From: Gemmatimonadales bacterium
Lineage (GTDB): Bacteria; Gemmatimonadota; Gemmatimonadetes; Gemmatimonadales; JACORV01
Length of the DNA: 64,000 nucleotides
Assembly (NCBI GenBank): GCA_035502185.1
Contig: DATJUT010000101.1
Coordinates: 24,300-88,299 of the forward strand
Direction of reading: 5' to 3'
Made by a program: the position numbers and the translations under genes. A model generated the notes under the pieces. The model made no database searches and was not told the DNA's origin. It saw only the letters and a program-made list of their open reading frames with translations. This document shows positions 1-64,000 of this stretch, piece after piece; the stretch's first letter is position 1; each line of letters opens with the position of its first letter.

Positions 1-1655
1 TCGAGCGGCTGCTGCACGACGTGGTGGGCCCGCTGCTCCCCAACGACAACGTCCAGGTCGCGCTGCGCAACGTCATCATCGTCATTCTGGCGGCGATGGT
101 GGCCAAGAACCTGCTGGTGTACTTCTCCCGCGTCAGCATCGCCACGGTGCAGGAGAAGGTGGTGCGCGACATGCGCATCCGGCTGTACGCGCACCTGCAG
201 GGGATGGGCCTCGTCTACTACCAGCAGACCCGGGGCGGTCAGCTGCTGAGCCGGATGCTGGCGGACGCCGAGGCCGTCAAGCCGATCGTCGGCAACGAGG
301 CGCTCAACTTCGTGCAGTCGATCGCCACGCTCGCGGTGTACGTGGTGATGCTGATCGCGCTGTCGTGGCGGCTCACCATCCTGTCGCTGGTCCTGGCACC
401 GGTGCTCATCCTGGGGCTGCGGCCGCTGGTGCGGCGGCTGCACCGCGGGTACCTCCGCACCCTCGACGACCGCGGCGACCTGACGTCGCTGATGCAGGAA
501 ACGGTGTCGGGCGTGCGGCTGGTGAAGTCGTACGCGGCCGAGCCCTACGAGCGGCGCCGGTTCTACGACGCCGCCAACCGCTACGCGCGGGGCGTGATCC
601 GCATGCAGCGCCTGGCGACCCTCGGCGCGCCGATCAGCGAGACCTTCGGCGCCCTCGTCACGGTGGTGCTGCTGTGGGTGGGCGCGCGCATGGCCACGGG
701 CCCGACGGCGTCGATCAGCCCCGAGAGCTTCATCATGTTCCTGTTCGTGGCGCTGCGCCTGCTGGTGCCGCTCAAGTTCCTGTCGAACTGGCCGGCCCAG
801 TTCCAGAACGCCCTCGCGTCGGGCGAGCGGGTTCTCCAGGTGCTCGACGAGCCGGCGACCGAGGCGCAGGCGTCGGGGACCGTCGAGGTGCGCGCGTTCC
901 GCGAGGCCATCATCTTCCGTGACGTGTCGTTCAGCTACGACGGCCAGGCACGGGTGCTCCAGGATCTCTCGCTGGTGGCGCGCCAGGGCGACGTCGTGGC
1001 GATCGTGGGCGCGAGCGGGGCCGGGAAGAGCACCCTGGTGGACCTGCTGCCGCGCTTCTACGAGCCCACCGCGGGCGGCATCAGCCTGGACGGGCGCGAC
1101 CTGCGGGAGATCACGCTGCCCTCGCTCCGCAGCCTGATGGGGATCGTCAGCCAGGAGACGGTGCTGTTCAACGACACCGTGAAGGCGAACATCGCCTACG
1201 GGTCGCTCGACCGGTTCGACGCGGCCGCCATCGAGGGCGCCGCCCGGGCGGCGAACGCCCACGGGTTCATCGCCGCGCTGCCGCAGGGCTACGACACGAT
1301 GCTCGGGGAGCGGGGCACCCGGCTCTCGGGGGGAGAGCGCCAGCGCATCGCGATCGCCCGCGCCCTGCTGCGTGACCCGCCGATCCTGATCCTCGACGAA
1401 GCGACGAGCGCGCTGGACTCGGAGGCCGAGCACCTGGTCCAGGAGGCCATCGACCGCCTGCTGGAGGGCCGCACGGTGTTCGTGATCGCGCATCGCCTGT
1501 CCACGGTCCAGCACGCCACGCAGATCCTGGTGCTCGACCATGGCCGGGTCGTCGAGCGCGGCCGCCACGAGGAGCTGCTCGCCGTCGGCGGGGTCTACCG
1601 CCGGCTTCACAACCTGCAGTTCGGTGGTGAATCCCGTCCGGCCCTCGTGGACTGA
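1..1655 (+). CDS. ABC transporter, fused permease/ATPase, MsbA-like lipid exporter (5' end outside window)
   Basis: ORF 21..1655, with the reading frame open to the window edge. Hydrophobic TM-rich N-terminal half. Walker A GASGAGKST, ABC signature LSGGERQRIAIARAL, Walker B ILILDEATSALD, H-loop AHRLS. Sits next to lipid A genes. Confidence 0.85.
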   Translation, partial: ERLLHDVVGPLLPNDNVQVALRNVIIVILAAMVAKNLLVYFSRVSIATVQEKVVRDMRIRLYAHLQGMGLVYYQQTRGGQLLSRMLADAEAVKPIVGNEALNFVQSIATLAVYVVMLIALSWRLTILSLVLAPVLILGLRPLVRRLHRGYLRTLDDRGDLTSLMQETVSGVRLVKSYAAEPYERRRFYDAANRYARGVIRMQRLATLGAPISETFGALVTVVLLWVGARMATGPTASISPESFIMFLFVALRLLVPLKFLSNWPAQFQNALASGERVLQVLDEPATEAQASGTVEVRAFREAIIFRDVSFSYDGQARVLQDLSLVARQGDVVAIVGASGAGKSTLVDLLPRFYEPTAGGISLDGRDLREITLPSLRSLMGIVSQETVLFNDTVKANIAYGSLDRFDAAAIEGAARAANAHGFIAALPQGYDTMLGERGTRLSGGERQRIAIARALLRDPPILILDEATSALDSEAEHLVQEAIDRLLEGRTVFVIAHRLSTVQHATQILVLDHGRVVERGRHEELLAVGGVYRRLHNLQFGGESRPALVD

Positions 1656-2778
1656 TCGCGCCCCCGGCGTCGATCCCCGTCGGGGCGCCGCCGGGGCCGA
1701 GGCGCTCACCATCCTGCACCTGACCCATCAGGGCGACGGGGCCGGCTCGACCATCTCGATCGCGGCGCTGGCCGCCGCTCAGCGGGACGCGGGGCACCGG
1801 GTGATCGTGGGCTGCCGGCCCGAGAGCCTGCTGGCGGCGACCGCGCACGACACGGGGCTCGAGGTGGTGCCGCTGGCCTTCGAGCGTCCGGCGCGGTTGG
1901 CACTCGAGATCGCCGGCGTGGCGCGGCAGGCCGCTGCGGACGTGGTGAACTCCCACGCGGCGCGCGATCGCGCCGCCTGCCGCCTGGCGCGGCTCGCGGG
2001 CCGCCTGCCGGCCGCGTGCGTGATGACCCGGCGCCAGATGCCGCGGTCACTCCCGCTGTCCGTGATGCTCAACGGCTTCGTCGCCGACCGCACCATCGCG
2101 GTGAGCCGCGCCGTGGCGCGCGCACTGGTCCGGCGGGGCGCGCCGCCGTGGCGGGTGAGCGTGGTGCCCAACGGCGTGGACCTCGCGCGGATCGACCGTG
2201 ACGTGCCCGGCGGCGCGATCGAAACCGCGCGCGTGCTGGCGGGATGGCGTCCGTGGCGGCCCACCGTCGGCGTGGTGGCGCGGCGCAAGGACCACGCGGT
2301 GCTGCTGCGGGCGCTGCCCGCGCTCGAGCGGCCGATCACCCTGACGCTGGTGGGCGTGGCGCCGGACCCGGAGATCCTGGCCCTCGCCGCGGCCGCACCG
2401 CAGCACGAGGTGCGCTGCGTGCCGTTCCGTCCCGACGTCCTCGCCTTCTACCGGCTGTTCGACGTCGTGGTCCTTCCCTCGCGCCGCGAAGGCCTGTCGC
2501 AGGCGCTGCTGGAGGCGATGGCCCTGGGGTTGCCGGTGGTGGCGTCGCGGGCCGGCGGCAACGTCGACCTCGTCAGCCACGGGGAGGACGGGTGGCTGGT
2601 GCCGTCGCGCGACAGCCTGGCCTTCGCCGGCGCCCTGTCGCGCCTGCTCGGCGACGCCGGGCTGCGCGCGCGCCTTGGCGCCCGCGCCCGCCAGACAGCC
2701 CGGGGGCGGTACGCGCTGGCGCGGACCGCCGCCGCGACCGAGGCGGCCTACCGGGTCGCGCTGGCGCAGCGGCGATGA
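1624..2778 (+). CDS. Glycosyltransferase family 1 (GT4-type)
   Basis: ORF 1540..2778. N-terminal ILHLTHQGDGAGS and C-terminal REGLSQALLEAMALGLPVVASRAGGN (E-x7-E region). Start uncertain: GTG 1624/1627 or ATG 1540, all overlapping the upstream gene end. Confidence 0.8.
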   Translation: MVNPVRPSWTDRAPGVDPRRGAAGAEALTILHLTHQGDGAGSTISIAALAAAQRDAGHRVIVGCRPESLLAATAHDTGLEVVPLAFERPARLALEIAGVARQAAADVVNSHAARDRAACRLARLAGRLPAACVMTRRQMPRSLPLSVMLNGFVADRTIAVSRAVARALVRRGAPPWRVSVVPNGVDLARIDRDVPGGAIETARVLAGWRPWRPTVGVVARRKDHAVLLRALPALERPITLTLVGVAPDPEILALAAAAPQHEVRCVPFRPDVLAFYRLFDVVVLPSRREGLSQALLEAMALGLPVVASRAGGNVDLVSHGEDGWLVPSRDSLAFAGALSRLLGDAGLRARLGARARQTARGRYALARTAAATEAAYRVALAQRR

Positions 2779-3677
2779 GGCGGCGCAGCGACTTTCCGGC
2801 CTACCTGCTGATGCGCGCGGCGCTCGGGCTCGTCGGTCCGCTGCCGCGGGCCGCCGCGCTCGCGACCGGTGCCGCGCTCGGCCGGCTGGCCCGCACCCCG
2901 CTGGGTCTGAGGCGGGAGGTCGCCGACCGCAACATCGCCGCGGCCTTCCCGGCGCTGTCGGCGGCCGAGCGGGAGACCATGGCGCGCCGGATGTACGCGC
3001 ACTTCGGGCGGGTGGCCATGGACTCGCTGCGGCTCACGGCCGGCGGCGCGCGCGCCGTCGTGCCCCTGATGCAGAGCTTCGAGGGCGAGGACGTGCTGCG
3101 GTCGGCGATCGCCCGCGGTCGCGGGCTCATCATGCTCACCGGCCATCTCGGCAACTGGGAGGCGGGCGCCGCCTGCGTCGCGGCCAAGGGGTTGCCGTTC
3201 GCCGCGGTGGTCAAGCCGCCGTCGAATCCCTGGGTGGCCGCGTACGTCGAGCGGTCGCGGCGCCGCGCCGGGGTCGAGCCGATCCCGATGCCCGAGGCGC
3301 GATCCGCGGTCCTGGGGGCGCTCGCGGCGGGGAAGGTGGTCGGCCTGGTCGCCGACCAGGGCGCGATGCGCAGCCCGGTCTGGGTCCCGTTCTTCGGCAA
3401 GCCCACGCAGACGCCGGTGGGCCCCGGCCTGTTCGCGGCCAGGAGCGGCGCGCCGGTGATGTTCGGAAGCACGACGGCGGTGCCGGGCGGCGGCTACCGC
3501 ACCGTGGTCGAGATGCTCGACGAGCGTCCGGGGGGAGACGTGGAGGAGATGGTGGTCCGGATCGCGACGATGTTCCGCCGGCGACTCGAGGCGGCCGTCA
3601 GGCTCGCGCCCGAGCAGTACCTGTGGACCCACCGCCTGTGGGACCGCCAGCCGCCTCCCGCATCGGGTGGGCCGTGA
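2775..3677 (+). CDS. Lipid A biosynthesis acyltransferase family (LpxL/HtrB-like)
   Basis: ATG 2775 overlaps the GT stop (ATGA). HLGNWE acyltransferase motif. About 300 aa. The upstream 177 codons of ORF 2244..3677 are an R/G/P-rich shadow of the GT gene. Confidence 0.8.
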   Translation: MRRRSDFPAYLLMRAALGLVGPLPRAAALATGAALGRLARTPLGLRREVADRNIAAAFPALSAAERETMARRMYAHFGRVAMDSLRLTAGGARAVVPLMQSFEGEDVLRSAIARGRGLIMLTGHLGNWEAGAACVAAKGLPFAAVVKPPSNPWVAAYVERSRRRAGVEPIPMPEARSAVLGALAAGKVVGLVADQGAMRSPVWVPFFGKPTQTPVGPGLFAARSGAPVMFGSTTAVPGGGYRTVVEMLDERPGGDVEEMVVRIATMFRRRLEAAVRLAPEQYLWTHRLWDRQPPPASGGP

Positions 3678-4710
3678 TGGCGTAGGTCGGGCAGTGGCAG
3701 ACGACGCCGCCGCTGATGGGCGACCACTCCTGCGGGGCCGACGGGCCGACGGCCTTCCCGCTCGCGTCCATGCGGAAGGTCCCCGGAGGTCCGAGCGCCA
3801 CGCACGCCCCGCACCCGATGCAGCGCTCGCGATCGACCGCGACCTCCACCAGCCGCCTGGGGAAGATGCCGCCCGTGGCGCGGCGCACCGCCTCGGCCTG
3901 GTCGAGGGCGGCGGCGGTGGCGCGATGCCCCTCGTCGATCAGCTCGCGGTTGTGGGCGAACGAGAACATCGGGACGTGCTCGACCCGCGGCTGCACGAGC
4001 AGCATCGGGGGGCTGGTCCAGTGGGCCAGCCGCAGCTCCAGCATGTGGTGGAAGACGATCTCGGAGCCGCGGGCCACCACCGAGGCGAAGCCGGACTCCT
4101 GCACCTCGGCGCGCAGCACGCCCGAGGAGCCCACGTCCACCGCGACGATGCCCTCCACGTCCTGCGCGGCCGCGACCGCGACCGGCAGGTTGTCCACCAG
4201 CGCGCCGTCCACCAGGAAACGGTCGTGGATCTCGCGGGGCGGGAAGAAGCCGGGCAGTGCGCACGAGGCGAACACCGCGTCCGCCACGGAGACGTCGCGG
4301 AGGCCGGGCAGCCCCCAGTACAGCGCCGTGCCGCTGTTCACGTCCACCGAGGCGACGATCAGGCGCCGGGGCAGCTCGTCGAACGTCGCGTCGCCGAGGA
4401 TGCCGCGCACCAGGTCCTCGAGCGGCTCGCCCTTGTAGATGCCGGGCGCCCGGAGGCGCCGCGCCGCCATCTCGCTGCGCGCGATGGCGAACACGTCGCG
4501 GCGCTGCATGCTGAGGGCGACCGCCTCGAGCTCGGCGACGGTGAAGTCGGAGGCCCACGCCGCGCCGACCAGCGCCCCGATGCTGTTGCCGACCACCACG
4601 TCGGGCGTCCACTCCCGCTCGGCGAGCGCCCGGAGCACGCCGACGTGGGCGAGTCCCTTGGTCCCGCCGCCGCCCAGGACGAGCGCGAAGCGCCAGCCGG
4701 CCGCCGTCAT
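3598..4710 (-). CDS. Patatin-like phospholipase with C-terminal 4Fe-4S ferredoxin-like domain
   Basis: Start MTAAGWRFALVLGGGGTKG (oxyanion Gly-rich loop). GNSIG nucleophile elbow and DGA(L) Asp motif. C-terminus has CIGCGAC...CHCP. Alternative start at 4761. Confidence 0.8.
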   Translation of the reverse strand: MTAAGWRFALVLGGGGTKGLAHVGVLRALAEREWTPDVVVGNSIGALVGAAWASDFTVAELEAVALSMQRRDVFAIARSEMAARRLRAPGIYKGEPLEDLVRGILGDATFDELPRRLIVASVDVNSGTALYWGLPGLRDVSVADAVFASCALPGFFPPREIHDRFLVDGALVDNLPVAVAAAQDVEGIVAVDVGSSGVLRAEVQESGFASVVARGSEIVFHHMLELRLAHWTSPPMLLVQPRVEHVPMFSFAHNRELIDEGHRATAAALDQAEAVRRATGGIFPRRLVEVAVDRERCIGCGACVALGPPGTFRMDASGKAVGPSAPQEWSPISGGVVCHCPTYAITAHPMREAAGGPTGGGSTGTARARA

Positions 4711-4779
4711 CGCCGCTTGCCGCGTCCGCTCATGAGGGGTTAACGTAGCCGCCGCACCCATGCCAGCGCCACTTTCGCG

Positions 4780-5964
4780 ATGACCGACATCGCGCCCGCG
4801 CCTCGGCTCGGCGAGCTCGTGCGCGAGCTCCGGAACCGCGAGTTCCCGTGGACCGCCGAGACCATCTACCTGGCGGCCGCCTCGGTCGGTCCGCTGCCCG
4901 AGCGCGCGCGGCTCGCGATCGAGGCGTTCAACGCCAAGCGCACCGCGCCCCACCTGCTGCCGGACCGCGAGCTGAACGCGGTGGCCGCCGCGGCCCGCAG
5001 CGCGGCCGCGCAGCTGGTGCACGCCGAGCCCGAGGAGATCGCGCTCGTCCCGAACACGTCCACGGGCCTCCAGGCCGCGGCCGGCGCGCTTCCGCTCGGC
5101 GCCGGCGACGTCGTGCTGGTGAGCGATCGCGAGTTCCCGGCGAACGTGTATCCCTGGCTGGCCCGGCGCCGGAACGGCGTGATCGTGGAGCGGGTGCCCG
5201 TGACGCCGGAGGGATTCCCCGACGAGGACCGGCTGGTCGAGCGCGTGGCGGACCCGCGCGTCAAGGTGCTCGCGGTCTCCGCCGTGCAGTTCTCCAACGG
5301 GTACCGGGCCGACCTGGCCCGCCTGGGCGCCGCCTGCCGGGCGGGCGGAGCCTGGCTGGTGGTGGATGCCATCCAGGCGCTCGGCGCCGTGCCGGTGGAC
5401 GTGCGCGCGGTACCGGTGGACCTGATGGCCTGCGGTGGGCAGAAGTGGCTGCTGGGGCCCTGGGGCTCGGGGTTCTGCTACGTGCGCCGCGACCTGGTGG
5501 GCCGGTTGGTGCCGCCGATGTCCGGATGGATGTCCTATCGGGGCATGGAGGACTATTCCAACCTGCTGAGCTACGACGAGCGCCTGGTGGACGACGCGCG
5601 GCGGTTCGAGGCGGCGGGACCCGCGACCCAGGACCAGCTGGGCCTGACGGCCTCCATCGGGCTGCTGCTCGAGCTGGGCGTGGAGGCGATCGCGGTCTAT
5701 CTCCGCTGGCTGGGGGAGCCGGTGCTGGCATGGGCGGCCAGCCGCGGCGTCCGGATCAGCTCGCCGACCGACCCGCGCCACCGCTCCCAGATCGTGTGCC
5801 TGGCGCCTCCCGACGCCCGGGAGGCGCACCGCCGCCTGCGGCAGGCCGGGGTCGTCTCGTCGCTGCGCGAGGGCGCGATCCGGCTGGCCCCGCACTGCTA
5901 CAACACGATCGAGGAGATGGAGAAGGTGGTGGAGGTGCTGGAGGGGATGATGCGGGAGCGATGA
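4780..5964 (+). CDS. Class V aminotransferase / cysteine desulfurase-like PLP enzyme
   Basis: 394-aa ORF with fold-type I class V features. Putative PLP-Lys in GGQKWLLGPWGSG, and a typical C-terminal LRLAPHCYNT segment. Confidence 0.75.
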   Translation: MTDIAPAPRLGELVRELRNREFPWTAETIYLAAASVGPLPERARLAIEAFNAKRTAPHLLPDRELNAVAAAARSAAAQLVHAEPEEIALVPNTSTGLQAAAGALPLGAGDVVLVSDREFPANVYPWLARRRNGVIVERVPVTPEGFPDEDRLVERVADPRVKVLAVSAVQFSNGYRADLARLGAACRAGGAWLVVDAIQALGAVPVDVRAVPVDLMACGGQKWLLGPWGSGFCYVRRDLVGRLVPPMSGWMSYRGMEDYSNLLSYDERLVDDARRFEAAGPATQDQLGLTASIGLLLELGVEAIAVYLRWLGEPVLAWAASRGVRISSPTDPRHRSQIVCLAPPDAREAHRRLRQAGVVSSLREGAIRLAPHCYNTIEEMEKVVEVLEGMMRER

Positions 5965-5967
5965 AGC

Positions 5968-6015
5968 GTGAGAGGTGAGGGGTGAGACGTGAGAGGTTCA
6001 GGTGAGCGGTGAGAT
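5968..6015. repeat. About seven tandem heptamers GTGAGNN between convergent genes
   Basis: GTGAGAG GTGAGGG GTGAGAC GTGAGAG GTTCAG GTGAGCG GTGAGAT read directly. The last units pair with TCTCACCGTCACC inside the tyrS 3' end. Confidence 0.8.
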
Positions 6016-7232
6016 CACTTCTCACCGTCACCGATCACCACGTCCGCGAACTTCAGCTTGCCGTACTTGACCACGTACGACCCCGCCTCCAGCACCCGGT
6101 TCGCGTCCTCGACCTTCGCGCCGTCGAGCTGTACGCCGCCCTGGGCCGCCATCCGGCGGGCCTCGCCGAGGGAAGCCGCGAAGCCGATGTCCTTGAGCAC
6201 CTGGGCCAGCGATGCCGGACCGTGTGCGAAGTGCGGCCGCTCGGCCGGCGCCTGCTTGGCCTTGAACAGCCGGTCGAAGTGCGCCGCCGCCTGCACGGCC
6301 GCTGCGGCGCCGTGGAACTGCGTCACGACGTCGGCCGCGAGCCACCGCTTGGCGGCATACGGCTCCGCGCGGCAGCGCGCCAGCGCCGCGGCCAGATCGC
6401 CCGTCGAGCCCGCGGTGGAGACCAGGGTCGTCCACTCCTCGAGCAGCGTGTCCGGAATGGACATCGTCTTGCCGTACTGGCTCTCCGGCGGCTCGGTGAT
6501 GCCGACGTAGTTGTCGTACGACTGGGACATCTTCCGCTCGCCGTCGGTGCCGCGCAGCAGCGGCATCACCAGGCACACCTGCGGCTCCAGGCCCAGGCGC
6601 TCCATTAGCGTGCGGCCGACCAGCAGGTTGAACTTCTGGTCGGTGCCGCCGAGCTCGACGTCGGCCTTGAGGGCCACGGAGTCGTAGCCCTGCAGCAGCG
6701 GATAGAGGAACTCCGCGAGCGTGATCGGAGCCTCGGCCGCGTAGCGCTTGGCGAAGTCGTCGCGCTCGAGCAGCCGCGCGACGGTGTAGTGGCCGGCCAT
6801 CCGGGTCAGCGCGTCCCGGAGCGACATCGCGCCGTGCCATTCGCTGTTGCGACGCAGCGTCGTGCCGCGCGCATCGAGCATCTTGAGCGCCTGCTCGCGG
6901 TAGGTGGCGGCGTTCGCCTCGACCTCCGCCGCCGTGAGCGGCGGGCGGGTCTCGCTCCGACCGCTGGGGTCGCCGACCATCGCGGTGAAGTCACCCACCA
7001 GGAAGGTGACGCTGTGGCCGAGCTCCTGGAACGTGCGCAGCTTCCGGAGCGAGACCACGTAACCGAGATGCAGGTGGGGCCGGGTCGGGTCGAAGCCCTG
7101 CTTGACGTTCAGCGGGACGCCGGTCTTCGCGGAGCGCTCCAGCTTGCGCGCGAGGTCGTCCTCGGGGATGATCTCCACCGCGCCGCGGCGGATCGCGTCC
7201 ATCTGCTCGTTCACGGGCGGAAAGACGGGCAT
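6015..7232 (-). CDS. tyrS: Tyrosine--tRNA ligase
   Basis: HLGY (HIGH-type) and KMSQS (KMSKS) class I motifs, a C-terminal S4-like domain, 405 aa. Confidence 0.95.
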
Positions 7233-7299
7233 GCGCTATCGTAGCCGCGGCACCCGCCCGCTGGCAAGCGCACCGCCGTCCCGGTAACTTCCGCAGCCC

Positions 7300-9483
7300 A
7301 TGCTGGATACACGTTTCGGCAACCACCTCCGGCGGTGGTTCGCACCGGACCGGGCGCGCCGGACGGTCACCTACCTGCTGCTCGTCGTCGGCTTCCTGCT
7401 CGGGCTCGCCTACGGAAGTTGGACCCGCGTGTGCGCGGGCCGGGCGTGCCCCTCGATCGCCATCCTGGACGTGTACCGCCCGCAGATGGCGTCGAAGGTC
7501 TACGCGATGGACGACCGGCTGATCACCGAGCTCGGCTACGAGCGGCGGACCGTGATCCCCCTGCAGGAGATGCCCCCGTACCTGCGCGAGGCGTTCATCG
7601 CGGTCGAGGACAAGCACTTCTACCAGCACCACGGCATCGACTACTCGCGGATCCTCGGCGCGCTGAAGGCCGACATCCTGTCGCGCTCGTTCTCGCAGGG
7701 CTTCTCGACGATCACGATGCAGCTGGCGCGCAACGTCTTCCAGGACCGTCTCACGCGCGAGAAGACGCTGGTGCGCAAGCTCCGGGAGGTGCGCGTCGCG
7801 CTGGAGCTGGAGCGGACGTACTCCAAGGACCGCATCCTCGAGCTGTACCTGAACCAGATCAACCTGTACGGCGCCTACGGCGTGGAGTCGGCGGCCCAGC
7901 GCTATTTCGGCAAGTCGGCCCGCGACCTGAACGTGTCCGAGGCGGCGATCCTCGCCGCGCTGCCCAAGGGACCGGGGTTCTACAACCCGCGCCGCCACCC
8001 CGCACGCGCGATCCAGCGCCGCAACCTGGTGCTCGACCTGATGCGGGAGCAGGGCTACCTCACCCCCGCGCAGGCGGAGGAGGCCAAGGCCTACCCCCTC
8101 GCCCTGTCCGCGCGCGCGGACTACGGCGACGTCGCGCCCTACTTCGTCGAGTGGATCCGCGAGCAGCTCGACGCGCAGTTCGGGCGCGACCTGTACGAGA
8201 AGGGCTACCGCATCTACACCACCCTCGACCTCGACATGCAGCAGGCCGCCGAGCGGACGCTCGAGGGACAGCTCGAGGCGATCGAGGGGGGCGCCTACGG
8301 CCGGTTCCCCCACAAGACCTACGCGCAGTACCTCGAGAGCGACGCCGCCACCGCCGGCGCTGAGGAGCAGACCTCGACGCCCTACCTGCAGGGCGCGATG
8401 GTCGCGATGGACACGTCGGGCGCGGTGCGGGCGATGGTGGGCGGTCGCGACTTCGACGACTCGAAGTTCAACCGCGCCACCCAGGCGGAGCGGCAGCCCG
8501 GCTCGACCTTCAAGCTGTTCGTGTACTCGGCGGCGATCCGCTCGGGCCACTCGCCGGAGGAGCTGCTCCCCGACTCCGCCATCTCGCTGCCGATGTCGGA
8601 CGGCACCATCTGGGAGCCGCACAATTTCGAGGAAGAGGACTTCAAGGGCCTCATCACGCTGCGGCGCGCCCTGGCGCTGTCCATCAACCTGGTCGCGATC
8701 CGCCTGGGCATGGAGCTCGGGGTGGACGCGGTGGTGGACGAGGCGCGCCGCTACGGCATCACCACGCAGGTCCCGGCGGTGCCGTCGATGTTCATCGGCT
8801 CGGCCAGCGTGATCCCGCTCGAGATGGTGTCGGCCTACACGGCGCCGGCCACCCTCGGCGTGCGGGCCGCGCCGTTCGCGGTGACCCGGGTCGAGGACGC
8901 GGACGGTAAGGTGCTGTGGCAGCAGCAGCCGCGCCGCGAGCGGGTGATGTCCACCGACGAGGCGTACGTCCTCAACGACATGCTGCGCGACGTGCTCCGC
9001 TACGGCACCGGGGCCGGCGCGGTGAGGCGGTCGGGAATCGACCTCCCGGTCGCCGGCAAGAGCGGCACGACCAACGACTACACCGACGTGTGGTTCATCG
9101 GCTACACCCACGAGCTGGTGGCCGGCTTCTGGATGGGGTTCGACAACCCGCAGACCATCAAGAGCAACGCGCAGGGCGGCCTGCTGGTCGCGCCCGCGTG
9201 GGCGAACTTCATGAAGGAGGTCTACGAGCGCCGGCCTCCCGCGGCGGACTGGGTGCGGCCCACGGGCATGGTGCAGCGCGAGATCGACGTGACCACCGGG
9301 AAGCTGGCGACGCCCTATTGCCCGCCGGCCGTGCGCCGCTGGGAGGTGTTCGCGCCCGACGCCGTGCCCACCGAGTTCTGCCCGCTCCACACCGGCCCCG
9401 GAGCCGCCCCGGCGGCGGCGGCGCCGCCGCCCGCCGATGGCGGCGTCAAGCCCCCGAAGCGTCCGGCGCACACCGGCGGCTGA
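7300..9483 (+). CDS. mrcA: Penicillin-binding protein 1A (bifunctional transglycosylase/transpeptidase)
   Basis: N-terminal TM helix. GT51 motif EDKHFYQHHGID. Transpeptidase motifs STFK and KSGTT. Confidence 0.93.
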   Translation: MLDTRFGNHLRRWFAPDRARRTVTYLLLVVGFLLGLAYGSWTRVCAGRACPSIAILDVYRPQMASKVYAMDDRLITELGYERRTVIPLQEMPPYLREAFIAVEDKHFYQHHGIDYSRILGALKADILSRSFSQGFSTITMQLARNVFQDRLTREKTLVRKLREVRVALELERTYSKDRILELYLNQINLYGAYGVESAAQRYFGKSARDLNVSEAAILAALPKGPGFYNPRRHPARAIQRRNLVLDLMREQGYLTPAQAEEAKAYPLALSARADYGDVAPYFVEWIREQLDAQFGRDLYEKGYRIYTTLDLDMQQAAERTLEGQLEAIEGGAYGRFPHKTYAQYLESDAATAGAEEQTSTPYLQGAMVAMDTSGAVRAMVGGRDFDDSKFNRATQAERQPGSTFKLFVYSAAIRSGHSPEELLPDSAISLPMSDGTIWEPHNFEEEDFKGLITLRRALALSINLVAIRLGMELGVDAVVDEARRYGITTQVPAVPSMFIGSASVIPLEMVSAYTAPATLGVRAAPFAVTRVEDADGKVLWQQQPRRERVMSTDEAYVLNDMLRDVLRYGTGAGAVRRSGIDLPVAGKSGTTNDYTDVWFIGYTHELVAGFWMGFDNPQTIKSNAQGGLLVAPAWANFMKEVYERRPPAADWVRPTGMVQREIDVTTGKLATPYCPPAVRRWEVFAPDAVPTEFCPLHTGPGAAPAAAAPPPADGGVKPPKRPAHTGG

Positions 9484-9493
9484 GGTGCCGCCG

Positions 9494-10840
9494 ATGCTGC
9501 GCGTGAGCGCGCGCTGGGTGGTGCCGGTGAGCGGCCCGCCCGTCGCGGACGGCGCCGTCCTGGTCGGCGCCGACGGCCGGATCGCGGCGGTGGGTCCGGA
9601 CGCGGCGGTGCCGCGGCCGGACGGCGCGGCGCACCTGGCCCTCGGCGACGCGGCCCTCCTCCCCGGACTGGTGAACGCCCACAGCCACCTCGAGCTCACC
9701 GCGCTGCGGGGCCTGGTGCGCGGTCTCCCGTTTCCCGCCTGGCTGCAGACCGTGCGCGCCCTCAAGCGCGCGGTGGACGAGGAAGGTCTCCGCGCCTCGG
9801 CGCGCTGGGGCGTGCTCGAGGGCTTCGCCGCGGGCATCACCACGACGGGCGACACCGGCTCGGGGCGGCAGGTCGCGCCCGCCCTCGCCGAGCTGGGCGG
9901 CCGCGGCGTCGCCTACCACGAGGTGTACGGGCCGGACCCCGCGCAGTGCACGGAGGTGGTGGCGGACCTGGAAGGCGCGCTGGACGGCCTGGCGGCGTGC
10001 GAGTCGGACCGGGTGACCGTGGGCCTCGCCCCGCACGCGCCGTACACGGTCTCCGAGCCGCTGCTCGCTGCGATCGTGGCGGTGGCGACCGCCCGGCGCC
10101 TCAAGACCGCGATGCACGTCGCGGAGTCGGGCGAGGAACGGGCGCTGGTGGAGGAGGGACGCGGGCCGTTCGCCGACGACCTGCGCTCGCGCGGGATCCG
10201 GGTGCAGGCCCGCGGCTGCTCGACGGTGAGCTGGCTCGAGCGCGTCGGCCTGCTGGCCTGCCGGCCGCTGTTGATCCACTGCGTCACGGCGGGCTCGGAC
10301 GACTTCCGGATCGCGCGCCGCTGGGGCGCGACCGCGGTGCACTGCCCGTGGTCCAACGCGGTGCTCGGCCACGGCCGGGCCGACCTGGCGGCGATGCGCG
10401 AGGCGGGTCTCGCCGTCGGCCTCGGCACCGACTCGGTGGCGGCCGGAGGACGGCTCGACCTGTTCGCCGAGGCGCGGTTCGCCGCGCTCGGCGCGGAGCT
10501 GTCGCCGCGGGAGATGTTGCGCCTGGTGACGGCCGACGGCGCGGCCGCGCTGGGGCTGGAGGGCGTGGGCACGCTGGAGCGCGGCGCTTGGGCCGACCTG
10601 GCGGCCGTGGGGCTCGCGGCGCCGGCGTTCGCGGCGGCCCGCGACCCCGAGGAGGCGGTGGCGTGGGGCGCCACCGCGGCCGACGTGGTCTTCGCGGCGG
10701 TCGCGGGCCGGGTGGTCTACGACCACGGCCGCTGGCCCGGTGTGGCGCTCGCGGCGGAGCGCGATGGCTACGCGCGCGCGGCGGCGGCCGCGGCCGTGTC
10801 GCGTCCACCCGTCCCGGGCGGTATGTTGGCCCGGTCCTGA
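9494..10840 (+). CDS. Amidohydrolase family protein (chlorohydrolase/deaminase-like)
   Basis: ATG 9494 gives MLRVSARWVVPV. Metal-binding LVNAHSHLE (HxH). Conserved HCV..., and GTDS near the C-terminus. Confidence 0.75.
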   Translation: MLRVSARWVVPVSGPPVADGAVLVGADGRIAAVGPDAAVPRPDGAAHLALGDAALLPGLVNAHSHLELTALRGLVRGLPFPAWLQTVRALKRAVDEEGLRASARWGVLEGFAAGITTTGDTGSGRQVAPALAELGGRGVAYHEVYGPDPAQCTEVVADLEGALDGLAACESDRVTVGLAPHAPYTVSEPLLAAIVAVATARRLKTAMHVAESGEERALVEEGRGPFADDLRSRGIRVQARGCSTVSWLERVGLLACRPLLIHCVTAGSDDFRIARRWGATAVHCPWSNAVLGHGRADLAAMREAGLAVGLGTDSVAAGGRLDLFAEARFAALGAELSPREMLRLVTADGAAALGLEGVGTLERGAWADLAAVGLAAPAFAAARDPEEAVAWGATAADVVFAAVAGRVVYDHGRWPGVALAAERDGYARAAAAAAVSRPPVPGGMLARS

Positions 10841-10853
10841 CGGCGAGGAGCGG

Positions 10854-11309
10854 ATGAAAGCCCAGCGGCACGCGGTCATCCTGCGCCTGGTGCGCGAGCA
10901 CTCCATCCGGAGCCAGGAGCGGCTGCGTGCACTGCTGACGCATGCCGGGTTCGACGTGACGCAGGCCACGCTCTCCCGCGACATCCACGAGCTGGGGCTG
11001 GTGAAGCAGCAGGATGCCGCCGGCACGCCGTGCTACGCCGCGCCGCCCGACGAGACCGTCCCCGCCCCCACCCTCGCCGGCTTCCTGCCCACGCTGCTGC
11101 TCCGCGCCGACGGGGTCGGCCCCCTGCTGGTGATCCGCACCCCGACCGGGGGCGCGGGCGCGCTGGCCGCGGCGCTCGACCGCGAGGCCTGGCCCGAGGT
11201 GCTCGGCACCCTGGCCGGCGACGACACCGTCCTGATCGTGACCCGCAGCCCCGCGGCCCGGCGCAAGCTGGCGCGGCGGCTCGCCGCCTACACCGCGCCC
11301 AGGCATTGA
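10854..11309 (+). CDS. argR: Arginine repressor
   Basis: ATG 10854. Winged-helix N-terminus IRSQERLRALLTHAGFDVTQATLSRDIHELGLVK. C-terminal oligomerisation domain with GTLAGDDTVLIV. Confidence 0.88.
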   Translation: MKAQRHAVILRLVREHSIRSQERLRALLTHAGFDVTQATLSRDIHELGLVKQQDAAGTPCYAAPPDETVPAPTLAGFLPTLLLRADGVGPLLVIRTPTGGAGALAAALDREAWPEVLGTLAGDDTVLIVTRSPAARRKLARRLAAYTAPRH

Positions 11310-11334
11310 ACCGGCCGCCGCGCGCCTGTATGTT
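11306..11334 (+). promoter_or_regulatory. Sigma-70-like promoter of argG (TTGAAC-N17-TATGTT)
   Basis: Hexamers and 17-nt spacer read directly. The -35 overlaps the argR stop. This is the only AT-rich patch upstream of argG. Confidence 0.45.
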
Positions 11335-11356
11335 TATGCGTCGTTCTGCATAAACA
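11331..11356. promoter_or_regulatory. Candidate ArgR operator: perfect 9-bp inverted repeat TGTTTATGC-N8-GCATAAACA
   Basis: Palindrome read directly. It overlaps the predicted -10/TSS, lies between argR and argG, and is AT-rich in a GC-rich genome. Confidence 0.6.
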
Positions 11357-11383
11357 GCCATTTCCCCAGCGAGGGTCGCGGTC

Positions 11384-12609
<1,226 letters not shown>

Positions 12610-12613
<4 letters not shown>

Positions 12614-13455
12614 GCCCGAGGCCCGTTCGCGCGCTCGTCGTCGGCGCGTCGGGCTTCCTGGGCTCGCGCCTCCTGGCGCTTGCCCCCCGCGACGTGGAGC
12701 TGGCCGGCACCGGTGGACGCCGGCCGGTGCGGCCCGGCAACTGGAAGGAGCTGCACCTCGACCTCGCCGCGCCCTCGGCCGCGCGGGCCCTCGTGGAGCA
12801 GGAACGCCCCTCCACCGTCTTCTTCTGCGCCTACGACAAGAGCAACCCCGCCGTCACCGTGGACGCGGCCGTCGCCACCGCCCGGGCCGCGCTCGCCGGC
12901 GGCGCGCGGTACGTCCTGTTCTCGACCGACATGGTGTTCGACGGCCGGACCGGCGGCTACTCCGAGCAGAGCGTGGCCACGCCGATCGAGTCCTACGGCG
13001 CGATGAAGGCGGAAGCCGAGGCGCTGGTGCGCGCCGAGCATCCGAACGCGCTGGTGATCCGCACGTCGCTGCTCGTCGGCGAGAGCGGGATCATGCTGCG
13101 CCCCGCCTACGAGTGCGAGAGCCTGATGCGGGGCCGCCCCGTGAGCCTGTACCGCGACGAGTGGCGCTGCCCCACGCACGTGGACGACGTCGCCCGCGCC
13201 GCGTGGGAGCTGGCCGCCATGGAGGTGGCCGGCGTCTATCACGTGGCGGGCCCGGAGCGCCTGTCGCGCCTGGAGCTGGGCCGCGTCGTATGCGACCTGT
13301 TTCACTTCGATCCCGCGCTGATCCGCGAGGCCGACCGGCCGCCGTCGCGACCGCGGGACACCTCGCTCGACTGCCGCCGCGCGATGACGCTGCTCGGCTG
13401 GGCCCCACGGTCCCTGTCCGAGCTGGCCCGCGTCCCCGTCGCCGCCCGTGCCTGA
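12610..13455 (+). CDS. NAD(P)-dependent epimerase/reductase, dTDP-4-dehydrorhamnose reductase (RmlD)-like
   Basis: Rossmann motif VVGASGFLGS and catalytic YGAMK (YxxxK). No ATG/GTG/TTG lies between the argG stop and the Rossmann motif. The CTG at 12610 (CTGA overlap with the argG stop) is the nearest candidate, so the start is uncertain. Confidence 0.65.
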
Positions 13456-14830
13456 TTCGTCCCACGTCATGTGGGGCGGTCGCTTCGCGGGAGCGATGGA
13501 TCCGCGGCTCGACCGCCTCAACCGCAGCCTGCCCGTGGACCGCCGGCTGTGGCGCGAGGACCTGGCCACCAACCGGGCGTGGGTGTGCGCGCTCGAGCGC
13601 TGCGGCGTGCTCGGCGCGGCCGACCGGGAGACGCTGCTGGGCGGCCTGGCGAAGGTCGAGGCGGCGCTCGCCGGCGGCGCCGCCGACGCCGCGCCGGACG
13701 AGGACATCCACTCGCTGATCGAGCGGCTGCTCGGCGAGGCCGTGGGCCCCCTGGCGGGGAAGCTGCACACGGGCCGCTCCCGCAACGACCAGATGGCCAC
13801 GGACCTCCGGCTGTGGACGGTGGGCGCCCTCGCGCGCCTGGACGCCGCCCTGGCCGGGCTCGGCCGCGCGCTGATCGGGCAGGCGGAGCGCGGCATCGAC
13901 GTGCTGATGCCGGCCTACACGCATACCCAGCGCGCGCAGCCGGTGCGGCTGGCGCACTGGGCGTTGTCGCACGTGTGGCCGCTGGCGCGCGACCGCGGCC
14001 GCATCCGGGAGGCGGGGCGGCGCACCGCGGTGCTCCCGCTCGGGTCCGGCGCCATCGCGGGGTCCGGCTTCGCCGTGGACCGGCACCGGCTCGCGGCGGA
14101 CCTGGGCTTCGCCGAGGTGAGCGCGAACTCGATGGACGCGGTCGGAGACCGGGACTTCGCGGTGGAGACGGTGTTCGCGGCGACGCTGTCCGGCACGCAC
14201 CTGTCGCGGCTCGCCGAGGACCTGGTGCTGTTCTCGTCGGCCGAATTCGGCTTCGTGCGGCTCGCCGAAGCGTTCACGACCGGCAGCAGCCTGATGCCGC
14301 AGAAGCGGAATCCCGATTCGCTCGAGCTGGTGCGGGGGGCCGCCGGCCAGCTCCTGGGCCGGCTGGTCGGCCTCCTGGCCACGCTGAAGGCGATGCCGAC
14401 CGGCTACCAGAAGGACCTCCAGGAGAACAACGCCGGGCTGTTCGACGCCCTTGACCTGGCGGAGCAGGCGGCCGGGCTGCTGGCCGGGGTGGTCGAGACC
14501 ATGGTGCCGGACGCCGCGCGGATGGCGGCGGCGCTGGAGCCGGCGGTGCTCGCGACGGACCTGGCCGACCTCCTGGTGCAGTCGGGCATGGCGTTCCGCG
14601 AGGCGCACGCGCTGGTGGGCGCCCTGGTGCGCCGGGCCGAGGAGCTCGGCGTTCCGCTCGACCGCGTGGGAGCGGCCGAGGCGGCGCGCCTGGGCCCGGC
14701 GCTGCCGGCAGCGCTCGCCGCGTTGGGCGGGCCGGAAGCGGCGGTGGAGCGGCGCGCGCTTCCCGGAGGCACCGGCCGGAGCGCCGTGGCCGCCCAGCTC
14801 GCCGCCGCCCGGGAGGCTTTTCCCGCCTAG
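13448..14830 (+). CDS. argH: Argininosuccinate lyase
   Basis: MWGGRF N-terminus. Fumarate-lyase signature GSSLMPQKRNP. The start is GTG 13448 or ATG 13469. Confidence 0.95.
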   Translation: MPDSSHVMWGGRFAGAMDPRLDRLNRSLPVDRRLWREDLATNRAWVCALERCGVLGAADRETLLGGLAKVEAALAGGAADAAPDEDIHSLIERLLGEAVGPLAGKLHTGRSRNDQMATDLRLWTVGALARLDAALAGLGRALIGQAERGIDVLMPAYTHTQRAQPVRLAHWALSHVWPLARDRGRIREAGRRTAVLPLGSGAIAGSGFAVDRHRLAADLGFAEVSANSMDAVGDRDFAVETVFAATLSGTHLSRLAEDLVLFSSAEFGFVRLAEAFTTGSSLMPQKRNPDSLELVRGAAGQLLGRLVGLLATLKAMPTGYQKDLQENNAGLFDALDLAEQAAGLLAGVVETMVPDAARMAAALEPAVLATDLADLLVQSGMAFREAHALVGALVRRAEELGVPLDRVGAAEAARLGPALPAALAALGGPEAAVERRALPGGTGRSAVAAQLAAAREAFPA

Positions 14831-14858
14831 CGGCGCCGCCCCGGCGCGGCCCGGGCGC

Positions 14859-14887
14859 TTGCCGCCGGGCCGCCGGCGCGCTAGAAT
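14859..14887 (+). promoter_or_regulatory. Sigma-70-like promoter (TTGCCG-N17-TAGAAT) upstream of the HNH gene
   Basis: Hexamers read directly. Followed by a 7-bp hairpin (14895..14914) and a leader of about 128 nt. Confidence 0.35.
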
Positions 14888-15021
14888 CAAGCACGGGTGC
14901 CGGGTAGGGCACCCTTGGGACGTGGCGAAGACATCCGTAGCACCCACAGACATCCCGTCCCGTTCGCCGTGAGCGAGGCGGGTTTTCTTGTGTCCGTGGG
15001 TGTGCGGCTGAGCCTCGGAGG

Positions 15022-15582
15022 GTGTTCCGGGTGCGATGCCTCGCGTTGAATGCGTCGTTCGAGCCGCTCACCATGGTTCCGGTGCGGCGGGCGTTGAGAC
15101 TCGTCATCGACGGCAAGGCTGAGATCGTCGAGTCCGACGCCGGCCGCCTGGCGCGCTCGGCGCATCTCGCCATTCCGCGGCCGGCGGTGATCCGGCTCGT
15201 CAAGTTCGTCCACGTGCCCCGGCGGTTCCGCCGGCAGGTGACCAACACCTTCCTGTTCGCCCGCGACGGCTATCGCTGCCAGTTCTGCGCGCGGACCACG
15301 GCGCAGCTGCGGCCGCGCGAATGCCTCACCCGCGACCACCTGGTGCCCCTCTCCCGCGGTGGCACCAACGCCTGGGCGAACGTCGTGACGGCCTGCTCGA
15401 GCTGCAACGCCCGCAAGGGCAGCCACCTGCCCGAGGAGCTGGGCATGCACCCGCTCCGGCCGCCGGTCGAACCGCACTTCGTGCATCTCGCGTGGGCGGT
15501 GCGCCGCCTCACGCCGACGCAGGCCAAGTACATCCGCCTCTTCTACGGGGCCGAAGTCCTCGCGGAGCTGGCCGTCCTGTAG
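15022..15582 (+). CDS. HNH endonuclease family protein
   Basis: GGAGGG Shine-Dalgarno sequence before the GTG. CQFC...DHLVPLSRGGTNAWANVVTACSSCNARK (Cys4 plus HNH/N core). Confidence 0.8.
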   Translation: MFRVRCLALNASFEPLTMVPVRRALRLVIDGKAEIVESDAGRLARSAHLAIPRPAVIRLVKFVHVPRRFRRQVTNTFLFARDGYRCQFCARTTAQLRPRECLTRDHLVPLSRGGTNAWANVVTACSSCNARKGSHLPEELGMHPLRPPVEPHFVHLAWAVRRLTPTQAKYIRLFYGAEVLAELAVL

Positions 15583-15619
15583 CCTCGCCGCCTCGCCGCC
15601 GACCGATCCCGAAAACGAA

Positions 15620-15645
15620 GGTGCCCGACTCGGAAGTCGGGCACC
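15620..15645. terminator. Hairpin between convergent genes (11-bp perfect stem, CGGA loop)
   Basis: GGTGCCCGACT cgga AGTCGGGCACC. On the minus strand it is followed by TTCGTTTTC, which fits an intrinsic terminator for the minus-strand gene. Confidence 0.6.
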
Positions 15646-15673
15646 GCACGGCTGGCCGCAGTCAATTGCTGAC

Positions 15674-16468
15674 TTAGCCCTTGCGTGCGGCGCCCGATGC
15701 TTCCGACGGTGGGGTGATGACGGTGCTCGGGCCCTTCTCGGGATGGACCGACAGGGACGGGGCCGGGAATGCGAGCACCGGGCAGGAACATGCAGCGATC
15801 ACGCGCTCGAACGCGTGACCGGACAATTCGGGACCGGCGACGAGCAGCGACGCGTCCGACGGAACGGACTCGTCGGGGCCGAACGCCGCGACGCGCAGCG
15901 GCACGGGGATGAGCGCCCGCGCCAGTGACTCGAGCGCGGCGCTGCTGCGGCCCTTCGAGAGCAGAACCGGCTGCTCGAACAGGCGTCGCGCCGCGGGGTC
16001 GAACGGCCCCGGGAGCACGAGCAGCGGCACGTGCGACTCCTCGAGCAGCAGCCGCAGGGTCGAGCCGATGGTGCGCTCGTTCGAGGCCAGGGAGCAGCGC
16101 ACGCCGACGACCAGCACCTGGCAGGTCCGGAGCTCGGCGAGCGACGTGAGCCAGCGCACCCGGTCGCCGCGCTTGAGGGCGATGTCCGCTTCCACCTCGC
16201 GCGCCGACAGCTGAACCGCGAGGCGGTCGAGCCTCGGACGGAGAGCGTCCAGCTCCTTCACGCAGTCCTCGCCGACCGCTTCGATGGCGTGGAACAGCGT
16301 GGCCCGGCGCACGCCGGCGCTCACCAGGTCGGGCAGCCATCCGGCCACGCGATCCGCGAAGGGCGCGGCGTCCACGGCGATCAGCAGCGACTCGATCACG
16401 CCTCCCAGCGTTGCGCATCGCGTACCACGGGAGCCAATCGCCGCCGGATTCGTAACTCGTTGACGCAC
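15674..16468 (-). CDS. Tandem universal stress protein (USP)-like protein
   Basis: Two repeats ending in the USP-like segments GSTLRLLLEESHVPLLVLP and ERVIAACSCPVLAFP. Alternative GTG start at 16399. Confidence 0.55.
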   Translation of the reverse strand: MRQRVTNPAAIGSRGTRCATLGGVIESLLIAVDAAPFADRVAGWLPDLVSAGVRRATLFHAIEAVGEDCVKELDALRPRLDRLAVQLSAREVEADIALKRGDRVRWLTSLAELRTCQVLVVGVRCSLASNERTIGSTLRLLLEESHVPLLVLPGPFDPAARRLFEQPVLLSKGRSSAALESLARALIPVPLRVAAFGPDESVPSDASLLVAGPELSGHAFERVIAACSCPVLAFPAPSLSVHPEKGPSTVITPPSEASGAARKG

Positions 16469-16481
16469 AGGTCGTTACGAC

Positions 16482-16511
16482 GAGGCCCCGGCGATCCTCC
16501 GCCGGGGCCTC
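16482..16511 (-). terminator. GC-rich hairpin (12-bp perfect stem) between the response regulator and the USP gene
   Basis: GAGGCCCCGGCG atcctc CGCCGGGGCCTC read directly. No U-tract follows, so terminator function is uncertain. Confidence 0.35.
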
Positions 16512-16558
16512 GGAAACCCATGAGACAACTTTACCGCGCCGGACGGGCGCAGGCGTAT

Positions 16559-17999
<1,441 letters not shown>

Positions 18000-18007
<8 letters not shown>

Positions 18008-19082
18008 GCGTCACCGCTGCGGGAATCCGGATGGTGAAGGTCGCCCCTTGGCCGACCTGGGAGGCGACGTCGATCGTCCCCCGGTGCGCCTTGACGATCT
18101 GCGCCGCCAGCGCGAGGCCGAGGCCCGTGCCGCCGGAGCGCGAGAAGAAGGGCGTGAAGATGTGCGGCAGGTCCGCCTCGGCGATGCCGGGGCCGTTGTC
18201 GGCGACGAGGATCTCGACGGTGTCGCCGCCGTCCGCGAGGGTCGAGACCCGGAGCGTGCCCCCCGACTCGGCCATGGCCCGCTGCGCGTTGAGGAACAGG
18301 TTGATCAGCACCTGCTGGAGCTGGGCCTCGTCCGCGTGGATCGCGCGGAGGTCCTTCGCCAGGTCCAGCTCCAGCCGGATGCGGTGCCGGCCGAGCTGCG
18401 GCTGCACCAGGCTGGTGGCCTGCTCCACCACCTCGTTGACGCTCGTCGGCATGAACACCAGGCCCGCGGGCTTGGCGAGGTTCACCAGCCGGCGCGCCAG
18501 CTTGGCGATGCGGTCGGTCTGCGACAGCAGCACCTGCATCTCCTCGCCGCCGCCGCAGAAGTTGCAGCGGGACTGGAGCATGTGGTCCACCGCGACCGAG
18601 ATGGCCGTCAGCGGCGCCCCGATCTCGTGCGCGACGCCCGCGGCGACCTGGCCCGCCGTCGCCAGCCGCTCCGCCGTCAGCAGCTGCCGCTCGATGCGCT
18701 TGCGATCGGAGATGTCGCGCAGAATCGCCGAATAGCCGATCAGGTTGCCGGAATCGTCGTGGACGGCCGTGCGGGTGATGCTCACCTCGATGATGCGGCC
18801 GTCCTTCGTCTTGCGCCGGGTCTCGTAGTCGCGGATCGATCCGTGGGCGATCGTGGTCCGGCGCATCCAGTCGATTTCCCCGCGCGCCAGCTCCTCCTCC
18901 GGCAGCAGCACCGCGAACGGCTGGCCCGCCAGCTCCTGGGCCGTCCAGCCGAACATCCTCTCCGCCCCCCGGTTGGCCGAGAGGATGAGGTCGTCCGGGC
19001 TGACACAGACGATGGCATCCGCGGCCATGTCCACGATGGCGGCGATGAGAGCGGGATCCGGCTGGGTCGCGGTGTGAGTCAT
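18000..19082 (-). CDS. PAS-domain sensor histidine kinase
   Basis: ATG 19082 (MTHTATQ). PAS domain (FGWTAQELAGQPF), H-box AHEIGAPL, N/G boxes (NLFLNA, DNGPGI, GTGLGL). 8-nt overlap with the regulator gene. Confidence 0.88.
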
Positions 19083-19289
19083 CCTGTCCCGAAAGCTGGT
19101 CAGTTTGCGGCAGTCTCGCAATAATGGTGTCTCAGAAGCTCCCGTTTGAGACTCGCGCCCGGGGCAGCTGTCGCGCTCAGGACTCAGCCACCAGCGCTCG
19201 GGAATCGTCCTCACTCGGCTGGAGCTGACGAGGCACTTCCGCGTCCAGGGGGCGTCCAGGGGATGGAAGGGAATGGGCGCTTCGCCGAG

Positions 19290-19304
19290 CGGCATGGAAG
19301 GTGC
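19290..19304 (+). promoter_or_regulatory. Candidate sigma-54 (-24/-12) promoter CGGCATGGAAGGTGC
   Basis: GG-N10-GC spacing as in the TGGCACG-N4-TTGC consensus. 138 nt upstream of the cytochrome c ATG. Nearly identical to the boxes at 29926 and 35855. Confidence 0.5.
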
Positions 19305-19441
19305 CCTTCTCGAACGATCGTTCAGGTGCTACTTTGGCTTGGCGTCGTCCCGACGCCATTTCACTGCCTGGCCATGACCACGCCACGCATCGGCGCCGGG
19401 ATGGGCAGGCCGGACGTGAACCGCTGCAGCCGGAGGTGCTC

Positions 19442-19774
19442 ATGGTGGGCAGGATCCTGGTTCTATCCGCGGTAGTGGGGTTGGCGGCCGCCGGGTCGCT
19501 GGCGGCGCAGCAGCCCGCCGACGGCGCGGGGACGTACGCGAAGATGTGCGCATCGTGCCACGGGCCGCAGGGCACGCCGAGCGCCGCGATGGCGCGCGCC
19601 ATGGCGGGGTTGCCGGACTTCGCCGCCGCGGCGATGGCATCGGTGCCTGACAGCACGCTGCGAGGCGTCATCATGAACGGCAAGGGCCGGATGATGGCGG
19701 CGTACAAGAGCCGGCTGACGCCGGAGCAGATCACGGCGGTGCTGGCCTACCTTCGCACGCTCGCCAAGCACTAG
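19442..19774 (+). CDS. Monohaem class I cytochrome c
   Basis: GGAGGTG Shine-Dalgarno sequence. Signal peptide, single CASCH, distal Met region (MNGKGRMMAAYK). Confidence 0.85.
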   Translation: MVGRILVLSAVVGLAAAGSLAAQQPADGAGTYAKMCASCHGPQGTPSAAMARAMAGLPDFAAAAMASVPDSTLRGVIMNGKGRMMAAYKSRLTPEQITAVLAYLRTLAKH

Positions 19775-19806
19775 CGGCCGCGCCCGCGGCCGGTGGCGGA
19801 GGGACC

Positions 19807-20631
19807 ATGACCGTGGAACGCCTGGCGTTCGCGCTGGCGCTGTGCGTTTCCGCCGGCGTGGGGGTGGGGTTCGCCCAGCAGCCGAGCGGTGCGGGCGGTC
19901 CCACCGATCGCCGTGCGGCGAATCAGTGCGTCGCGTGTCACGGCGGTCTGAGCGACGCCACGGGTGCCGGGCACGGGTTCGCGGCGTGGCGGCAGTCGCC
20001 GCACGCGGCGGCCGGGGTGGGATGCGAGGCGTGCCACGGTGGGGATCCGACGGCGCGCGACCGGCTGGCGGCGCACCGCGGGGTGGTCGTGTCCACCGAC
20101 CCGGAGAGTCGGCTGTACTTCGTGCGCGTCCCCGACACCTGCGGCCGCTGCCACGCCTCCGAGGTCGGCTACTTCCGCACCAGCCTCCACTACGCGCGGC
20201 TCCGTGCCGACGGGCGTGGCCCGAACTGCGTGACCTGCCACGGTGCCATGGCCACCTCGGTGCTCACGCCGGAGCGCCTGCTCGGGACCTGCTCGGCCTG
20301 CCACATGGCGGGCGGCCTGGCGCCGCCGGACAAGGCGCGGGAGGCGGCACAGGTGCTCGCCCTGGCGCGGGTCGAGAACGTCCTGTTCGACGTCGTGGCG
20401 GCGCAGGCGGCGGCGCAGCGCGCGGCGCGGGGGGCGAGCCGGGCGCGCATCATGCTCGATGAAGCGGAGCGCCATCTGACGGCGGCGGCTGAGATCTGGC
20501 ACAGCTTCCGGCTCGACTCGGCCTCGGCGCGGCTTGGCGACGCCCGCGAGAACCTGGTGGCGGCCTGGGTCGCTCTCGGCCACGCGGCACCGCTCGAGGC
20601 CCGGCAGGGCCGCGCCGGCGGCGAGCGGTGA
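19807..20631 (+). CDS. Pentahaem cytochrome c
   Basis: Signal peptide. CVACH, CEACH, CGRCH, CVTCH and CSACH. The C-terminal ~100 aa are haem-free and helical. Confidence 0.85.
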   Translation: MTVERLAFALALCVSAGVGVGFAQQPSGAGGPTDRRAANQCVACHGGLSDATGAGHGFAAWRQSPHAAAGVGCEACHGGDPTARDRLAAHRGVVVSTDPESRLYFVRVPDTCGRCHASEVGYFRTSLHYARLRADGRGPNCVTCHGAMATSVLTPERLLGTCSACHMAGGLAPPDKAREAAQVLALARVENVLFDVVAAQAAAQRAARGASRARIMLDEAERHLTAAAEIWHSFRLDSASARLGDARENLVAAWVALGHAAPLEARQGRAGGER

Positions 20632-21629
20632 AGGAGCCGGACCGGGTTCCCAGGCTGGCACTGGCCGGCGGTCTGACGCTGGCCGTGTTGCTGGCCTTCA
20701 CGCTGCACCTGCCGCAGCGGCTGCTGTCGGTCGCGGGGCGTGGCGCGGCGCACCGCCTCGACGGCCGGGCCGCCCCCGGGGAGTACCGATTCCGGTGGTC
20801 CGACGACGCCAGCAAGCTGGTCTTCCAGTGGAGCATCGTCGGCGACCGCCTGATCGGCGCGGTGACGTCCCCCGACACCGGCTGGGTGGCGGTCGGATTC
20901 GGGGGCGAAGGGCCGCTGATGTACGGCGCGGACATCGTGATCGGCTTCGTGGACGCGCACGGCGCGCACCTGGAGGATCACTTCGCGAACACGCCTACGA
21001 GCCACGTCGCGGACGTCACGCTGGGCGGTCGGGACGACATCCTGGGCGGCGCCGGTCTCAAGACCGCTTCGGGAACGACGATCGAGTTCGAGCGGCCGCT
21101 GGCGGCACGCGACAGCACCGACCGCCCGATCGTCGCGGGCCAGATGAAGGTCATCGTGGCCTCCTCCGAGTCGCCGGACCCGATGGCGTATCACGTCGAG
21201 GGCCACAAGGCGGTCGCGCTGCTCGACCTGTTCAACGGGCCGCCCGCGGTTGCGGGGGCCGGCGCGCCGCTGCCGGACCACCTCACCGACGTCCAGATCA
21301 CGCTCGCGGCGTGGATGGCGATCCTGCTCATCATCGGGCTGCACGGGGTGGCGTCGACGTATGCGGAGGGACGGGCCCATCCGTCCGGTGGCGGGGCGGA
21401 CGAGCGGACGGCGGTGGCGGTCACGCTGATGGTGGTGCTGTTGCTGGTGGAGCTGGCGGCCCTTGGGTCCTTCGCCGTGGGCGTCGTGGTGGCGTGGCCG
21501 GTGTGGTTCCTCGGCGCGTCACTGGCGGTCGGCATGCTCGCCCTGGCCGGGATCGTGGTGCTGTACAGCCGGGCGTTCGTGCACTGGGAGACGAGGCGCG
21601 CGGAGCGCGACGACGGGATCCCGTGGTGA
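20628..21629 (+). CDS. Membrane protein with DOMON-like domain and C-terminal TM helices
   Basis: GTG overlaps the upstream stop (GTGA). DOMON-like pattern FQWSI...GWVAVGFGG...GADIVIGFV...TIEFERPL. 3-4 hydrophobic helices at the C-terminus. Confidence 0.6.
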   Translation: MKEPDRVPRLALAGGLTLAVLLAFTLHLPQRLLSVAGRGAAHRLDGRAAPGEYRFRWSDDASKLVFQWSIVGDRLIGAVTSPDTGWVAVGFGGEGPLMYGADIVIGFVDAHGAHLEDHFANTPTSHVADVTLGGRDDILGGAGLKTASGTTIEFERPLAARDSTDRPIVAGQMKVIVASSESPDPMAYHVEGHKAVALLDLFNGPPAVAGAGAPLPDHLTDVQITLAAWMAILLIIGLHGVASTYAEGRAHPSGGGADERTAVAVTLMVVLLLVELAALGSFAVGVVVAWPVWFLGASLAVGMLALAGIVVLYSRAFVHWETRRAERDDGIPW

Positions 21630-21677
21630 GGGCGCGCCGGCGCGGGGCAGCGTCGCCGGGCGCGGAGGGGGAGGCGC

Positions 21678-22250
21678 GTGGATCGTAGGCGCTTTGCCGA
21701 GCGGTCGCTGGTGGCCGCCATCGTGGCGGCGGTCGCCTCGGTGATTCCGGGCGTCCTGACGCTGCGCGGGCGCTCGCACTCGGCGGCGACCAAGGGCATC
21801 GAGGCCGGGGACCGTCTGGTGTTCGCGCTCGGGCAGAACGCGGGCCAGGCCATCACGGACGGGAGCTTCAGCCAGAACGAGGCCGTGCTCGCGTACCCCG
21901 ACGGGAAGTCCGACAACCACGAGAATCTGGTGCTGGTGTGCAAGCTGGACCCCGCGGCGCTCAAGCCGCCGCTGGACCTCGCCGGCGCCGCGCACGGGGT
22001 CGTCGCGTACAGCGCGATCTGCACGCACCTCGGCTGCACGGTGCGGTTCTCCGAGGAACCGATGGACCAGGCGCCGTTCCCGCACATCCACTGCCCGTGC
22101 CACGGCGCGATGTTCGATCCGCAGCGCGGAGGCATCGTCCTCGGCGGGCCGCCGCCGCGCCCGCTGCCCCAGCTCCCGATCAGGCTGAACGACAAGGGCG
22201 AGGTGCTGGTGGCCGGTCCGTTCGTCGCGCCCGTCGGCGTGAAGGCCTAG
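21678..22250 (+). CDS. Rieske [2Fe-2S] subunit of a cytochrome bc-type complex
   Basis: Twin-arginine signal MDRRRF. Cluster boxes CTHLGCTV and CPCHGAMF. Confidence 0.9.
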   Translation: MDRRRFAERSLVAAIVAAVASVIPGVLTLRGRSHSAATKGIEAGDRLVFALGQNAGQAITDGSFSQNEAVLAYPDGKSDNHENLVLVCKLDPAALKPPLDLAGAAHGVVAYSAICTHLGCTVRFSEEPMDQAPFPHIHCPCHGAMFDPQRGGIVLGGPPPRPLPQLPIRLNDKGEVLVAGPFVAPVGVKA

Positions 22251-22265
22251 GGAGCGGCGCGCCCC

Positions 22266-23522
22266 GTGACCATCCCCCGCTGGTTCGAGGAGCGCCTCGC
22301 GCTCGAGCGGTTCAAGGCGAAGTACCTGGGCAAGCCGTTCCCGGTCCACTCCACCTTCTTCCTCGGCGAGATTGCGCTGTTCTGCTTCGTGGTGCTGGTC
22401 GGCACCGGCTTGTACCTGGCTCTGTTCTACGAGCCGTCGGCGGCGCTGGTGGCGGCCGACGGGGGCCGGCTCCCGGCCGCGTACGCGAGCACGCTGGCCA
22501 TCGACGCCCAGCCGTTCTCCGCCCTGATGCGGCGGATCCACCACTGGGCGGCGCACCTGATGATCGCCGCCATGCTGCTGCACCTCGTGCGCGTCTACTT
22601 CACCGCCGCGTACAAGCGGCCCCGCGAGGCGAACTGGGTGCTGGGGCTGGGGCTGCTCGGCATGACCGTCGCGGCGTCGTTCGCCGGCTACCTGCTGCCG
22701 TACGACCAGTTCTCGGTCACGGCGACGGCGATCGGATACGGCATTGCGCGGTCGGTGCCGTGGATCGGGCCGACGCTGGCCGACTACGTGTTCGCCGGCC
22801 GGTTCCCGTCGCCGGAGACGGTGCCGCGGTTCTTCGCCTACCATGTGGTGCTGGCGCCGCTCGCCCTGAGCGCGCTGGTGGGGCTGCACCTCCTCATCGT
22901 GCTGAAGCAGAAGCACACCGAGCTCGGCGCCGCCGGCCGCCCCGATCCCGTCGAGGGGAAGTGGATCCGGGGCATTCCGCTGTGGCCCGAGCAGACCGCG
23001 CTGATGGGCGTGCTGTTCCTCGTGATCGTCGCCGTCGCGGCGGCGCTGGCGGCGTTCCTGCCCGTGCACCCCTCCGCGTTCTTCGGGCCGCCGCAGCCGG
23101 CGACGCCCGACGTCAAGCCGGACTGGTACCTGCTGTGGATCTACGGTGCGCTGCGGCTGATCCCTGGCACGCTGAGCTTCCGCATCCTGGGGGCGACGAT
23201 CGGGCCGGAGGCGATCGGCGCCATGCTGGTGCCCGGGATCATCGGCCTGATCGTCGTCCTCGTGCCGTGGATCGACCGCACGCCGTCGTCGCTCTACTAC
23301 GCCGAGGCGCCGACGGCGGGCCCGCGCCGCCTCGCGCTGGGGCTGGCGGTGGTGGTGTTGTTGCTGGCGCTCTCGCTCGCCGGTTTCGGGACGGAGCTGG
23401 GCCTCGGGGTGCCGGTGCTGTGGGGCATCACCGTGGCGGCGCCCGTCGCGACGGCGGTCGGCGCGAGCGCCCTGGCGCGGCGGCGGGCGGAAAAGGCAAT
23501 GCAGGGAGCAGGGGTGCGGTAA
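22266..23522 (+). CDS. Cytochrome b (fused b6/subunit IV-length) of a bc-type complex
   Basis: 418 aa, multiple TM helices. Haem-ligand His pairs in HHWAAHLMIAAMLLH and the following helices. PEWY-region-like motif PDWYLLW. Confidence 0.9.
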   Translation: MTIPRWFEERLALERFKAKYLGKPFPVHSTFFLGEIALFCFVVLVGTGLYLALFYEPSAALVAADGGRLPAAYASTLAIDAQPFSALMRRIHHWAAHLMIAAMLLHLVRVYFTAAYKRPREANWVLGLGLLGMTVAASFAGYLLPYDQFSVTATAIGYGIARSVPWIGPTLADYVFAGRFPSPETVPRFFAYHVVLAPLALSALVGLHLLIVLKQKHTELGAAGRPDPVEGKWIRGIPLWPEQTALMGVLFLVIVAVAAALAAFLPVHPSAFFGPPQPATPDVKPDWYLLWIYGALRLIPGTLSFRILGATIGPEAIGAMLVPGIIGLIVVLVPWIDRTPSSLYYAEAPTAGPRRLALGLAVVVLLLALSLAGFGTELGLGVPVLWGITVAAPVATAVGASALARRRAEKAMQGAGVR

Positions 23523-23525
23523 GCA

Positions 23526-23669
23526 GGGCAGTTGCCAGACGGCAAGTTGCCAGTGGTTCCAAGCGGCAAGTCAGAAGGGGTCAGCCCAGATGCCAGTACT
23601 GACAACTGGGCTGGCCCCTCATGACTTGCGTCTGGCAACCACTGGCAACTTGCCGTCTGGCAACTGCCC
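23526..23669. repeat. Long nearly perfect hairpin element (copy 1) between convergent operons
   Basis: The 33-nt arm GGGCAGTTGCCAGACGGCAAGTTGCCAGTGGTT is perfectly complementary to 23637..23669. The inner 24-nt arms (23566..23589 and 23606..23629) have 21 Watson-Crick pairs plus 1 G-U. The loop is 16 nt. Confidence 0.85.
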
Positions 23670-23687
23670 CGCACCCTGCGCCTCCGT

Positions 23688-25130
23688 CTACTGGGCCGGT
23701 ATCCCGGTCGTATGGCAGATCAGGCACATCGCCCGGTTCTTGCTCGCGACCGACGGGTTGAAGCCGGCGCCGTGCGGGTCGATGTGCTGGCCGCTCGTGG
23801 CCGAGTGGCAGCGGAGGCAGAAGTCCTGCGCGTGGCAGCTGGCGCAGGTCTCGATCGCGCGGCGCGCGACGCCGCCGTGCCCGAACAGCCACCCCGGCTG
23901 CTTGTCGTGATAGCCCGCGCTGACGGGCGTGGTGGCGCTGGAGCGCCCGAGCGCCTGGTGGCAGTCGTGGCAGAACACCTGGGTCTGGTGGCAGGCCGCA
24001 CACTCGGCCTCCGCCGCATAGGCCTGGGTCGCGTGCCGCAGCACGAAGTTCGGGCCGTGGAACGCGGGCGCCTTCGCCGCGGCATGGCAGGTCGTGCAGT
24101 ACGACGGCCGGTGGCAGGTCGCGCAGCTGGCCGTTCCGCCCGCGGCCATCTCCCGGTGGTGCAGCAGCTGGTCGGGCAGGTGGTCGGCCGGCTTGAGACC
24201 GGCCAGGTTGACGCCGAAGGCGCCGCCCGCCGCGCGGCGGGGCAGGGCGGCGATCGCCGGCACGCGCTCCTGCACGCGGTGGCAGCCGATGCACGACTCC
24301 TGGGCGTGGCAGTTGGCGCATTCGACGACGCCGGCGCGCGCGACGACGCCGTGGCGTCGCGTCCAGTCGCTGGCTTCGTGCGACGGCGGCCGCGGGTAGG
24401 CGAACGTGAGCGTCCGCACCAGCTCGGCCTCCCGGTCGTCGGCCGGGAGGTCGCGGATCGCCTGCACCGCACGCGCATTGACGTGGCAGGCGGCGCAGAA
24501 CTGCTGCGCGTGGCACACCGCGCAGGTCGGGCCCGCCGCCGCGGTCTGGTGGTGCAGGATCCAGCTCGAGTCGTGCGACGGCGGCTTGGGAAAGGCGCGG
24601 ATCGTCTCGACGCTCAGCGCCGCGGCGTCGTGCAGCGTGGCGTGGCACGGCTGGCACGACTCCTGGGCGAGGTGGCTCGGCGCGCCCTGGCCGTGGCAGG
24701 AAACGCACCGCGCCGGGTTCGCGCGGCCGACCTCCATGTACGGCAGGGAGTCGGCGCTGGCGTGGCACTTCTGGCAGTTGGCGCCCCCGCTGTCCATCGC
24801 CTCGAACATCGCGACGTGGGGGACGTGGTCGAACGTCAGGTTGGTGGCCCGTCGCTGGGGCGGCGTCCAGCTCACCGGGCGTGCGAGGTCGCCGTTGTGG
24901 CAGCCGGCGCACAGCTGCGGCGACGGCCAGACGTCGGCGGTGTCGCCGGTCGCGATGCCCGCGTGGCACGCGGCGCAGGTGGTGAACAGCCGGGCGTGGC
25001 GGGCGTGCGGGAACGTGTCGGTGGCGAAGCGGGCGGCGGCCGCGGGCCGCGGCCGGACGCTGCGGGGAGCCCACGCGCCGGCCAGCAGCGCCGACAACGC
25101 GAGCAGGGCGGAGGCGGCGCGCGCGATCAC
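23688..25130 (-). CDS. Periplasmic multihaem cytochrome c (16 CXXCH)
   Basis: GTG 25130 (GTGA overlap with the upstream gene). Signal peptide ALLALSALLAGAWA. 16 CXXCH motifs by my count, many as doubled CXXCH-x3/4-CXXCH pairs. Confidence 0.9.
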   Translation of the reverse strand: MIARAASALLALSALLAGAWAPRSVRPRPAAAARFATDTFPHARHARLFTTCAACHAGIATGDTADVWPSPQLCAGCHNGDLARPVSWTPPQRRATNLTFDHVPHVAMFEAMDSGGANCQKCHASADSLPYMEVGRANPARCVSCHGQGAPSHLAQESCQPCHATLHDAAALSVETIRAFPKPPSHDSSWILHHQTAAAGPTCAVCHAQQFCAACHVNARAVQAIRDLPADDREAELVRTLTFAYPRPPSHEASDWTRRHGVVARAGVVECANCHAQESCIGCHRVQERVPAIAALPRRAAGGAFGVNLAGLKPADHLPDQLLHHREMAAGGTASCATCHRPSYCTTCHAAAKAPAFHGPNFVLRHATQAYAAEAECAACHQTQVFCHDCHQALGRSSATTPVSAGYHDKQPGWLFGHGGVARRAIETCASCHAQDFCLRCHSATSGQHIDPHGAGFNPSVASKNRAMCLICHTTGIPAQ

Positions 25131-26527
25131 TGGTAGCTCCCGACGCGATCGGCGTCGGCCCCGATGGTCCAGTCGAAGGTGACCGAGGCGCGGGTCTGGT
25201 TCCAGTCGAGCCCGGTTGAGCCCGTCTGACGCCGCTGGAAGTAGCGCATCAGGTCCACCTTGAGCCCGACGCGACGGTCCAGTGCCGTCCCGAAGTCCGC
25301 GCCGAGCCCGTAGACGGTGCCCCCGGCGACCCGGAACATGTCGGTCTGCTGGAACGCGGTGGTCTGGACGCCGGCGTGCCATCCGCCGCCGGGAGACCAG
25401 GCGGCCCGGAGGTCCCCTCCGCTCTGGTCGCCGCCGAAGCCCAGCTCGAGGTGGTAGTCCCCGTCGATCGTGTAGGCGCCCCGCCGCACGTGCACGCCGG
25501 CCGTGGCCTCCTTCTGGTCGTTGCCGACGTCCACCAGGAACGGCGAGCCGCTGCTCAGCGGCTGCCAGCGCCGGTAGGTGAAGGCGCCGGACAGCGACAC
25601 GTCGCGCGCGGCCGCCACGTTGACGGTCGCCGACACGCCGTAGTGCGACTCGGGCGAGAACACGCCCCAGATGGTCGAGAGATCCAGCGTCGGCCGGTAC
25701 TGGAACGCCTCGAGCTGGACCGAGTTGCCGTTCCCGAGCAGCACCGTCGCGCTGATGCGCGCCTTGCCCCATTGCTGCCGCGCCACGTCGGCGTCGGCCG
25801 ATCCCGCCAGCACCACCCGGGAGCCCACCCCCAGGCGGCCGTCGAACGCTGCGCGCTCGGACACCAGCCCGCTGCGGTCGGACAGCAGCTCGCGCTGGTA
25901 GATGGCCGAGAAGCTCGAGCGCGGCGAGGGCGCCGCCCACAGCGACGCACCGAGCAGGATGGTGCCGTGATCTTGCTGCAGCGGGTCGAGCGAGGTGATG
26001 GCCGAGCTGTTGGGCGCGTCGAGCGACGCGCGCGCCAGGCCGCGACCTCCGTAGCCCTCGATCCGCAGCGCCGCGAGGGGCCTCCAGCTGGCCGTCAGGC
26101 CGTCGAAGGCGTACCACCCGAGCCCGGACGCGCGCTGCTGCCGGCCGCCGCGCAACAGGTAGTGCGGCCGCTCCAGCTCGAGGTAGGCGTACATGGTCTG
26201 GAAGTGCTCGTCGGACTCGGGCCAGATCAGGCCGGAGCCGAGAGCGGCGCGGCCCCGCACGAGCGCGTACGCCCGCAGGCCCTCGATGCCCAGACCCCAC
26301 GCCGAGACCTCGAGGTCCTGGGTGAACGGCGCCGCGTAGGTGGCCGGCAGCGACACGAAGGCGCCCGTATCGTTGTTGGCCGCCGAATCGAACGCGATCG
26401 GCCGCAGTTGCACGTACTGGGTCGTGGTCGTGCCGTGTACGCGGATGTCCTGGCCGCGGAGCGCGGGGGCGCGGGCCGCGGCGAGCGCGAGCAGGACGGG
26501 GGCGATCCGTAGGAGCGGGTAGCGCAT
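25127..26527 (-). CDS. Outer-membrane beta-barrel protein (porin of a porin-cytochrome module)
   Basis: Signal peptide MRYPLLRIAPVLLALAAARAPALRGQ. No Cys. Alternating amphipathic segments rich in G/Y/W/R/D. Embedded between multihaem cytochrome genes. Confidence 0.7.
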   Translation of the reverse strand: MRYPLLRIAPVLLALAAARAPALRGQDIRVHGTTTTQYVQLRPIAFDSAANNDTGAFVSLPATYAAPFTQDLEVSAWGLGIEGLRAYALVRGRAALGSGLIWPESDEHFQTMYAYLELERPHYLLRGGRQQRASGLGWYAFDGLTASWRPLAALRIEGYGGRGLARASLDAPNSSAITSLDPLQQDHGTILLGASLWAAPSPRSSFSAIYQRELLSDRSGLVSERAAFDGRLGVGSRVVLAGSADADVARQQWGKARISATVLLGNGNSVQLEAFQYRPTLDLSTIWGVFSPESHYGVSATVNVAAARDVSLSGAFTYRRWQPLSSGSPFLVDVGNDQKEATAGVHVRRGAYTIDGDYHLELGFGGDQSGGDLRAAWSPGGGWHAGVQTTAFQQTDMFRVAGGTVYGLGADFGTALDRRVGLKVDLMRYFQRRQTGSTGLDWNQTRASVTFDWTIGADADRVGSYQ

Positions 26528-26529
26528 CG

Positions 26530-28188
26530 TCAGCTCCGGGCCGTGACCTTGTGGCATTGTTCGCACGCCTGTCCCGGGACGTGACGTGCCTGCGACGTGT
26601 GGCACGCCAGGCACATCTCGCGGGTGGCCGGCAGGTTGGCCGCACGGGCGCCGTGACAGGCGGCGCTCGCGCAGTTGGGGTGGTCGGCGGCCTTGTGGTC
26701 GGCGAGGGCGTTGGCGCCGGCGTGGCACGCCACGCAGTTCGCCGCGGGCCGGTGGTGGGCGACGTGGCACGACGCGCAATCGGCGCCATCCGGGGCGCGG
26801 GAGACCGGATCGGTATGACACTGCACGCAGGCGATGCCGCCGTGGCGCTGGTGCTCGAACGGCAGCCGCCGGGTCACCGTCCCGCGCTTGGCCGCGATCT
26901 CGAAGGTCCGCAGCGGCTGCAGCACCGCCCGGCCCAGCGCCGCCACGTCGTGGCACGTCGCGCACTGCACGCGCTCCGGGCCGCTGTGATGGCACCGCTG
27001 GCAGTCCGCGGCCGAGTGGACCAGCAGCTCCCCGTGGCGCACGCGGCTCGAATGACAGCTCGAACACGCCTGCCCGCGGTGGTCGCCGTGCGAAAAGCGC
27101 GGCACGGGGCCCGCACTCACCGCGGGTTGCTGCGCTCCCCGGAGCTGCGCCTCCGGCTCCCACACCGTCCCGGTCGAGGCGAAGTCCGCGACCGCGGTGG
27201 GCACGTCCAGCCTGCTGCGGGGCGCCCAGCTCACCCGTCGCCCGCGGGTCGGTGCCTCACGGGGGATGTTCGCGTGGCACCTCGTGCAGTTCTCTCCCTC
27301 CACCCGCCAGCTGTGCGGCTGATGGCAGGTCGTGCAGCGGTCGGGGTGCGGCACGCCCACGTGGAAGCTGACCCGCTGCCAGCCGGCATGGCAGCCGGCG
27401 CTGGTGCAGCTCACGTCCTGCGGCTTGGTCTGGGTGTGCGGGTTGTGGCAGTCGCCGCAGACGCCGTTGTGCGGGTCGCGCCCGACGTCCATCCGCTGCA
27501 ACCGCTGCTGCATCGCGTGGCACGACAGGCACTGGGCCGCCGCGGGCGTCAGCGGCTTGCCGAGCGAGTCCACCGCGAAGGTGCGCGCCTCCGCGAGGAA
27601 GTTGTGGCACGTGGTGCAGTGCAGCTCGCTCAGCTCCCCCATCTTCCCCAGGTGGATCGCGTTGTGGTCGTGGCAGCCCGACCGGCCGCAGGTCTGGTCC
27701 ACCGAGGCGAACTCGTGCAGGGAGACCCCGTGGCACTCCACGCATCGCATGCCCTTGAGCCTCGGGTCCTTCGACTCGAGGTGGATGCGGTGCCCGGCCG
27801 TGGCGGCGATGATCTTCCACTTGGTGGAGTCGCCGGTGACGTGGCACCTGGCGCAGACCTCGTTGGGCACGCGCGCGTGGCGGCCGATGCTGGTCGGGTT
27901 TGCGACGGCGGTCAGCCACAGCTGATGCAGCTGCTCCGGAATCCTGCCCTCGTGGCAATTGTGACACTCGAGCTTCGCATGAGCGCTCCGGCTGAAGCGC
28001 TGGAACGGATCGACCATCAGGTGGCACGACGTGCAGAACCGGTTGTCGTGCTGCATGTAGTGCCACTGGCGGTAGCCGGCAACCGACGTTCCGGCCACCA
28101 CCAGCGTGACGCCGGCCGCAAGACCGATCCGCCACGCCGGCGTCAGCCGCCGCCACGCCTTCAGGACCCACTCGTAGTATCGCGTCAT
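26530..28188 (-). CDS. Membrane-anchored NapC/NirT-type tetrahaem quinol dehydrogenase fused to a long multihaem extension
   Basis: One N-terminal TM helix, then CTSCH..CHNCH..CARCH..CVECH in the NapC/NirT pattern. A further 13 CXXCH and 3 CX4CH (CGRSGCH, CTSAGCH, CASAACH). Alternative start at 28221. Confidence 0.9.
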   Translation of the reverse strand: MTRYYEWVLKAWRRLTPAWRIGLAAGVTLVVAGTSVAGYRQWHYMQHDNRFCTSCHLMVDPFQRFSRSAHAKLECHNCHEGRIPEQLHQLWLTAVANPTSIGRHARVPNEVCARCHVTGDSTKWKIIAATAGHRIHLESKDPRLKGMRCVECHGVSLHEFASVDQTCGRSGCHDHNAIHLGKMGELSELHCTTCHNFLAEARTFAVDSLGKPLTPAAAQCLSCHAMQQRLQRMDVGRDPHNGVCGDCHNPHTQTKPQDVSCTSAGCHAGWQRVSFHVGVPHPDRCTTCHQPHSWRVEGENCTRCHANIPREAPTRGRRVSWAPRSRLDVPTAVADFASTGTVWEPEAQLRGAQQPAVSAGPVPRFSHGDHRGQACSSCHSSRVRHGELLVHSAADCQRCHHSGPERVQCATCHDVAALGRAVLQPLRTFEIAAKRGTVTRRLPFEHQRHGGIACVQCHTDPVSRAPDGADCASCHVAHHRPAANCVACHAGANALADHKAADHPNCASAACHGARAANLPATREMCLACHTSQARHVPGQACEQCHKVTARS

Positions 28189-28323
28189 CCCTGCCCGGGC
28201 ACTCTCCCGAAGTTCCCGCACGGCAAGCGGGCCGGCCCCTGGTGCTGGACCGACCCGCTAAGCTTCGCTGGGCATCGAACGCCGTGCAATCCGGCGCCGG
28301 TCCCTGTCCTCCGGCGCCCCGGT

Positions 28324-29823
28324 TCAGCGCTGGGCGATCCTCACGCCGAGCCGGGCCGCCTCGGCGGCGATCCGGGCTTGGGCGGCCGGCGGCGCGGTCA
28401 GCGCGTACTGCGCCTGCACCGCCTGGATGGTGGCGATCAGGAGCGCCCGCAGGTACGGCGCGTTGTGGGCGCCGTGCGAGCGGTCGGCGGTGATCAGCTG
28501 CACGTTGAACCGCCCGCCCTCCGCCACCGTGTACGGCAGGGTGTTGTTGACCGTGGCGCTCCGGGTCTTGAACTCCGTGGCCGGCACCTTGGTCAGCAGC
28601 CCGGTGTCGACCGAGTCGATCTTGCCGTTGCCGTTGACGTCCGTCCAGATGATCCCGGCCAGATACTGCAGCTCGGTCGACGTCGCCTGGAACACCGTGC
28701 GCGCCGCGGCCTCGGACGAGTGGCATCCGCTGGTCGCGCACGCGGCGAAGCTGCGCACGGAGACGTCGCACGAGTTGGTGGAGTCGATGCCGGCGGTGTC
28801 CACGCACGGGATCGCGTAGAAGCTGTGGCCCGTGTAGTGCCAGGCCAGCTGGCCCTTGGAGTCGTTCACGTCGAGCGTCGCCAGATGGCAGGTCGCGCAC
28901 AGCTGGGGATTCGCGGTGGAATTCGAGTGCGTCGTGACGCTGGTCGAGTCCCACACGAAGCCGGCCGGCCGCCACCCGGCCGTGCCCAGGAACGTCGGAC
29001 CCTGCGGCGAATGCGGGCCGCTGGCCGACGTCAGGTCGGGCACCGAGCGCCGGTGGTGGCACTGGATGCACAGGTTCATCGTGTCCGCGGTCGTGATGGA
29101 CGCCCGCAGTTCGTGCGTGTTGGCGCTGCCGTGCGGATTGTGGCAGCTGGTGCAGCCGATCGGGTAGGCCGTCGTGCTCCCCGCCTCGAGGTACACGTCA
29201 CTGCCACCGAACCGCTGCATCACGGTCTTGCCCTCGTGACACTGGATGCAGGTCCCGCTGGTGTTCGAAATGGCCGGCGCCTCGATGATCCCGTGCGCGC
29301 CGCGCGACCAGTCCTCGTAGAACGGGTTGTGCGGCGGGCCGCTGTGGCACTCACCGCAACCGACGCCCCTGGTCGAGTCGTACGAAACGAACGAGGGAAT
29401 CGGCTGGGTCTCGTCCGGGGTGGCGACGTGCAGCTGCCCCGGCCCGTGACAGGCCTCGCACTGCACGTCCTGGTAGTACTTCTGCGCGGTCGCCGAGGCG
29501 CTCGGGAAGCCCGCCGTGTCGGCACCGAGGTTCGTCGCGCCGCTGGTGGTATGGCACTTGTTGCAGCTGCTGTTCGCGTGCCCGCTCGCCTGCAGGTCCT
29601 TCCAGGCGTTGGCGTGCCCGGTCTGGATCCAGCTCGCCTGCTTCAGGACGTGGCAGTTGCCGCACGTCGTCTGCTTCGTGTCCGGGTTGCTGTACCCGAC
29701 GAAGGCGGCATCCTTGGCGTTGACCCCGGACGGCGAGGTGGTGTTGTCCTTCACGCACCCGGCTGCCGCAAGGGCGAACGCCGTACCCAGCACCAGATGT
29801 CCGACGCGGATCGCGTGTCTCAT
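28324..29823 (-). CDS. Lipoprotein multihaem cytochrome c (8 CXXCH + 1 CX4CH)
   Basis: GAGGAA Shine-Dalgarno sequence. Signal peptide with lipobox LAAAGC. CGNCH, CNKCH, CEACH, CGECH, CIQCH, CTSCH, CIQCH, CATCH and CATSGCH. Confidence 0.88.
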   Translation of the reverse strand: MRHAIRVGHLVLGTAFALAAAGCVKDNTTSPSGVNAKDAAFVGYSNPDTKQTTCGNCHVLKQASWIQTGHANAWKDLQASGHANSSCNKCHTTSGATNLGADTAGFPSASATAQKYYQDVQCEACHGPGQLHVATPDETQPIPSFVSYDSTRGVGCGECHSGPPHNPFYEDWSRGAHGIIEAPAISNTSGTCIQCHEGKTVMQRFGGSDVYLEAGSTTAYPIGCTSCHNPHGSANTHELRASITTADTMNLCIQCHHRRSVPDLTSASGPHSPQGPTFLGTAGWRPAGFVWDSTSVTTHSNSTANPQLCATCHLATLDVNDSKGQLAWHYTGHSFYAIPCVDTAGIDSTNSCDVSVRSFAACATSGCHSSEAAARTVFQATSTELQYLAGIIWTDVNGNGKIDSVDTGLLTKVPATEFKTRSATVNNTLPYTVAEGGRFNVQLITADRSHGAHNAPYLRALLIATIQAVQAQYALTAPPAAQARIAAEAARLGVRIAQR

Positions 29824-29925
29824 AGGCGGTTCCTCGCGCTTCCCAGACGTGTTCGCTGCTCAGCCCCAAGAGTCCAGCGCCCGTATGTGCTGTGCCGGGA
29901 GCTAGGTAGTCGTACGGACGTATGG

Positions 29926-29940
29926 GCATCGGCCATGCCA
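29926..29940 (-). promoter_or_regulatory. Candidate sigma-54 (-24/-12) promoter TGGCATGGCCGATGC
   Basis: The minus strand reads CCTGGCATGGCCGATGCCC, with correct GG-N10-GC spacing. About 100 nt upstream of the lipoprotein cytochrome ATG. An AT-rich region lies further upstream. Confidence 0.55.
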
Positions 29941-30319
29941 GGTGGTGGAGCACCGTAACCAATTGAAATAGAACGTGTTATGATGCAGTTCTTCAGTTGA
30001 AACCAGGTAAGCGAATCTCTTGTGTCCGAATTCACAAACTCGCGGTGGACAGATTGCGACAAGGGTTGGCTGGGGTACCGATGCGTGTCCGCCCGGGCCC
30101 GAGCGGTCAATGCCGACTGGGCGCGGATGAAAGGCAGGGGGCCGGGGTAGAAGCTGCGCGGGAGCAGGCTCCGAGGCTGGTGGTACGGCCGGGCAGGACT
30201 GGAAGGACGGCCACCGAGCTGGAACCTCGTCAGCCGCAGAAGCCCGGCTCCCCGACCCTGCCGGGCCGAGCTGGCCCGCGCTGCGGTTCCGACCTCACTT
30301 CCTCCGACGGAGCAAACCG

Positions 30320-30841
30320 ATGAGAGCGACGGCGTGGCTGATCTTCCTTGCCGCGGCAGCGACACCGCTGGCGGCGCAGCAGCATCCGGCTCCCCACCCC
30401 ATGGCGTCGGGCGGGATGATGCGCGATGACATGATGCGAGGCATGGACTCGATGATGGCGCCGGTGATGCGCGTGATGGCGTACGCGCCCGAGCACCTGT
30501 TGAAGCAGAAGACCGCGCTGCACCTGACGGCCGACGAGGTGACGCTGCTCACCAGCCTGGGCGACTCGGCGAAGGCGGCGCACGACGCCGCGGCGGGCCA
30601 GGCGCGGATGCACCTCGGGGAGATGGAGCAGGTGATGCACACGGCGGCCCCCGACACGGCCGCGGTCAAGGCGCACTTCGACGCCGCGCACCGCCTCATG
30701 GGGGACGCGATGTGGGCGATGCTGCGCGCGGCGGCGCAGGCGCGGGCGCTGCTGACCGACGCGCAGCGGAGCCAGGTGGACGCGATGGCGAAGGCGCCGA
30801 TGCGGCACGGCATGGCCCATCACGACTCGGCGGGCCACTAG
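30320..30841 (+). CDS. Periplasmic Met/His-rich Spy/CpxP/ZraP-like protein (LTxxQ family)
   Basis: Signal peptide ending AAQQ. Met-rich run GGMMRDDMMRGMDSMMAPVMRVM. LTDAQR (LTxxQ) motif. His-rich C-terminus MRHGMAHHDSAGH. Confidence 0.6.
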   Translation: MRATAWLIFLAAAATPLAAQQHPAPHPMASGGMMRDDMMRGMDSMMAPVMRVMAYAPEHLLKQKTALHLTADEVTLLTSLGDSAKAAHDAAAGQARMHLGEMEQVMHTAAPDTAAVKAHFDAAHRLMGDAMWAMLRAAAQARALLTDAQRSQVDAMAKAPMRHGMAHHDSAGH

Positions 30842-30842
30842 C

Positions 30843-31529
30843 CTAGCGCAGCACCTCGCTGAAGAAGCGGTGGAGGATGCCGCGGCCGGTCCGTTCGACG
30901 GCCGCGCGCCGTTTCTCGTCGATCGCGAACGCGCGCGGGCGCGCCGCCGCCCAGTCGCGCGCCAGACCGGCGTCGAGCTCGACGTGGAACTGCAGCGCGT
31001 AGGTCCGGGTGCCGACGCGGAACGCCTGGTGGGGATAGGCGGCGCTGGTGGCGAGGTGCGCGGCGTCCGGCGGCAGGTCGAAGGTGTCGCCGTGCCAGTG
31101 GAAGGCCTGGAACGCGGGCCCCGACGGCCCGAGCACCGGGTCGCGCTTGCCCTCCGGGGTGAGCCGGACCTCCCCGACGCCGATCTCGGGCGCCGCGCCC
31201 GGGTACACCCGCGCGCCGAGCGCGGCCGCGACGAGCTGCGCGCCGAGACACACGCCGAGGACGGGCAGGCCCCGTGCGCAGGCTTCGGCGAGCAGGCGCT
31301 GCTCGTCGGCCAGGTGCGGGTGGGCCTGGTCCTGGTAGACGCCCATGGGACCGCCGAGCACCACGACGCCGTCCAGGTCCCGCGCCGACGGCAGGCGCTC
31401 TCCGAGGTCGAGCCGCCGGACGTCCAGCGACACGTCGTGCACGGGGGCCACGGCCGCGATGAGACCCGGGCCCTCGGCGGCCACGTGCTGGATGACGGTG
31501 AAGCGGCGCGCCGGGCTCACGCCAGGCAA
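30843..31529 (-). CDS. Class I glutamine amidotransferase-like protein
   Basis: GATase1 nucleophile elbow GVCLGAQL and a downstream His/Glu region (QFHVE). 228 aa. Confidence 0.85.
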   Translation of the reverse strand: MPGVSPARRFTVIQHVAAEGPGLIAAVAPVHDVSLDVRRLDLGERLPSARDLDGVVVLGGPMGVYQDQAHPHLADEQRLLAEACARGLPVLGVCLGAQLVAAALGARVYPGAAPEIGVGEVRLTPEGKRDPVLGPSGPAFQAFHWHGDTFDLPPDAAHLATSAAYPHQAFRVGTRTYALQFHVELDAGLARDWAAARPRAFAIDEKRRAAVERTGRGILHRFFSEVLR

Positions 31530-31613
31530 GCTCGGCCGCGCCGGGGGAATGTCAAGCCGCCCACCTTGCGGCCCGGCTCGGCCCCCGCAAGGTTAGCGTC
31601 GGGAAGTCCGGGA

Positions 31614-32477
31614 GTGCCCGTGCCTCGCGACCTGCTGCCCGTGGTGCAAAGCGCGCTGGGCGATCGTTACGCGGTGGAGCGCGAGATCGCCCGCGGCGGC
31701 GCCGCGCGCATCTTCCTGGCGCGCGATCGGTCCGGCACGCCGGTCGCCCTGAAGGTCCTGCACCCCGAGCTGGCGGTCTCGCTGACGGCCGAGCGCTTCC
31801 TCCGGGAGATCAGCCTGCTCTCGCGCATCGAGCACCCGCGCATCTGCCGGCTCCTGGACTACGGCGAGCGGGATTGGCTGGTGTACTTCGTCATGTCCTA
31901 CGTCGAGGGCCCGACCCTCCGGCAGTACCTCGAGCGGGTGCGGCGGGCCCCGATCGAGGACACGCTCCGCGGCACCTCGGACGTGCTCGAGGCGCTCGCG
32001 TACGCGCACGGCCTCGGCGTGGTGCACCGCGACGTCAAGCCCGAGAACATCAAGCTGTCGCCGGCCGGCGCGGTGCTGATGGACTTCGGGATCGCCAAGG
32101 CGGTGGCCGCGTCGGCCGTGGGCAGCGCCCGGCTCACCCGCTCCGGGTTCACGGTCGGCACGTCGGCGTACATGAGTCCCGAGCAGGTCGCGGGGCAGCA
32201 GACGATCGATCATCGCAGCGACCTGTATTCGGTGGGGTGCGTGATCTACGAGTGCCTGACCGGCGCGCCCCCCTTCGAGCACTCCGACGACCGTCTGGTG
32301 CTCGGGATGCACATGCGCAGTGCGATCCCCGACGCCCGCAAGCGCCGCGCCGACACCCCGCCCAAGCTCGCGAAGCTCGTCACCCGGGCGCTGGCGAAGA
32401 ACCCCGGGGACCGGTGGCAGACGGCGGCCGAGATGGCGGCCGCGCTGCGCGAGTGCGCCGGCCAGCCGCCCGCCTGA
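31614..32477 (+). CDS. Serine/threonine protein kinase (kinase domain only)
   Basis: GTG 31614. VALK, HRDVKPENI, DFG and SPEQ motifs. No extra sensor domain. Confidence 0.88.
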   Translation: MPVPRDLLPVVQSALGDRYAVEREIARGGAARIFLARDRSGTPVALKVLHPELAVSLTAERFLREISLLSRIEHPRICRLLDYGERDWLVYFVMSYVEGPTLRQYLERVRRAPIEDTLRGTSDVLEALAYAHGLGVVHRDVKPENIKLSPAGAVLMDFGIAKAVAASAVGSARLTRSGFTVGTSAYMSPEQVAGQQTIDHRSDLYSVGCVIYECLTGAPPFEHSDDRLVLGMHMRSAIPDARKRRADTPPKLAKLVTRALAKNPGDRWQTAAEMAAALRECAGQPPA

Positions 32478-32542
32478 GCGGCGCTTCCACGCGGCAGGTC
32501 CGGGTCGTTAGCTTGCGGGCGTTCCCGCCCGCGAGGACCGAG

Positions 32543-32950
32543 TTGCTGCTGACGCTCTGCAAGGCGAAGCTGCACCGCGCCACCGTGACCGAAGCCAACC
32601 TCCACTACGTCGGCAGCATCACGATCGACGTGGCGCTTATGGAGGCGGCCGGCATCGTGCCGTTCGAGCGGGTACAGGTGGTGGACGTGGCGAACGGCGC
32701 GCGGTTCGAGACGTACGTGGTCGAGGGAGGCCGCCGTTCCGGGACCGTGTGCCTGAACGGCGCGGCCGCCCGCCTGGTGCACGTGGGCGACCCCGTGATC
32801 ATCATCGCGTACGCGCAGATGACGCCCGAGGAGGCGCGGGCGCATCGGCCGACCATCGTGCTGCTGAAGCCCGACAACACGGTGCTGGAGACGCTGCGGC
32901 CCGAGCGCGGCTCCGAGCTGGCGGAGCGGTCGGACGCACTGGACGCCTGA
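32543..32950 (+). CDS. panD: Aspartate 1-decarboxylase
   Basis: The TTG start gives (M)LLTLCKAKLHRATVTEANLHYVGSITID, with the self-cleavage Gly-Ser site. About 135 aa. Confidence 0.9.
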   Translation: MLLTLCKAKLHRATVTEANLHYVGSITIDVALMEAAGIVPFERVQVVDVANGARFETYVVEGGRRSGTVCLNGAAARLVHVGDPVIIIAYAQMTPEEARAHRPTIVLLKPDNTVLETLRPERGSELAERSDALDA

Positions 32951-32957
32951 GGGCGGA

Positions 32958-33374
32958 GTGGGAGGTCGGATGGCGAACAGCAAGCTGCCGTGGCTCGTGG
33001 CCGGCGTCGCGGTCGTCGCGACGGCGGCGATCCTGGTGGCGACCCGGGGCGCGGGCGGAGGGCATCATCCGACGCCGCGCCCGGGCATCACCGGCGCGAG
33101 GGTGCTGCCGGCCTCGACGTTCGGCGAGGACGAGCGCCTGGTGCGGGCCTACGAGGCGGCGCGGGCGATGCCCGAGCTGTTCGACGGCCTGTACTGCTAC
33201 TGCCACTGCAAGGAAGACATGGGCCACGTCTCGCTGCTGACGTGCTACGAGTCCGAGCACGCGGCGTCGTGCGACATCTGCCTGGGCGAGGCGGCGATCG
33301 CGGTTCAGATGCACGCGGCCGGCGCGTCGCTGGAGGAGATCCGGCGCGCGATCGACGCGCGCTACAAGACCTAG
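32958..33374 (+). CDS. Membrane-anchored CYCxC-motif (PCYCGC-like) protein
   Basis: N-terminal TM helix. The motif LYCYCHC is followed by LLTCYESEHAASCDIC. Confidence 0.55.
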   Translation: MGGRMANSKLPWLVAGVAVVATAAILVATRGAGGGHHPTPRPGITGARVLPASTFGEDERLVRAYEAARAMPELFDGLYCYCHCKEDMGHVSLLTCYESEHAASCDICLGEAAIAVQMHAAGASLEEIRRAIDARYKT

Positions 33375-34039
33375 CGGCCCGCGGTGAAGGTCGGGGTCCG
33401 CGCCTCCAGGCGGCGGTGCGGCAGCCCCGACAGGCGGATCAGGAGGCGGCGCGCCCCGACGGCCAGCGCGCCCCCCAGCCCGCCGCGGCTGGAGATGGCC
33501 GGCCCGACGTCGCCCCGCAGCCACCGCTCGACCTCGTCGAGATCCGATTGCGACAGCGACGTGATGTCGAGGGTCGCGAGGTAGTAGTAGCGGGTCTGGG
33601 GCCCCGCGGCCGGGGGCACCATCTCGACGGTGAACGCCTTCGCCATGGCCCGGCTCACCACATCCATGGCCGTGAAATGCGCCACGTCGCCGCCGGTGCG
33701 GATCAGGTCGAACTCCCCGGACAGCGGATCGAGGCGGACGACCGCGTCCCACTCGACTTCGCCCTGCAGGTGGTCGAGCAGCGGCGCCTGTCTCCACAGC
33801 TCCAGACGGAAGTGGAACCGGACCGAGAACCCGTTCCGCAGGGCCCCATCGAAGACGCCGTCTTCGAGGAGGCGCTCGGCGCGGACGACCGGGGGCAGCA
33901 GTTGCGCCTCCGAGTCGCGCGACAGCGTGATGGTGAGGTGCGGCGGGACGGGGGGGGCGCGCTCGCGGACTTCCTGGGCGCGGACCGCGGTGCCGGCGCT
34001 CACGATCAGCGCGAGCAGGAGCCCCGCGGCCCGGTTCAC
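33371..34039 (-). CDS. Periplasmic protein, DUF4390-like
   Basis: Signal peptide. Overall pattern (ALRNGFSVRFHFRLELWR...YYYLATLD) is recalled as DUF4390-like. Family assignment is from memory only. Confidence 0.45.
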   Translation of the reverse strand: MNRAAGLLLALIVSAGTAVRAQEVRERAPPVPPHLTITLSRDSEAQLLPPVVRAERLLEDGVFDGALRNGFSVRFHFRLELWRQAPLLDHLQGEVEWDAVVRLDPLSGEFDLIRTGGDVAHFTAMDVVSRAMAKAFTVEMVPPAAGPQTRYYYLATLDITSLSQSDLDEVERWLRGDVGPAISSRGGLGGALAVGARRLLIRLSGLPHRRLEARTPTFTAGR

Positions 34040-34043
34040 CCTC

Positions 34044-35819
34044 CTAGAAGCGCCGGCCCATCCGCACGGTGAAGGTCACCGCGCGGTTGGCTTGGTCGAG
34101 CGGCTTGGCCAGGTAGAAGCCGAGCGGGCCGAAGTCCAGCCCGAGGCCGATGTCGGTCCGGAGCGAGCTCAGCGAAGGCAGCTTGTCGGCGGGAATCTGG
34201 TCCGGCCCCACGTTCCCGTCGCGGGCGACCGACCACGCCCGGCCCGCGTCGGCGAACACCACGAGGTCGGGTCCGCTGACGTGGAAGGGCTCGTAGTGCT
34301 CGTCGCGGGCGTCGCCCCAGTCGCTCGCCCACTTCGGCCCGAAGTCGAAGCCGAGGTGGGTCCGGAACTCCGCCTGGGCCACGATCGCCCGGTCGCACAG
34401 CGCCGGGTCGCCCAGTACGCCGGTGCCGCCGCACGAGAACTGGCGCCAGCCGTAGCCCGGCAGCGGATCGGGGTAGCCCAGCGACAGACGCCGCTGGAGC
34501 GGCAACGGCTCGCCGCCCAGCCAGCCGCCCCCGGCCAGGCGCAGGTCGAGCCGGCCGGTCGGCGAGAGGCGCAGGTAGCGGCGCGCGTCGAACGCCATCC
34601 GCTCGAAGCCCAGGTTGCCGTCGGCGAGGGCCGGATCGACGCACGGGACGGTGATGCAGGCCCGCGGGCCCAGGCTCCCGGTGACGTCGCCGCCGTGGCT
34701 CAGCTCGTACTCGCCGGTGACGAACCAGCCGGCGCTCGGCGAGCCCGCGTCGTTGCGGGTGTCGAGGCGGAACGACGTGATCAGCGAGCGGTACTTGCCG
34801 TCGGTGACGGCGGGATTGACGCGCCAGGGCTCGTCGCTCCGGAACAGCGTCCAGGGCGTCCGCGCCTCGAGCGACGACTCGCGCTCGTCGCGCCCTTCGG
34901 CCGTGACCGACAGCTGTGGCGAGAGCCGCAGCGTCGCGTACAGGCTCCCGCCGTGGCGCCGGTAGTAGTCGCGGTAGTCGCGGTGGAACAGGAAGGACGC
35001 CCAGCCGACCTCGAAGTCCTTGAGCGGCCAGGCCTCGACCGGCGCGACCGCGTCGAAGCCCCGTACGCCCAGGCCCAGGTTGCGGGCCGCGCCGCCCAGC
35101 ACGAACTCCGCCCGCGCGTTGTACCCGATGTCGTCGCCGTCGAGGGAAATGTCGCTGGTGCGGACGATCGCTGTCGCGTCGGCCTGGAACCGCACGCGGT
35201 CGGCGACCCGCAGGTCGGCGCGCGGGCCGAACAGGATGGGCAACCCCTCGATGCGGTTGTACGTCCCCGCGAGCGCCAGGAGGATCCCGGTGTTGTTGGC
35301 CTGGTCCTGGCCCCAGTCGTACTGCTGGATCCAGCGCGGCGGCTGGAACGCCCGCTCCGGCGCGTACACCAGTTGGTCGCCCTGCCGGTGGTAGCGCAGG
35401 GGGTCGCGGTACCAGCGGACCTCGCCCTGGATGCTCGCCTGGTCCGCGCCCTGGACGACGCCGCCGACCACCAGCACCGTGCCGCCGACCGTGGCGCCCG
35501 GCTCGAAGATCACGTCGCCGTTCACCACCACCAGCGCGCCGCTGATGCGGCCGCCGACCACCACCGGTCCGCCGAGGACCGCGAGGTCGCCGTCGATGCC
35601 CCGCGCCGCGGGGATGCGCGTCGAGCCGGTGAGGCGGATCGTGCTGTCGGCGTTGAACAGCCCGATGACTTCCTCGGCGACGTCGCGCGGCAGCTCCCGC
35701 GGCGAGAGTCGCGCGGCCGCCCCGGGCTGCGCCGGCCGGATCCTGATGGTGCTGTCCTGGCCACGCGCCGGTGCCGCCGCCACGAGGGCCAGCAGTGCTG
35801 CCAGTGCCGCCTTGCTCAT
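34044..35819 (-). CDS. Omp85/surface-antigen-type outer-membrane barrel with N-terminal bactofilin-like beta-helix repeats
   Basis: Signal peptide ...APARGQD. Gly/Val-rich repeats GDLAVLGGPVVVGGRISGALVVVNGDVIFEPGATVGGTVLVVGG. C-terminal barrel ending TFTVRMGRRF. Confidence 0.7.
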   Translation of the reverse strand: MSKAALAALLALVAAAPARGQDSTIRIRPAQPGAAARLSPRELPRDVAEEVIGLFNADSTIRLTGSTRIPAARGIDGDLAVLGGPVVVGGRISGALVVVNGDVIFEPGATVGGTVLVVGGVVQGADQASIQGEVRWYRDPLRYHRQGDQLVYAPERAFQPPRWIQQYDWGQDQANNTGILLALAGTYNRIEGLPILFGPRADLRVADRVRFQADATAIVRTSDISLDGDDIGYNARAEFVLGGAARNLGLGVRGFDAVAPVEAWPLKDFEVGWASFLFHRDYRDYYRRHGGSLYATLRLSPQLSVTAEGRDERESSLEARTPWTLFRSDEPWRVNPAVTDGKYRSLITSFRLDTRNDAGSPSAGWFVTGEYELSHGGDVTGSLGPRACITVPCVDPALADGNLGFERMAFDARRYLRLSPTGRLDLRLAGGGWLGGEPLPLQRRLSLGYPDPLPGYGWRQFSCGGTGVLGDPALCDRAIVAQAEFRTHLGFDFGPKWASDWGDARDEHYEPFHVSGPDLVVFADAGRAWSVARDGNVGPDQIPADKLPSLSSLRTDIGLGLDFGPLGFYLAKPLDQANRAVTFTVRMGRRF

Positions 35820-35854
35820 GCCACGCTCCTGCAGGAGTGCCGCGCCGCATCAAG

Positions 35855-35869
35855 GCACGGCCCATGCCG
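35855..35869 (-). promoter_or_regulatory. Candidate sigma-54 (-24/-12) promoter CGGCATGGGCCGTGC
   Basis: The minus strand reads GCGGCATGGGCCGTGCCTT. The -12 GC lies about 36 nt upstream of ATG 35819, with a GGAG Shine-Dalgarno sequence between them. Directly downstream of a sigma-54 activator gene. Confidence 0.5.
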
Positions 35870-35964
35870 CAGTCCGGCCCACCTCAAGTCAAATGAATCC
35901 CACCACTTGGCGTCCCGCAACCGGCTGCCCGCTCGTGCGGCTGTCTCCTCGCGGTCCACCGGCC

Positions 35965-35981
35965 CGTGTCGTTCCGACACG
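35965..35981. promoter_or_regulatory. Palindrome CGTGTCG-TTC-CGACACG, candidate enhancer-binding-protein site (or weak terminator)
   Basis: Perfect 7-bp inverted repeat about 100 bp upstream of the sigma-54 box at 35855..35869. Confidence 0.3.
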
Positions 35982-37358
35982 TCAGGACGATGGCTCGATG
36001 CCGAGCCGCTTCATCCTTCTATAGAGGTTGGCCCGGTCGGTCGAGAGGGTGCGCGCGGCCTCGGCCACGCTGCCGCCCGCGGCCGAGAGCGCCCGCGTGA
36101 TGAGGACGCGCTCGAACCGGTCGAGCTCGTCGCTCAGGGGCAGCGTCATGGCGGCCGGATGCGGGAGCGGCTCCTCCCGGCCGTCGCCGGCGGGCAGCGC
36201 GGCTGCGACGTCGGCCTCGCCGATCGTGCTGCGCGAGGAGAGGATGATCAACCGCTCGACGATGTTGGCCAGCTCGCGCACGTTGCCCGGCCACGGATGC
36301 CGCACCAGCCGGTCCATCGCGTCGGCGGTCACGGTGACGGCGGGCCGGCCGATGCGCCGGGTCACCAGGCCGGCGAAGTGCGCCACCAGCTCGGGGATGT
36401 CGCCGGGCCGCTCGCGCAGCGGGGCGATGACGATCGGAAAGACGTTGAGCCGGTACAGCAGGTCCTCGCGGAAGGGGCCGTCCCGGGTGGCGCGCTCCAG
36501 GTCCTTGTTGGTGGCCGACACCACCCGCACGTCGACCGGGATCGGCCGGTCGCCGCCGACCCGCTCGACCTCTCCGCCCTCGAGCGCGCGGAGCAGCTTG
36601 GCCTGCGCCTCGGGCGAGAGGTCGCCCACCTCGTCGAGGAACAGGGTGCCGCCGTCCGCCTGCTCGAAGCGGCCGAGGCGCCGCTCGGTCGCCCCGGTGA
36701 ACGAGCCGCGCTCGTGGCCGAACATCTCCGATTCCACCAGCTCGCGCGGGATGGCGGCGCAGTTCACGCGGACGAACGGCGCGTCGGCGCGGGCGCTCGC
36801 CGCGTGGATGGCGCCGGCCACCAGCTCCTTGCCGGTGCCCGATTCGCCGGAGACCAGCACCCGGGCCTCGGTGGGGGCGACGCGGGCGATGAGCGAGCGG
36901 AGCTCGGTCATCTGCGGACTCGAGCCCACCAGCGTGGCCGTCGGGCCGAGGGCCTCGCGCAGCGCCATGGCTTCGGCGCGGGCGCGGGCCAGCTCGAGGG
37001 CCGAGTGGAGCGTCAGCAGCACCGCCTCGGGGGCGAGCGGCTTCTCCAGGAAGTGGTAGGCGCCGAGCTTGGTGGCGCGCACGGCGTCGGCGAGCCCCGC
37101 GCGTCCGCTCATCATGATCACGGGGACGCCCGGCACCTCGGCGCCGAGGCGCTCGAGCGTCTCCAGGCCGTCGGGGCCGCCGGGCATGGAAAGGTCGAGG
37201 AACACGGCGTCGGGGCGCCGGCGCTGCGCGGCGGCGACCGCATCCGTGCCCGAGGCGGCCTCGGCGGTGCGGTAGCCGTCCGAGGCGAGGACCGCGCACA
37301 GCATCCGCCGGAGGTTCGCCTCGTCGTCCACCACGAGCACCACGGGGTGCCGGGTCAC
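35982..37358 (-). CDS. Sigma-54-dependent response regulator (NtrC/NtrX-like)
   Basis: GTG 37358 (GTGA overlap with the kinase stop). Receiver VLVVDDE...DLSMPG. AAA+ domain with GESGTGKE, ESEMFGH and GSFTGA. C-terminal HTH. Confidence 0.92.
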   Translation of the reverse strand: MTRHPVVLVVDDEANLRRMLCAVLASDGYRTAEAASGTDAVAAAQRRRPDAVFLDLSMPGGPDGLETLERLGAEVPGVPVIMMSGRAGLADAVRATKLGAYHFLEKPLAPEAVLLTLHSALELARARAEAMALREALGPTATLVGSSPQMTELRSLIARVAPTEARVLVSGESGTGKELVAGAIHAASARADAPFVRVNCAAIPRELVESEMFGHERGSFTGATERRLGRFEQADGGTLFLDEVGDLSPEAQAKLLRALEGGEVERVGGDRPIPVDVRVVSATNKDLERATRDGPFREDLLYRLNVFPIVIAPLRERPGDIPELVAHFAGLVTRRIGRPAVTVTADAMDRLVRHPWPGNVRELANIVERLIILSSRSTIGEADVAAALPAGDGREEPLPHPAAMTLPLSDELDRFERVLITRALSAAGGSVAEAARTLSTDRANLYRRMKRLGIEPSS

Positions 37359-38590
37359 GCGCGCGCCACCGGCAGCGTGACGGTGAACGTGGTGCCGCGG
37401 CCGGGCTCGCTCGTGACGCCGATCGAGCCGCCGTGATCGTGGATCGTCTGCCGCACCAGCGCGAGCCCCAGGCCGGTGCCCTTCGCCTTGGTGGTGAAGT
37501 AGGGCTCGAAGATCCGTTCCAGCCGCTCCGCGGGGATCCCGACGCCGTTGTCGCGCACGGCGATCTCGACGGCCGGGGCCGCACCGTTGGGCGCCGCGCG
37601 CAGCGCGACCGTGATCTCGCCGCCTCGCGGCGGCGCCTTCCCGGGCCCGGCGGGCGCGGCATCGCGGCAGGCGTCGCAGGCGTTGAGGACGAGGTTGTGC
37701 AGCGCGCGGCGCAGCGGCTCGTAGTGGGCGCTCACCAGTGGCAGGTCCGGCGCGCTCTCCACCCGGACGGCGATCTCGGGGGGCACGGTCCCCTTCACCA
37801 GGGTCTCCACCAGCTCGACGAGGTCCACGGGCGCCGGCGGGCCCTCCGGGAGCCGGCCCAGCGTGGCGAAGTCGCGCGCCATCTGCTCGATGCGCTCGCT
37901 CTCGCCCTCCACGATCTCGAGCAGCTCCCGCTGGTCCGGTCGCGCGTCCTGGGCGAGGCGCGAGGTGGCGAAGCGGAGCGGCGTCAGCGGGTTCTTCAGC
38001 TCGTGGGCCACCTGGCGCGCCAGGTCGCGGAAGGCCCGGAGCTGGGCCGCCTCCACCTCGCGCGCCCGGGCGGCGGCGAGGTCCGTCGCCATCGCGCGGA
38101 AGGCATTGCGCAGCACGTCGAATTCGGGAGCGCCCTTGGCCGGGGGGGCGACCGGGAGCGGCTCGCCGCGCGTCAGGCGTCCCGTCCAGGCGATCAGCTC
38201 GTCGATGGGGCGGGACAGCTGCCGCGACAGGTGGCCGGCGAGACGGACGGTGCCGAGCGCCACCAGGGCGGCGAGGGCGGCGGCGAAGCCGGCGAGCGCG
38301 CGCGCGAACGTGTCCCGAACGGTCTGGCTCCGCCGCGCGAGGGTCAGCGAGTTGCTCAGGTCGTCGGCATGGTGGCGCAGAGCGGCGCGGGCGGCAGGCG
38401 TGAGCGGCTGGCGGGCCAGCGCGCGCTGGGCCTCGAGCCAGGTGCTCGCGGCGCGGTCCCAGGCGGCGACGCCGCCGACCGGCGCCGCGATCCGCGGCGC
38501 CAGCAGCGAGACGGCCACGCCGACCCCGGCGGGGATCGCCGCGACCGCGACGAGCCACGCGAAGAGGCTGCGACGGAAGGCGAGGGCCAC
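37355..38590 (-). CDS. Membrane sensor histidine kinase with HAMP domain (NtrY-like)
   Basis: Two TM segments and a HAMP-like linker. H-box AHELKNPLTPL. N/G boxes NLVLNA, DNGVGI, GTGLGL. Confidence 0.88.
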   Translation of the reverse strand: MALAFRRSLFAWLVAVAAIPAGVGVAVSLLAPRIAAPVGGVAAWDRAASTWLEAQRALARQPLTPAARAALRHHADDLSNSLTLARRSQTVRDTFARALAGFAAALAALVALGTVRLAGHLSRQLSRPIDELIAWTGRLTRGEPLPVAPPAKGAPEFDVLRNAFRAMATDLAAARAREVEAAQLRAFRDLARQVAHELKNPLTPLRFATSRLAQDARPDQRELLEIVEGESERIEQMARDFATLGRLPEGPPAPVDLVELVETLVKGTVPPEIAVRVESAPDLPLVSAHYEPLRRALHNLVLNACDACRDAAPAGPGKAPPRGGEITVALRAAPNGAAPAVEIAVRDNGVGIPAERLERIFEPYFTTKAKGTGLGLALVRQTIHDHGGSIGVTSEPGRGTTFTVTLPVARA

Positions 38591-38650
38591 GCGCCAAAGG
38601 TGGGGCTGCGCACCGTCAGTCTCAAGAGTGGAGTAAATGACGGTGGGCAG

Positions 38651-38791
38651 AACAGTTGCGAGACGCCGAGTTGCGAGTGGTCGTGAGTGGGCAGCTGGGA
38701 GGGGCGAGACCAGTTGTCAGGTACTGCCCACTGGCCTGCAGTCCGTTCACTCAGGACTCGTAACCACCCGCAACCCGGCGTCTCGCAACTG
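38651..38791. repeat. Hairpin element (copy 2), diverged and inverted relative to 23526..23669
   Basis: The arm ACAGTTGCGAGACGCCGAGTTGCGAGTGGT pairs with 38762..38791 at 28 of 30 positions. The core matches copy 1 in reverse complement (CAGTAC(C)TGACAACTGG.CT.GCCCCTC). Confidence 0.8.
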
Positions 38792-38868
38792 TACTCGCTC
38801 TCACCACTTACGTCTCTCTCCGGGAACAGAAACTGGCCCGCGCGTCGTGGCATGGGTATCATTGAAAG

Positions 38869-40461
38869 TTGGGCTTGATTGGGGGCACGCTTCTGGGTTC
38901 GGCACATCTCGCGGACGTATTCGATGCCGCCGCGGCGCGCGCTCCCGAGCGGCTGCTGGCGGTAGCCGGGGAGCGGCGCTACAGCTACGCGCAGCTCGGC
39001 CGGGAGGCGGAATCCCTCGCCGCGGCGTTGGCGGACCTCGGCATCGAGGCCGGTGACACCATCGCGGTCTGCCTGCCCAACCGGCCGGAGTGGCTGGCGA
39101 CGGCGGTGGCCGCAGCACGGCTGGGCGCCGTCCTGGTTCCCGTCAATCCCGGCCTCGGACACCACGAGCTCACCTACCAGCTGCGCCATGCCGAGGCGTC
39201 GGTGGTGGTGACCGCCGAGAGCTACGGCGACCGGGACTTCGTCGAGCTGTTCGACGAGCTGGTCGGCGACCTCCCCGACGTGCAGTACCTCGTGGCCGTC
39301 GGCAGCGGCGACTACTGGTACGACGACCGGGTGTTCCCCTATCGGGACCTCGTGTCGAGGGGCGGGCGGCTCGCCGCGCCGTCGGGGGCGCGGGACGCGG
39401 ACGGGCTGTTCGCCATCCTCTACACGTCGGGCACCATGGGGAAGCCCAAGGGGGTACGCCTGACGCACCGGAACGTGGTCGGCACGGCGGCCGCGGTGAA
39501 CGAGGTGCTCGCACTCACGGGCGAGGACGTGGTGCTGGCGGCGGTGCCGTTCTTCACGATCTTCGGCACCAGCGTCGCCGCCGGGGCCGTCGCGGCGGGT
39601 GCGGGCCTGGTGCTCGACGAGCGGTTCGACCCGGCCGCGGCGGTCGCGCTGATGGCGCGGGAGCGGGTGACTGTGTGTCACGGCGTGCCCACGATGTTCC
39701 ACCTCCTGGTGCGGGAGCGCGGCTTCGCGCGCTCCGCCCTGCCGCTGCTGAGGACCGGCATCGTGGCGGGGAGCCCGGTGCCTCCCGACCTGCTGGCGGC
39801 GGTCCGGCGCACCTGCGACGTGGAGGTCGCTTACGGCCTGACCGAGACCGGGCCGACGGTGACGATCACGCGGCCGGGCGATGCCCCGGTGCATCGGGCC
39901 GAGACTGTGGGGCGGGCGCTGCCCGGGGTCGAGCTCAAGATCGTGGACGTGGGCACCGGGGAGCTGCACGGCGAGGAGGCGGTGGGAGAGCTCGCCGTGC
40001 GGGGCCCGAACGTGATGACGGGCTACCACCGGATGCCGGGCGAGACGCGACGGTCGTTCACGCCGGAGGGGTTCTTCCTCACCGGCGACCTGGCGATGCT
40101 GGAAGCGGACGGGTACGTGCGGATCGTCGGCCGCCGCAAGGAGATGATCATCCGCGGTGGCTACAACATCTACCCGCGCGAAGTGGAAGACGTGTTGCGG
40201 GCGCATCCGGGCGTCGCGGAGGTCTGCGTGGTGGGCATTCCCCACGAGGTCCTCGGCGAGGCGGTGTGCGCCTGTGTCGTACCGACCGAGGGCGCCATCC
40301 TGCGGGGCGAGGACATCACCGAGTTCGCCCGGCGGCAGATGGCCGACTACAAGGTGCCCGACCTGGTGCGGTTCTTCGACGTGCTCCCGCTGACGGCGAG
40401 CGGGAAGGTGAAGCGTCGGGAGCTGGCCCAGGTGGTGGCACTCGAACACACAGCCTCCTGA
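38869..40461 (+). CDS. AMP-dependent acyl-CoA synthetase/ligase
   Basis: AMP-binding signature [20 protein letters not shown], and the C-terminal lysine region [11 protein letters not shown] start. Confidence 0.9.
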
Positions 40462-40469
40462 AGGAGTCC

Positions 40470-42053
40470 ATGACCTTTCCGCCACCGCGCCAGGCGAGCA
40501 AGCAGCCGCCGGCGCATGCGCCGAACGCCGCACTGATGATCGACTTCGACAACGTGACGATGGGCATCCGCTCCGACCTCCAGGTCGAGCTGCGCAAGCT
40601 CATGAACTCGGACATCATCCGGGGGAAGGTGGCGGTCCAGCGTGCCTACGCCGACTGGCGCCGCTACCCGCAGTACATCGTCCCGCTGTCGGAAGCGTCC
40701 ATCGACCTCATCTTCGCGCCGGCCTTCGGCTCCAACAAGAAGAACGCCACCGACATCCGGCTGGCCATCGACGCCGTGGAGCTGGTCTTCACGCGGCCCG
40801 AGATCGGGACCATCATCCTCCTCTCGGGCGACTCCGACTTCTCCTCGCTGGTGATCAAGCTGAAGGAGTACGGCAAGTACGTGATCGGGGTGGGGATCCG
40901 CGAGTCGGCCTCCGACCTGCTGATCCAGAACTGCGACGAGTACTACTCGTACAACGAGCTCGCGGGCCTGGCGCGCGAAGGCGAGAGCGAGGGCAAGCGG
41001 CGCGACCCGTGGGAGCTGGTGGTGGACGCCGTGCTCGAGATGAAGAAGCGCAGCGACGTGATGCGCTCGGACCGGCTGAAGCAGGTGATGCAGGAGCTGG
41101 ACCCGTCGTTCGACGAGAAGAACGTGGGGATGAGCCGGTTCTCGAAGTTCGTGGACGAGGCCAAGCGCCGCGGCCTGCTCACCGCCACCAAGCTCGAGAA
41201 CGGGCAGTACGAGATCGACCTGGGCGCGTCGGCGCCGGGCGGCGAGCGGGCGCTGCCCCCGATCCCCGGGGGAGCCGACGAGCGCCGCGGGCAGGAGCGC
41301 GCCGAGCACGAGCGGGCGGCGGGCGGCGGGCGTTCGCGGCGCGGCCGTCGCGGCGGCAGGGGAGCCGCGGCCGAGCCGGCACCCGAGGCGCCGGCGGGGG
41401 CCGCGGCCGGTACGCCGCTCTCCCTCGCGGAGGCGTTCGAGCTGTTGAAGCGGGCGCTGCGCGAGGTCGGAGCGTTCGCGCCGACCACGGTGAACGAGGA
41501 CATCGTGCGCGAGCGGATGACGGCGATGCACGGTGGTGGCCAGGATCCGCTGTTTCATCGCCCCCGGTTCGGGCGTCTGCTGCGGCAGGCGCACGACGCG
41601 GAGATCGTGGACCTGTCGAAGGACGAGCGCGGCTTCGAGGTCGCCTTGCGGGCGGAGGCGGCGTCGGCGCCGGCCGAAGAGGCGGCGCCTCAGGTGCCGG
41701 CCGGCCGCGGCGGGCGACGCGGCCGTGGGAGGGGGCGCGGTGCGCCCGCGGCGGCCGAGCCGCCGGCGGAGAGTGCCGCGCCGCCGGCGACCACCGCTCC
41801 GGCGCCGCCGGCCGCGTCCGCTCCGGCCGGGCACACGCGCGGGATCCGGTATCGCCGCGGGTCGGTGCGGGCACCGGCGCCGGCCGCCGGCGTGCCGCTG
41901 GTGGGCGTGGTGGAGATCGAGGCGGCCGAGCCGGCCGAGCCGGCGGAGTCGAAGACCCGGGCACGCCGCCGGCTCCGGGGCGGCGCCGGTCGCCGACCGA
42001 GCGGGCGGAGCCGGACCAGGAAGAAGCCCGAGGAGCCCTCCTCGGAGTCGTGA
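40470..42053 (+). CDS. NYN-domain (LabA/DUF88-like) protein with OST-HTH/LOTUS-like region and Arg/Gly-rich tail
   Basis: AAGGAG Shine-Dalgarno sequence. NYN core ALMIDFDNV...ILLSGDSDFSSLVIKLKEYGKYVIGVG. Followed by helical modules and RGG-rich low complexity. Confidence 0.8.
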   Translation: MTFPPPRQASKQPPAHAPNAALMIDFDNVTMGIRSDLQVELRKLMNSDIIRGKVAVQRAYADWRRYPQYIVPLSEASIDLIFAPAFGSNKKNATDIRLAIDAVELVFTRPEIGTIILLSGDSDFSSLVIKLKEYGKYVIGVGIRESASDLLIQNCDEYYSYNELAGLAREGESEGKRRDPWELVVDAVLEMKKRSDVMRSDRLKQVMQELDPSFDEKNVGMSRFSKFVDEAKRRGLLTATKLENGQYEIDLGASAPGGERALPPIPGGADERRGQERAEHERAAGGGRSRRGRRGGRGAAAEPAPEAPAGAAAGTPLSLAEAFELLKRALREVGAFAPTTVNEDIVRERMTAMHGGGQDPLFHRPRFGRLLRQAHDAEIVDLSKDERGFEVALRAEAASAPAEEAAPQVPAGRGGRRGRGRGRGAPAAAEPPAESAAPPATTAPAPPAASAPAGHTRGIRYRRGSVRAPAPAAGVPLVGVVEIEAAEPAEPAESKTRARRRLRGGAGRRPSGRSRTRKKPEEPSSES

Positions 42054-42640
42054 GCGCGCGGCCCCTCCCGCCGACGTTCTACGCGCGGGACACCGCGACC
42101 GTCGCGCGGGCGCTGCTGGGGCAGCTGCTGGTCTCCTCGGTCGGAGGCCGGCGCTGCCTCGCGCGCATCGTGGAGACCGAGGCCTACGTCGGGCCCCACG
42201 ATCCGGCGTGCCACGCCGCCGGCTGGCGGCGGACGCCGCGCAACGAGGTGCTGTACGGGTCGCCGGGCCTGGCCTACGTCTACTTCACCTACGGCATGCA
42301 CTGGTGCGTGAACGTCGTGACCGAGCGGGAGGGCTACCCGGCGGCGGTCCTGCTGCGTGCCGTCGAGCCGCTGCGCGGCCTGGCCGCCATGCGGCTGCGC
42401 CGCGGCCCCGTGCCCGACCTGGCGCTCGCCTCGGGGCCGGCGCGGCTCACCCAGGCGCTCGGCATCGACCGCAGCCTGAACGGCCACCGCCTCTCGGCGC
42501 GGCCGCTGTGGATCGCCGCCGGCCCGCCGGTGCCGCCGCGCCGAGTGGCCGCGGGTCCGCGCGTCGGCATCCGCGTGGCGACGGACTGGAAGCTCCGCTT
42601 CTGGATCCGCGACAACCCGTTCGTGAGTCCTGCCCGGTAG
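42050..42640 (+). CDS. mpg: DNA-3-methyladenine glycosylase (Mpg/AAG family)
   Basis: GTG overlaps the upstream stop (GTGA). IVETEAYVGPHDPACHA and GLAYVYFTYGMHWC blocks. Confidence 0.88.
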   Translation: MSARPLPPTFYARDTATVARALLGQLLVSSVGGRRCLARIVETEAYVGPHDPACHAAGWRRTPRNEVLYGSPGLAYVYFTYGMHWCVNVVTEREGYPAAVLLRAVEPLRGLAAMRLRRGPVPDLALASGPARLTQALGIDRSLNGHRLSARPLWIAAGPPVPPRRVAAGPRVGIRVATDWKLRFWIRDNPFVSPAR

Positions 42641-42722
42641 CCGCAGCCGCTCGGCATCACGGCCCGGAAACACGAGCGGCCAGCCGGTCACCGGCTGGCC
42701 GCTCGCTGCCCGGAGCGCCGGC

Positions 42723-43361
42723 TCAGTGCTGGAAGGCCGAGGTCCCCGACTCGCGCGAGCCGAGGAAGGCGTACCGGACGCCGGCCTCGAACGACGCCGA
42801 GCCATTGGGCAGCATGAAGCCGCGGCCCTGCGGGCTGAACTGCGCCTGGCCGAACACCGCCAGCTTGCCGACCCGGATCTGGACGCCGCCCATCGCCAGC
42901 GCGAAGCCCCCGGACGAGTTCTGATCCACGAACTGGTTCTGGACGGTGGTGGGCGTGGTGCTGTTGACCGCCGCGTTGCTGAGCGTCTCGATCACGAAGC
43001 CGCCGCCGACGTAGGGCTGCACCGGGCCGTTCCACGGCAGCACGAGAATGGCCACCTGGATGCGCTGCATCGCGTCGAACACGACCGGCACGGTGGTGCC
43101 GGTGGAGGTGGTGAAGGTGTCGCCGTCCTTGGTGAACGAGGTGGAATACGCCACGTACAGGGCGGTGCGCCGCGCCGTGATGAGCCACTCCCCGCCGACC
43201 TGCGGGTGGTTGACCTTGCCGGACGGCAGCGAGTAGTTGATCAAGCCGCCCTTGGCCCCCCAGTACCACTGGTATTGCCAGTCCTGGATCTGCGCCGCGA
43301 GGGGCGCAACCGAGGCGAGCATCAGCAGGGCGGCGATCGCCAGCGAGCGGTGTCGCGTCAT
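42723..43361 (-). CDS. Small outer-membrane beta-barrel protein
   Basis: Signal peptide ...APLAAQ. Alternating beta-strand pattern, aromatic girdle residues, about 190 mature aa. Confidence 0.65.
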   Translation of the reverse strand: MTRHRSLAIAALLMLASVAPLAAQIQDWQYQWYWGAKGGLINYSLPSGKVNHPQVGGEWLITARRTALYVAYSTSFTKDGDTFTTSTGTTVPVVFDAMQRIQVAILVLPWNGPVQPYVGGGFVIETLSNAAVNSTTPTTVQNQFVDQNSSGGFALAMGGVQIRVGKLAVFGQAQFSPQGRGFMLPNGSASFEAGVRYAFLGSRESGTSAFQH

Positions 43362-43492
43362 GGCTTCCTCTGTGACGGGTCGGCGGACCAAGGGCTCAAG
43401 ATAGGAAACCGGGGGGAAAAAGGCGAGAGCCGGAGCCGTCCGGCGCCTCGTTCCACCCCCCGTCGGCGCGGCGGACGCGCCGCCGGGCGGCG

Positions 43493-44698
43493 CTACCGGA
43501 CGACGCCCAGCTGCCGGCCGACCTTCTTGAACGCCGCCAGCGCCTGTTCCAGGTGCTCCCGCGTATGGGCCGCGGACACCTGGCAGCGCACCCGCGCCTG
43601 GCCCTGGGGCACGACCGGGTAGCCGAACCCGGTGACGAACACGCCCTCCTCCAGCAGCGCGTCGCTCATCCGGATGGCGAGCGCCGTCTCGCCGAGAATC
43701 ACCGGGATGATCGGCGTCTCGCCTTCGAGCGGCTGGAAACCCGCCTCGCGCAGCGCCCCGCGGAACCAGCGCGCATTCTCGTGCAGGCGCGTCACCAGCT
43801 CCGGATGCGCGCGCAGCACGCGCACCGCGGCCAGCGCGCTGGCCGCGACCGTGGGCGGCAGCGCGTTGGAGAACAGCTGCGGCCGTGAGCGCTGGGTGAG
43901 GTAGTCGCACAGCGCCGCCGAGGAGGCGGTGAACCCTCCGGCCGCTCCCCCCAGCGCCTTGCCGAGCGTGCTGGTGATCACGTCCACCTGCCCCGGCAGG
44001 CCGGCCGCCTCCGCCGTGCCGCGTCCCGTCGCCCCCAGCACCCCGGTCGCGTGCGAGTCGTCCACGGCCACCACCGCGTCGTAGCGGCGCGCCAGCTCGC
44101 AGATGTCGGCGAGCTTCGCCACGTCGCCTTCCATCGAGAACACGCCGTCGGTGAAGATCAGCCGGGTGCGCGCGCCCCTGGCCGCCTCGAGCTTCTCCCG
44201 GAGATCCGCCATGTCCGAGTGCCGGTAGACCAGCGACTGGCACTTGGTGATCTGGCGGGCGAGACGCACCGAATCAATGATGGAGGCGTGGTTGAGCTGG
44301 TCGGAGATGACCGCGTCGTTCTCGCCGAGGATGGTGGCGCAGAGGCCTTCGTTCGCGTTCCAGCACGACACGTAGCTGAGCGCGGCCTCGAGGCCCACCA
44401 GATCGGCCAGCGCCGCCTCCAGCTCGCGGTGGACGGTGAAGGTCCCGCAGATGAACCGCACCGACCCGGTGCCGGCGCCGTAGCGATCGAGCCCCGCCTT
44501 GCCCGCGGCGACCACCTCGGGATGGTTGCACAGCCCGAGGTAGTTGTTGGACGAGAGGATCACGACGTCGCCGCGTCCCTCCATCACCGTGCGCGCGCCC
44601 TGCGGCGCGTCGAGGTGGTTGAGGCGCTTGTAGACCCCGGTGCGCTTGAACTCGTCGAGCTCCGCCTGGAGGCGGGCGGTGAAGGCGGATCCGGTCAT
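43493..44698 (-). CDS. kbl: Glycine C-acetyltransferase (2-amino-3-ketobutyrate CoA ligase)
   Basis: Typical Kbl N-terminus (EFKRTGVYKRL, ILSSNNYLGL). PLP-Lys region TSTLGKALGG. Adjacent to tdh. Confidence 0.9.
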   Translation of the reverse strand: MTGSAFTARLQAELDEFKRTGVYKRLNHLDAPQGARTVMEGRGDVVILSSNNYLGLCNHPEVVAAGKAGLDRYGAGTGSVRFICGTFTVHRELEAALADLVGLEAALSYVSCWNANEGLCATILGENDAVISDQLNHASIIDSVRLARQITKCQSLVYRHSDMADLREKLEAARGARTRLIFTDGVFSMEGDVAKLADICELARRYDAVVAVDDSHATGVLGATGRGTAEAAGLPGQVDVITSTLGKALGGAAGGFTASSAALCDYLTQRSRPQLFSNALPPTVAASALAAVRVLRAHPELVTRLHENARWFRGALREAGFQPLEGETPIIPVILGETALAIRMSDALLEEGVFVTGFGYPVVPQGQARVRCQVSAAHTREHLEQALAAFKKVGRQLGVVR

Positions 44699-44705
44699 GG
44701 GCTCC

Positions 44706-45737
44706 TTATCCGATGTCGAGGATCACCTTGCCGGCGTCGCCACTGCGGATGGCGGCGATCGCCTCGTCGATCTTTTCGAGCGGGAAGCGATGGGTGATGG
44801 TCGGACGGGGATCGAATTGCCCCGAGCGCAGGAAGCGCTGCATGAGATGCCAGGTCTCGTACATCTTGCGGCCGATGACGCCGTAGATGGTGATCCCCTT
44901 GAACACGATCTCGTTGGCGAAGTCGATCGGCACGTCGCCGTCCGGGATGCCGAGCAGGTGCACCCGCCCGCCGTAGCGCACCACCTTGAAGCCGGTGTGC
45001 AGCGCGCTCGGCGCGCCCGACATCTCGCACACCAGGTCGGCGCCGTCGCCCTTCGACAGCTCGAGCACCGCGGCCTCCACGTCGTCGGTCTTCGGGTTCA
45101 GCACCCGGGTCGCGCCCATCTTCCGCGCCAGCTCGAGCCGCTTCGGATTCACGTCCACCGCGATCACGGCGGCGGCGCCGGCGGCCTTCGCGATGCCGAC
45201 CGCGAAGCAGCCGATCGGGCCGCAGCCCAGGATCAGCACGACGCTGCCCGACACCTCGGTGCTCAGCACGGTGTGGAACGCGTTCCCCATCGGGTCCATG
45301 ATGCCGCCGATTTCGGTGGGGATGCCGTCCAGGAGCATCACGTTGCTCGAAGGCATGACGATGTACTCGGCGAAGCACCCGTTGCGGTCCACGCCGATGA
45401 TCGAGGTGCGCTTGCACACGTGGCCGTTGCCGGTCCGGCACTGCAGGCAGTGGCCGCAGATGATGTGGCCTTCCGCCGTGACCAGCTGGCCCTTCTTGAA
45501 ATCGTCGTGCACGTCGCTGCCGACCTCGACGATCTCGCCCGCGAACTCGTGCCCGACCGTGAACGGCGGCTTGCAGCGGCCCTGGGCCCACGGATTCCAG
45601 TCGTAGATGTGGAGGTCGGTGCCGCAGACACCGGCGTGGTGCACGCGGATCAGGATGTCCGACGGTCCGCAGGTCGGCTTCGGGACATCGCGAACGACGA
45701 GACCCGGCCCGGCGGCCGCCTTGACGATCGCTTTCAT
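44706..45737 (-). CDS. tdh: L-threonine 3-dehydrogenase
   Basis: Zn-ADH family with GVCGTDLHIYDW and a GCGPIG Rossmann motif. Conserved kbl-tdh pairing. Confidence 0.92.
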   Translation of the reverse strand: MKAIVKAAAGPGLVVRDVPKPTCGPSDILIRVHHAGVCGTDLHIYDWNPWAQGRCKPPFTVGHEFAGEIVEVGSDVHDDFKKGQLVTAEGHIICGHCLQCRTGNGHVCKRTSIIGVDRNGCFAEYIVMPSSNVMLLDGIPTEIGGIMDPMGNAFHTVLSTEVSGSVVLILGCGPIGCFAVGIAKAAGAAAVIAVDVNPKRLELARKMGATRVLNPKTDDVEAAVLELSKGDGADLVCEMSGAPSALHTGFKVVRYGGRVHLLGIPDGDVPIDFANEIVFKGITIYGVIGRKMYETWHLMQRFLRSGQFDPRPTITHRFPLEKIDEAIAAIRSGDAGKVILDIG

Positions 45738-45761
45738 GACTCCTCGGAACGCAGAAGGAGG

Positions 45762-46553
45762 TTAGACAATACTGCGGAGGTAGCCACCGTCCACGGCAAG
45801 AACTGCGCCGGTAATATAGGACGCGCGCTCCGAAGCGAGAAACGCGACGGCGGATGCGAGCTCGTCCGGGTCGCCCATCCGACCCACGGGGATGGCGGCG
45901 ACCTGCCGGCTCAGGATCGCTTCGGGGGTGGAGCCTTCGCGCCGGGCCCGGTCGGCCGCGAGATCGGTGACCCGATCGGTGCGGAACCAGCCGGGAAGGA
46001 CGGTCGTGACCAGAATGCCGTGGCCCGCCACCTCGTCGGCGAGGGACTTGGCGAAGCCGAACACGGCGGCCCGAGCCGTGGTGGACAGGATGAGGTTCGG
46101 CATCGGCTGGCGGGCGGCGAACGACGTCATGCAGACGATCCGGCCCCAGTGTCGCTGCGCCATCAGCGGCACGGCGGCGCGGCACAGGTGCACCGTGGAC
46201 ATGAGGTTGAGGTCGAGCGCGCGTTGCCAGGCGTCGGGCGGGGCCTCGGCGAAGGTCGTGGCCGGCGGGCCACCCGCGTTGCACACCAGGACGTCGAGCC
46301 GGCCGAACCGCGCGGCGACGGCGCGGACCAGGGTCTCCGCGGCCCGGGGGTCGCTCACGTCGGCGGCGAACGCGACCGCCTCCCCGCCCGTGTCTGCCCG
46401 GATGCCCGCGGCCGCGCCCTCGGCCTTCGCGGCGTCGCGGCCGTTCACGGCGACCCGCGTGCCCTCGGCCGCCAGCCGCTGCGCGACCGCGCGTCCCAGG
46501 CCCGCCGACGAGCCGCACACCAGGGCCGCCCGGTCCCTGAGGCCGAGGTCCAC
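45762..46553 (-). CDS. Short-chain dehydrogenase/reductase (SDR)
   Basis: GTG 46553. GSSAGLG cofactor motif and NAGG motif. About 263 aa. The upstream part of ORF 45762..49520 is a shadow frame. Confidence 0.85.
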   Translation of the reverse strand: MDLGLRDRAALVCGSSAGLGRAVAQRLAAEGTRVAVNGRDAAKAEGAAAGIRADTGGEAVAFAADVSDPRAAETLVRAVAARFGRLDVLVCNAGGPPATTFAEAPPDAWQRALDLNLMSTVHLCRAAVPLMAQRHWGRIVCMTSFAARQPMPNLILSTTARAAVFGFAKSLADEVAGHGILVTTVLPGWFRTDRVTDLAADRARREGSTPEAILSRQVAAIPVGRMGDPDELASAVAFLASERASYITGAVLAVDGGYLRSIV

Positions 46554-46555
46554 CG

Positions 46556-49486
46556 CTAGTCCCGCGGCTCGACCCGCACGGCGGTCACCTTGAACTCCGG
46601 GATCTTGGCATAGGGGTCGAGCACGGTGTTGGTGAGCAGGTTGGCGGCCGCCTCGCGGAAGTGGAACGGCACGAACACCTGCCGGGGCCGCACCCGGTCC
46701 GAGAGGCGCGCGGCGATCACCATCGAGCTGCGCCGCGAGGTCACGCGCACTTCCTGGCCGTCGCGGACGCCGAGGGCGGCGGCGTCGGCCGGATTCAGCT
46801 CGATGGTCGGCACCGGCTCGCGCGAGTCGAGCCCCTTGGAGCGGCGCGTCATCGTCCCGGTGTGCCAGTGGTAGAGCTGCCGCCCGGTATTCATGACGAA
46901 CGGGTACTCGTCGTCCGGCAGCTCGGCGGGCGGCAGGTATTCCACGGCGACCATCGTCCCGCGCCCGTCGGCGGTGGGGAACCGGTCGCCGAACAGATAG
47001 TCGGTGCCCGGACTCGCGGCGTCGGGGACCGGGTACTGGAGGCCGGCCATGTCGAGGCGTCCATAGGTCACGCCGGCCCACGACGGCGTGACCGACGCGA
47101 TCTCCCGCATCACGCTCTCGGCGTCCCGGAACGGCGTCCGGAACCCCACCCGCTCCGACAGCTCGAGCAGGATGTCGAGATCGGCGCGGGCCCGACCGGG
47201 CGGCGTGCACGCCCTGCGCACCCGCTGGATGCGGCGCTCGGTGTTGACGAAGGTCCCCTCCTTCTCGGCGAACGAGGTGCCGGGCAGCACCACGTCGGCG
47301 AAGCGGGCCGTCTCGGTGAGGAACAGGTCCTGGACGGCCAGGAACTCGAGCCCGAGGAACCAGTCCTCCGCGTGGGCGACGTTGGGGTCGGAGATGACGG
47401 GGTTCTCCCCGAAGATGTACATGCCCGCCACCGGCGACTCGGCGCCGACGATCTCCGTGACCTTGAGGCCCGGCGTGAGGGACAGCGCCTCGTCCCCGAC
47501 GCCCCAGGCGGCGGCGAACCGGTGGCGGACCGCGGGGTCGTTGACCGGCTGGTAGTCGGTGTACGACATCGGGATCCCGCCGACGTCGGACGCGCCCTGC
47601 ACGTTGTTCTGGCCGCGGATCGGGATCATCGCGGCGCCCCACCGCCCGATCATCCCGGTGGCGAGGATGAGGTTGAGGAGGGCGGTGACGATGTCGGTCC
47701 CGGTCGAGTGCTGGGTGAGGCCCATCGCCCACAGGGTCGAGGTCCGCGGCCCCCGCGCGTACGCCTCGGCCGCCCGCGCGATGTCCGCGGCCTTCACCCC
47801 GGTGATGGCCTCCGCCCGCTCCAGCGTGTAGGGCTGCACCGCGGCCGAGACCGCCTCGAAGCCGTGGGTGCGCCGGCCGATGAAGTCCCGGTCGTGGAGC
47901 CCGCTCGCCACGATGTGGCGCAGCATCGCGTTGAAGAGCACCACGTCGGTGCCCGGCAGGAGCTGCAGGTGGATGTCCGCCCGGCGCGCCAGCTCGATCC
48001 CGCGGGGCTCGGCCACGATGAGCGTGGCGCCGCGCCGCTGGGCGCGCTTCAGGGCGGCGCCGAAGACGGGGTGCGCCTCGGTCACGTTGGCGCCGGCGAC
48101 GAAGATGACGTCGGCCTCGTGCTCCACCTCGCGCATCGAGCCCGAGGCGGCGGACGTGCTGAGCGCGCGCTGCATCGCCGCCACCGACGACGAGTGGCAC
48201 AGCCGGGTGCAGTGGTCCACGTTGTTGGTGCCGAACCGGCCGCGGAAGATCCGCTGCAGGACGTAGTTCTCCTCGTTGGTGCACTTGGCCGAGCAGAAGA
48301 CGGCCAGCGCCTCGGGGCCGCGCTCGCGGTGGAGCCGCACCAGCTCCTGGGCGGCCAGCTCCAGGGCCTCGTCCCAGGTCGCCTCGCGGAACGGCTCGTA
48401 CCAGTCGGCCGGGGTCGCCACCCGGTCGCGCACGTCCTCCGCGCCCCGCGGGGCGCGGGCGATCTCGCCGAGCGACTTGCCGACCGAGCGCACCGGCGGC
48501 CGGGCCTTGGCGCGAGCACCCTCGGCCTCGATCGTGAGCCACGGGCCCCGGCGGCGCACGCCCGACGCGGCGCCCTCCCACACCCACCGGTCCCCGCGCT
48601 TCGTCCAGCCGCGGCGGATCAGCGGCGCGGTGAGGCGGTCGCGGTGCTGGGGGAAGTCGTAGCCGAACCGGCCCTTCACGCAGGTGGAGCCGAGGTTGGG
48701 GGTGTCCTCCTCGATCCACGGGCTGGTGACCCGGACCACCTGCTCGTCGGCCACGTGGAGGTCCACCTGGCACCCGACGCCACAGTAGGGGCAGACCGAC
48801 CGGACGACCCGGTCCGGCTCCGCGATCTGGCGGGCCGTGAACTTCTCGGCCGGCAGCACCTCGTGGATCGCCCCGGTGGGGCAGACCCGCACGCACTCGC
48901 CGCACCAGGTGCAGGCCGCGTGGTCGGGATCGCCGTCGCCGCCCACGACGATCTCGGCGTGCTCGCCGCGCTGCGCCACGTCCAGCACGCCCACCACCTG
49001 GATGTCGGCGCACGCCCGGACGCAGCGCGTGCACAGGATGCAGGTGCTCATGTCGTGCCGGATCATCGGGTCGCCGGGGCGCTCGTCGCCGTGCCGGAGG
49101 CCGAGGGCGTGCTCGCGCTGTGGCCGCGGGCGCACGCCGTAGCGGCGGACCAGCCGCTCGAACTCGTTCGGGTGCTCGCCGTCGCCGATCAGGCGGTCGG
49201 TGGGGTAGCGCTGGAGCAGGAGGTCGAGCACGCTGCGGCGGTTGGCGACGGCGGCCGGCGTCTCCGTGCCGACCACCATGCCGCTCTGGGCGGCGGTGGC
49301 GCACGCGGCGACGAGCTTGGGCGCGCCTTCGACGCTCACCAGGCAGATCCGGCACGAGCCGACGACCGGCAGCGTCGGGTACCAGCACAGCGTCGGGATC
49401 TCGATGCCGAGGGACCGCGCGGCCTCGAGGATCGTCGTGTCTTCGGCCACGTGCACCGGCCGGCCATCCACCGTCAGCGTGATCAT
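46556..49486 (-). CDS. Formate dehydrogenase alpha subunit-like molybdopterin oxidoreductase with N-terminal Fe-S domains
   Basis: N-terminal 2Fe-2S (CRIC) and 4Fe-4S motifs (CILCTRCVRAC, CTWCGECVRVCPTGA). MopB core with Cys (LCHSSS) and no in-frame TGA. Start 49486, or 49513/49540. Confidence 0.9.
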   Translation of the reverse strand: MITLTVDGRPVHVAEDTTILEAARSLGIEIPTLCWYPTLPVVGSCRICLVSVEGAPKLVAACATAAQSGMVVGTETPAAVANRRSVLDLLLQRYPTDRLIGDGEHPNEFERLVRRYGVRPRPQREHALGLRHGDERPGDPMIRHDMSTCILCTRCVRACADIQVVGVLDVAQRGEHAEIVVGGDGDPDHAACTWCGECVRVCPTGAIHEVLPAEKFTARQIAEPDRVVRSVCPYCGVGCQVDLHVADEQVVRVTSPWIEEDTPNLGSTCVKGRFGYDFPQHRDRLTAPLIRRGWTKRGDRWVWEGAASGVRRRGPWLTIEAEGARAKARPPVRSVGKSLGEIARAPRGAEDVRDRVATPADWYEPFREATWDEALELAAQELVRLHRERGPEALAVFCSAKCTNEENYVLQRIFRGRFGTNNVDHCTRLCHSSSVAAMQRALSTSAASGSMREVEHEADVIFVAGANVTEAHPVFGAALKRAQRRGATLIVAEPRGIELARRADIHLQLLPGTDVVLFNAMLRHIVASGLHDRDFIGRRTHGFEAVSAAVQPYTLERAEAITGVKAADIARAAEAYARGPRTSTLWAMGLTQHSTGTDIVTALLNLILATGMIGRWGAAMIPIRGQNNVQGASDVGGIPMSYTDYQPVNDPAVRHRFAAAWGVGDEALSLTPGLKVTEIVGAESPVAGMYIFGENPVISDPNVAHAEDWFLGLEFLAVQDLFLTETARFADVVLPGTSFAEKEGTFVNTERRIQRVRRACTPPGRARADLDILLELSERVGFRTPFRDAESVMREIASVTPSWAGVTYGRLDMAGLQYPVPDAASPGTDYLFGDRFPTADGRGTMVAVEYLPPAELPDDEYPFVMNTGRQLYHWHTGTMTRRSKGLDSREPVPTIELNPADAAALGVRDGQEVRVTSRRSSMVIAARLSDRVRPRQVFVPFHFREAAANLLTNTVLDPYAKIPEFKVTAVRVEPRD

Positions 49487-49558
49487 CGACGCGCTTGGAA
49501 GGGTCACGGGCATTGTACACCGGAGGAGGGGAACCGGCAAAATCGTCGCTCCAACCTA

Positions 49559-49586
49559 TTGCGCGTCCGAAGGACTCTTATATATT
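49559..49586 (+). promoter_or_regulatory. Sigma-70-like promoter TTGCGC-N16-TATATT
   Basis: Read directly in a low-GC intergenic patch. It would drive a transcript with a leader of about 220 nt ahead of the microORF. Confidence 0.35.
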
Positions 49587-49815
49587 GGCGCTTAAGGGTT
49601 TGCGCACTGATGGAGAAACCTGTTTGGAATTAGCCCCAAAATCTCTCGACATCGCAATGTCGATCGCGCGTCTGGCGCCGGTCGCGGCGTCCCTTGTCGG
49701 CTCGCGCGATGTCTCCTCCGACCTCCGCTCTTCCACCACCTACAGCGCTGATCATGGTGTCTGACCGTCGGCCACTTCGGGCCGCCGGAATGTTTCACCA
49801 TTTCGAGGAGGCTGT

Positions 49816-49878
49816 ATGGCGATGAAGAAGAAGAAGGCCGCCAAGAAGACGGCGAAGAAGTCCAAGAAGAAGAAGTAG
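49816..49878 (+). CDS. Lysine-rich 20-aa microprotein MAMKKKKAAKKTAKKSKKKK
   Basis: GAGGAGG Shine-Dalgarno sequence 4 nt upstream. ATG, 13 Lys codons all AAG, TAG stop. Followed by a hairpin. Below the ORF-track length cutoff. Confidence 0.4.
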   Translation: MAMKKKKAAKKTAKKSKKKK

Positions 49879-49896
49879 TTTCTGCTTGGATGCACA

Positions 49897-49920
49897 GGGG
49901 CCGGCGATTTTGCCGGCCCC
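49897..49920 (+). terminator. Hairpin GGGGCCGGC-gatttt-GCCGGCCCC downstream of the microORF
   Basis: Perfect 9-bp GC stem. The downstream sequence is only modestly T-rich (GCGCATTTCC). Confidence 0.5.
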
Positions 49921-49945
49921 GCGCATTTCCGTATATTGCGCCGCC

Positions 49946-51712
49946 GTGATCCTCCACCACGAGCAGCGCAACCGCGACCTGGCGGTGGACGGCCCCTCCG
50001 CGCGACTCGGCCGCGACCCGACCCTGGAGCTCAGCTTCGATCCCGACGACGACGTCGTCAGCGCGGTCCACGCCCGCGTGTGGCGCGACGCGGACGGGTC
50101 GTGGTGGCTGGAAGACCTGGGCAGCACCAACGGCACCTGGCTCAACGGCCGGCGGATGGCCGCGGCCGAACCGCTGCGCTCCGGGGACCGGTTCACGCTC
50201 GGGCAGCGCGGGCCGGCGCTGCGCGCGACCGTGCCGGGCGAGCCCGTGCGCACCCGGGTCGAGCGCGCGGCGGACGCGGCGCCGCCCGTTCTCAAGCTGC
50301 GCCGGGTCGCGGGCGGGGAAGACCTCGTGGCCCTGGGCGCCGAGATCCTGCTCGGCCGCGCCGCCACCTGCACCATCCCGCTCCGGACCGTGGCCGACAC
50401 GGTGGTCTCGAAGCGGCACGCGACGGTCGCGTTCGACGAGGCCGGGGCCGCGACGGTCACCGACCTCCACAGCCGCAACGGGACCTACGTCAACGGGCAG
50501 CGGGTCCGCGGGCCGGCGATGCTGAAGCTGGGCGACCGCATCATGCTCGGCTGGCACGGCCCGCTGTTCGAGGTGCGCGTCCTCGGCACCACCACCCTCC
50601 CGGAGGGGCAGGGCGCCGAATACCGGCCGCAGCTGCAGCCGGCCAAGACGCTGGGGGGCATCGTCCAGGCGGCCCGCGGCGAGGCCGGGACGGCGCACAG
50701 CGCGCGGGCGGCGGTGTTCGCCCGCTCGCTCGCCCGGCAGCTGGCCCGGGAATCGTCGGCCGCGCTCAAGGTGGCGACCGCCGTCGTCGTCGCCGCGCTG
50801 GTGCTTGCGGTGCTGCTGGTCTACCGCTCGGCGTCGCGGGAGCGCGCCGAGGCGGATGAGCGGCTCGCCAGCGCCGAGCGGGCGTTCGCCGCCCAGCTGC
50901 AGGCGGCGAGCGAGTCGCAGCTGCGCGCCGACTCGGTCATCATGCGGCTCCGGCACGATCTCCAGGTCGCCCGGAGCTCGAGCGTCCCGCGCGCCGTCGT
51001 CGAGAGCCTTGAGGCCCAGCTGAGCGGCGCGGAGCAGCGCGCCGGCGGCGCGCTCGGCCCGACCACCGTGGCGGACTTCTCGCGGGTCTCGGAGGAGAAC
51101 CAGGCCGCGGTGGGCATGGTGATCGCCCGCTATCCGTTCGACTCGGTGATGGGCAGCGGCTTCGTGATCACGCCCTCGGGCTACCTGCTGACCAACGGAC
51201 ACGTGGTGCGGGACTCGAGCCGGGGTCGGCCGCGGGCCATCGAGGTCGTGATGGCGGACACCCGGACGCCGCTCCTGGCGGACGTCGTCGCCACCAGCGA
51301 CGTGCCCGATCAGGACATCGCCGTGGTGAAGATCAGGGGGTACCACGGGGCGGTGGTCCGCGCCGTCGATTGGGCGGGTCGCGGCGTGCGCCAGGGCGCG
51401 GCCGCGGCGCTGATCGGCTTCCCGCGCGGCACGCAACTGGCCTTCGATCCCAACGGTTTCGTCCGGACCACGATGTTCGCGGGCGTCATCGCCAAGGCCA
51501 CCAGCGAGTGGATCCAGTTCGCCGGCTCCACCGACGCCGGCTCGTCCGGCAGTCCGGTGTTCGACGCCGCGGGCGCCGTCATCGGCATCCACTACGGCGC
51601 CTTCGCGGCGCCCGGCGGCGAGAGTGGCTCGCTCCCGCTCGGCTTCGCCATCCCCATCGGGCGGGCACGACGCTGGCTGCCCCCCGAAGCCAAGGCGGAG
51701 CTGGGCCTGTGA
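49946..51712 (+). CDS. FHA-FHA-TM-trypsin-like serine protease
   Basis: Two FHA domains (GRDP...STNGTWLNG and GRAA...SRNGTYVNG). One TM helix (VATAVVVAALVLAVLLVY) and a coiled coil. S1-type triad TNGHVV / DIAVVK / GSSGSPVF. The start is GTG 49946 or TTG 49886. Confidence 0.8.
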   Translation: MILHHEQRNRDLAVDGPSARLGRDPTLELSFDPDDDVVSAVHARVWRDADGSWWLEDLGSTNGTWLNGRRMAAAEPLRSGDRFTLGQRGPALRATVPGEPVRTRVERAADAAPPVLKLRRVAGGEDLVALGAEILLGRAATCTIPLRTVADTVVSKRHATVAFDEAGAATVTDLHSRNGTYVNGQRVRGPAMLKLGDRIMLGWHGPLFEVRVLGTTTLPEGQGAEYRPQLQPAKTLGGIVQAARGEAGTAHSARAAVFARSLARQLARESSAALKVATAVVVAALVLAVLLVYRSASRERAEADERLASAERAFAAQLQAASESQLRADSVIMRLRHDLQVARSSSVPRAVVESLEAQLSGAEQRAGGALGPTTVADFSRVSEENQAAVGMVIARYPFDSVMGSGFVITPSGYLLTNGHVVRDSSRGRPRAIEVVMADTRTPLLADVVATSDVPDQDIAVVKIRGYHGAVVRAVDWAGRGVRQGAAAALIGFPRGTQLAFDPNGFVRTTMFAGVIAKATSEWIQFAGSTDAGSSGSPVFDAAGAVIGIHYGAFAAPGGESGSLPLGFAIPIGRARRWLPPEAKAELGL

Positions 51713-51730
51713 TCCGACCGGAAACGAAAC

Positions 51731-51754
51731 GGGGCCCGGCAACCGCCGGACCCC
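51731..51754. terminator. Hairpin between convergent genes
   Basis: GGGGCCCGGC aacc GCCGGACCCC (one mismatch), preceded by GAAACGAAAC, which gives a U-rich tail on the minus strand. Confidence 0.45.
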
Positions 51755-51779
51755 GGATGGTCGGTGGAGCGCGAGCGGA

Positions 51780-51929
51780 CTAGTTCCGCTCCCGCCACTC
51801 CTCCACGTCGTTCGCCTCTTCTTCGTCGGCCCAGAACCACATCAGGATGCGCGGTGCGCGGTGCACGTCCGCCCCGTCCCGGATCACGATGCCCACCGGC
51901 TCCGTCGCCGCCAAGATCGCTGTCGCCAT
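51780..51929 (-). CDS. Hypothetical 49-aa protein
   Basis: ATG..TAG ORF MATAILAATEPVGIVIRDGADVHRAPRILMWFWADEEEANDVEEWRERN. Strong G/C third-position bias and no recognised motif. Confidence 0.3.
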   Translation of the reverse strand: MATAILAATEPVGIVIRDGADVHRAPRILMWFWADEEEANDVEEWRERN

Positions 51930-52082
51930 TCGACGCCCGCCTCACGATAGGAACGACCACCGCGCGGACCAAGCCCGCCCGCTGTTGCTAAGGCATTCCT
52001 CGTGCCTGACGCTCGAGTTACGGAAGTCGTTATCGGCGAAGGAATTACGCGTAAAGCCAGCAAGCGAATGTCGGATTGTGTG

Positions 52083-52931
52083 TCAGTCTGACACTGAGTC
52101 CATCGTTTCACTCTGACTCGGATTGAGGCCCGGGTGGGAGGCCAGGAAGCCGACGTTGCGCGGGCGGCGCGCACTCGGCGCCGGTGGCTGCGCGCGCGCG
52201 ATGGTCCAGTCGGCGTACAGGGAGCGGAGGGCGTCACTCGAGACCGGCGGGGCCTTGGCCCCGGCGCCGACGGCGGGCATCACCGCGTGGTGGGCCCCCG
52301 GGGCGGTGACGGCCTTGAGCCGGCGGATGAGGTCCGCGCGGTCGCCGGCCGCGAGCGCGGCGAGCGCCGTCGTTTCGATCACGCACCCCTCGATCGCGCC
52401 GTCCGGCGTCCACGACTCGAGCGGCGCGACGAGACACTCGATGCGGCTGCCGAGCTGCTCGGCCATGGCGCGGTTCTCGAGCCCCTCGATGCCGGCGAGG
52501 TCGGGGTCCGCGACCAGGACGGTCGCGCCGCGCGCGGCGAGGAACAAGGCGCAGGCGCCGTCGGCCGCGCCGACCACCACGACCCGGTCCCGGTCCCCGA
52601 TGCGCTCGGCCAGCGCGACGACCGGGTCGTGCGGGGCGAGCCCCCAGTGCGAGGGCTCCACCTGTGCGGCCCGCAGGGCCAGGTGGCGCTCGCGCCAGCG
52701 GCGGTAGGACGGCAGCCTGAGGCGCCGGCGGATGATGGTATCCACCTGCTCCTGGAGCAGAACCTCGGTGAGCTGGTACTGCTCGGTGCGGGTCAGCTCC
52801 TGCACCGCCTCGTCGCCGATGCCGAGGATGGACGCCCGCGGCAGGCCGTCCTTGTACTCCTCGATGCGCTGCTCAATGAACTCCTCGTACTCCGAGCGGA
52901 GGCTGCGCGGTGCGCGGGCGGCTCGTTCCAC
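52083..52931 (-). CDS. Hypothetical protein, possible Rossmann-fold methyltransferase-like domain
   Basis: GTG start 5 nt after the CDF stop. VVVVGAADGACALFLAARGATVLVADPD resembles SAM-methyltransferase motif I. The function call is weak. Confidence 0.5.
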   Translation of the reverse strand: MERAARAPRSLRSEYEEFIEQRIEEYKDGLPRASILGIGDEAVQELTRTEQYQLTEVLLQEQVDTIIRRRLRLPSYRRWRERHLALRAAQVEPSHWGLAPHDPVVALAERIGDRDRVVVVGAADGACALFLAARGATVLVADPDLAGIEGLENRAMAEQLGSRIECLVAPLESWTPDGAIEGCVIETTALAALAAGDRADLIRRLKAVTAPGAHHAVMPAVGAGAKAPPVSSDALRSLYADWTIARAQPPAPSARRPRNVGFLASHPGLNPSQSETMDSVSD

Positions 52932-52936
52932 GGCGC

Positions 52937-53815
52937 TCAGGCCGGCTCGATGTGCACGACGACGCGGTCGAGCTTGAGGTCGTCCTTGAGCTGGTGCTCG
53001 ACCGCGTCGGCGATGTCGTGCGCGTCGTCCACGGACAGGCGGCCCGAGACCCGGATGGTGAGCTCGGCCAGGGCGACCCCGGCGGCCAGGCGCGAGCGGA
53101 TGTCGTACGCGGAGCGGACTCCCTCCACGCCCTCGGCGGAGCGGCGCACCGCCTCGGGCGCCTGGGCGGCCTGGTCCACGAGCACCGGGACGCCGCGGCG
53201 CAGGATCTGGTAGGCGACGCGCCCGATCATGAGCACGACCACGAGCGTCACGATCGGGTCCACGTGGCGGATGCCGGCGCGCGACAGCACGCTGCCGGCG
53301 ATCACGCCGGTCGTGATCATCACGTCCACCCGGGTGTGGGCGGCGTCGGCCAGCAGCAGGTCGCTCGAGAACTCGTGCCCCTTGCGGGCCTCGAGCCAGG
53401 CGACCCAGAGGTTCACCACCAGCGTGCCGGCCAGCAATCCGAGGTCAATCCCGGTCAGAACCGGTGGCGGCGCCTGGGACACGAGCCGGGCGAGCGCGCT
53501 CTTGAGCAGCTCGAACGACGCGATCGCGAGAAAGATGACGATGCTCAGGGCGCCGAGCACCTCGAACTTGCCGTGCCCGTACGGGTGGTTGGCGTCCGCC
53601 TCGGCACCGGCATACCGCATCAGCACCACGAACACCATGTTGTTGAGGGCGTCCACCGAGGAGTGGATGGCGTCGCTGATGACGGAGAGGGAGCCGGCCC
53701 GGATGCCGATGGTGGCCTTGACCCCCACGACCACCAGATTGGCGGCGAGAAGGCCGAAGAACACGCGCTGGATGGAAGCCGTGCGGTCGCGCCCGGGGGC
53801 GCCGGCCACTGCCAT
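52937..53815 (-). CDS. Cation diffusion facilitator (CDF) family metal efflux transporter
   Basis: TM2 motif SDAIHSSVDALNN, TM5 LLADAAHTRVD, and a C-terminal cytoplasmic domain. Alternative start at 53893. Confidence 0.88.
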   Translation of the reverse strand: MAVAGAPGRDRTASIQRVFFGLLAANLVVVGVKATIGIRAGSLSVISDAIHSSVDALNNMVFVVLMRYAGAEADANHPYGHGKFEVLGALSIVIFLAIASFELLKSALARLVSQAPPPVLTGIDLGLLAGTLVVNLWVAWLEARKGHEFSSDLLLADAAHTRVDVMITTGVIAGSVLSRAGIRHVDPIVTLVVVLMIGRVAYQILRRGVPVLVDQAAQAPEAVRRSAEGVEGVRSAYDIRSRLAAGVALAELTIRVSGRLSVDDAHDIADAVEHQLKDDLKLDRVVVHIEPA

Positions 53816-53909
53816 GCGGGCAAGCTGAGGATCGCCTTCCCCGCTGTCAACTCCCTTGTTGGCGTTTCCGGTGCTCCGTAGGTTGCGTTTCACGGAGGCA
53901 GCGGCCGAG

Positions 53910-54725
53910 ATGCACCTGGATCTCCACGTTCATTCGACCTGTTCCGACGGGACGCTCGCGCCGGCCGCGGTGGTCGGCGCGGCGCAGCGGGCGGGACTCG
54001 GGATGATCGCGCTGGCCGACCACGACACCGACGCCGGGGTCGGGCCGGCGCGGGCCGCGGCGGCGGGCTCCGGCGTGGCGGTCCTGGCGGCGATCGAGAT
54101 CACCTGCCTGAGGGACGGGCGGGAGCTGCACCTGTTGGGGTACGGCTTCCGCCCCGGGGACCCGGGCATCGCCGCGCTCTCCGCGCGGGCGGCCGGGGCT
54201 CGGCGCGAGCGCATCGCCGCGCTGGTCGAGCGTCTCGCGGCGCTCGGGGTGCGGATGGCCGTCGCCGACGTCACGACCGGGCCCGAGTGCGTCTCCGTCG
54301 GCCGCCTCCACCTGGCGCGCGCGCTGGTGCGCCGCGGCCACGCCGGGTCCATCTCCGACGCGTTCGCGCGGTTCATCGGGGACGGCGCTCCCGGCTGGGT
54401 GCCGAGCCGTGGCCCGGACGTCGCCGCCGCCATCGGCACGGTCGTCGCCGCCGGCGGGTGCCCGGTGTGGGCGCATCCCGCGCTCGAGGATGCGCGACAC
54501 TTCCCCGCGCTCGCCGAGCGCGGGCTCGCCGGCGTCGAGGCGCTGCGGCCGGCGCTGGACCCGCACGGCTCGGTGCAGCTCGAGCAGGCGGCGCGCGCCG
54601 CCGGCCTCGTGGTGACGGGCGGCTCCGACTGGCACGGCACGACGCGGCCGGCGCTGGGCAGCTGGTTCGTGACTGAGAAGCACGTGGGCGCGTTTCTCGA
54701 GCGTCTCGGGATCAGCCCGCCGTGA
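53910..54725 (+). CDS. PHP-domain phosphoesterase (TrpH/YciV-like)
   Basis: GGAGG Shine-Dalgarno sequence. MHLDLHVHSTCSDG metal-binding motif, ALADHD, and GGSDWHG near the C-terminus. Confidence 0.85.
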   Translation: MHLDLHVHSTCSDGTLAPAAVVGAAQRAGLGMIALADHDTDAGVGPARAAAAGSGVAVLAAIEITCLRDGRELHLLGYGFRPGDPGIAALSARAAGARRERIAALVERLAALGVRMAVADVTTGPECVSVGRLHLARALVRRGHAGSISDAFARFIGDGAPGWVPSRGPDVAAAIGTVVAAGGCPVWAHPALEDARHFPALAERGLAGVEALRPALDPHGSVQLEQAARAAGLVVTGGSDWHGTTRPALGSWFVTEKHVGAFLERLGISPP

Positions 54726-54758
54726 CCTGAGCGGACCGCATACCAAAAGGATGGCATC

Positions 54759-56339
54759 GTGCGCATCGCCGAATGGTTGGTCGCGACCGTCGCCGTGACG
54801 GCCCTCCCTCTCGACCTGCTCGCGCAGACGGGCGCCTACCGGACCACGGCGAACGGGCAGGAGATCGCCGCCGAGGCGTACCGCTGGAGCGGCAGGATCC
54901 TGGACGCGACGGTGGACGTGCCCGTGGCGGGGCACCGGATCGTGACGCGGACCGTGTACGACGCCGCGTTCGAGCCGCTGTCCTACGACCTCCGGGTCTA
55001 CGCTCTCGCCACCGGCGCCGAGCAGCAGGTCGTGCACGTGACCTTCGGCGATTCGGTCCGCTGGTCGGCCGAGGGGCACGCGGCCGGGGGCTCGCGGGCG
55101 CTCGACCGCCCGCGCGCGGTGATGCAGAACCTGCTGTGGAGCCACATGGCGGCGATGGCCCGCCGGCTGCCGGCGGGAGACGCGACGCTGACGCTGCACA
55201 CCTTCCTAGTGGACAACGCGATGGCCATCGAGGTCACCCTGGCGCGGCGTTCGGGCCGCGTGACGGCCACGTCGCTGGCCGGCGGCCGGGAGACGGAGGT
55301 GGAGCTCGCGCTGACCGCGGACGGCGACATCGACACCGCGGCGGTCCCGAGCCAGGCCCTGGTGATCCGCCGGGTGAGCGCGGACAGTGTCTCGGCCTCG
55401 CACCCGCTGGTGGTGCACGCGCCCACCCCGCCGCCCGCCGGGGTGGCGGAGGAGCCGTACGCCTGGAGCGACGGACCGCAGCCGCTCGCCGGCACGCTGG
55501 CGCGGCCGGCGCAGGCGCCGGGCCGGATCCCCGTCGCGCTGATCATCGCCGGCTCCGGACCGACCGACCGCGACGGGAATTCGCAGCTCGGCTTCCACAT
55601 GGACGTGTACAAGAAGCTCGCGTGGGCGCTGGCCCAGCAGGGCATCGCGAGCGTGCGCTACGACAAGCGCGGCATCGGGGCTTCGCCGTTCACCGGTGAT
55701 CGCTCGATGGTGGCCTTCGACGACTTCACCGACGACGCGGTGGCGGGCGCCCGGGCGCTGGCGGCAGACCCCCGCTTCTCCAGGGTGGTGCTGATCGGGC
55801 ACAGCGAGGGTGCGCTGCTGGCCGAGCGCGCGGCCAACGCCGGCGCGCCGGTGGCGGGCGTGGTGATGCTCGCGGGGATGGGCCGGCGCTTCACCGTGGT
55901 GCTGCACGAGCAGATGGCGCAGCAGCTCGACGGCGCCCGGCTCGCGGCTTACGACAGCCTGATGGCGCTGTTCCTGGGCTCCGGCCCGATGCCGGAGGTG
56001 CCGGCCGACCTCCGCAGCCTGCTGCATCCGTCGGTCCGCCGGTTCATCCAGACCGAAAGCGCGGTGGATCCGGCCGCTGAAGCCCGGCGGCTCCCGGTGC
56101 CGCTGCTGGTGGTGCAGGGCGCCACGGACATCCAGGTCAGCGTGCGGGACGCGGAGGCGCTGCGGGCGGCGCAGCCGGCAGCCGAGGTGCACATCCTGCC
56201 CGAGGCCAACCACCTGTTCGTGCACATCGCCACGCGCGACCGCGCGGCGCAGCTCGTCACCTACAACGACCCGTCGCTGCCGCTGGTGCCGGAGCTGGTG
56301 CCGCTGGTGGCGGCGTTCGTGGAGCGGGTGGCGCGCTAG
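54759..56339 (+). CDS. Secreted alpha/beta hydrolase with N-terminal uncharacterised domain
   Basis: Signal peptide. GHSEG nucleophile elbow. LVVQGATD and ANHLF (Asp/His regions). Confidence 0.8.
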   Translation: MRIAEWLVATVAVTALPLDLLAQTGAYRTTANGQEIAAEAYRWSGRILDATVDVPVAGHRIVTRTVYDAAFEPLSYDLRVYALATGAEQQVVHVTFGDSVRWSAEGHAAGGSRALDRPRAVMQNLLWSHMAAMARRLPAGDATLTLHTFLVDNAMAIEVTLARRSGRVTATSLAGGRETEVELALTADGDIDTAAVPSQALVIRRVSADSVSASHPLVVHAPTPPPAGVAEEPYAWSDGPQPLAGTLARPAQAPGRIPVALIIAGSGPTDRDGNSQLGFHMDVYKKLAWALAQQGIASVRYDKRGIGASPFTGDRSMVAFDDFTDDAVAGARALAADPRFSRVVLIGHSEGALLAERAANAGAPVAGVVMLAGMGRRFTVVLHEQMAQQLDGARLAAYDSLMALFLGSGPMPEVPADLRSLLHPSVRRFIQTESAVDPAAEARRLPVPLLVVQGATDIQVSVRDAEALRAAQPAAEVHILPEANHLFVHIATRDRAAQLVTYNDPSLPLVPELVPLVAAFVERVAR

Positions 56340-56382
56340 CGGGCGCGGCGCCGCGGCGGCGGCGCGGTTCCCGGACCGGGAC

Positions 56383-57552
56383 CTAGTCCGCGGCGCGCAG
56401 CAGGGCGGCCTTGAGGTAACCCGTCTCGGGGATCGTCACGATCTCGGGGTGGTCGGCCGCGGCGCCGCGGATCTCGAGCAGCTGCAGGCGGCGGCCGCTG
56501 TCGGCAGCGGCGTCGGCGAGCATCGCGAAGAAATCGCCGCGGTGCACGTGGTGCGAGCACGAGGCGGTGAACAGCAGCCCGCCGGGTGCGAGCAGTTGCA
56601 TCGCCCGGAGGTTCACTTCCTTGTAGCCGGAGAGGGCGCGGGGCAGCGAGCGACGGTCGCGGGCGAAGGCCGGTGGGTCGAGCACCACGACGTCGAAGCG
56701 CTCGCCGGCTGCCGCGGTCTCCTTCAGCCAGTCGAACGCGTTCGCCTCGACGGTGCGCACCGACGCGAGCCCGTTCAGCGCGGCGTTGCGGGCGATCCGG
56801 CCCACCGCATCGGCCGAGATCTCGACGGCGACGACTTCCCGCGCGCCGCCCGCCGCCAGGTGGAGCGCGAACCCGCCGTGGTACGCGAAGGCGTCGAGGC
56901 ATCGTCCGCGGGCCAGCGAGCCCACGAGCCGCCGGTTGTCGCGCTGGTCGAGGAACGCCCCCGTCTTCTGGCCGGTCCACGGCGCGGCGAGAAAGCGGAC
57001 GCCGGGCGCCTCGGTGATCTCGATCTCCTGGGGCACCTCCCCGAAGGCGAGCGTGGTCTCCCTGGGCAGCCGCTCGCGCTCCCGCACGGCGGCGTCGTTC
57101 CGCAGCAGCAGGCCGCTCGGCGCGAGCACCTCGCGGATGGCGGCGATCACGTCGTCCCGCACGGCGTCGAGGCCCGCCGAGAGGAGCTGCGCCACCGCGC
57201 AGTCGCCGTAGCGGTCCACGATCAACGACGGGAGCCCGTCGCCCTCGGCGTGCACCACCCGGAACGCACCGTCGCCGGTGTCCCCGCGGCGCTCCGCCGC
57301 CGCGGCGATCATCGCCGCCCACCAGGAGCCGGCCACGGTGGTGCCTTCGGGGGCGAGCCAGCGGGCGCGAATCTCCGAGGCCGGCGAGAACAGCGCGGTG
57401 CCGAGGCCCTTGCCGCGCTCGTCCACGAGTCTGGCGAGCCCGGGCTCCGCGGAGTCGGCCTCGCGAACGTCGGAGCGGAAGATCCAGGGGTGGCCGGCCC
57501 GCAGGCGCCCCACGCCGCGGGGAGCGACGACCAGCGTCGTGTGGGAAGTCAT
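56383..57552 (-). CDS. rlmI: Class I SAM-dependent rRNA methyltransferase, RlmI-like
   Basis: N-terminal PUA-like region with GHPWIFRSDV. Methyltransferase core CLDAFAYHGGFALH and VVLDPPAF. Confidence 0.8.
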   Translation of the reverse strand: MTSHTTLVVAPRGVGRLRAGHPWIFRSDVREADSAEPGLARLVDERGKGLGTALFSPASEIRARWLAPEGTTVAGSWWAAMIAAAAERRGDTGDGAFRVVHAEGDGLPSLIVDRYGDCAVAQLLSAGLDAVRDDVIAAIREVLAPSGLLLRNDAAVRERERLPRETTLAFGEVPQEIEITEAPGVRFLAAPWTGQKTGAFLDQRDNRRLVGSLARGRCLDAFAYHGGFALHLAAGGAREVVAVEISADAVGRIARNAALNGLASVRTVEANAFDWLKETAAAGERFDVVVLDPPAFARDRRSLPRALSGYKEVNLRAMQLLAPGGLLFTASCSHHVHRGDFFAMLADAAADSGRRLQLLEIRGAAADHPEIVTIPETGYLKAALLRAAD

Positions 57553-58181
57553 CGGCCGAGGGCGGCCCGCAGGTCGCGCGCAGCGCGCGCCGGGTCCGGG
57601 GCGTCGAGGACGGCCCTGATCACTGCGACGCCGCCGGCTCCGGCGGCCACCAGCGCCGGCACCAGCGCCGCGGTGACGCCGCCGATCGCGACCGCCGGGA
57701 CGCCGGGCGCGGCGGCGTGGATCCGGCGGAACCCATCCACCCCGATGGACGCACCGGCGTCCGCCTTGCTGGCGGTCGGGGCGACCGCGCCGATGCCCAG
57801 GTAGTGGGCGCCGGCGGCCGCCGCGCGCACCGCCTCCTCCGGGGTGCCGGCCGAGCCGCCGAGCCAGAAGCCGGCGGGCGCCAGGGCGAGCGCCGCGTCG
57901 ATCGGGAGGTCGTCCTGTCCCAGGTGGCAGCCGGCCGCGCCGGTGGCGAGGGCGACGTCGAGCCGGTCGTTCACCACGACCGGCAGGGGGGCGGCTCGCA
58001 TCACCCGGTGGACCAGGTCTGCGAGGTCGCGGGCCGGGGCGTCCTTCGCTCGCACCTGGAGCATCGTCGCGCCGCCCTCGGCGGCACGTGCGCCGATCGC
58101 CGCGAGGTCGCGGCCCTTGCCGACCCCGACGTCGAGGATCACGACCAGGCGCAGCGCGTCCGCCAGCGGCGGCGCGCTCAC
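57549..58181 (-). CDS. thiE: Thiamine-phosphate synthase
   Basis: GTG 58181 (GTGA overlap). LQVRAKD, VNDRLDVALA, HLGQDDLP, and the GGV..A.. C-terminal blocks. Confidence 0.88.
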   Translation of the reverse strand: MSAPPLADALRLVVILDVGVGKGRDLAAIGARAAEGGATMLQVRAKDAPARDLADLVHRVMRAAPLPVVVNDRLDVALATGAAGCHLGQDDLPIDAALALAPAGFWLGGSAGTPEEAVRAAAAGAHYLGIGAVAPTASKADAGASIGVDGFRRIHAAAPGVPAVAIGGVTAALVPALVAAGAGGVAVIRAVLDAPDPARAARDLRAALGR

Positions 58182-59380
58182 GGGAGGGGCGGGTGCGTCG
58201 CGGCGCTGTCCAATCTGGCCGGCCCGCCGGCGACGGGCGGCGGCAGCCGGCGCAGCTGCTGGGCGGCGCGGATCGCCGCGATGCTGTCGTGCCGCGCGAC
58301 CCTCAGGCTCTCCGCTCTCGCGGCGATGGCGGCGGCGCGCAGCTGGCGGGCGACGCGCACCGAATCGGCGTGTTGTGCGGCGGTCGCGCTGAACATGTGG
58401 GTCCCGTCGGGACGCGCCACGAAGAACAGGAAGTCGTGCTTGGCGGGCCACAGCACCGCGAGGATGCTGGCGCGACCGGGCGAGTCGATCGGCCCGGGCG
58501 GCAGTCCCGTGTGGAGGTAGGTGTTGTACGGGGACCGCACCTGGAGATCCCGGAGCAACACCCGGTTGACGTGGCGGCCGAGCGCGTAGATGACCGTGGG
58601 GTCGGCCTCCAGCTTCATCGGGTGCCTGCGCGTGAGCCGGTTGTAGTAGACGCCGGCGATCAGCTGGCGCTCGAAGTGGCGCCGCGCCTCCGCCTCGACG
58701 ATGCTTGCGAGCGTGACGACCTGGTGCCGGGTGAGTCCCAGCTGCCGGGCACGAGCGTCCCAGGCGGTGTCCCACTGCGACGCGAACTGCTGCACCATCT
58801 GGGCGACCAGCTGCTCGGCCGAGGCGCCGAACACCACCCGGTACGTCTCCGGGAAGAGGTAGCCCTCCAGGGTGGGATCGTTCGGCGGGATGCCGAGCGA
58901 GGCCCGCAGCGCGGGATCCCGCGTGGCCGCCAGGAAGGCGGCGGTGTCCATCCCGAGCCGCTGCGCCGCCGCCTCGGCCATCTCGCGGATGGTGTAGCCC
59001 TCGGGCACGGTGAACAGGTCGTCGTCGGTGCGGCCCGTGATCATGGCGCCGAGAATGGTGCGCGTCCGCTCGCCGACGGGGAAGTCGTAGCGTCCGGGCC
59101 GCAGGTGGCGGTCGAGGCCGCGGTACTGGCCCACGAACAGCGCGAGCAGGCGGGCCTGGAGCAGGAAGCGGCCCGGCGAGGCGATGATGCGGTGGGCGGC
59201 GAGCGATTCGGCCACCGTTCTCAGGGAGGCCCGCTTGGGCACGATGATGCGGTCGTGCGGGGCGTTGGCCGCGGGCCCGCAGGCGGCCAGCAGCAGGCAC
59301 AGCGCGAGGCGCGAGGCCGCGCCGGGGCCGCGGCGGCCGGCCCGCCCGGGGACGTGGCCGGGAGCCGGCGGGGTCCTCAC
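58178..59380 (-). CDS. mltG: Endolytic murein transglycosylase MltG (YceG-like)
   Basis: N-terminal anchor. ASIVEAE catalytic region and [18 protein letters not shown] signature. Confidence 0.88.
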
Positions 59381-59811
59381 GCGTCCGTCGCGGGCATCCG
59401 GGTGTGCCGCTGCGCGTCGAGGAAGTGCTGGAGGATGGCCACCGCGGCCATCTGGTCGATCCGCTCGCGCGAATCCCGGTCCTTGACGCCCGCCGCGCGG
59501 GCCGAGCGCAGGGCCGCGGCGGTCGAGAGCCGCTCGTCCCAGTAGGTCACGGGCACGCCGGAGCGGCGCGTCACGGCCTCGCCCACCTCGCGCGCCGCGC
59601 GTGCGGCGTCGCCCTCGGCGCCGTCCGGGTCGAGCGGCAGGCCCACCACCACCAGCGTGACCTGGTGGCGCCGGGCGAGGTCGACGATGTCGGCGACGGG
59701 AGCGCGGTGGTTGGCGCGGCGGGTCAGGGTGACGAGGGGTTGGGCGATGAGCCGGGTCGGATCGGAGAGGGCGAGGCCGAAACGCCTGCGGCCCCAGTCC
59801 ACGGCCAGCAC
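59377..59811 (-). CDS. ruvX: Holliday junction resolvase-like pre-16S rRNA nuclease RuvX/YqgF
   Basis: (M)[17 protein letters not shown]-terminus, VVGLPL, and DERLST...IDQMAA blocks. Alternative GTG start at 59865. Confidence 0.85.
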
Positions 59812-59870
59812 GCGTCCGCCCCCCGGATCCCCGTCTCCCGCCGGCCGCGACTCTCCGGGCGACACCGGGG

Positions 59871-61121
59871 CTACCCCTGGGCCATCGTCGCGAAGAATTC
59901 CTTGTTGTTCTTGGTCCGCTTCATCCGCTCGATCAGGAACTCGATGGCCTCGACCGGCGGCATGTCGGCCAGGAACTTCCGCAGCAGGTACATCCGGTTC
60001 AGCTCGTCGGGCGGCAGCAGCAGCTCTTCCTTCCGGGTGGCGCTCTTCTGCACGTCGATCGCGGGCCAGATCCGCCGCTCGCTGATCTTGCGGTCCAGCA
60101 CCAGCTCCATGTTGCCGGTGCCCTTGAACTCCTCGAAGATCACCTCGTCCATCCGGCTGCCGGTCTCGATCAGCGCGGTGCCGACGATGGTGAGCGACCC
60201 GCCGCCCTCGATGTTGCGTGCGGCCCCGAAGAACCGCTTGGGCTTGTGCAGGGCGTTGGCGTCCACGCCGCCGGAGAGGATCTTGCCCGAGTGCGGGACC
60301 ACCACGTTGTGGGCCCGTGCCAGGCGCGTGATCGAGTCCAGCAGGATCACCACGTCCTTGCCGGACTCCACCAGCCGCTTGGCCTTCTCCAGCACCATGT
60401 CCGAGACCTGCACGTGCCGGTCGGCCGGCTCGTCGAAGGTCGAGGAGATCACCTCGGCCTTCACGTTCTCCTCCATGTCCGTCACTTCCTCGGGCCGCTC
60501 GTCGATCAGCAGCACGATGAGGACGCACTCGGGATGATTCTCGGTGATGGAGTTCGCCAGCTTCTGCAGCAGGATCGTCTTGCCGGCCTTGGGCGGCGAG
60601 CTGATCAGCGCCCGCTGACCCTTGCCGATCGGCGCCAGCATGTCGATCACCCGCATCGAGAGGTCGTTGTCCTTGCGCTCGAGGCGCAGCCGCTCGTCGG
60701 GGTAGCGCGGGCGCAGGTTGTCGAACGCGATGCGGTGCTTGGCCTTCTCCGGCTCGTCGCCGTTGACCGTCTCGACCTTGAGCAGGGCGAGGTAGCGCTC
60801 GCCCTCCTTGGGCGGCCGGACCTGGCCGAGGATCGTGTCGCCGGTGCGGAGGTCGAAGCGCTTGATCTGGCTGGGGGAGACGTAGATGTCGTCGGGGCCG
60901 TACAGGTAGTTCCAGTCCTGGCTGCGGAGGAACCCGTAGCCCTCCGGGAGGATCTCCAGCACCCCCTCGCCGCGCAGGACCGTGTCGGAGTCGAGCAGGT
61001 TCTGCTCGATCCGGAAGATCAGGTCCTGCTTCCTGAGGCCCGAGTAGTTGGTGATGTTCAGCTCTTCCGCCATCGCGTGCAGCTCCGCGACGGACTTCTT
61101 CTTGAGTTCGGCGATGTCCAC
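59871..61121 (-). CDS. rho: Transcription termination factor Rho
   Basis: N-terminal [18 protein letters not shown], an RNA-binding OB domain, Walker A PPKAGKT and a RecA-type core. 416 aa. Confidence 0.97.
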
Positions 61122-61263
61122 GGGATGGAGACTCCGGGTGTGGTGCGGGAGGCGGAGGGCTCAGCCCTCTGCCCGGTGAACCCTCACAGTGTGGAAGCGC
61201 GAGGCCGGCAGCGCGGCCAGCCCAGAAAGCAGTGCGGTAGTGGGGTTGGTTTGCGAGCAACTG

Positions 61264-61292
61264 ATTATAGAGCAGCGAGATAGGGTGGTCAA
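61264..61292 (-). promoter_or_regulatory. Sigma-70 promoter of rho (TTGACC-N17-TATAAT)
   Basis: The minus strand reads TTGACCaccctatctcgctgctcTATAAT. This implies a rho leader of about 135 nt. Confidence 0.55.
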
Positions 61293-61367
61293 GAGCGGCG
61301 CGCGCCGGACGCGCGCGCTCGTCGGGCGGCCGGGGCCGGCGGGCCGGCGATCTCCGGTTCCGGAATA

Positions 61368-61395
61368 TTGCGTGGGTCTCGTAACTCGTTATATT
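61368..61395 (+). promoter_or_regulatory. Sigma-70-like promoter TTGCGT-N16-TATATT
   Basis: Read directly, about 70 nt upstream of ATG 61465. Confidence 0.4.
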
Positions 61396-61464
61396 GCTTC
61401 AAACTCGGACCTTCCGGCGGTTCAGGTCCGGGTTCGGACGCCCCCTCACGCTTCGGAGCCTCCG

Positions 61465-61752
61465 ATGCCGCTGCCACAGCCGCGCCCCAGCGCCCCCGAT
61501 CCCACCGAGCCGGTGTTGCACGACCTGGCCCCCATCCGCTACGAGGGGGTCGCCATCGGCGTCCAGCTCGGCGTGCGCAGGAGCGAAGACGGCATCTGGC
61601 GCGGCCGGCTGCACTTCTTCGAGAGCGGCGCGATCGACGAGCGGGTCACCGCCGAGATCTTCTGCGCCACTTCGGAGCAGGACCTGTGGCAGGCGGTGCG
61701 CGACCTCCGGGAGCACCACCTTCGCGACCTCTACCGCTCGCTGGCGACGTAG
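61465..61752 (+). CDS. Hypothetical 95-aa protein
   Basis: ATG with an upstream GGAG. MPLPQPRPSAPDPTEPVLHDLAPIRYEGVAIGVQLG.... Coding-type codon bias and no recognised motif. Confidence 0.5.
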   Translation: MPLPQPRPSAPDPTEPVLHDLAPIRYEGVAIGVQLGVRRSEDGIWRGRLHFFESGAIDERVTAEIFCATSEQDLWQAVRDLREHHLRDLYRSLAT

Positions 61753-61760
61753 CGCCCGCG

Positions 61761-61961
61761 ATGCCGGCCCCGGAATCCGACGTCATCCGCAAGCTGCGGC
61801 ACGATCTCTCGAACCCGCTGGCCGCGATCCTCGCCGAGGCGCAGCTGCTGCTGTTGAACGAGGCCACGCTCGACGCCGAGACGGTCGAGGGTCTCCGCGA
61901 GATCGAGAGCCTGGCGCGGCGGATGCGGGAGATGCTCGCCGCGACCCGGACGGCGGACTAG
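61761..61961 (+). CDS. Stand-alone HisKA (DHp) domain microprotein, 66 aa
   Basis: H-box KLRHDLSNPLAAILAEAQLL followed by a second helix. No ATPase domain, TM helix or receiver. Confidence 0.6.
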   Translation: MPAPESDVIRKLRHDLSNPLAAILAEAQLLLLNEATLDAETVEGLREIESLARRMREMLAATRTAD

Positions 61962-62000
61962 CCACGCCGAACCTGCCCGCGCCCCCGGCGCATCCGCGCG

Positions 62001-64000
62001 ATGACTGACGATCTGCTGACCACCACCCGGGACGACCTCAGGGCGTGGGACGTGCCGCGCCACGCGCCGCTGGTGGCGCTGCGGTCGACCCACGTCTTCC
62101 CGCTGGGCGTGGCCGCGGTGCAGGTCACCAGCGGCACCAACGTCGCGGCCATCCGCTCGCTGTCGCGCGCGCAGAGCGTGGTGGTGATCGTGCGCGGCGA
62201 CGCGGCCGGCGCCGCGCCGGCGGCGTTCGTCGGGAAGATCGGCGTGGCCGCCGGGGTGCTGGACCGGATGAACCTCGCCGACGAGGCGGTGCAGGTCACC
62301 TTCCAGGGCAAGCGCCGGGTGCGCATCGCGGGGGTCTCGACCGACGGGCCGTGGCCGGTGGCGGAGGTCGTCCCGGTGCCGCCGCTGGAGGAGTCGCGGC
62401 CGGAGCTGGACCAGCGCATCGGCGCGGTGCTGCGGCTGGCCGAGACGCTGGCGGCGCTGGACCCGGCGGTGAACGCGGACCTGGTCGAGAACCTGCGGGC
62501 CAACGTGGAGGACGCGAGCCACTTCGCGGACCTCGTGGCGCAGCAGCTGCCCTTCTCGCTGGTGCAGCGCGACCGGATCGTGGCGGAGCCCGCGGCGGCG
62601 GTGCGCCTCGACCTGCTGGCGGACTTCCTGGCCGCGGCGGTCGAGCGCGCCGAGGTGCAGCGGGAGGTGGACCGGCTGACGACCCTGCAGGTGGAGCGCG
62701 GGCGGCGCGAGTACCTGCTGCGGCAGCAGCTCGAGGCGATCCGCGCGGAGCTGGGGGAGGACGACGCCCTCCGCGAGGCCCGGGAGCTCAAGGCGCGGCT
62801 CGAGGGGCTGAAGATGCCGGAGACCGCCCGCGCCGAGGCGATGCGCGAGGTCGACCGGCTCGGCCGGCTCACGCCCGCGTCGGCCGAGTACCAGGTGTCG
62901 CGCACCTACGTGGACTGGATCCTCGCCCTGCCGTGGGGGGTCGAGGTGGAGGAGCGGCACCCCGACCCGTCGGCGGTGCGCGCCGTCCTGGATCTCGGGC
63001 ACCTCGCCCTCGAGGAGGCGAAGCAGCGCATCGTCGAGTACCTCGCGGTGCGCCGGCTCGCGCCCGAGGCGCGGCCGCCGATCCTGTGCTTCGTCGGGCC
63101 GCCCGGCGTGGGGAAGACGTCGCTGGGGCGCGCGATCGCCGACGCGATGGGGCGGCCGTTCGGGCGGATGAGCCTGGGGGGCGTCGACGACGAGGCGGTG
63201 ATTCGCGGCCACCGGCGCACCTACGTGGGCGCGATGCCCGGCAAGATCGTGCAGGAGGTGAGCCGCGCCGGGGCCATGAACCCCGTGCTGATGATCGACG
63301 AGATCGACAAGCTCGGCGCCGACCGGCCCGGGCACGGGAGCCCGTCGGCGGCGCTGCTCGAGGTGCTCGACCCCGAACAGAACGTCGCCTTCGTGGACCA
63401 CTACCTCAACGTCCCGTTCGACCTGTCGCACGTGCTGTTCATCGCGACCGCCAACGCCGAGCCGCAGATCCCGGAGCCGCTGCTGGACCGGATGGAGGTC
63501 ATCGAGATTCCGGGCTACACGCCGGAGGAGAAGGTGGCGATCGCCCGCAAGTTCCTGCTGCCCGAGCTGCTGCCCGAGCACGGGCTGGGCCAGGCGGAGA
63601 TCGCGATCGACGACGACTGCCTCACGCTGCTGGTGCTCGGGTACGCCCGCGAGGCGGGGGTGCGGGGCCTCAAGCGCGACCTCGCCGCGCTGCTCCGGCA
63701 CGTCGCGACCCGCAAGGCGGCGGGCGCGGCGGGGCCGTGGACGGTGGACGCCAAGCTGATCGACGAGGTGCTCGGCCAGCCGTGGTACGTGGACGAGCGC
63801 GCGCAGGCGGTGCCCGCGGTCGGCGTCGCGAACGGCCTCGCCTGGACGGCCACCGGCGGCGATCTCCTGCCGGTCGAAGCGATCGCCATGCCCGGCACCG
63901 GCCAGTTCCAAGTCACGGGCCAGCTCGGCTCGGTGATGATGGAGTCGGTGCAGGCGGCGCTGTCGTGGGTCCGCAGCCGGGCGGACGATCTCGGGGTCCC
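62001..64000 (+). CDS. lon: ATP-dependent Lon protease (3' end outside window)
   Basis: My translation from ATG 62001 gives a Lon N-terminal domain, then Walker A GPPGVGKTS and Walker B LMIDEIDKL. The frame stays open to the window edge, and it is absent from the ORF track because no stop falls inside the window. Confidence 0.95.
   Translation, partial: MTDDLLTTTRDDLRAWDVPRHAPLVALRSTHVFPLGVAAVQVTSGTNVAAIRSLSRAQSVVVIVRGDAAGAAPAAFVGKIGVAAGVLDRMNLADEAVQVTFQGKRRVRIAGVSTDGPWPVAEVVPVPPLEESRPELDQRIGAVLRLAETLAALDPAVNADLVENLRANVEDASHFADLVAQQLPFSLVQRDRIVAEPAAAVRLDLLADFLAAAVERAEVQREVDRLTTLQVERGRREYLLRQQLEAIRAELGEDDALREARELKARLEGLKMPETARAEAMREVDRLGRLTPASAEYQVSRTYVDWILALPWGVEVEERHPDPSAVRAVLDLGHLALEEAKQRIVEYLAVRRLAPEARPPILCFVGPPGVGKTSLGRAIADAMGRPFGRMSLGGVDDEAVIRGHRRTYVGAMPGKIVQEVSRAGAMNPVLMIDEIDKLGADRPGHGSPSAALLEVLDPEQNVAFVDHYLNVPFDLSHVLFIATANAEPQIPEPLLDRMEVIEIPGYTPEEKVAIARKFLLPELLPEHGLGQAEIAIDDDCLTLLVLGYAREAGVRGLKRDLAALLRHVATRKAAGAAGPWTVDAKLIDEVLGQPWYVDERAQAVPAVGVANGLAWTATGGDLLPVEAIAMPGTGQFQVTGQLGSVMMESVQAALSWVRSRADDLGV

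What the first reader, a model, noticed from the sequence alone, without database searches (positions are those of the whole stretch)
49559..49920. Self-contained transcription unit encoding a 20-aa poly-lysine microprotein
The microprotein MAMKKKKAAKKTAKKSKKKK (49816..49878) has a strong GAGGAGG Shine-Dalgarno sequence. All 13 of its Lys codons are AAG. It is followed by a perfect 9-bp GC hairpin (49897..49920) and preceded by a TTGCGC-N16-TATATT promoter-like box about 230 nt upstream. The AAG run stands out sharply against the GC-rich background.

Extremely basic microproteins of this size include ribosome-associated peptides: eukaryotic eL41, Thermus THX, and the mycobacterial bS22 and bL37. 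Alternatively, the ORF could be a Lys-codon-sensing leader for the downstream FHA-protease gene, or a nucleic-acid or polyphosphate binder. It is too short for standard gene callers.
Basis: partly seen in the sequence, partly recalled or inferred. Interest (0 to 1): 0.55.

Follow-up and report, generated by a model that had tools for sequence, protein, structure and literature searches.

The report
Conserved unannotated oligolysine microprotein gene
A 20-codon gene for an almost pure lysine/alanine peptide, missed by gene callers, is conserved as a protein in dozens of Gemmatimonadales relatives, and look-alikes occur in unrelated bacteria, so it is probably a real small nucleic-acid-binding protein of unknown target rather than a chance ORF or a leader for the next gene.

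Summary
ORF 49816..49878 encodes MAMKKKKAAKKTAKKSKKKK, with 12 Lys rather than 13. It has SD GAGGAGG, a promoter-like box at 49559..49586 and a very stable hairpin after the stop.

The window is from a Gemmatimonadales bacterium. All 11 orthologous GTDB loci that include the upstream DNA keep the ORF. So do 40 metagenome loci. Together they give 18 peptide variants of 17-27 aa. Every ORF length difference is in frame, substitutions fall at wobble positions, and the stop is TAG or TAA.

Two RNA hairpins bracket the SD and ORF, and both show compensatory changes. The downstream FHA-protease gene has its own conserved TATATT-N7/8-GTG, which looks like a leaderless promoter. This argues against a cis-acting leader.

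The 222-nt leader is a relic of a deleted tldD-pmbA pair. In other relatives the microORF sits directly behind pmbA.

Stand-alone MA(A)KKKKAAKKTAKK+basic-tail ORFs of 15-28 aa also occur in contigs of 32-71% GC. They use different synonymous codons and carry their own terminators.

Pfam, NCBIfam, Rfam, PDB and a 15-billion-protein collection give no match. The peptide is not bS22, bL37 or Thx.

Best reading: a trans-acting polycationic microprotein. Its target (ribosome, DNA or other) is unresolved.

The parts
49559..49586 (+). Promoter-like box: -35 TTGCGC (49559-64), 16-nt spacer, -10 TATATT (49581-86)
   Evidence: Sequence. Conserved in all fdhA-adjacent relatives. Homologous to the promoter in front of tldD in type-2 relatives, where the -35 is TTGACC or TTGACG. 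The same pattern occurs at 61368 in front of another ORF; 2 found against 0 expected.
49587..49764 (+). 5' leader, a relic of an in situ deletion of tldD-pmbA. It keeps the tldD SD/start remnant (GGAGA 49612-16, TTG 49624) and the pmbA 3' end with its stop (TGA 49762-64).
   Evidence: Alignments A3 and A4. The relic frame is open in 22 of 27 variants, but the ratio of in-frame to out-of-frame indel events is not significant.
49765..49788 (+). 5' stem-loop: CCGUCGGCC / ACUUCG / GGCCGCCGG. It sits directly after the upstream (relic) stop codon, with its 3' end 16 nt before the SD.
   Evidence: Present in all 52 loci that carry the unit. Compensatory changes at stem positions 3, 5, 7 and 8 (hand-registered table).
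49789..49804 (+). Conserved single-stranded linker AAUGUUUCACCAUUUC between the hairpin and the SD
   Evidence: Conserved across both context types. Function unknown.
49805..49811 (+). Shine-Dalgarno sequence GAGGAGG
   Evidence: GGAGG is invariant in 47 unique sequences, 4-9 nt before the start codon.
49816..49878 (+). microORF encoding MAMKKKKAAKKTAKKSKKKK*
   Evidence: There are 18 peptide variants of 17-27 aa. All ORF length differences are in frame. Wobble-only changes include GCC/GCG/GCA, ACG/ACC and rare AAA. The start is ATG or GTG and the stop is TAG or TAA.
49879..49890 (+). Spacer UUUCUGCUUGGA. CUUGGA pairs with codons UCC AAG (49861-66) of the ORF.
   Evidence: Per-sequence folds with shuffled-spacer controls give mean z -1.8 over 32 variants. 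The partner covaries (ccgcgaag/CUUUCGCGG, cggcgaag/CUUCGCCG). The pairing is absent in about 7 variants.
49888..49928 (+). 3' stem-loop, core 49897-49920. Presumed terminator or 3' stabiliser of the microORF transcript.
   Evidence: dG -31.1 kcal/mol, z -4.1. The core is invariant. The basal pair A49890-U49926 changes to C-G in 10-11 sequences. There is no free U tract, and the hairpin is unique in the window.
49932..49937 (+). -10 box TATATT of the downstream gene, 8 nt before its GTG. In this clade the -35 TTGCCG (49910-15) lies inside the hairpin.
   Evidence: TATATT-N7/8-GTG is kept in all protease-linked loci, while the hairpin-to-box spacer varies by up to about 28 nt.
49946..51712 (+). 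FHA-FHA-TM-coiled-coil-trypsin-like protease gene. It has a GTG start, no SD, and is probably leaderless.
   Evidence: Pfam, translation. It lies directly downstream in nearly all unit-carrying loci with enough DNA (of 52), at 48-100% aa identity. Indels that are not multiples of 3 upstream of the GTG show that stretch is non-coding.
46556..49513 (-). Divergent formate-dehydrogenase-alpha-like molybdopterin oxidoreductase gene. The start codon is uncertain.
   Evidence: Pfam, tblastn synteny.

Best explanation
The locus is a genuine small gene.

Transcription (inferred). In this lineage a sigma-70-type promoter (TTGCGC-N16-TATATT) starts transcription near 49593. That promoter was inherited from a deleted tldD-pmbA operon. 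The transcript would have a leader of about 222 nt. Its distal part is a conserved stem-loop placed right after the old pmbA stop codon. The transcript ends at, or is stabilised by, a -31 kcal/mol stem-loop 10-18 nt after the stop. The SD and ORF therefore sit on an RNA segment of roughly 165 nt bracketed by two hairpins.

Translation (inferred). Ribosomes load at GAGGAGG and the ATG and make a 20-aa peptide with 12 Lys and no acidic residue.

Action (inferred). The peptide acts in trans as a polycation that binds a polyanion. Its small residues A8, A9, T12 and A13 would line one face of a helix. It resembles a free-standing copy of the Lys/Ala-rich 'AKKA' tails found on bacterial H1-like proteins and on some ribosomal and HTH proteins. 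My split for the target is ribosome/rRNA about 0.25, DNA/nucleoid about 0.2, and polyphosphate or other about 0.1.

Shown here: the ORF, SD, hairpins and promoter box exist and are conserved; conservation is at the protein level; the downstream gene has its own conserved promoter-like box.

Inferred: transcription start and end, translation, and every statement about binding.
For: Coding:
- All 11 unbiased GTDB orthologous loci that include the upstream DNA keep the SD, start, frame and stop, while the neighbouring protease drops to 61% identity.
- With the metagenome loci there are 52 loci and 18 peptide variants. Every ORF length difference is a multiple of 3, and changes fall at wobble positions.
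- Only one Arg appears in all variants. AAG to AGG is a single transition, and the genome uses Arg 4.5 times more than Lys.

Protein-level family:
- 22 further microORFs of 15-28 aa in contigs of 32-71% GC start M-A/P-(A)-KKKKA(A/V)KKTAKK.
- They use AAA/AAG, GCN and ACN freely, and most are followed by a classical terminator.
- 62 of 119 sampled occurrences of the motif sit at the N-terminus of an ORF of at most 28 aa.

RNA frame:
- 5' hairpin covariation.
- 3' hairpin stability and one covarying basal pair.

Promoter:
- Conserved, and homologous to the tldD promoter of relatives.
- The same type occurs elsewhere in the window.

Independence from the next gene:
- TATATT-N7/8-GTG is conserved in front of the protease.
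- L037 and L043 keep the microORF without the protease.

Nucleic-acid context of the motif:
- The same 12-mer occurs in a uS2 C-terminal tail, in an N-terminal tail of a HARE-HTH protein, and in long K/A-rich proteins.
- Neighbours in low-GC contigs include hpf, rsfS and an rlmI-like gene.
Against: - No expression, translation or binding data exist for any member.
- The metagenome loci were found with the peptide motif itself. Cross-lineage identity of the 12-aa core is therefore partly ascertainment, and convergence of low-complexity K/A peptides is not excluded. I could not run a permuted-motif control.
- In relatives the unit lies 0-10 nt behind pmbA with no room for a promoter. 'Self-contained' therefore holds only for the window's clade.
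- The hairpin has no free U tract, so termination efficiency is unknown.
- The unit is flanked by peptidase genes in nearly all Gemmatimonadales-type loci, which could mean a local rather than a general function.
- Lys-only composition differs from every known tiny ribosomal protein.
- The slow, order-preserving evolution differs from H1-like repeat proteins, which vary quickly (Hc2: PMC2848022).
Confidence: 0.5

Rival explanations
1. Cis-acting leader peptide. Translation of 12 Lys codons senses charged tRNA-Lys, or ribosome traffic in general, and controls read-through of the hairpin into the FHA-protease gene. This is the type of mechanism used by his/trp attenuators and by the polycysteine short ORFs of mycobacteria.
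For: - 12 of 20 codons are Lys in a genome where Lys is rare.
- A strong hairpin lies between the ORF and the next gene.
- Linkage to the protease gene is very tight in nearly all unit-carrying loci with enough DNA, down to 48% identity.
- The spacer after the stop pairs with ORF codons, so translation would remodel the RNA.
- One family member (L132) lies 385 nt upstream of a lysA-like decarboxylase gene.
- Precedent: bioRxiv 10.1101/834739.
Against: - The protease gene keeps its own TATATT-N7/8-GTG and has no SD, so read-through RNA would translate it poorly.
- No antiterminator alternative to the hairpin was found.
- The protease has no link to lysine metabolism.
- L037 and L043 keep the ORF without the protease.
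- In other lineages the microORF is followed by a terminator and often by a convergent gene.
- Leader peptides conserve codon content, not an exact 15-residue sequence.
Confidence: 0.1
2. Locally acting partner or substrate of the flanking peptidases. The ancestral order is tldD-pmbA-microORF-FHA/trypsin protease. The peptide, for example after phosphorylation of its invariant Thr12, would bind the cytoplasmic FHA domains or be a Lys-rich substrate or inhibitor.
For: - The unit is flanked by peptidase genes in nearly all Gemmatimonadales-type loci. PmbA is retained in L043 without the protease, and the protease is retained in the window clade without pmbA.
- Thr12 is invariant in the 11 unbiased loci.
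- FHA domains bind phosphothreonine (established knowledge).
- The two FHA domains are cytoplasmic, N-terminal to a TM segment.
Against: - The pattern is what simple decay of an ancestral A-B-C synteny predicts.
- TldD carries a Tat-type signal (SRREF) and the trypsin domain lies beyond the TM segment. Both protease activities are therefore probably periplasmic, while the peptide has no signal sequence.
- Members in other lineages have unrelated neighbours such as murB, ddl, hpf, secA, rsfS and mraZ.
Confidence: 0.1
3. The RNA is the functional product. It would be a stable, hairpin-bracketed small RNA or a processing/stability element of the tldD-pmbA transcript, with the ORF secondary (dual-function) or incidental.
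For: - Nucleotide conservation is extreme, including both hairpins, the 16-nt linker and the spacer-ORF pairing.
- The terminator core sequence is invariant over deep divergence, which is unusual for a plain terminator.
Against: - Rfam gives no match.
- Only in-frame length differences occur in the ORF, while the flanks carry 1-2-nt indels.
- The SD and start are strictly kept.
- Members in other lineages share the peptide but not the nucleotides or the hairpins.
Confidence: 0.07

Closest known systems
Tiny polybasic ribosomal proteins: bS22 and bL37 (mycobacteria and others), Thx (Thermus), eL41 (eukaryotes/archaea)
   Same: - Similar size (20-33 aa) and extreme positive charge.
- Stand-alone genes that are too short for, or often missed by, gene callers.
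- eL41 is a single basic helix (my knowledge).
- Some family members sit next to hpf or rsfS.
   Different: - No sequence similarity beyond K-runs, and no NCBIfam, Pfam or PDB match. The same PDB search readily finds bS22, bL37 and Thx.
- The composition is Lys-only with Ala/Thr. The known proteins are roughly half Arg and carry His, Gly or aromatic residues.
- Ribosome binding is untested.
Bacterial histone-H1-like Lys/Ala-rich proteins and tails (Chlamydia Hc1/Hc2, Pseudomonas AlgP, PAKKA tails of mycobacterial HupB/Ku)
   Same: - K/A(/T/P) low-complexity composition that is kept as Lys even in GC-rich genomes.
- The identical 12-mer occurs inside long K/A-rich proteins and in uS2 and HARE-HTH tails.
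- These proteins bind DNA or polyP (PMC3553676, PMC9239181, PMC2848022).
   Different: - The microprotein is a single 17-27-aa unit rather than a tandem repeat array or an appendage to a folded domain.
- Its residue order is strictly conserved and its length is nearly fixed. H1-like repeats expand and contract rapidly (PMC2848022).
Amino-acid-sensing leader peptides (his, trp and other attenuators; polycysteine leaderless sORFs of mycobacteria, bioRxiv 10.1101/834739)
   Same: A short ORF dominated by one codon type, followed by a stable hairpin and then another gene.
   Different: - The downstream gene has its own conserved promoter-like box and a GTG with no SD.
- No terminator/antiterminator alternative was found.
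- The target gene is unrelated to lysine.
- The exact peptide sequence is conserved, and it occurs in other genomic contexts.

Membership tests
bS22 (AURKAIP1/COX24, DUF1713) | Sequence match to the family | tested here: not met
   No Pfam or NCBIfam hit at E<=10. No PDB hit, although bS22 itself is found easily. blastp-short gives only K/R-run matches.
bS22 / bL37 / Thx / eL41 | Stoichiometric binding in a defined rRNA pocket of the ribosome | not testable with these tools
   Needs ribosome purification with top-down mass spectrometry, or cryo-EM.
bL37 and Thx | Sequence match to the family | tested here: not met
   K/(K+R) is 1.0 against 0.55 (bL37) and 0.46 (Thx).
Leader-peptide transcription attenuator | Run of codons for the sensed amino acid in a short ORF | tested here: met
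   12 of 20 codons are Lys.
Leader-peptide transcription attenuator | The ORF lies in the leader of the regulated gene, with no promoter in between | tested here: not met
   A conserved TATATT-N7/8-GTG lies between the hairpin and the protease gene in all protease-linked loci. The inference is from sequence only; no TSS data exist.
Leader-peptide transcription attenuator | Mutually exclusive terminator and antiterminator structures coupled to ribosome position | tested here: inconclusive
   No antiterminator appears in single-sequence or alignment folds. A spacer-ORF helix exists, but it stacks on the hairpin rather than competing with it.
Leader-peptide transcription attenuator | The regulated genes belong to the metabolism of the sensed amino acid | tested here: not met
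   The downstream gene is an FHA-FHA-TM-trypsin protease. The only exception is L132, with a lysA-like gene downstream.
Bacterial H1-like Lys/Ala-rich proteins | Lys/Ala-rich low-complexity composition with few Arg | tested here: met
   12 K, 4 A, 1 T, 1 S and 0 R. The same 12-mer occurs in long K/A-rich ORFs.
Bacterial H1-like Lys/Ala-rich proteins | Tandem repeat array or tail of at least about 50-200 aa, variable in copy number | tested here: not met
   Length is 17-27 aa in 52 loci, and residues 1-15 are nearly invariant.
Bacterial H1-like Lys/Ala-rich proteins | Non-specific DNA (or polyP) binding | not testable with these tools
   Needs EMSA, ChIP or localisation experiments.
Intrinsic (Rho-independent) terminator | GC-rich stem-loop directly followed by a U tract | tested here: inconclusive
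   The stem is very strong, but only UUU follows and it is absorbed into the extended stem. The consensus scan did not call it on the + strand.
Known RNA families (Rfam 15) | Covariance-model match | tested here: not met
   0 hits at gathering score over the whole window. Only noise (E>=0.85) appears over 49400-50050.

The most novel reading that the evidence does not exclude
MA(A)KKKKAAKKTAKK+basic-tail peptides form one ancient, order-conserved microprotein family. It would run from ultra-small low-GC (probably Patescibacteria) genomes to Gemmatimonadota and be invisible to all annotation. It would have a specific conserved target, most attractively a new eL41-like single-helix ribosomal protein or ribosome-bound factor. 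Alternatively it could be a genetically encoded 'oligolysine polyamine' for nucleoid or polyP charge control.
Probability: 0.25. Interest if true: 0.85.

Novelty: new variant of a known kind. Interest (0 to 1): 0.62.

Why it matters
Proteins below about 30 aa are systematically missing from genome annotation. None of ten family peptides tested is present in a collection of 15 billion predicted proteins.

This is a 15-28-aa polycation with strict residue order. It is kept across Gemmatimonadales while a neighbouring gene falls to 48% identity, and it recurs in unrelated bacteria with its own SD and terminator. That makes it a concrete, testable candidate for a missing component of the translation or nucleoid machinery.

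The locus also gives a clean natural example of three things:
- how an operon deletion (tldD-pmbA) turned a distal cistron into a stand-alone unit;
- a probable leaderless GTG promoter architecture in Gemmatimonadota;
- a short mRNA segment bracketed by two conserved hairpins.

There is a practical consequence for proteomics. Trypsin-based workflows cannot see this peptide, so any experimental search must use top-down or non-tryptic methods.

Tried and rejected
- Rfam at gathering and at permissive thresholds: nothing.
- Pfam and NCBIfam on two peptide variants: nothing. Searches failed because a 19-aa input is too short.
- PDB sequence search: nothing. The search was validated as able to find tiny basic r-proteins.
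- Exact look-up of 10 family peptides among 15 billion proteins: none present. One search failed on length.
- The search for homologous proteins refuses queries under 40 aa, so no annotation names could be retrieved.
- The look-up of encoding contigs for the protease: not on record.
- Viral contigs scanned with the motif: 0 hits.
- Literature string search for the motif: 0 papers.

Ideas considered and dropped:
- Classical attenuation. I looked for an antiterminator in folds of the leader, ORF and hairpin and found none.
- A promoter between the 5' hairpin and the SD, or one using TTGACC (49761-66) as -35. The spacing and -10 do not fit, and 'TGACC' turned out to be the relic pmbA stop plus the hairpin foot.
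- The relic ORF in the leader (TTG 49624..TGA 49764) as a second conserved small ORF. The frame is open in 22 of 27 variants, but independent indel events are about 4 in frame against 3 out of frame, and open frames are expected at 75% GC. Not significant.
- An N-terminally extended ORF from ATG 49790 (MFHPFEEA...). It is in frame only in some clades, so it was rejected.
- A REP-like repeat. The hairpin is unique in the window.
- All-AAG codon choice as a signal. It is explained by 98% AAG usage.
Full report
OBSERVATION. The sequence at 49816..49878 reads ATG GCG ATG (AAG)4 GCC GCC (AAG)2 ACG GCG (AAG)2 TCC (AAG)4 TAG, which translates to MAMKKKKAAKKTAKKSKKKK*. That is 12 Lys codons, not 13. 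GAGGAGG lies at 49805-49811, 4 nt before the ATG. The hairpin GGGGCCGGC/GATTTT/GCCGGCCCC is at 49897-49920. TTGCGC-N16-TATATT is at 49559-49586. An (AAG)4 run never appears in 100 shuffles of the window. The all-AAG choice is not informative, because AAG is 98% of Lys codons in the window's high-GC3 ORFs. Lys itself is only 2.0% of residues there, against 9.1% Arg, so a peptide that is 60% Lys and 0% Arg is the real anomaly.

CONTEXT. The region is a 432-nt gap in DNA of about 75% GC. On one side is a divergent formate-dehydrogenase-alpha-like gene on the minus strand, 46556..~49513. On the other is a plus-strand gene, 49946..51712, for a protein with two FHA domains, a TM segment, a coiled coil and a trypsin-like domain. 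A scan of one genome per GTDB species with that protein returned 12 full orthologues. All are from Gemmatimonadales MAGs, at 61-90% identity.

CONSERVATION, UNBIASED SET. Eleven of those loci include the upstream DNA, and all eleven contain the microORF. The SD, the start and the first 15 residues are invariant. Differences are in-frame indels (SKKKK, SAKKKK, TAKKKK, PAAKRKKK; MAM against MA or MAA), wobble changes (GCC/GCG, GCG/GCA/GCC) and TAG against TAA. By contrast, the non-coding stretch between the hairpin and the protease GTG carries 1-nt indels.

EXTENDED SET. Forty of these carry the same unit: 5' hairpin, SD, microORF and 3' hairpin. With the GTDB loci and the window that makes 52 loci and 18 peptide variants of 17-27 aa. 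All keep the frame. Two use a GTG start, two carry a single AAA codon, and only one Arg occurs anywhere. The FHA-protease gene follows directly in nearly all loci with enough DNA, down to 48% identity. L037 and L043 keep the microORF without it. These 40 loci were selected by the peptide motif, so they show breadth and variation, not independent proof of core conservation.

RNA ELEMENTS.
- A 9-bp stem-loop (49765-49788) is present in all loci. Double-sided changes occur at four stem positions, for example CCGCCGGCC/GGUCGGCGG, CCACCGGCC/GGCCGGUGG, CCGCCGGGC/GCCCGGCGG and CCGCCGGACC/GGUCCGGUGG. The table is hand-registered, because MAFFT shifted the clades.
- A 16-nt linker (AAUGUUUCACCAUUUC) between the hairpin and the SD is conserved. 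Its function is unknown.
- The 12-nt spacer after the stop usually pairs with whichever GC-rich codons the ORF has, and it covaries with them. Mean z is -1.8 against shuffled spacers, and the pairing is absent in about 7 variants.
- The 3' stem-loop extends to 49888-49928 with dG -31 kcal/mol and z -4.1. Its core is invariant, and a basal A-U pair changes to C-G in 10-11 sequences.
- The 3' stem-loop has no free U tract, so its efficiency as a terminator cannot be judged from sequence.
- Rfam has nothing here, and the hairpin is not a repeated element.

TRANSCRIPTION. TANWWT hexamers are rare in the window; there are 12 in all. Three plus-strand TATATT boxes stand out:
- 49581, preceded by TTGCGC at 16 nt.
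- 61390, preceded by TTGCGT at 16 nt and followed by an SD-led ORF.
- 49932, followed after 8 nt by the protease GTG, which has no SD.
The pattern TTGCGY-N15-18-TATATT occurs twice against 0 expected. TATATT-N7/8-GTG is retained in front of the protease in every linked locus, even where 4-28 extra bases separate it from the hairpin. I read this as the protease's own promoter producing a leaderless GTG mRNA. That is an inference; leaderless RTG starts are established in other GC-rich phyla.

ORIGIN OF THE LEADER. Several relatives (L008, L048, L084, L108, L123, L126, L136, L147, L043) have a same-strand tldD-pmbA pair upstream. There pmbA ends 0-10 nt before the 5' hairpin. The promoter box and the next ~70 nt of the window (49556-49630) align with the promoter, 5' UTR and start (GGAGA-N8-TTG, Tat-type SRREF signal) of tldD in those loci, where the -35 is the better TTGACC or TTGACG. 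Window 49728-49764 aligns with the last codons of pmbA, and TGA 49762-64 is the pmbA stop of L008. The ancestral order was therefore fdhA(-) | P-tldD-pmbA-hairpin-microORF-hairpin | P-protease. The window's clade deleted tldD-pmbA in place, leaving a 222-nt relic leader. It also shows that 'self-contained' is a derived state: in relatives the microORF is either the distal cistron of tldD-pmbA or is processed from that transcript. The relic frame is mostly open but not significantly so.

WIDER FAMILY. Twenty-two other metagenome hits are ORFs of 15-28 aa that begin M-A/P-(A)-KKKKA(A/V)KKTAKK and end in a short basic tail. They come from contigs of 32-71% GC. They use AAA/AAG, GCN and ACN freely, so what is shared is the peptide, not the DNA. 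Most have an SD or a conserved 5' region, and a classical stem-plus-U terminator. Their neighbours differ: ddl or murB upstream with hpf and/or secA downstream in several low-GC contigs, and elsewhere rsfS, an rlmI-like gene, mraZ, a lysA-like gene and others, often convergent. The remaining 57 hits are long K/A-rich ORFs or basic tails of larger proteins. These include a uS2 with a C-terminal tail and a HARE-HTH protein. A published analysis notes an Ala/Lys-rich tail on uS19 of Parcubacteria (PMC9297842). No viral contig has the motif. Taxonomy of the non-Gemmatimonadales contigs is inferred from GC content, gene order and sample type only.

WHAT IT IS NOT.
- Not bS22, bL37, Thx or eL41. There are no model hits and no PDB hit, although the same search finds those proteins at E of 1e-10 to 1e-13. 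Only K-run matches appear, and the peptide has no Arg, against 45-59% Arg among the basic residues of those proteins.
- Unlikely to be a leader for the protease. The protease has its own promoter-like box, no antiterminator was found, the gene is unrelated to lysine, the ORF persists without the protease, and other lineages have terminators followed by convergent genes.
- Not merely RNA. The ORF shows in-frame-only variation, and conservation across lineages is at the peptide level.

MECHANISM AND ODDS. I put about 0.9 on this being a translated gene. Its product is a peptide with 12 Lys and no acidic residue, whose small residues (A8, A9, T12, A13) would line one face of a helix. The strict residue order and near-fixed length argue for a defined binding partner. 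The Lys/Ala chemistry matches the 'AKKA' tails that bind DNA, RNA or polyP in other bacterial proteins (PMC3553676, PMC9239181). I commit to a trans-acting polyanion binder at 0.5 overall, split into ribosome/rRNA about 0.25, DNA about 0.2 and other about 0.1. The rivals are a cis leader (0.1), a local partner of the flanking peptidases or FHA domains (0.1) and a primarily RNA function (0.07). The two hairpins most plausibly delimit and stabilise a short mRNA segment, so that the microORF can be expressed at a different level from tldD-pmbA. That is also an inference.

NOVELTY AND LIMITS. The family is absent from Pfam, NCBIfam, Rfam and the PDB, and ten of its peptides tested are absent from a 15-billion-protein collection. 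The motif string is absent from the searchable literature. It is a new family within a known general kind: tiny polybasic proteins and Lys/Ala-rich nucleic-acid binders. The main weaknesses are:
- no expression data;
- ascertainment bias in the cross-lineage set;
- no permuted-motif control;
- no test of binding.

Noticed in passing
window 49587-49764; L008, L048, L123: The 5' leader of the microORF is a deletion relic of a tldD-pmbA operon. The tldD promoter, SD and start, and the last codons and stop of pmbA, are still recognisable. The fused frame (TTG 49624..TGA 49764, 46 codons) stays open in 22 of 27 variants.
   Followed up: yes
window 49932-49948 and all protease-linked loci: The FHA-FHA-TM-trypsin protease gene starts with GTG 7-8 nt after a conserved TATATT and has no SD. 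This suggests a leaderless GTG mRNA in Gemmatimonadales.
   Followed up: partly
window 61368-61395 (+) and 61269-61297 (-): There is a second TTGCGT-N16-TATATT promoter-like box sharing the extended TATTGCG motif with 49557. It is followed by a ~65-nt leader and an SD-led 95-codon ORF (ATG 61466..61752). A near-consensus divergent TTGACC-N17-TATAAT lies on the minus strand.
   Followed up: partly
window 49556-49565, 49598-49612, 49934-49941: TTGCGC-containing motifs recur three times in the intergenic region, including a palindrome GCGCA-C-TGCGC at 49601-49611. These could be operator sites for a regulator shared by the divergent genes.
   Followed up: no
window 49879-49890 with 49861-49866; 32 related sequences: The spacer after the microORF stop is complementary to GC-rich codons inside the ORF, and it covaries with them. 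This forms a helix that encloses the stop codon just 5' of the terminal hairpin.
   Followed up: partly
L132 5058-6768 (oriented so the microORF is on the + strand): A 36-aa, 25-Lys member (MAKKKKKAAKKTAKKAKKPVKKKAKKKAKKKAKKKK) lies 385 nt upstream of a same-strand diaminopimelate/ornithine-decarboxylase-family (lysA-like) gene. It is a possible genuine Lys-sensing leader.
   Followed up: no
L052, L054, L067, L152: Low-GC contigs encode a small unannotated domain (…GFLYYVDxxGNVxxAKMARGG, no Pfam hit) fused to the same K/A-rich tail. The domain is duplicated in tandem in L152.
   Followed up: partly
L045, L049, L057, L081, L088, L089, L098, L105, L125, L146: A recurrent 220-250-aa protein (MFREYGVEFHIDGWDKKARVGFEF…, acidic middle, long K-rich C-terminal tail) occurs in ~50% GC contigs. 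It has no Pfam match.
   Followed up: partly
window 49512-49517 (-): A TACAAT box overlaps the first ATG (49513) of the fdhA-like ORF. TGTACA is conserved in relatives. The real start is therefore probably the downstream ATG of ATGATCACG (about 49489), where the 2Fe-2S domain begins.
   Followed up: no
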